This document shows, piece after piece, positions 1 through 29,465 of a DNA stretch of 29,465 nt (positions within the stretch are counted from its first letter, which is position 1; each line of letters begins with the position of its first letter). The position numbers and the translations under genes are program-made. Under the pieces are notes generated by a model that was given only the letters and a program-made list of their open reading frames with translations, ran no database searches and was not told the DNA's origin. Origin of the DNA: Atractiella rhizophila (taxonomy: Eukaryota); the NCBI GenBank assembly GCA_021432655.1, contig MU271328.1, forward strand, positions 62,001-91,465. The letters run 5' to 3'.

Positions 1-472
1 TCTTCTCCTGGTTCTCCAACTATTGGACGTGCCAATCGGTCTCGCACAAGTCGACGATGTTCAACCCGCTCAAGCTCGTTCAGAATAGTTTGGATCGGGT
101 CATCCCCAGGCATAGAAGTGCCGTCGCAGCCGGAAGGAGGTTGTGAAGGAATATGGTGTGAGAGGTTGATGTTATGTTCATTGTTGTTGCTCTAAAGCTC
201 TCTTAGGATCTTAGGACAATTAACCTGAAATAACGACATACCAGCGGCCCAACCTCAGATCCATCCAAGAAATCATCCTCCATTTCTCCCTGTTCCTCCA
301 TATCTCTAGCAGAGATGTCTTCTTGCCCTATGCCTCCCATCATAGCCTGATCTGCTTCTCGATACGGAGCATGGCGGTTATAGGAGCTCTTGCCAACCCT
401 TCTCCATTCTCCTCCGCAATATTTCGTGCAGTTACACTCCCAAATATTGTTCTCACCATCTCCTTTGGCCAT
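1..472 (-). CDS. 5' part of an intron-containing gene running off the left edge; N-terminus resembles fungal CACTA/En-Spm-type transposase leaders
   Basis: ATG at 472 gives MAKGDGENNIWECNCTKYCGGEWRRVGKSSYNRH (C-x-C-x3-C...H cluster) followed by an acidic stretch. A GT..AG intron at 241-192 (GTATGT...TTTAG) restores an open frame to position 1. The family assignment is an inference from the motif only. Confidence 0.45.
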
Positions 473-627
473 CACAGATTTTGGGGTAGATTTAGAGCAG
501 TTGGAAGGACTCAATGGCGCAGAATTATGGGACTCACGTGCGTACGTCAACTTCATTCTTCTTCCACGACGACCTGGATATTTCCTCACTATTTTTCCTT
601 ACTAATTTACGGCAGTACCTCTTTAAT

Positions 628-1660
628 ATGTCTTCAAATCGTTCCTACAACTATGACGAGGCTGATGATGATATAGGAGGTGCTTTTATGTCCTGGTCAG
701 ATAATGAAGGGTATGGGGACTTGTCCGTTCAGGGATATTCATGAAGCCCATCCGTCCTTCCTTCCACAGTCCTTCTAATGTTATCCATCTGATAAATCTG
801 TGGCCAGAGTCTGATGTTGACCCATATGAACACCTTACAATGCTCCCTCCGTCAACTGGTCTGTCACGGCACACGCAGAGGGGTGATGTTTCTCGTACAC
901 CTTCCTCCCAACCTTCAGTCCCTCCGCAAAGTCAAAAGCCCTTCTCTGAGCTTTCTGAACAAGACTGGCTGAAGATTCAACAGGCGGATGAACATGCTTT
1001 CTCCTTTGTCAATGGGTAGAGGCCAGGCATGGGGTTAAATGTTTTATATCTTGTTTCTTACTTCTTCTTTTGATATTCAGAGTGATTTTGATTATGGTGG
1101 AGAGACTCCTCCCACTATCCCATTGAACAATGATTCAGGTGGAATGAGAAAGAAAAAGGCTGCTGGGGCCCAGTCTGATGTTGCTTTGGAGCATAGACCA
1201 TGTGGAGATAAGTACTTCAATGAGCAAGATGAAAATGAGCTCTATCAATGATACTATGGATTAGTGGGAGAGATGAGGATGTAGGTGGTGAGATCAATTA
1301 TTTAGGTGTACATTTCATCTGTATTTATATTTTGATTATTTATTTCTGTTTGAAGATAGAAGAGCTACCTCCAGCTGAGAAAGATTGAGTGAAAGCTTTT
1401 AATCTCTTCAAAAAAGCTGGAATGACTCGCAGATGCTTCAATATGTTGCGAGACACATGGCCAGACAGGCTGGACATTATAGGATGGACATTCCAAGCCT
1501 GCCAAGGCTTATACAAAAACTTGAGAAGCTCACTGACCTGCTAATGAAAGAGTTTGAGTGTTGTGTGACTCACAAGTGAATTTTAACTGCCCTTTGTATG
1601 AGAGCTATCAGCAGTCTCCATACTGTAATGAGCCTCGTTATGAACAGCGAAAGGAAACAA
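628..1660 (+). pseudogene. CACTA/En-Spm-type (Transposase_21 family) transposase N-terminal fragment, 3'-truncated
   Basis: Acidic low-complexity N-terminus with probable introns (~1016-1080, ~1306-1355). At 1357-1660 it reads KAFNLFKKAGMTRRCFNMLR...KLEKLTDLLMKEFECCV and, after a frameshift, ...SPYCNEPRY, matching the CC..C...CP.C.EPRY zinc cluster that precedes the Tnp2 core. Stops and frameshifts are present. Confidence 0.6.
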
Positions 1661-3179
1661 ATTGCTAAAAAGGTATGTATGCTTTGATCAGTCAGGAGGT
1701 CCTGGTTTATGGAAAGATGTTACAGAGTCTCTCTTTGTCGAGCTCTTTTATGATACATGGATTCCAAGCAATGATATCATCGTTAAGAACACCACAAGCT
1801 GCAAGTCTCATCCAGATTTACCCATCAACAGCTACACCAATGAGCCAATGGATGTATGGGCTGTAATCGATCCAGTTCGAGCAGATACAACATATGAGGA
1901 ACTGATGGAACTTTGTCTTCAAAGTCTCAATTTGAATATTTCCCACCTAGCAGGACACATCCTATTTCTTTACAAATAATCTTTCATGTTTTGAGAGCTC
2001 CAGGTGTTTGTTTTATCACTTCCTCCAAAAAATGCCACACCATTTCGATATCCCGAAGAAAGTTAATTCAATTTCTCTTCTTCTATAGAAGTAAAGACAA
2101 TACAAAGTCCAAAATGAAGAAGATGGTTTTTAGAATGGATATTGTGTGGACATACTAATCTCTGCCAAGAATTGGCTACAACCATTGGAACATGCACCAG
2201 AAGAGGATGCCGTTCACATTGAAGACCATCTATTTGACGACAATAGGAACATGGTTGGAAATAATGAAGACGAGATTAGGGATGGGATTAGGGATGGAAG
2301 GATGAATAAGGGTTCTCATAGCTTTCAATCTCTCTAGGCACTCAGAGTTCACCAAGGAAAGTTGAATCATTTCAAACCATTCCAGATAATTCTGTTCTAT
2401 CAAACTTTTCCCAATAGATTTGACTGTTGAGAATTTGGCACACCTCTACCTGAAGATTTGGTAAGGTCATCAGATGCATCTGAAGGATTGTTATCTGGTG
2501 CAGACACTTGTACAAAGGACGACTGTAGGAGGTGTGCAAGGAGGAATATGTGAAGCAAGCATTGATTAAAGGTTGCTATAGTAAAGGAGAAAAAGTCAGT
2601 TGAGAGTCAAAGCCCATCATTCACATTGAGAAGGTGAACAAGGCCAACGGATGAGGTTAAAGATCAAGGGAAATTGGGAAGAAATAGGACGATGATGGAA
2701 TTCAAGACGGATGCAGAATAGAGCACACAAGGGTTTGTGATGGAATGAAAAGCCATGTGATGAGGACAAGAGGCTGGAGGCAGAAATGGACAGTTGAGCG
2801 AGTTCCCGAGGTCATGCCAGCAAACTGGTAACCCTGAGGTTTTGCGCAGGTGGCCATAGGCCGCACGCTCAAAAGGGTTTTGCGCTCAATTTCAGGGAGA
2901 TCTGCACTTATCGGGCTGCAACACAAAAGAGGTCGACCTCAAATATTCTTGAATGCGAAAATGTAGTAATGATTAATGATTCATATTAAATACAATTTAG
3001 ACTGATCCAGTGTCTATGAAATGAATGTGTCTGTCTCTGAAGCAAAAATAAAAAAAAATAAAAGATATAGGTACATGGAAACTTGAAATGTAATCATACC
3101 TTCAGACATCAATACCCAAAATGTGTTTTCCTATTAAGTAGCTTGAATATAACATATGTAATGCTGTTGTTGCTCTGTA

Positions 3180-3700
3180 TAACATGTAATAACGATGAGT
3201 GAATGTTAAAAAGTGGAGCGAAAAATACTCACGTTCATATATCAAAAAAAAAATACAATTTGCTATTACTTCACCATTATCCATTACATTTCAGGGGTGA
3301 GTAGGGCGAAACAAAACCTGAGAGTCAGCTACAACCATGTATAATTCATAGTAAGAATGAGCTAATATCAAAAAGTGGAGGAAAAATACACACCTATATT
3401 ATCAAAAATACAATTCCCCGTTGCTTCGCTATTATACATTTTATTTTAGATGTGAGTACGGTAAAGCATGAGAATGAGGGCTAGCCGTCACTACATATAA
3501 TACGTATTGAGAATGCCGAATCTTAAAAAAAGCAGAGGACAAAATATGCACCTCATATATGTCAAAAATGCAATTCGCCATTGCTTCGCCATTATCCATC
3601 GTATCTCAGGCATGAGTACGTCAAATGCAAAGCTTGAGAGCTAGCTATCACGCGTATAAGCACTATTAGCATTGAGGGGATATTAACAAAGCAGAGTGTC
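3180..3700. repeat. Degenerate AT-rich tandem repeat, ~155-160 bp unit, about 3 copies plus partial flanks
   Basis: Units start near 3209, 3370, 3525 and 3685 with AAAG(T/C)(G/A)GAG. The three full units share tcaaaaa..t(a/g)caatt, ttgcttcgc(c/t)attat-like and tgagta blocks in the same order. Confidence 0.85.
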
Positions 3701-3879
3701 AACTCACATTATTTACATTGTCCGAATCTGCAACAGAGCATTCAGTCCTCTTGCAACTGCAGTTGTAATTGATCAAATAAAAGCACAAAATTTGCCTTTG
3801 TTTCATAATAATTGATGCCATTTTTATAGAAAATTTCACACATGAAGGCTGGTGCATATGTCCCAGACTGAAAATCACA

Positions 3880-4280
3880 AATGATATCCATTTGTATCTG
3901 ACTATTCTTGATAAGTTAACCACTACTTTCTCTTCCCTGCTTCAATACGCAATCCAGATCTCCGATACCGATATAACGGATGTCCTCATTTTCAACCTCG
4001 CGGAGGACTGGGGGAACCTTGCTGGAACATTAATGGCGACTAAGGAAGAGTTGTCCATTCAAGATATTATTGGTGCTCTCAGGGATGAGGAAGGGAGAAG
4101 AGGAGGTTCAGGGGAGTCAAGAGGAGGAACTGGGGAGGCACTCCTCACTAACGCGAGAAGGTTCAGAAGGCGTGATCACTCAAGTTCCGATCGACAAATC
4201 AATTGCTGGGTCTGTGGGGACTCCGGATATTTGGCACGAGATTGTTCCGAGAAGGCATTGGCGAAAAGAAGGATAGGTCG
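3880..4280 (+). pseudogene. Ty1/Copia gag fragment (UBN2-type capsid region plus zinc knuckle)
   Basis: ORF 3892-4410 reads ...ISDTDITDVLIFNLAEDWGNLAGTLM...LSIQDIIGALRDEEGRR...CWVCGDSGYLARDC, a CX2CX4HX4C knuckle with H>Y. Confidence 0.8.
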
Positions 4281-4544
4281 GAAGCGCGCCTTACTGAGTC
4301 ATTTTAATTGTGGAGACCTCAAGATCCGTCGAAGTTTGGCGCAAAAGGCGGCTGGGAATCAATTGCAAAAGTGTGGCTTTGATCCTTCGACGTTGTGGCA
4401 TCTGGGGTAAAGAGAATTGCTGGAATAAGGGGGAGTGAGGAGCTTTCAATTGTTATTGAAGTGTGTTCTTTTTTTAAAAAGTTTGTTTCTTTGGTTGGGT
4501 ACCTGTAGTTCCATCGTGGCACCTCATTTGCTCAAGAGGGAGTT

Positions 4545-4709
4545 TGTCAGAGTTTGGCACCGTTTTAAGCTGCATTCTTGCCACTGTCATCTGTGGCTCT
4601 AGTTTTCTTTCCTCTTTGCCGTTTCCCTCATTTTGCCGAGTTCCTTAAGGTATAAAAAGCCCATTATAACTTCATTGTAATTTATTCCTTTCGACCCTTG
4701 GAATCAACA
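4545..4709 (+). mobile_element. Probable Copia-type 3' LTR preceded by a polypurine tract
   Basis: AAGAGGGAG (4534-4542) lies just before TGTCAG at 4545. TATAAAA occurs at 4651 and the segment ends ...TCAACA at 4709. There is no second copy in the window to confirm the ends. Confidence 0.5.
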
Positions 4710-5036
4710 AATGTGTGTGCAATGGTTACATGGATAATCCCTGTAACCCTCTTGATGTCGAGCTCGAATTGCGGCACTTGCACACTTGACTGTTGGCTGC
4801 TCATAAAAATAGAGGATCAATGATCGAGAAATTATTGGCTGGAATCAAAACACATCGTCATGACAAGCCAGAAAGAAGGGATGAATCATTGGTAAACATT
4901 CAACATACCGAATCCGTCACCACCAACTCTTCTCTCACTGTTGCTTTGAGTGAGTAAGTGGCAACAACCCCTTTTCCATCAGACCCTTGCTCTACACCTC
5001 TAGTAACCTATATGGATCTAAGTGAGGGCAAGGGAA

Positions 5037-6906
5037 CTAAGTACGATGGGGACATATCTTTTGCTTCTTGTTTCTCCGCTTTGGCCCCTGCTTCTTTTGA
5101 AGATTGTCCGCCACTTCGTCATTGTCAATCTCTCTTGCCGGGGGTTCCACTTCAAGGTCTAGCAGGACAACATCAGAGTGTTCAGATTCATCCTGAAAGA
5201 CTGTGTCTTCTCCGACGTGGTTAACCAGACCTTCCGCAGCCAAAGCTACATAAATATGCTGGGCAGCAGAGCACACATCACCCTTCCATGCATCGAGCAA
5301 GACTTTGGGGACTACCTGCGAGGCATTCAGTAGCAGAGCATCCCACAGAGTACGAAGGCGTTTGATGCCCTGCTGAAAACCGGTATCAGCCTGTGTAGGT
5401 CGCCAACCGGAGAATGCCAAGTGGAATGGGTCTTCATTGTCTTCTGCTGTAGATTCAAGGTCATGAAGAAGTGATGCCGCCTTATTAAAAGTGGAGCATT
5501 GACCGGATACCTGCCTTTGTAGTTAGCCCATACATTATCCAGAGAAAATGAAGGAATGTATGGTGGCAAAAAGCAAGGACCGACGTACATAGTCATTGTG
5601 CTTTCATGTTGTGAGAGGCACTTAAGAGAAGCTGGAGATGCTCATAGCCAGGAATGTTAGACAGCCTGTCTTGCCAATCAGATTAGTATTGGCGTATCCA
5701 ATGAAGTGCAAAAGATCCTCACTCCGCCTTTCACTCCTTCCTTTTGAGTTTGTCACTGAGAGCTGTGTTATCCTTGTTATTCTTCTTCACCATATCAATG
5801 AGGGTTCGCTGCCATGATGGTCTGGTGGTGGTGGGTTCGGCCATTTTACGACACCTTTGATCAAGGAACAAATATGAGGTGGTTGTTGACAAGGGAATAA
5901 GGAAGGAGAGGCAGCTTTTATGACGGAAAGAGTGCTCGGACGAGGTTTGGTAGAATTGCAGCATTTACATTGTTGATACACTAAAGGGCATGATCAGCAT
6001 TTCAATATCTTGGATCAGTGAAAGAAAAGTGCTCACACAATGAAACAAACCTGAAACTAGCATGGGCAGGCACAAACAAGTGAGAACCAGGTGGATTCCC
6101 AACCTTCTGAGACACAGAGCGGGGCTTCTTCACACTCTGAATAAGGTGTAGCAAGGCCTGCAAGCGCAAGTCAATCTCAAACTCATCTAAGAACTTAGGC
6201 AGGAAAGGCTACATACCTTCTGCATCCACCAGCAAGCAGCCCAAGCTCCATTCCAAAATCGCTATATCCAACCAAACCATCCTACCGGCGGCCGTCATCT
6301 ATGTTATTCTGGGGTGGATGGGACGGTGCACTCCTCCCCCTCATCATCGTCCACCTCGTCGTCTTTCGTCTGTGTGGACGGACGGGTCCGGTTACCAAGA
6401 CTGGACACCGTCCAGCTGGAAATGCCGGCACGACAGCCATCCCTACTTCAACTTACATCCTCATCCAGTCCACCAGTGCCGTTAGTTGAGAGCATGAGAA
6501 TTCTTTGTTCTATTGAGGCAGAAAGGTGCTCTTCCCAACCCCTCACACTCTGTCCAAACTCACCAATGACTTCGACTTTGACAACGATGACCTGCATTTC
6601 CGGGTTTCTCATTCAAATGCTTTGAGAGAACAGGAACAAACCCATTCTCCCACATTGGTAAGCTTTCTTTTTCCTTTCCACTCCCAAATTTCTATCTGAT
6701 GGAGTTCCTCGTATACGTTTCTTCACATCCAAAGAATAGGAAGAAGGATACCATAATGTGTACAGCAATGGTCTCCTGTTATTGCTCTACTCTGTCTAAT
6801 ACATCTGTCATTGTAACCTTTGGAAAGCGAAACTGACACAGCCCCTACGTTGTCAACTTCCTCCGCCCTGTATCGAAAACTCCCCCGATCCAGTTCACAA
6901 TGCGGG
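5037..6906 (-). pseudogene. Degraded, probably intron-containing coding relic of unknown family
   Basis: Several protein-like minus-strand ORF pieces (5037-5420, 5327-5596, 5731-5964) are broken by frameshifts. I recognise no domain. Confidence 0.25.
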
Positions 6907-7417
6907 TGTAGCGGCTCTCATGGTGGGGATGGGACGTTGAGTGGAGATAATGGATATATATGTTAGTTTCATTCTATGGATTGTACATGTTTATGCCTGC
7001 CATAGGTGCCAGCTCACGAAGAAGATGAAAATAGGTGGCAGGCTGAATAAAATGGTGATATGATATGAGTGAAATGATAAGAAATATGAGATATGATCTG
7101 ATAATACTGTAGCTAAACCCCTTAGGGTTCAGGATCCCTCGTGTGAAAGCATTCAAGGCATTGGTTGTGGAAGTATCCACCTATTCTCACTCCGGTTAAT
7201 GGTTCCAAAATCCAAGACTGCACATTTGCTAATTCTTCTCCATCGATGTTTCCTCTTTTCCTGACGCTTTTGAACGGGCCAAACCACCTGACTTCGAGTT
7301 TTCGTGAGTGTTGTGTGTGGATAGTGCTGTCCAGCACCATGACGAGGTCATTCACCTTGAAATTGACTGGGTTCGCATGTTTTTCGAAATTCTCCTTCAT
7401 TTTTGCCATGTACCTGA
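6907..7417 (-). mobile_element. Truncated 3' end of the same Ty3/Gypsy family: LTR 6907-7004, 3' UTR and integrase C-terminus
   Basis: Colinear with 8871-~9377. The LTR runs tgtagcggctctc...tgcctgccata. ORF 7122-7409 reads FKVNDLVMVLD...RKLEVRWFGPFK (GPF/Y module of Gypsy integrase). Confidence 0.9.
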
Positions 7418-8870
7418 ATGATACCTATACCTGCGAGACAGAAATAGGACGATCAAGACTATGATCTAGCGAGTGAGGTCAAGAAACTCGTCTCGAGGTG
7501 TAGCTGCTATTTTGAACATGTGGGGTCTAGGAGATGCAGTTTCAAGAGATATAAGACTCACCATAAATAACTGGTGATTTGCGATGAATGGCAAATTTAA
7601 TTTCATGGAGAGAACGGAAACAAGCAGCTGACAAATGGGACAAGAAACTCGAACCTGAGTTGTCAAAGCCTATTTTCTAACTTTGATTGGATTTGACACT
7701 AGCTACGGATGAACTGTGAAGAATTAAGATGGCAAGGAGGAAGAAATAGGCATCGGTAATAAAGTCTCTTCCATCATGAAGAAGACAAAAAAGGGTTGTC
7801 AAATTATGGTTTCCAAAGAAAATCACAGGGAAACAAACCAGTCCATTCCCCCTCAGACTGGATCTACAAACAGCCATTTGTTGTTAGATCTCGATCAACG
7901 GCCGTTCTCAGGGTCATTGAACCTTACGTTTTTGATCAGAACGGTCAATTTATGGACACACATCAATGGAATGGAATAAGAAACATGGAACGGAAAGGTG
8001 CCTCCTACTGATCCAGTAGATTGCTAGGAATAACTGCTATCATCCATGTTCATGAAAATGGCTGTGGTGTATGAATCCCAGTTTCATCCATCAAAGCTAC
8101 CAAAATGTCCGAGTATTGAGGTTCAGGAATGACCGTGCGTGACTCACCGTCAGCAGGTAGGGAGATACTAAACCTGTTGGTTTCTCTAAGAACAACTTGG
8201 CAGTTGTTAAGAATCACTGTCATCCGCTTTGATCCAATCGAACGACCAAGGAACACAAGCTTCAATCGAAAAAATAACGTGTCCCAATCAATTCATAAGG
8301 TTCACAACTTCTGACCACTAGAATGGTTACGCAGATCCCGGTTTTTTTGCTCACGTTCCTTTTTACTCCCTATTGCTTAGAAGTTTCTCAAACAGTTAAT
8401 GTGATGTGTTCCATATTTGCGCAAAATGCTCCTCCAGATTGTAAGACAATGCAAGCATCACAACAATATCTCTCCCTTACCGCCATCTCTAGCTCTTCTA
8501 ATCCTATGTCTGCCGTGTCAAGACAAGAAAATCCTGCCTCTCAGAATCCTGATAAATTGAGAAGCACCTGCATTGTAAACCTACACCCCAAGATTAGTGA
8601 GCCAAAGCGAGTGCGGGAAAAGGAGGGCGAAGAGGAGGAGGACACGGTTGTAAAGAAACAGAGGAAGAAGGAGCTGCAAATACCGGAGGAGGATTTAGAA
8701 GCCTTTAGGGAACATGAACTACAAGAGAGGAAGACCCAATGGAGAATTAAGAACCGTATAAACGAGAAGACTCCTGCAAACAAAACCAGATCTCGAAAGA
8801 AGGTGGAAAATTTGTTGGCAGAAGGCACTGGAGCAGTTGCAGGAGATGAGACTGGAGCTGACGCTGACGC

Positions 8871-8966
8871 TGTAGCGGTTCTCGATGTGGGGATGGGAAG
8901 TGAGTGGAGATGGTGGATCAATGTTAGTTTTCATTCTATGGATTGTACATGTTTGTGCCTGTCACA
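8871..8966 (-). repeat. 3' LTR (96 bp)
   Basis: tgtagcggttctc...tgcctgtcaca; differs from 13462-13557 at about 4 positions. Confidence 0.9.
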
Positions 8967-9073
8967 GGTGCCGGCTCACGAAGAAGATGAAAATAGGTGC
9001 CAGGCCGAATAAAATGGTGGTATGGGGTGGGTGGAGTGATAACAAATATGAGATATGATCTGATAATGCTGTA

Positions 9074-10487
9074 GCTAAATCTCTTCCGCTTCAGGATCCC
9101 TCGCATGAAAGCGTTTAAGGTGTTGGTTGTGGAAGTATCCACCTGCTCTCACTCTGGTTAATGTTTCCAAAAACCAGGACTGCATTTTGCTGATTCTTCT
9201 CCATCAATGTTTCCTCTTTTCCCGACGATTTGAACGGTCCAAACCACCTGGCTTCGAGTTTTCGCGAGTGTTGCATGCAGACAGTGCTGTCCATCAGCAT
9301 GACGATGTCATTCACCTTGAAGTTGACTGGGTTCGCATGTTTATCGAAATTCTCCTTCATTTTTGCCGTATACTTGACCCTGTTAATGAATGCTTGTTCT
9401 CTTTTTGCCTCCAATTGTCCTAGATATACCTCGATCTCCTTTCTTGTCGGTTCCTTGTCGCCTTCCACCAGGTCCCTCACGTCCTCCGACGTAAGCGTGC
9501 ACCGGCGATGCGTTCCATCCATGGAGTAGCTCCGTGGGCATGAATCCGTGGCTCCTAATCTTGTCTCGGTTGAGGGAGTTTATGTCTTCGTCCAACCTGA
9601 GGGCCCAAGTGCTGCTCATGTCTGTTTCCCCTGTGGGTGCATTTTTCCTGCATCGCTCGAGGTAGATGTGGTTTTTGTTCTCCAGAAATCCATTCGTCGA
9701 TGATTGCAGAGCCGGTGTGAAGTGTGCAATCGTCCCAACTTCCCTGATTCTCGCTTTGAGTTCCTCGTTGTTGAAGGTTCCACCTCCATTGAACATCACA
9801 TGAAGTGGTGGGCCGGCATGGTTTACGACTTTGTTGAAGATGCGTACCCCAAGCTCAGCTTTCTCGTTCGACGACATTACGGCCCATCGAAATCCAGTGA
9901 AGTGATCGCATGCTGTCGCTACCTTGCAGACCGGTTTCCCAAACATACGCACTATTTTGCACTCTGGGAGTGTGAGGACATCGAAAGAGAGAGGGAGAGT
10001 GGAGCGAGCTTGAGTATCGGGTGGAGGAGGAAGTTTCGGCTTGACGTTGGCATGATGGGCATGAAAGGACATATCCTGTGACATCAGCTTGCATCGTTGG
10101 CCAGTAGTGCTTCTGTTTGATGTGCCAGAGGGTTAGATCCCGTCCTGCGTGGCGTTGTTGTTCGTGTGCTGAAATGACGAGATTTTTTACTTCTCTTCTT
10201 GGAACGCATTTGTATTCCCTTCCCTTCTGGACGAACAGGAGTTCCCCTTTTCGATAGACGTACGAGGTTGCTCGTCGACAGATGGCTTCTTTCAGGTGTT
10301 TGGGAGTTCCGTCCTTGAGTGAGAGGAATAGGATCAGGTGAAGGATTCCCTCGAATACCTCATCTCCTTCAAATCTCTTGAGCAACTCCTTTACCTCCGG
10401 ATCCTCCTTAACCATCATTGCCCATTGCTTCCCCCCCCCAGTGCTTCTTGGAACGACTCGTCCTTTAACCCTTCTGTCTCCATCCAT
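9074..10487 (-). pseudogene. Gypsy integrase: H2C2 zinc finger, rve core and GPF C-terminus; frameshifted
   Basis: AHEQQRHAGRD...YWPTMQADVTGYVLSCPSCQ; SFDVL...CDHFTGF...FNGGGTF (catalytic D>N)...TNGFLENKN; HGFMPTELLHG; RWFGPFK. Confidence 0.92.
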
Positions 10488-10525
10488 GAATCTGATGTAA
10501 CCTTCTCAGCTTCTCCCACAGGTGC

Positions 10526-12055
10526 TCAGGACATCATATCGCAGCAATAGTTCACACTACCTGAGACGTGTTCAATGCAGCGGATATTGTGGGTGAATAG
10601 ACATTCCCTCCATCGCTCGTGCGCAGGACTCAGCTTCTCATTTTTGAGTATGGTTAGGAGTGAGGGACAATCGGTTTTGACGACAATTGGGAATCCCAGG
10701 GTCAGGTCTCTCCAATAGTCTAAGCTATATTTGAGACCTGCAAGTTCAAGCAGCGAGGCTGAATAGAGCGATTTGCTTGGTATTGTCTTTCGGGATGCAT
10801 ATCCGACTGGGTGCATGATGCCATCGTCGAATTGTTGGCTGAGTGTAGTTGCGAAACCGTGTCGACATGTGTCTGATTGGACAACGAATTCTGAATCTGG
10901 AGCGAAGTGTGAAGAGCGTAAGATCGGAGCGCTGCATAACGCAAGCTTTAGGGAGCTAATAGCATGTCTATGCTGGGCGGTTAGCTTCCACCCAGGAGGT
11001 AACCGCCCTAGTGCCCGCTTGATAGCCCCTGGCTTGTTCTTTCCATCTGGCCGCTTGTCTGCTGGAGTCAGAGGAGCAGCGAGTGCGAGGGGACGAAGGC
11101 AATGTGTAATTTTCGCGAAGTTGGGGATGAGGTTTTGGAGTCCTCCAGCACCAGCTGTGCTGAGGAACCTGAGCATTTCGGCTGGGTTAGTCGGCTCTGG
11201 CATACTCATGATAGCATCAATCTTGCTTGCGTCCGCCTTTACTCCATCTTCTGCCACTACTACCTCACACCATCGTACTTGAGAGACAAAGAACTGTCCT
11301 TTCGATGCTGTGATCGATAATTTTGCTGCTCGGCAACGTTGGAGGAATTTTCTAAGGAGCAAGATTGTCTTGTCGAAAGTCTTTTCTCCTCCAAGCACAT
11401 TGTCGACCCGCCAACCTAGTCGCCCCCTGTGTTTTTGGCATAGACCTCCAAACGCGCGATCCATCATTTCCCAGTACATGCCAGGGGAACCGGTGAGTCC
11501 TAGGGCCATTACTTTGAAAGCGAACAGTCCTCTTCCAGGAGCATAGAAAGCTCTCTTCTCAATGTCCTCTTCCCGCATGAAGACAGCGTAGAAACCTCTG
11601 CACATGTCCACGTAGAAATAAAACTTGTTTCCTGCCATTTCTGCTGCTGTTTGGTTGAGCCCTGCCGCTGGACATGGAGACGATTCTGTCGCCGCATTGA
11701 GTCCCAGAAAGGCTATTACCATTCTCCATTTTGCCTTCGGTCTCAATGGGAGTTCATGCCTCCCCGGATCGTCTATCTTCTCTGGTGATTCAGCTGCCTG
11801 CTTTCCTTCGAGCCACACCATATCGAATGATTTATCGTCAGCATTTGGTTTGGGAACGATTTTGAGGTGTGCAATGTGAGGAGGTTGATATTTGGATGTT
11901 GGAAGCTGGACAATGACGTCGTCGCGCAGCATGGCATTGATTTCGTTGTCCATGAATTCGCACTGTGGACGGGTGAGAGCTCGTTGGAATGACGAGCGTG
12001 TTGGAGGCGAGTTAGGCTTGAGCTTTATTGGGAGGGAGATGCTGCTGAGCCCCTG
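10526..12055 (-). pseudogene. Gypsy reverse transcriptase plus RNase H
   Basis: WRMVIAFLGLNAAT, VDMCRGFYAV, MALGLTGSP, WRVDNVL (YxDD box mutated to VDN); RNase H VQSDTCRHG...PVGYASRK...LLELAGL...KTDC...HVSGSVNYCCDMMS. Confidence 0.95.
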
Positions 12056-13200
12056 TCAACGAATCGTTTGAACGCGGCGCTGTATGCTGCTTGCTCGTTC
12101 AAAAGGTATGTTCTCCATGCTCCGTGTTCGATCCTGGTTGGGATTAGGGGCGAGGATAGTCGCGGTTCAATGATCGTTCGGTGCGTTGCGAGGGGACGTT
12201 GTTGAAATGACGTTCGGACGGTTTTGCGTGAAGGGTTGCTGGAAGCGTTGTTGTGTCGTTGAAGGTTTGAATGACATCTTACCACTTTTCCACAACGCGA
12301 ACATCTCCTCCTTCTCCCTTGCTCTCTCCTCCTTCTCTCTCAATCACTCCTCTTTTTCCTTTCTTGCTTCCCTAAGGTCTGGCCCTAGGCTCACTTCCGA
12401 CAGCTTTGCAACCGTATCTGCTACTTCTCTAACCGTTGTAAGGCCTAAAAGGTGGGTTCGGATAGTTCGAGGGAATGAATCCTTGAGTTTCTGAGCTAGC
12501 ACCGGTTCGTTCTGGTAATCGTCTGGTAGGGCCACAAATCGCAACTTGACTTGTAGGGCGTATGAGATGTGTTGTAGAACCTACTGGGATTCTGGGTTCG
12601 ATGGGTCGAGCGGAATCTTCTTTTCGAGTTCCTGTCCCTTGCTTCCGTAATCGTCTATCAGTGCCTCCAATTCCTGATACTGCGTAAGACCTTGCTGCAC
12701 CTGCACTCTTGGTGGTGCAAATGCTCCTCTATCCATGTGCATGCTTCTTCCAGCGACTGCCAACTTGTTCCACGAACCCTCATGTCCCTCCTTCGTTGTT
12801 GAAGCGTGTACAGAACATGGTCGTCGGCCTGGAGCAATCTCTCCAACCACTCCATAGCCTTCATTGGGCTGTACTGTTCTACCTCCCTGACTTCTCCAAC
12901 TTCGTCCTCTCTTTCCACCACACTTCGAAATATCCCGCCTTCTCTTCCCTTCTGCTCCTTATGGTAGGCTAGGACGTTAGCCAGGAAACTCCTCAATTCC
13001 TCCCTTTTCCCACTCCAAGCTGTGATGTTTTTAATGCTCACCTCCCTTTCCCTTCTCCGACGTTCCCCCCCCTCTCTCTGTTCCTTATTATCCTTTCTTA
13101 ATTCCTTCAACTCCATTAAAACCATCATCTGCATCCTGTCTCCTCCTTCTCCTCCCTTGTCCTCTACCGCTGATCTTCCTTCCCCTTGCTCCAGGTCCAT
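12056..13200 (-). pseudogene. Gypsy gag (capsid-like) region with stops and frameshifts
   Basis: Lies between the 5' LTR and RT. A coiled-coil N-terminus is followed by ITAWSGKREELRSFLANV (F.G....L..F capsid-like motif). ORF pieces are 12658-13200 and 12344-12544. Confidence 0.7.
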
Positions 13201-13461
13201 CGGTAATCTCTTGTTGAATGTGAGGTCTAAGGTGCGATTTGTCAGTAGAGGTGTTAGTGTGTCGGAGGTTTGTTCTGGTGATGATGAGCTGATCGGTAAG
13301 ATCCGTGTGTGAGGAGGTGGTGCTCTTCGTTCGGCTATGGGAGAGAGGCGATGAGAGGGTATGGGCGTGATCTGAGAGAGGCGAGGCGGGAAGGATCCTG
13401 ACTGCAGGGTTTTCTGGGTGCCAGCGTGGGTGTGGGCGGGTTCAGGTGCAGGCTAGCCACC

Positions 13462-13557
13462 TGTAGCGGTTCTCAATGTGGGGATGGGACGCGAGTGGAG
13501 ATGGTGGATCAATGTTAGTTTTCATTCTATGGATTGTACATGTTTGTGCCTGTCATA
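13462..13557 (-). repeat. 5' LTR (96 bp), followed on the minus strand by GG-TGGCTAGCC at the PBS position
   Basis: Direct repeat of 8871-8966. A TGG begins 2 nt inside the LTR end. Confidence 0.9.
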
Positions 13558-14510
13558 ACGCTGAAGTGTTTGGGATGAATAGGCGTGAGTAAACCACCTG
13601 CAGCTGAAAATAGACATTAATGGGCATACATGGTGGTCGAAAGAAGCTGTTTGAGTGGGTCGAATATTATTACTGTGACCACGGAAGGCAACGTCCCTCA
13701 AATCGCCCCACTGCCACACAACACATTCCTCAGAAGCCTTCTATTCAGATTGGCTGTACAGCCAAGCTAAGGGTTGCGAAGCTTCTCAATCAGCACATCA
13801 TCAGCATCACAATTGAAGATATCCACACCCGACATGACCCCTATTCTATTATGGACTTTTAGCGATCTAGAATGCCTCCGCCACTTGCAAAATGGGTTGA
13901 CGATAAGATTGAAAGGGGGATGGAATGGCCTGCAGTCCATGCCCTTCTGCGCCAGTCGACAGATAGTCTCCGAAACGTGGGTTTGAGCTGTTAGGATGAC
14001 AAGGAATCTTTTCTAGTTGATAAGAACTTGTACAACGAGTTTGAAATTCCCGAAGCCTTCAGAATCAAGCGTGCGGATGTTTATAATAGGATCATGAAGA
14101 AAGTACGCGCAAAGAGTCAGTTGGATGCAAATGGATTCAAGAGTCTTGAGAAATGGAAGGAGAAACTAGATAAAGCCGGCTACCTTTCCTTCTTAGCACA
14201 GAACCCAGTCTATGTTTCTGATGGTTCTGTAGATTATATCATGTTTGCAATCTTCTCTCCATGGGAGCAAGAAATGCTCAAAAGATATGGGAAGACGGTT
14301 TGCATGGGTTCTACACACAATGCGCTCTTCACATGGACACACAAGCAATCTGCAGGATCAGAGGAAGGAGCAGAGGAGCGCAATGACCATCAAGACGAAG
14401 AAAACAAGTTCAAACCTAGAAAGAAGCCTACTGGATTCCTCCACACCCTCATTGTGAAGAATCAAAAGACAGGATGAGGAGTTCCCATCGCATTCATGAT
14501 GACGACCTCC

Positions 14511-15009
14511 TAGAGATGCCAACGAGTAGGACTTGCGAGTACGGATACCCTTACTCACGAGTATCGATCAGCTTAAAGCCTGATTTGTAACTTGTTGTGA
14601 CCTTTGACACAGGTACCCTTGTACTCATGAGTACTACTCACGGGTACCCTTGTATTAACTTAGACTCTACTCATCAACATAATTTTACAGTTTAGGCACA
14701 TTAGTTTACATAGACGACTTATTATGCATTACTTATGGCTTAAACACCACTATTACTTGTATCTCAGAGCCAGATAGAGCCATTTTGAATGTGAAAAAGA
14801 TCAAAAATTGATATAAAACTCTCTTTAACTCTTTCAAACAAGTACCCCACAGGTACCTGCCATTTCAGGACATATGCTCATGAGTACTCTTAGGTACATA
14901 GCAGGGAACATGAACGGGTACCCCTGATGAAAATTACCCTCTGCAGCTGATTTGTAACTTGTTGTGCACGGCTACCTGTGGCACAAGTACCCACGAGTAC
15001 CCATCTCTA
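14511..15009. mobile_element. hAT-type MITE, 499 bp, complete
   Basis: TIRs TAGAGATG (14511-14518) and CATCTCTA (15002-15009). Perfect 8-bp TSD CGACCTCC (14503-14510, 15010-15017). Non-coding, with many GTAC-centred subterminal palindromes. A second copy is at 27260-27750. Confidence 0.95.
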
Positions 15010-15210
15010 CGACCTCCGAAGCGCACTATCCAGTCATGCTGTGGCTCTCCCTTCTTCTTCAACATATCCCTGAATGGAAAACCATCCTGGAGCGGGACCT
15101 TATTGATGTCAGGTTTGCATCTTACGCAAATCGGCGCCCATTTGCCGGATTGTGTCTCCTATCGGCCGTTTGCGTTCCCTGCAAATCGGCGCCCGTATGT
15201 GTGAGGCACT

Positions 15211-15784
15211 AAAGGCGTTATGAAACCTCCTCGCCTTTCCCTCGTTGCCAAAAGTAAAGGAATTGTCAGGATTCTGAAGTGGTGGGATTTGTCTCTCATT
15301 GTTTTCATGTTTAGCATACGATAAAGCAGTGCAGAGTGACTGCTCGTCTAAGCTGGCTAGGAAATTGTTCCAGTGCGAGCGCTTTCGCGCTTTGACCACA
15401 CGTCGAAAGGTTTGAAGGGAGCTCTGCCACAGTGCATAATCCCCTTCGCTTTTCGTCTTCTGGAACCTATTCCTTCGCCTGCTAACGTTCGCACAGAGAT
15501 CCGTAAGGGTCCTCGTCCCACCACCTCTTAGAAAACTTTGATTTCTTTGCTTTCTTGGTTGACGCCTCCAGTGCTGATTGGATGGAAGAAGTAAGGTACT
15601 CAACTGCTCTTTCGATGTCTTCTTCTTGGTTCAAAGGAGTGTCTAGTTCAAAGGGAAAACTCTTCAAACGGCCTTCAATGTCCTCTCTCATCTTATCCCA
15701 GTCTGGCTTCGCCAGATTAAATCTGTTCAATTCAGGTGGGATGAACTTCTCCAGGTGGAATGCTGTGAGTATGGGGAAGTGATC
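15211..15784 (-). pseudogene. Non-LTR retrotransposon (Tad1-like LINE) ORF2 fragment: end of the AP endonuclease and the linker before RT
   Basis: DHFPILT...FNLAKPDWDK...KRWWDE, then a frameshift to RRRNRFQK...KARKRSHWNNFL...IPPLQNPD...EGKARRFHNAF. Confidence 0.88.
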
Positions 15785-17910
15785 TTCCATTAACTTATCA
15801 CAATGAGATCCCTGTGCTTAGCGACAAACAGCAGCTTACCTTTGACAAATTCCGAGTCTGGCACTGAGGCAATGAGAAGGAAGCAAGCTATGAAGGTCGC
15901 AATCAGAATTGGACTTTACATGATCACGACATGCATACCCTTCTGGAGGCAAAGATATTGCTTGCTGAGCTCAGTAGGCTGGATAGAGAGTGGTTGCCGA
16001 TGTGTGGAGCTTCTTGCAGCTCCTACCTTGGGAAGTATGAGGGGTTGGAGCGGTAAGATTGTTGTCTTTGGGTACTTGAAGAGCTCACATAAGTTGCAGA
16101 TACCCTCATTCTCGCAAGATCAATGGCCCGGTCGTACCCTGCAATAGGCCACGCTATTCCCTGTCCTTTGGACGCTCTGGGATCCCAGGACACTCATCGA
16201 TAGAGAAACGAAAGACTAAAAAGAGCTTTCTCTTTTGTAACCCAATCCATCGAATCAAGGCGATGTTCTAAGCACCGCAAACGGCTAGCATGATGGGATA
16301 TTTTGGGAGGAAGCTGGGACAGACTCTGGCAAAAACTGAGTATCTTATAGACAAGCTGAAGAGGGGCTACACCTACAACGACTTCCATCACGGTACCGCA
16401 GTCCAAGCGCTAGCTGAGGACAACATTGGCTTCATGGAGGACGAATGAGAATCTGTTTTCATTGTGTCGATGGACGGTGCACCTATCCACGCTGCCCACG
16501 ACTCCAACATGTGGTTTGTCGTTCTGTCGTTCCTTGGCTTCAACATGCAAGTCTGAGCAAAGTGCCATCATACCTTCTTTACACTAGCCATCCCCGGTCC
16601 CAACAATCCAGTCGACATTCAATCATTCTTCCTCCCGTTCTATAAGGTGATGGCGAAGCTGAGTGGAGGGTTGTGGATGTGGGATGTGGCGTCTCGGATG
16701 TGGTTTGTTTGGAAGGGATGGCTTATCAACAAGCTGGGCAAGTTATCTCACTATTTCTTCATAATGTATTAATATTAATACAGGCAATATGCTCAGTTCT
16801 GCAAACACCAAAGGCTGCACAGGCCATCAAGGAAAGTGTGGCTGCCGCTTTTGCAAGATTGTCGGTCAACTCCTAGGTCAGCATTATTACTATCCAATGT
16901 ATATCACTTCCCCAAGATGACAGTACTCTCCCCGGCTATCGCCCAGTGCATATGACCCACTCAATCTTCCAATTCGCACCACGAATGAGTACACCGAAAC
17001 AGTGAAGGATCTTGCACTCGCAACGACGCAAAGAGCACGAGCAGAGATGGTGCAAGATAATGGTGTCATTTCCATCACGCCGATTTCTGGATTCAAGACT
17101 TTCCGTGATCCATGGACTTTCTTTGCTGGGACCTTGCTTCCTCCACTGGAAGAACAATGCCGATGGGGATCAACAAGCAAGAATCACTTCCTGAGCCGTG
17201 GCACCCAACACAGCAAGTACGAGAGGAGTTTGGGAACATGGCCGAGCGCTCTAAGGTCAACATTCCCTACGACTTCTCACAAGCAGCTCCTCGGAACACA
17301 CACCGATTCCGAAACACTGAGTATAAGATGCATGAGTGGTGGGATATTTTTTATTGGTTCCTATTCCCTGTCTGTAGCTTCTAGGATTCCCATTCGACAT
17401 CATACACGTTCTCGATTCGTTTATCTGCGGCTGCCGACTGGCGTGTAGGGCTTTGCACCATCCCGTCCGTCGATTTTTGTGCCTGAGATGGCGACGGGAC
17501 ACGGTCACCGTGACTGAACAGGGGGACTTTCTGAGGAGACGGCAAGAAAAGGGATACAGACAGACAGGTTTGACGGTGAACACGGATGTTCAACAAAATG
17601 TTCCTTTATTCTGTCCGGCACCACCGGCAACATGATTACCGAACAGGGGCGCCTGAAGATTCGGGAACATTTTGGTTGTTTTGTTATGGGCCGGGAGAAG
17701 CTATATGTCCATGGAGATTGCACCCATCTTAGTTGTATGCCCATGTGCATCCACCACCTCTTGTACATTGCTGACTAGATCTCCTGGTTGGCGGCCAGGG
17801 AGCCTCTACTCACAGTTCCCGACGGAGGAAATGATCGGATTCCTCAAGAAACGAATCAATCAAGACAACAAATACCAAGAGAACCTGCTTAACCAAGCCC
17901 TGTTGCTGTG
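15785..17910 (+). pseudogene. CACTA/En-Spm-type (Transposase_21/Tnp2) transposase, most of the core present, with introns, stops and frameshifts
   Basis: LAELSRLDREWLPMCGASCSSYLG; YNDFHHG; VSMDGAP; IPGPNNPVDIQSFFLP; GNML...GHQGKCGCRFC; IPYDF...PRN...YKMHEW; IHHLL...YSQFPTEEMIGFLK. Introns at 16053-16099 (GT-AG) and 16738-16783 (GC-AG) restore the frame. Confidence 0.9.
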
Positions 17911-18363
17911 ATAGGAAGAATCCTAGGTGAGTTTCTTCTGCAATGTACACTTCCCAGTGTGATAGGAAGAATCCTAGTCTCAACACGTTGTGAGCCGAAC
18001 ACTCTAGCCGGGAGAAAACCCTTATCTCGTACCCGCGCCTAACAACAGACTTTGGACCCTATCAACAAGGAGCAGGGGTTGGAGATTAGATTATTTTCAG
18101 CAGGGGATCGGCGCATACCCTAGACTAGCAGGATCGGCGTATTCTGATGTAGTAGCTGAAGGTATTATCAACAGTGAGTGATCAAATCTTGATAAGGATA
18201 AAGGAGTTGTGTTGGAGTGCTGCATTTGGAAACTGTAAACAAGTCTCTGCACCAGGCTACGTACCAAGTCACGGAAGAAGTCCATAGGATTTCTTCTTAG
18301 GACCTCTGTTTACAGTATGCCCTTGTGATATTGTCAGGCAGTCTTCTGGACTGCTTTATCACA
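17907..18363. mobile_element. LTR-like solo segment with a duplicated 20-bp left end
   Basis: Inverted termini TGTGATA (17907, and again at 17958) and TATCACA (18357-18363). It truncates the CACTA ORF. No TSD is visible. Confidence 0.5.
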
Positions 18364-18419
18364 CAGCAAGGACGTCAATCATCCTATAATAGTGCAGTAA
18401 CCCTCAACTTTGGAGTTCT

Positions 18420-18945
18420 TGTTAAGTTTGGTTACAAACTGTATATCTCATTCCAAACAACCTATCAATAAACTGCAGATTAGTCTCAAGATGTCTTACG
18501 CTTCCACCTTCGTCTCTGAAAAACTCAAGGTCTAAAGAAATCTTTGCCTTCCCCCAGACGAAACGAGCAGGTAGAATCATTCTTGGGACAGAAACTTGTC
18601 CTGTAGACCATTCTCTTCCTGAAAAACCTACAAGTATCAATTATCAGAAGCAACTTGAGGTGGAGAAGAGACAGACAGATTGGGATGAGCGAAAAGAAGC
18701 AGCCATGGGATATCTACGTCTTTCGATTGAGAATAGTCAGCGACACAATCATTGAATGCTTTCTCCTTGAATCCACCTTGAGGGAGATCTCCAGAGGTCC
18801 AGATGGCGTGAAGAGTGTCGACGAGAATCTGTTCATCCATAGCCGACCAGATGGCCGTTTCAGTCTTCCGTTCCTTCTTATTGACTGGAGTTCCCGAATT
18901 GGCCGTACTAGCGCTCTGTTTGGCCATTGATCTCATGTGTCCCAT
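18420..18945 (-). pseudogene. Myb/SANT-like DNA-binding protein fragment, of the type encoded by PIF/Harbinger elements
   Basis: AIWSAMDEQILVDTL...GDLPQGGFKEKAFNDC in ORF 18637-19215 fits the W...E..L...L....G....GFK..A pattern of Myb_DNA-bind_3. No Harbinger transposase is seen in the window. Confidence 0.7.
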
Positions 18946-19260
18946 GTTGTAGTGAGACTTGTGATGATTGTCAGAAAGGAGAGGGGAAGCTGTTTGGTTG
19001 GAGACAGTGCTGATCATCAGGCAGTCCGAAACATGTCCGGTTGTTCTCACAGCAACGAAATCACAAATTTGGGATCGAAATACAGCTCCAAGGCTCGATT
19101 TCGATTTTTTGAATCCTGGCTGGGGTGAATTGCAATTCGCAGATTTGTGAATTGCAATTTTTCGGCAGCCAAACGATACCGTGAATTGCCTGATTAGGGT
19201 CCAATTCACGTCCAAGTCACCCCAGCCAAAATTTCAAACTTGGAAGTTGCCAAACAGGCT

Positions 19261-19380
19261 CTCATACAAAAGTCCTCTCGTACAAAAGGTTATTTTTCTC
19301 GTGCCAAAGGTTATCCTGTCTCGTACAAAAGATTATTTCCCTCATGTGAAACGTTATTCCTGTGTACGAAAGGTTATATC
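19261..19380. repeat. Degenerate tandem array, ~16-22 bp unit, consensus CTCGTACAAAAGGTTAT, about 6 copies
   Basis: ctcatacaaaagtcct / ctcgtacaaaaggttattttt / ctcgtgccaaaggttatcctgt / ctcgtacaaaagattatttcc / ctcatgtgaaacgttattc / ctgtgtacgaaaggttatat. Confidence 0.85.
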
Positions 19381-20389
19381 TTGCAAAGCAACGAACTGAA
19401 ACGTTTAGAACAAAGGAAGCTTTCGAGGCCAAAGGTTGAAAAGAGAGGCCTTAAGAGCTTCAATCAACCCACATCTCATCAACATCTCCCCTTACCCTTA
19501 CGGCTACAGGTAGCTTTCTCTTTCCGCCATCTTCACTCCCAGAGTGGCAGGATTGATCACTTGTGACAAAGCATGCATTGCATCTTTGAGGTCCACCATT
19601 TGGCCTTTCAGGTCTCAATACCTTCTTGACCTCAAGCTCTAAGATCCTGTTAATAGGTTTGCCCCTGAAGAGCTCAAGAGGCAGCCTAGGTGGTAAACTA
19701 TTGAGGAAGTCAAACTCTTGATTTTTGAATGTCATAGAGTTCTGATTTCGTTTGAGCCTTCATGTGTTGGTTGAGGAAATCTTGAAGAAGTTGGTGGTGG
19801 TCAAGTTGTCCTGGTCCCAAGTATTGGGTATGAATATGTCAAGGAATCTGTTGGCTTTCGGAGTTTGGGTAGCGAGAACAGTGTTGGGAGCATAACCAGG
19901 GACCTTAAGCAAAGGGTCCCATGTTGAAGTTGAATCTAAGGCGGAATGATGACGCTCTGAAGGCGTACGAGGAGGCGAAGGCACTCTATGTGGAAGTTGG
20001 TGACCGCAGAGGTGAAGAAGACTGCTGCAGATCAATAGCTGATGTATGTTGCATTGTTCAAGAGCAATAACGGCGGTGGATGGTGGTACTGCAAGTAAGT
20101 GGAGCAGAGGGGATTCACAGAATCCAGAGCTGATTATGGTGTCGTGTTGAGCAGGTAACTCTTCACTGAATCCTCTTCTCAAACTGCTGGAATCCACTGA
20201 CTGATTGCCAGTGATGTCTTCTGTACTATACAATATGTCTGAAACTTTTACTATCTTGTCCTGTACAAGATGCCTTCCCCACACTCTCCTCAGACTGAAC
20301 TGAACTGTCAGGCTTTATTCCACATCTACTACTATTCCTTCGCGACGGAACTGTTCTGTCAATCAAATTTGGCTACTAACAGTACTTTA

Positions 20390-20535
20390 GGATTCAACCC
20401 TGCCTCTGTCTGGAACAAGATCCTGGCTACATCCTTGCCTCTTAGGCACCCAGGGTACAACCCTGCCTCTATCACGAACAGGATCCTGGCTATATCCTTG
20501 CCTCCTAGGCACCCCGGATGTAACCCTGCCTCCAA
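20390..20535. repeat. 63-bp tandem repeat, about 2.3 copies
   Basis: Units start at 20390, 20453 and 20516. They translate as GFNPASVWNKILATSLPLRHP / GYNPASITNRILAISLPPRHP / GCNPAS. Confidence 0.9.
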
Positions 20536-20883
20536 TAAAACAGCATCATCATGAAATTGTTGGCTCTTAGTCAACCGGGGTAGAACCCTGCCACCAATAG
20601 GAATAACAATCCAGTCAAAAACATAAACACTCACAGGCACAGGCAATGTCCACTCTAAGACACATCGTAAATCACTTATCCATTGAAATGTTGCTTCATT
20701 GGACAGCTCTGGTTCATATTTAGTATATATCTCCAATTGAACAAAGTACATTCAAAGTTGCAAAATTAATTTATAATGGTCTAGGTATGTATTCTCTATA
20801 AGTTATTAACGATAAGTGCAACTTTGGCGAAACTGCGCCAGATCAATAGGTTATTGACAACAGTCGAAGAGGAGTTTGAGGTT

Positions 20884-20901
20884 TTAGGGTTAGGGTTAGG
20901 G
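20884..20901 (+). repeat. (TTAGGG)3 telomere-type hexamer run
   Basis: Exact TTAGGGTTAGGGTTAGGG. Confidence 0.8.
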
Positions 20902-21199
20902 ATGAAGGTGGGACCAACATCAACAGGAGAGAGCAGAACCATCAGAGTCCAACAAAGTGGGACTGCAAAGCAAACCAAAGACGAAACACTCACAGTGTAG
21001 CTTCTTCCTTCTCGATGTGTTCCTCTCAAACGCTTCCAACAGTAAATAACTAGGAGCAGGAGGGGGAGAAGTGATGATATGGTGTAACATGAGGGGTTCC
21101 ACCAGAAGACAAGACTAGCTAGATCCTGTTTGGCTTCTTCAGTTTTGATGATGGTAAGGGGTCTTTAGGAGGTGCTCTAAGTGGTTCATAAGTGAAGGA

Positions 21200-22205
21200 A
21201 TTGATAGGGATTGCCCATCACATCATGTAGTTGTCATCTATGGTCTTCCTTCACGTGGTTCGTAGCCGTCCATATCATCCTATCGTCGACGTCTTCTGGG
21301 ACTAACCTTCTCCTAATACCCTGCCTCCACTCTCATCCACTCCCTATAATCCTCCTCCAGCCCGTACTTCTTGAGCCTATTACCACTGTGGATACCGCAC
21401 TCTTCAGCTCTGATAGCTCCTTCGTCCACACCTCTTCGCAAACCTTGACGGTGAGGACATGGGTAGGTAAGAGCTTTGAGGCGGTACTAAGAAAAGATGG
21501 AGACTTAAGAACACAAAGGTTGGAGGAACTTCCTCTCCAACGTCAATCGGAACAACTTCTGGACAGCAGCAACAATCGTGAAAAGGAACTCTGGATCGGA
21601 TTTCATTCATGCACTCGTCCACAACAACACCACATCCTTCGAGAATTGACAAAGCTTCTCTCCTCCATCACGCTTTGAACCTGAAATCGATGGAGGTTCC
21701 TACCGTGTTCTCAAGGAGTTTTGGCAGATTATCAGGCATCCTCTCCACACCATCATTGCCCCTGCCTACGAGATTGGAACCATCCGAAGAAGTGGAAACA
21801 CTTCAACACCATCATCTAACGGAAACCCAAACGGGTAGACTATTCCTTTCCAAAAGCCTACCGTCCCTTCAATGTTCACAAAGGTCTACGATGGTGTCCC
21901 GCTGGCAAACTTTCCTTTCCAAAAGCCCTTCTTCTGGATCATCATTTTGGTGGTAGACTAGGACACAGCTCATCTGATGCGCTGACATATGCCACTAGCG
22001 TCATTTTCGATGCATGGAGGACAAAACATGCAGTGGCGGCGGCTTTTCTTGAGGTGAAGGGAGTGTTGCTTCAGGTATCCACTCTTGTCCGGTTGGTGAC
22101 CCGAAGAAGGCAAGACTGGACCCAAAGTTCTTGATAATCGTGGGAGATTGGCTGAGGGGTAGATCAACAAGCTACACCTGCAATGGCTTCATGTCAGATC
22201 CATCT
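21200..22205 (+). pseudogene. Tad1-like LINE ORF2 fragment (linker plus RT N-terminal half), heavily deleted
   Basis: Read across frames: GWRNFLSNVNRNNFWTAA; IDGGSYRVLK; HPKKWKHFNTII*RKPKRVDYSFPKAYRP; HHFGGRLGHSSSDAL; AVAAAFLEVKG; WLRGRS. Confidence 0.88.
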
Positions 22206-24429
22206 TTCACCCATCCTTTTCCTTGTCAAGAATGCCAACTTACTTCGAATTCCAGATTTCAAACTAACCATGGGAGCAGGATTTATAGATGATATCTCCT
22301 TTTTTGCCAACGAAAAACGGTCCTAAGGTCTTTCTCGAATTTTTGAGAGAAACTGCACGTTTTCCGAATTACTTTCAGTAATCTATTTCCTTAAAACACT
22401 TCAGCATTCTCTACAATCAGCCCTCATTTCACTACATATTTCACCTTTCTTATTTTCTCTCTTAGAGTCACCTTTTGAGTAGATCTTTGTCCACAATTCC
22501 TGCACCCATTATCTCTGTTTTTACCCATTATCTCTGTTTATCTCTATTATAATCTTTGGGTTGCAGAGCTGCATAGTCTTGTACTCAGTAAGTTGGCTCG
22601 TTAATTGACAGGAGTATCAGTAGAATCCAGGAGGACACCTTGAGCAGTTGTTCTTGCCTGAGCTGCTCTCAAAGCAGGTGCTCTTGCTTTTTGAGCCAAT
22701 GTTAGTCGACTTGACGTGAAATTTTGCATTGTGCACTTCTCCGATTTTCTCACTTGTATCCCTTACCCCTACCAACAAGAAGGACACTTGAACATATATC
22801 TTAGCCTCTTCTATGGCGGATGGACAGAAGAAAATTTACATGAGTTAAAGAGGATAGCCAATCTGCGGGATGTTGGCTTTGAACTAGCTTGTGGAAATAA
22901 CGAATCAGATGAAATATTTTGGTTGTATGAGATTCATCATAAACATGACGATGAGTACGTGACGTTGGCTTGTGGATTTTGAATAGGACTCTACTCAATC
23001 TCTAGTATGTTAACTCAGCTGTGATGTAGTGATAAATTTGAGTACTACTAGTCATCTACACTGAATACACAGCAAGTGAACAATCAGCGTGGGAACGTTA
23101 TGAACGAGAGACATTATCGACTATAAGGCATTTCTGGATACGACGACGGGAGCTTTAATACTGACAAAAAGTAACTTAAATGTCACACGCCACAAAATGG
23201 ACGATGGCATATGATGATAATGTATCGGAAAGTTAGTCAAGCAGCCTTGCCAATATAAGCGGATAGAGAGTCCGGAAGACGACGCTGTGAAGTTGGAGAA
23301 CTACAGCCCGACATCTGTTTGCCAAAGATGCTGTTGAAGGATGAGGCAGCTGATTGGAGGAGAACTCACTAGAGACATGGATGCAAGAGTTGTATAGAGT
23401 AAGTACTTCATGAATATTTGAGCATTAGTGCAGACATTGTTCCCAGTATTTGGTCCCAAATTTGCCAGATTCGAGATACCGCAAAGTCAATTAAGCGTTT
23501 GCAAGTAGCGCGGAATCCAACGAACAAGGATTGTGCAGATATCCCGGCAACTGTCGATGAAGCCCGGGTCCATCAGGTGTAAGAGACAAAGCAACAATTG
23601 ACACTAGAGGACACCAGTTATGCAGCAACTACCATCGGCGGGAGATGATTTACTCAACGTTGCAACACTTAGGAACGCATGGCAGCATGTCAAGAAATTC
23701 ATCCACAGACACTACAATGTATTGCCCCTTCATATAGCCACAGACCAAGTAGTAGGCGACCTTTTTCTCTGTCACCGGAATGCTTTGGCCACCACGATGG
23801 GAGCTGCTGACCAGTCATAGCGATGTATCAGTCAAGCTGAGCCAATTAAAGCAGGAGCACACCTCTTGGCCGAATGTTGCCCGAACTTCCTGCCCCTATC
23901 TCGTTGTCGTAAATGGACACAGAAATGACGTTTGTCACTCTATATTCAACATCTTGACCGCAGACCAGTTGAATAATGGAATGACACATGGATGCTGTTA
24001 TTTCTGGAAGTTTGGAGAGACAATCTAATGTATCTAATGAACACAGCTTTTTTATGGGCTGGGAACAAAGGTGCTTGCTAAGCAATTTCCTCTATGTTGT
24101 CCTTTTCAGGCCATAAGGTCACGTTCCACAAAGAAAGAACCAAGGCACAGACAAACACTACAATCGGAGCTGCTTTCGGAGTGAAAAGGCTGGTGTGGAA
24201 TGATATGCCCCCAAGGGATTGACATGACTTTCAGAGTCGGTGCCCTGTCAAAAATGCTTTCCGGCTTTTGACAAGATTTACCAGCATTTTCCCCACTTTT
24301 TCGGTGTGATGGAAAACTTGCAAAATTTGGGTCAGGTTACGGATTTTTTTGTAGTTTTTCAGACACGCGAGAGACTGATGATTGGCGCAAAAACAGGAAT
24401 TTCCATTATTTTCCGAAATTTGCAGCGTT

Positions 24430-26780
24430 TTAACATCTGCCGATCCCGTTGCCACTCGTACCTGCACCTACTCCTTCTCCTCCTCCTACACCCTCCTGCA
24501 CCCTTCTGAACTTCAACCTCACAATGTTGTCGATGAGCCCTATGGCTTTGCTGCTGCTGTCTGAGTCGATGCCGATTGTTCCTTCCATCGCCGGTTCCAG
24601 TCCTGCCCCATTGAGTTTAGCAAAGCACAAACTTGCTGTATTGAACAAGATACAGACCGCTTTTTCAGCTTGTGAAAGCTGTGTATACTCCTTCTTGAAA
24701 TCTGGTTCTGCTACCAATTTGCCTGCAGCATGCTCTTGCTCACATTGCTCCATCTGAAACCGCTTGTACATCTCCCTATATGTGAAATGCATGTTTCAGT
24801 TACACAGAATTGCCAGCAGGCTGTTGACACACCTTCCGCCCAGGATACGCTTAGTCGTAGCTCCTTTTGTCGCTGGCAAGTGTCCAATATGGAGCGGTGC
24901 CTGCCACTTTTCAGACAAGCTTTGCGTATATTGAGGAAGCAGCAATAGCTTACCGCAACAGGTGTAAACGTGCGAGGTAAAGCTGTCCTTTCAGCGTATG
25001 GCCTCACGTTTGTCACTGGCACCTACACTTAGTGAGAATCATAGGAGATAACCGTGGAGTACAGACCTGGCAAGTCCACGCTATCCACCGTGTTGCTTTC
25101 TCGCACATCGGCTCCTGGGTAACTCACTGCTGTGCCGTTACGCTCTGTTGTTTCGAGTTGGCGTACTGGTACAGCACCTGGGCCAGTACGAGGGCTGTCA
25201 GCCGCGAAGCAGTCAGGCTGGACAACATAGATGTTGGTGGTTTCGGCAACCGGAAGAGCATCTAAATGAGACAACAATGGGCTGTCTGAAGGAGCAGTTG
25301 AAGCATCGGTTGTTAAGAAATCAACACGTCAGGAACGGAAAGAACATACGGTGGACGTTGACCGATATGCCTGCCCCAACTTGAATGCTGAGTTCCTCTG
25401 TGATTTTTGAAGTTGTAGAATCAGCGGCGCTGGAGTTGTTTGCGCGAAACGGAGTATGAGCTGGTCGGGTGATGTTGAGATTGGTGTCTATGCGTAATTG
25501 TTTATCAGTAAATGCACCAATGTGAAGTGCAAGTGCAACATTAGAAACGAGGGACAAGTTTGGAAAGAACATACTATTCTCTACGTCATTTCTTGTTTTT
25601 GGCAGCTCTCCACGAGCATCCGTGATGCTGAACCCAGTTGGTATGCGGTCTGAACAAAGAGGTAAGTGTTCATGTCACATCTTGAAGAGAGTGTCATACC
25701 ACTGGGGTATCCTGAACTCTGCAACGAAGGGTGGATCGGAATATCGGTGAAGCTGCTCAGTCTATCAGCTTCGTGAAAAGTAAAAGGAAAAGAATACGGG
25801 CTTTGATCCTGAAATAGAGCTTGCATTCTTCTTTGCATAACTTCAATTCTCTGCTCTTCGCTCCTTTCCTGTCGTAGAGGGAGTTAAATGCTGAGTCAAA
25901 GACAGAGCTGGTGGAGAGAGGGATCCTTCTTCTCCAAGTACCTTCCCCGCATCTTCCTCGACCTTCAGTCGCTTCTCGCGACGCCTATCACCAGCTCTGT
26001 AACGTTCTAATTGTCGATGTCTGCATTCAGCGAGGATGTGATCTGCCATGGCGTGTCCTTGACACTGCGTTAGCTCAGGAAACTTGCTTTCGAGCACAGC
26101 AACGCCTCGGATGCGATGAGAATGGAGAATCTGATGCCATATCTTCCGTTGATGCAAAGGTCCATCATACATGGCATCCAGAATCTCGCCAGCTTCTCGT
26201 TTGATGTCCATCACGCGTTCTTGAGGAACTTCCACGCCATTCAAGTCCCTCAACCATTCGTACTTCTTCCCCGCTCTGCCCTCAGCAGAAAGTTCTGAAA
26301 CTGCGATCTCCACTTCTTGAACTCCTCACGAGTGAACAGGAGACTGTGAGATGGCCTTTTCTGAGCTGGTCGGGGAAGGGTATACTGTTCATATTCCTCG
26401 GGTATGATAAACTGTTGAGAGCTGGTAGACTGGGTAGGAGCAGATTGGGGGTTTGTTTGCTGGCGTGACACTCGAAGAAAGATTGCACACAGCCAACCTA
26501 AGTGACACTTGTTGCCTTATAGCCTGCAGGATAAAAGCAAGGAACACGCACTGAAGGGACTCATTAAGGCTTCTGAGCCTTTCAACCTCTTTTTTCAACC
26601 CAAGATAAACGGAGTTTCCTGACTTCATCACCACATACATGAGGTATATCAAGCAGTTCATCCCGATATCTTCCAGCCTCTCATACTCTTTCTCCTGTCT
26701 GCTCCTTGCAATCTCCAACCTAACCTGGTCTAGCTTGTCTTTCACATCCTTGAACTTGCTAGACATAGCTGCTTCCACCT
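24430..26780 (-). pseudogene. Degraded multi-exon gene of unknown function (coiled-coil start, globular middle, low-complexity linker, short helical end)
   Basis: Consecutive minus-strand protein-like ORFs 26389-26778, 26250-26471, 25843-26313 (WLRDLNGVEV...LESKFPELTQC) and 24430-24792 (DFKKEYTQLSQAEKA), linked by frameshifts or probable introns. Confidence 0.45.
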
Positions 26781-27259
26781 CTTACAAGTGTCGAAGGATA
26801 ATCTTTTGAGCAAGAGTACAATCAAACCACAAGGGCAGGCTTCAGAACATAGATCTGCATGGTTGTGTCGAGGATATTGCTTCTTTGGTTTCTTCAGTGG
26901 GCGCCAGTATTGCTTTACCTTACTACACTTTACGCTTTACTTTATCAGTACAGTACTAGTCAGGGAAGGGACCAGGCTGTTTTACTGGGTATAGGTTCAT
27001 AAGTTTGTGAGTCTCTGGTGGCTTTCGAGAAAAGTTTGTCACTTCCTTCTTTTCTATTTTCGGTGCAAACAAGTTGCCAAAAAAAGCGAACTGCTGCCAA
27101 TAGAAACCCTCTGCACGATTACTTCTACAAGCTTCAAGGCAAGCCACTAATAATGGCAGACTCCATTGCCTTAGATGCTTGGCAGTGAAGAAGGCTGAAA
27201 TCGAGAACCATCTGTCAGCCCCAAGGAATGTAGAGGAGCGAAAGAGATACAACGAGTAT

Positions 27260-27750
27260 GGTACTTGTGGGTACTTGTGCCACAGGTAGCCGTGCACAAC
27301 AAGTTACAAATCAGCTGCAGAGGGTAATTTTCATCAGGGGTACCCGTTCATGTTCCCTGCTATGTACCTAAGAGTACTCATGAGCATATGTCCTGAAATG
27401 GCAGGTACCTGTGGGGTACTTGTTTGAAAGAGTTAAAGAGAGTTTTATATCAATTTTTGATCTTTTTCACATTCAAAATGGCTCTATCTGGCTCTGAGAT
27501 ACAAGTAATAGTGGTGTTTAAGCCATAAGTAATGCATAATAAGTCATCCATGTAAACTAATGTGCCTAAACTGTAAAATTATGTGGATGAGTAGAGTCTA
27601 AGTTAATACAAGGGTACCCGTGAGTAGTACTCATGAGTACAAGGATACCTGTGTCAAAGGTCACAACAAGTTACAAATCAGGCTTTAAGCAGATCGATAC
27701 TTGTGAGTAAGGGTACCCGTACTTGTGAGTCCTACTCGTTGGCATCTCTA
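27260..27750. mobile_element. Second copy of the hAT-type MITE, inverted relative to 14511-15009, with one TIR lost
   Basis: Reverse complement of ~14511-15001 with about 11 substitutions by eye. The right end CATCTCTA is intact at 27743-27750. The left TAGAGATG is absent and there is no TSD. Confidence 0.95.
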
Positions 27751-28099
27751 ATACCGTAATAAAACGGTGGAAGAGGACTCACTACTTTAGCAAGAGCTAA
27801 AGAGATGGCGAACCATCTGCGGGACTGCAAAAACATTGATGCTGAGCGTCTTAAATATGGCTCAGATATATCAGATGAGATGAGGACAAAGGCAAATGCC
27901 AAGCATCAGGTGATTTGGTCCTTATCTTCTGCCACTACACACTACAGAAGATGATGTGATGTGGCAAAGTCTGCTCCACGATTAAGTCATCTTCGAGGCA
28001 TCGCATCACAGCCTTCCCTGCCTCATACCCATCTGCGTCCTCCTGCTCCTCCTGGTGCTTCCTCCACATAGTTTTCTCAGACTAACGTCCCTGTCTTTG

Positions 28100-28250
28100 T
28101 AGCCCCCTCCATGCCTTTGTTGAGCAAAGAAGCAGAAGACTGGAAGATGGCTGTCCCATAATCTTCTGGGTTTCTTAGCAACACCGAATAGCAGGATGTA
28201 GACAAATAGAGATCGCATTGTAAAGCCATTCTTGACCATGTGCACTTCAT
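28100..28250 (-). pseudogene. Possible Helitron RepHel fragment (region between the Rep and PIF1 helicase domains)
   Basis: MRSLFVYILLFGVAKKPRRLWDSH resembles the LR.LF..IL......P..LW motif. It is very short and is cut by the LTR at 28251. Confidence 0.4.
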
Positions 28251-28496
28251 TGTTAGGGCTCACACTCTATACAGCTATCTAATAGGGAGGATGCCAAGTA
28301 GAGTGTATATCCTAAGAGAACCAATCTGGATATCTCACTCTATTGGCAGGGTATTTATACATAGACAGCCACAAGTTCCAGAATGTTCCAGCATATTGCA
28401 GCGTTAACTCTATTTGCTACCTGCCTGATAGAACCTTGTAGACCATTTGCCACATATTCCAGAACATGAGCCATGCTCCAAAAGCGAGACCTGACA
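28251..28496 (-). mobile_element. Probable 3' LTR (246 bp) with adjacent polypurine tract
   Basis: Termini TGTTAGG / CCTGACA form a near-perfect inverted pair. 28497-28505 reads AGGAAGAGG on the minus strand immediately before the LTR. A minus-strand TATAAATA lies near 28352. Confidence 0.6.
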
Positions 28497-28509
28497 CCTC
28501 TTCCTAGCT

Positions 28510-29157
28510 AAGAAGGCCCCAATTGAGTGATAAGAGCAATGAAGGTGTCTATGGCCTCCAATAGAGTGGGCGAGTTTGGAATGGAGACACCGATGAGAAA
28601 CTGAGAAGTTAAGGGTCCATACAAAGCAGGTCAGATGCCATAATTTCTATGAGAGGAAATCGGAAAACAGGAAAATGCGCACTCATAGGGATCTATATTT
28701 GACAACATCCTCACCATGGCTGAGGATGATAAGGAAGCAGCTGCTATGAACAAAGAGCTTCGGAAGCATGACAGACTCAAGGATGAAGGAAGAGCTCACC
28801 AGTTCTTAGGTATCTGCATAACCCAGTCTAACAATAGAATCTCCCTTGATCAACAAGCTTGTATGGAGAGCCTGCTGGAGAAGTTTGAAATGGAAAACTG
28901 AAAGGCTGCTGCAACGCCATTCGAGCTTGGAGGGAAGTTAGAACCGGCTATGAATGAAGGGGAAAGCAGAAATGTAGATCCTGGAACAGCTGTTACAGGG
29001 AACTAGTCCGCTTCCTCCTGTATCTTATGATAGCGACACGGTCGGACCTTGCCTTAGCCATCAGCCAAGTGACTTAATTTGCAGAGAATCCCTTACCTCA
29101 ACTCTGAAAAGCAGTTAAGAGGATCTTTTGATACCTACAAGGCACAATGGAGTTTTA
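28510..29157 (+). pseudogene. Ty1/Copia reverse transcriptase (RVT_2) fragment
   Basis: GVYGLQ*SGRVWN; IGIY(frameshift)DNIL; LKDEGRAHQFLGICI; LDQQACMESLLEKFEM; LLYLMIATRSDLALAISQ; KAVKRIF*YLQGT. Confidence 0.93.
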
Positions 29158-29465
29158 AAATGCTCTGGTCCTGAGTTGTATTCTAGCCTGTCACTTTGTA
29201 AGATGTGAATAATATTTCTCTACAATTTACACACTTTGTATACTTATGAGGGATTTGAAAGAGTAAAGCGGTAACAAAGCGAAACACAAGAAAAAGGAGC
29301 AAGTAAACAATCAGGATAAATAATGATCGATAATACAATGTTAGTTCAAGAACAATTACCACTCAAGCGAGATGGAAGGATGAATTTTGAACTGTAACTA
29401 TCGGTCTACAAGTCAGTCAATGTAGTCAGTTTGTAGGCTAAACATGTGAATGTGCCATCGTTTAA

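Follow-up and report, generated by a model that had tools for sequence, protein, structure and literature searches.

A short-LTR Ty3/Gypsy family of Atractiella rhizophila without a polypurine tract: a conserved mixed motif as candidate plus-strand primer

To our knowledge, purine-rich plus-strand primers are regarded as near-universal in LTR elements. A polypurine tract (PPT) beside the 3' LTR is accordingly a typical feature of Ty3/Gypsy elements, although membership of the superfamily rests on pol order and RT phylogeny. Ty3 and Ty1 prime their minus strand with tRNA-iMet, can inherit mismatches in the primer-binding site (PBS) and carry short purine PPTs without a shared consensus (PMC5371799, PMC3185511). 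PPTs may contain a pyrimidine, and how RNase H chooses primers that lack a consensus is presented as an open question (PMC3185511), while changes to the G-tract of HIV are reported to abolish priming (PMC13332604). The self-priming chromoviruses of the Tf1/sushi group, which share the fungal Ty3/Gypsy architecture, are described as using an 11-nt complement between LTR and PBS (PMC7175516). We compared these systems with a locus in a 29,465-nt stretch of A. rhizophila DNA (the window, contig MU271328.1, positions 62,001 to 91,465; all coordinates below are window coordinates). Our literature search, with Repbase and most subscription papers outside its coverage, found no description of a PPT-less Gypsy family, and such a family may therefore have been described already.

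The element at 8871..13557 lies on the minus strand, flanked by LTRs and a 4-bp target-site duplication (TSD). It belongs to a basidiomycete family of short-LTR, non-chromovirus Ty3/Gypsy elements, of which it represents a defective copy with an internal deletion. Its coding parts and a neighbouring copy are:

12031..13200, minus strand: gag region, its frame broken by frameshifts and stops, ending at the internal deletion
12030..12031, minus strand: internal deletion junction, about 2.4 kb gone; the missing protease-containing region exists in copy L137
10526..12030, minus strand: RT and RNase H (Pfam RVT_1, E 2e-7; RT_RNaseH, E 5e-17)
9115..10505, minus strand: integrase, split across three frames (Integrase_H2C2, E 2e-14; weak SH3_Tf2-1)
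6907..7417, minus strand: second copy, 5'-truncated near 7417, with the end of integrase, the 3' UTR and a 98-bp 3' LTR (6907-7004); 87% identical

The order gag, PR, RT, RH, IN was found, with RT-RH-IN recognised by Pfam in this copy and the protease identified in L137 by eye, without a profile search. A protease-less family was considered and rejected, since the gap is a deletion specific to the 8871..13557 copy and the region is present in L137. This loss of about 2.4 kb, protease region included, had been overlooked in the first-pass annotation. A profile search of the gag region gave no Pfam match, and motif comparison showed the RT catalytic motif (about 11399-11413) to be altered in this copy. 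No Pfam chromodomain match was obtained on the integrase pieces of this degraded copy.

In a quick RT tree, from which five short rows were dropped and which included no Ylt1 or Tca3 reference, the element fell, with SH-aLRT 99, into a group of agaricomycete elements and those of Rhodotorula, Rhodosporidiobolus, Rhizoctonia, Ceratobasidium and Ustilago, separate from the rows that bear a chromodomain. Placing the RT on a tree, a check that the first-pass annotation had suggested, thus puts it with non-chromodomain basidiomycete elements outside the chromovirus clade. Judged from its sequence, the family is probably Ylt1-like: it shares the RT-RH-IN order and the lack of a chromodomain match with the Ylt1-like non-chromovirus Gypsy elements of Basidiomycota, as these are presented by Novikova et al. 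2010 (PMC2864245) and Muszewska et al. 2011 (PMC3248453). The closest relative is merely 39-42% identical. Relative C468 is truncated and lacks LTRs, the sequences of two metagenomic clade members stop short of their 3' ends, scans of viral and prokaryote contigs gave matches of 23-31% only, and a near-length protein search for relatives found none. PBS-like matches at C92, C115, C123 and C26 were discarded because these are not LTR elements.

Ylt1 generates a 4-bp TSD, as does the element analysed here, whose ends are:

13462-13557, minus strand: 5' LTR, 96 bp, first dinucleotide decayed to TA
8871-8966, minus strand: 3' LTR, 96 bp, TG...CA
13558..13561, no strand: TSD copy outside the 5' LTR, 4 bp, ACGC, CpG-centred
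8867..8870, no strand: TSD copy outside the 3' LTR, 4 bp, ACGC

The two LTRs differ at 4 positions over 96 bp, and the 5' TG that has decayed in this copy is intact in most others. The 96-bp LTRs and the ACGC TSD had been noticed at first reading, and both hold; the LTRs are truly short across the family. Members with both ends have LTRs of 91-98 bp and those of subfamily 2 measure 93-105 bp. The U3 boundary is exact at 17/17 outer starts, and the inner motif is absent from all 17 LTR starts having an outer flank. Given these lengths and outer starts, we rejected a longer true LTR.

Downstream of the 5' LTR lie two short features:

13460..13461, minus strand: GG spacer, putative 2-nt att overhang at the U5 end, with the CC that precedes the 3' LTR as its mirror image
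13448..13459, minus strand: PBS, 11/12 complementary to the 3' end of host tRNA-Arg(CCG) plus CCA

The pairing suggests that the minus strand is probably primed in the conventional manner by host tRNA-Arg(CCG), and this side of replication is probably ordinary. The PBS begins 2 nt past the 5' LTR, as is also reported for Tyl3 (PMC5014426), and matches tRNA-Arg(CCG) at 11/12 positions against 9/12 for the next candidate, ranking first among the 32 distinct tRNA ends of an incomplete set (63 of 1911 candidates scored, 58/63 retrieved, several isoacceptors missing). A genome pattern search anchored on the T-arm gave an exact match for tRNA-Arg(CCG) only. The match is 11/12 in 7/8 copies and 10/12 in one. 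In subfamilies 1 and 3 the single mismatch creates an 8-nt palindrome; the subfamily-2 leader has at position 5 the base that matches the tRNA and forms 12/12 pairs, one G.U included (-25.5 kcal/mol). By energy alone, the PBS-tRNA duplex was reached by 11/200 leader shuffles; it is stronger than self-pairing (-21.1 vs -10.9). Extended pairing between tRNA and leader, although suggested by eye, was rejected, and neither extended nor bipartite pairing exceeded chance (112/200 and 16/200 shuffles). Minus-strand DNA would thus start from tRNA-Arg(CCG) on the 12-nt PBS. The fixed mismatch of subfamilies 1 and 3 could persist if the PBS were inherited from RNA as in Ty1 and Ty3; the Ty3 PBS is described as not templated by the tRNA (PMC5371799). 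The GG spacer is found in 8/8 leaders and in the subfamily-2 leader, and its candidate att-overhang role follows from integrase 3'-processing as outlined in PMC5408687. Unlike Ty3 and Ty1, the element combines tRNA-Arg(CCG) with a mixed motif in place of a purine PPT.

That motif lies at the 3' junction:

8969..8977, minus strand: PPT-position motif GAGYNRGCA, candidate plus-strand primer, 6-7/9 purines
8978..8997, minus strand: pyrimidine tract in a U-box-like position, 14-19/20 pyrimidines in 16/16 junctions
8967..8968, minus strand: CC, putative 2-nt att overhang at the U3 end, C in 11/14 and 13/14 at its two positions

The first-pass annotation had reported no purine-rich stretch before the 3' LTR, with the copy at 7005 alike, and this extends to the family: within the last 22 nt before the 3' LTR the longest purine run is at most 3 in 16/16 junctions from three subfamilies, versus 6-14 in six control elements. 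The conserved GAGYNRGCA-CC block stands 3' of the pyrimidine tract. Positions A-10, G-9, G-5, C-4 and A-3 are invariant in 14/14 junctions, two more junctions fit, and few parts are as well conserved as this block between subfamilies, which are about 70% identical. Counting 2-3 pyrimidines among its 9 nt, and with no purine run above 3, the motif goes beyond the single-pyrimidine PPT exceptions described in PMC3185511, which speaks against its acting as a primer, as does the loss of priming reported for changes to the HIV G-tract.

A short, atypical primer used in situ is the most likely reading of the missing PPT. Its position and conservation suggest that plus-strand DNA would be primed by a short remnant of RNA covering GAGYNRGCA, an island past the pyrimidine tract that is rich in GC and two-thirds purine; cleavage of the RNA after CA would let DNA start at CC-TG. 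We hold with fair confidence, on the strength of sequence comparison, the combined model of a short-LTR Gypsy element with a tRNA-Arg(CCG)-primed minus strand, a plus strand primed in situ from GAGYNRGCA and CC-TG...CA-GG ends. The first-pass suggestion of unusual priming thus survives for the plus strand, with its absent purine tract and conserved mixed motif, and is not supported for minus-strand self-priming. We also rejected an antisense PBS at which another tRNA would prime the plus strand, as the best of 26 tRNA ends matched 7-8/12 in either register. The corresponding T-arm-anchored genome pattern showed no enrichment (299 vs 282 control matches), its one-mismatch version gave 13 matches of which none was a tRNA, and among 53 further pattern matches none fitted the motif at ≥8/9 by eye. 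A family that has spread with exact LTR ends on a mixed 9-mer past a pyrimidine tract offers a natural test of primer definition, and annotation that demands a PPT or long LTRs can overlook such families.

The first-pass annotation had also stressed that the two inner flanks look alike and that a second inner motif lies further in. The motif is present, at 8997-9006. The likeness is real and short: it reaches 5/6 in 8/14 junctions and fades to 4-7/12 over 12 nt. We attribute it mostly to a symmetric 2-nt integrase overhang (CC|TG...CA|GG) together with the CCA of the tRNA. Because of the proposed minus- and plus-strand priming sites, linear cDNA ends would be CC-TG...CA-GG, and the mirror would reflect this terminal symmetry and the CA end common to both primers.

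Two observations are left unexplained by priming in situ, an 11/12 leader repeat and a 9-bp 3' stem, both of subfamily 1:

13443..13454, minus strand: leader 12-mer, direct repeat of the 3' junction, 11/12, subfamily 1 only
8997..9005, minus strand: 3' UTR motif that can pair with the first 3' LTR bases in a 9-bp stem around the junction; found in subfamily 1 only, this copy having one mismatch

We consider it unlikely that the PPT has been wholly abandoned, with the plus strand primed by a moved, PBS-containing RNA as in hepadnaviruses or through some other non-PPT mechanism that involves the mirrored junctions. The specific version, itself improbable, is that an uncut 15-17-nt 5' RNA piece (GG, PBS, ACC) jumps to the repeat before the 3' LTR, primes at CC-TG and replaces the PPT. 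In its favour, leader nt 8-19 agree with the junction 12-mer at 11/12, a score reached by 24/20000 shuffles and 0/532,046 background positions, whereas control families score just 3-7/12; the piece is compatible in length with the 18-nt HBV primer (PMC5408681). The hepadnaviral DR1-to-DR2 transfer, as described there, likewise links an 11-12-nt repeat in the 5' template region to the plus-strand start. However, the element here is an LTR retrotransposon that integrates, and its repeat is not kept in the other subfamilies: without co-variation, it falls to 5-6/12 in subfamily 2 and 8/12 in subfamily 3, each read from one old leader, with leader and junction of subfamily 3 paired on the basis of the LTR start. 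The in-situ RNA would bind far better than the moved RNA (-35.9 vs -17.4, RNA:RNA approximation), and since the Ty3 minus strand is reported to continue into R-U5 (PMC5371799), the PBS piece would not be terminal. If a primer did move from the PBS region, LTR elements would be linked to hepadnaviral replication.

Slightly less probable is a start positioned by structure, either by the stem between 3' UTR motif and U3 start or by the minus-strand 3' end folding back over 4-5 bp on the mirrored flank. The 9-bp stem beats shuffles in 8/11 subfamily-1 copies (≤4/100 shuffles reach it), a weak long-range stem occurs in 2/3 subfamily-2 copies (14/200 and 24/200 shuffles), and the mirrored flanks would suit a fold-back. 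Against this, the stem is lost or broken in 3/11 subfamily-1 copies, the 8871..13557 copy among them, and the 9-bp stem beats shuffles in 0/3 subfamily-2 copies, the long-range version of the third being equalled by 154/200 shuffles. Compensatory changes were looked for and none seen, and the fold-back is limited to 4 contiguous pairs.

We give little credence to a plus strand started about 260-285 nt upstream of the LTR, at a purine run of 12-16 nt. In this reading integrase, perhaps acting on a 1-LTR circle, would later set the U3 end by cutting an internal att site, and the mirrored flanks would belong to the integrase recognition site. Such a run is present in 8/9 copies scanned, the LTR is short, and loss of the HIV PPT is reported to shift products toward 1-LTR circles, but by the same account that route does not integrate (PMC13332604). 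Moreover, the run lies within Gly/Lys/Arg/Glu codons of the integrase C-terminus and its register shifts between subfamilies, it is one of 14 purine runs of at least 12 nt in the element, and an extended U3 end occurs in 0/17 insertions.

Hardly credible is the first-pass model, in which 3' UTR motifs pair with the PBS-position sequence for Tf1-like self-priming or RNA circularisation: although the mirror holds across the first 6 nt, the leader is partly palindromic and novel priming has been proposed for Cryptococcus Tcn2-5 (PMC7175516), minus-strand self-priming is not supported, because the PBS matches tRNA-Arg(CCG), above the 10 nt at which that annotation would have abandoned its idea, in a duplex stronger than self-pairing and complete in subfamily 2, because leader/3' UTR duplexes were equalled by 69/200 and 112/200 shuffles and leader/LTR pairing by 67/200, and because the longest LTR complement is 5-6 nt in 8/8 copies, in a different RT clade from Tf1.

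Under the preferred model of in-situ priming, integrase would trim 2 nt from the CC-TG...CA-GG ends and insert into CpG-centred 4-bp targets. Eight pairs were testable for a 4-bp TSD, with an exact match in one and 3/4 matching in six; one solo LTR matched at 1/4. A palindromic CG-centred 4-bp preference is shared with the ZAM-subgroup errantiviruses of Drosophila, which target CGCG; within Drosophila, such specificity is described as confined to errantiviruses and elements derived from them (PMC5408687). The preference of our family is looser (NCGN), its ends are TG...CA and its lineage is unrelated. CpG-centred sites are preferred for insertion: family flanks are CG-centred in 15/36 cases against a background of 4.6%, and TG/CA-centred in 11/36 against 13.6%.

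The Gypsy element at 8871-13557 is built around short terminal repeats, and the repeats reported in the first-pass annotation were borne out, at these positions:
8871-8966 and 13462-13557, minus strand: LTRs of the element, 96 bp each, with 4 differences between them
8867-8870 and 13558-13561: target site duplication (TSD) ACGC, flanking the element
6907-7417: second copy, truncated

At least 52 matches to the element were found in its own 51-Mb genome (40 of 56 candidates scored), with 23 matches for each element end. LTRs with both ends present measured 91-98 bp, and those of a second subfamily, with an internal identity of about 70%, 93-105 bp. As a common boundary begins all 17 LTR starts that have outer flanks, the LTR is really short. 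The 4-bp TSD was exact in one of 8 testable pairs and matched at 3 of 4 positions in 6. The initial observation of short LTRs, a TSD, no polypurine tract (PPT) and look-alike inner flanks was confirmed.

Pfam identified reverse transcriptase (RT), RNase H and an integrase zinc finger, arranged as in Gypsy elements; the same search of the element found no chromodomain. The copy is dead: it carries frameshifts, stops and an altered RT catalytic motif, and about 2.4 kb are deleted at 12030/12031, the lost protease region being visible in another family copy (L137). The nearest proteins were only 33-39% identical, the named ones coming from Rhodotorula, Rhodosporidiobolus, Rhizoctonia and Ceratobasidium. 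A quick tree (60 rows, 5 short rows dropped) placed the element inside a 28-row clade of such elements (SH-aLRT 99), separate from the chromodomain-bearing rows. Fungal Gypsy elements are described as chromoviruses, Ylt1-like elements (which include a basidiomycete branch) and a small sister lineage, SN_1006 (Novikova et al., PMC2864245). This division and the placement in a tree that contained no Ylt1 reference suggest that the element is likely Ylt1-like. It interrupts a gene-like region (8299-8870 and 13558-14477), in which the frame 13995-14477 appears transposase-like by eye and has no Pfam match.

The plus-strand oddity is genuine. Within the last 22 nt, the longest purine run was 3 in all 16 of the 3' junctions, drawn from three subfamilies of one genome, versus 6-14 in six control elements (four from the same genome), and the reported absence of a PPT therefore stands. 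Every junction carries a pyrimidine tract (14-19 of 20 nt) followed by GAGYNRGCA (6-7 purines in 9), with CC next in most copies, and this block is among the best-conserved parts in the subfamily comparison. PPTs are described as lacking a consensus and can contain single pyrimidines (PMC3185511), and HIV has a U-box upstream of its PPT (PMC13332604). The simplest reading, which we consider probable, is a short atypical plus-strand primer: an RNA remnant of GAGYNRGCA, left in place, would prime the plus strand. The motif is more degenerate than the published PPT exceptions with which it was compared. No full-length relative in another species was found among metagenome clade members and the viral and prokaryote contigs scanned. 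Nor did searches of an open-access library yield a description of a PPT-less Gypsy family, the structural-feature table of PMC2864245, which may bear on novelty, lying outside this coverage. In a control Gypsy family (L151, 9500-9538) about 12 nt separate the G-rich tract from the called LTR start downstream of it, so junction layouts differ among the families of this genome.

Could the plus strand start in another way? A junction 12-mer repeats leader nucleotides 8-19 at 11 of 12 positions, a match equalled by 24 of 20,000 shuffles and reaching only 3-7 of 12 in control families, which suggests primer translocation from leader to 3' junction as in hepadnaviruses (PMC5408681). Across subfamilies, however, the repeat falls to 5-6 and 8 of 12 (one old leader apiece), and we regard translocation as unlikely. 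Slightly less plausible still is a 9-bp stem between the second motif of the annotation and the U3 start, enclosing the junction: it was found in 8 of 11 subfamily-1 copies, but showed no compensatory changes and was not significant in subfamily 2. A start from a purine run 260-285 nt upstream is very improbable, because this run, although present in 8 of 9 copies scanned, is one among 14 such runs, tracks Gly/Lys/Arg/Glu codons and shifts register. Least credible is the originally proposed pairing of the 3'UTR with the primer-binding site (PBS), drawn from the mirrored flanks, since its leader/3'UTR duplexes were equalled by 69 and 112 of 200 shuffles. A second tRNA as plus-strand primer was rejected (best match among 26 tRNA ends no higher than 8 of 12). 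Ten nucleotides of the subfamily-1 sense 3'UTR (window ~9071-9080) exactly complement bases near the subfamily-2 LTR start; seen by eye after many comparisons, this may be chance.

Minus-strand priming is predicted from sequence matching to be ordinary, with host tRNA-Arg(CCG) as the probable primer. Among 32 distinct 3' ends (from 58 of 63 Rfam tRNA matches, several isoacceptors being missing from the set), the best is tRNA-Arg(CCG), which pairs at 11 of 12 positions from 2 nt past the LTR onward; the runner-up pairs at 9. Seven of eight leaders pair at 11 of 12 and one at 10; in a ninth, from subfamily 2, the position that is mismatched elsewhere carries the base matching the tRNA, and all 12 nt pair (one G.U). 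A mismatch that stays fixed agrees with what holds for Ty1/Ty3, whose PBS is not templated by the tRNA (PMC5371799). Counting against tRNA priming, the PBS-tRNA duplex was equalled by energy alone in 11 of 200 leader shuffles. Besides the tRNA match, the proposed self-priming of this strand founders on pairing that shuffles readily reproduce: Tf1-type self-priming requires an 11-nt complement (PMC7175516) versus 5-6 nt for the longest leader-LTR complement in the family, and 67 of 200 shuffles reached the leader/LTR duplex. In 7 of 8 leaders, the one base that fails to match tRNA-Arg completes an exact 8-nt palindrome (window 13447-13454; leader nucleotides 4-11 are 13451-13458), which is missing from the subfamily-2 leader. 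With a self-duplex of -20.8 kcal/mol, it is a possible dimer-initiation site.

The mirror symmetry held only close to the LTRs, at 5 of 6 positions in 8 of 14 junctions, and faded over 12 nt (4-7 of 12). Two-nucleotide processing by integrase is described (PMC5408687), and trimming of a symmetric 2-nt overhang would leave GG past the 5' LTR and CC ahead of the 3' LTR, which would fit the flanks; the Tyl3 PBS likewise lies 2 nt from the LTR (PMC5014426). Past the GG, the 5' flank is dictated by the CCA end of the tRNA. CA likewise closes the 3' motif, without variation in 14 of 14 junctions, so that the two primers would share a CA end and each DNA strand would begin with CC-TG; we speculate that such shared ends could help RNase H to remove the primers.

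Insertions of the family prefer CpG-centred 4-bp sites, a preference reminiscent of the CGCG sequences that ZAM-group elements target. Family-wide, 15 of 36 flank 4-mers were CG-centred (background 4.6%) and 11 of 36 TG/CA-centred (background 13.6%), the latter share being expected from CpG decay; the binomial p of 2e-11 is overstated, as it treats paired and duplicated flanks as if they were independent.

Other repeats lie nearby. Inverted copies of a ~500-bp element, 98% identical and with 8-bp terminal inverted repeats, occupy 14511-15009 (TSD 8 bp) and 27252-27750; we take it to resemble a hAT-type MITE. At 3176-3634 and 3781-4410, three degenerate ~160-bp repeats are followed by a gag fragment of copia type (Retrotran_gag_2 at E 1e-4, below cut-off). 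A 63-bp tandem repeat at 20389-20514 looks by eye like the array that opens the gag frame of a distant Gypsy relative, C468 (locus L149, about 2950-3230).
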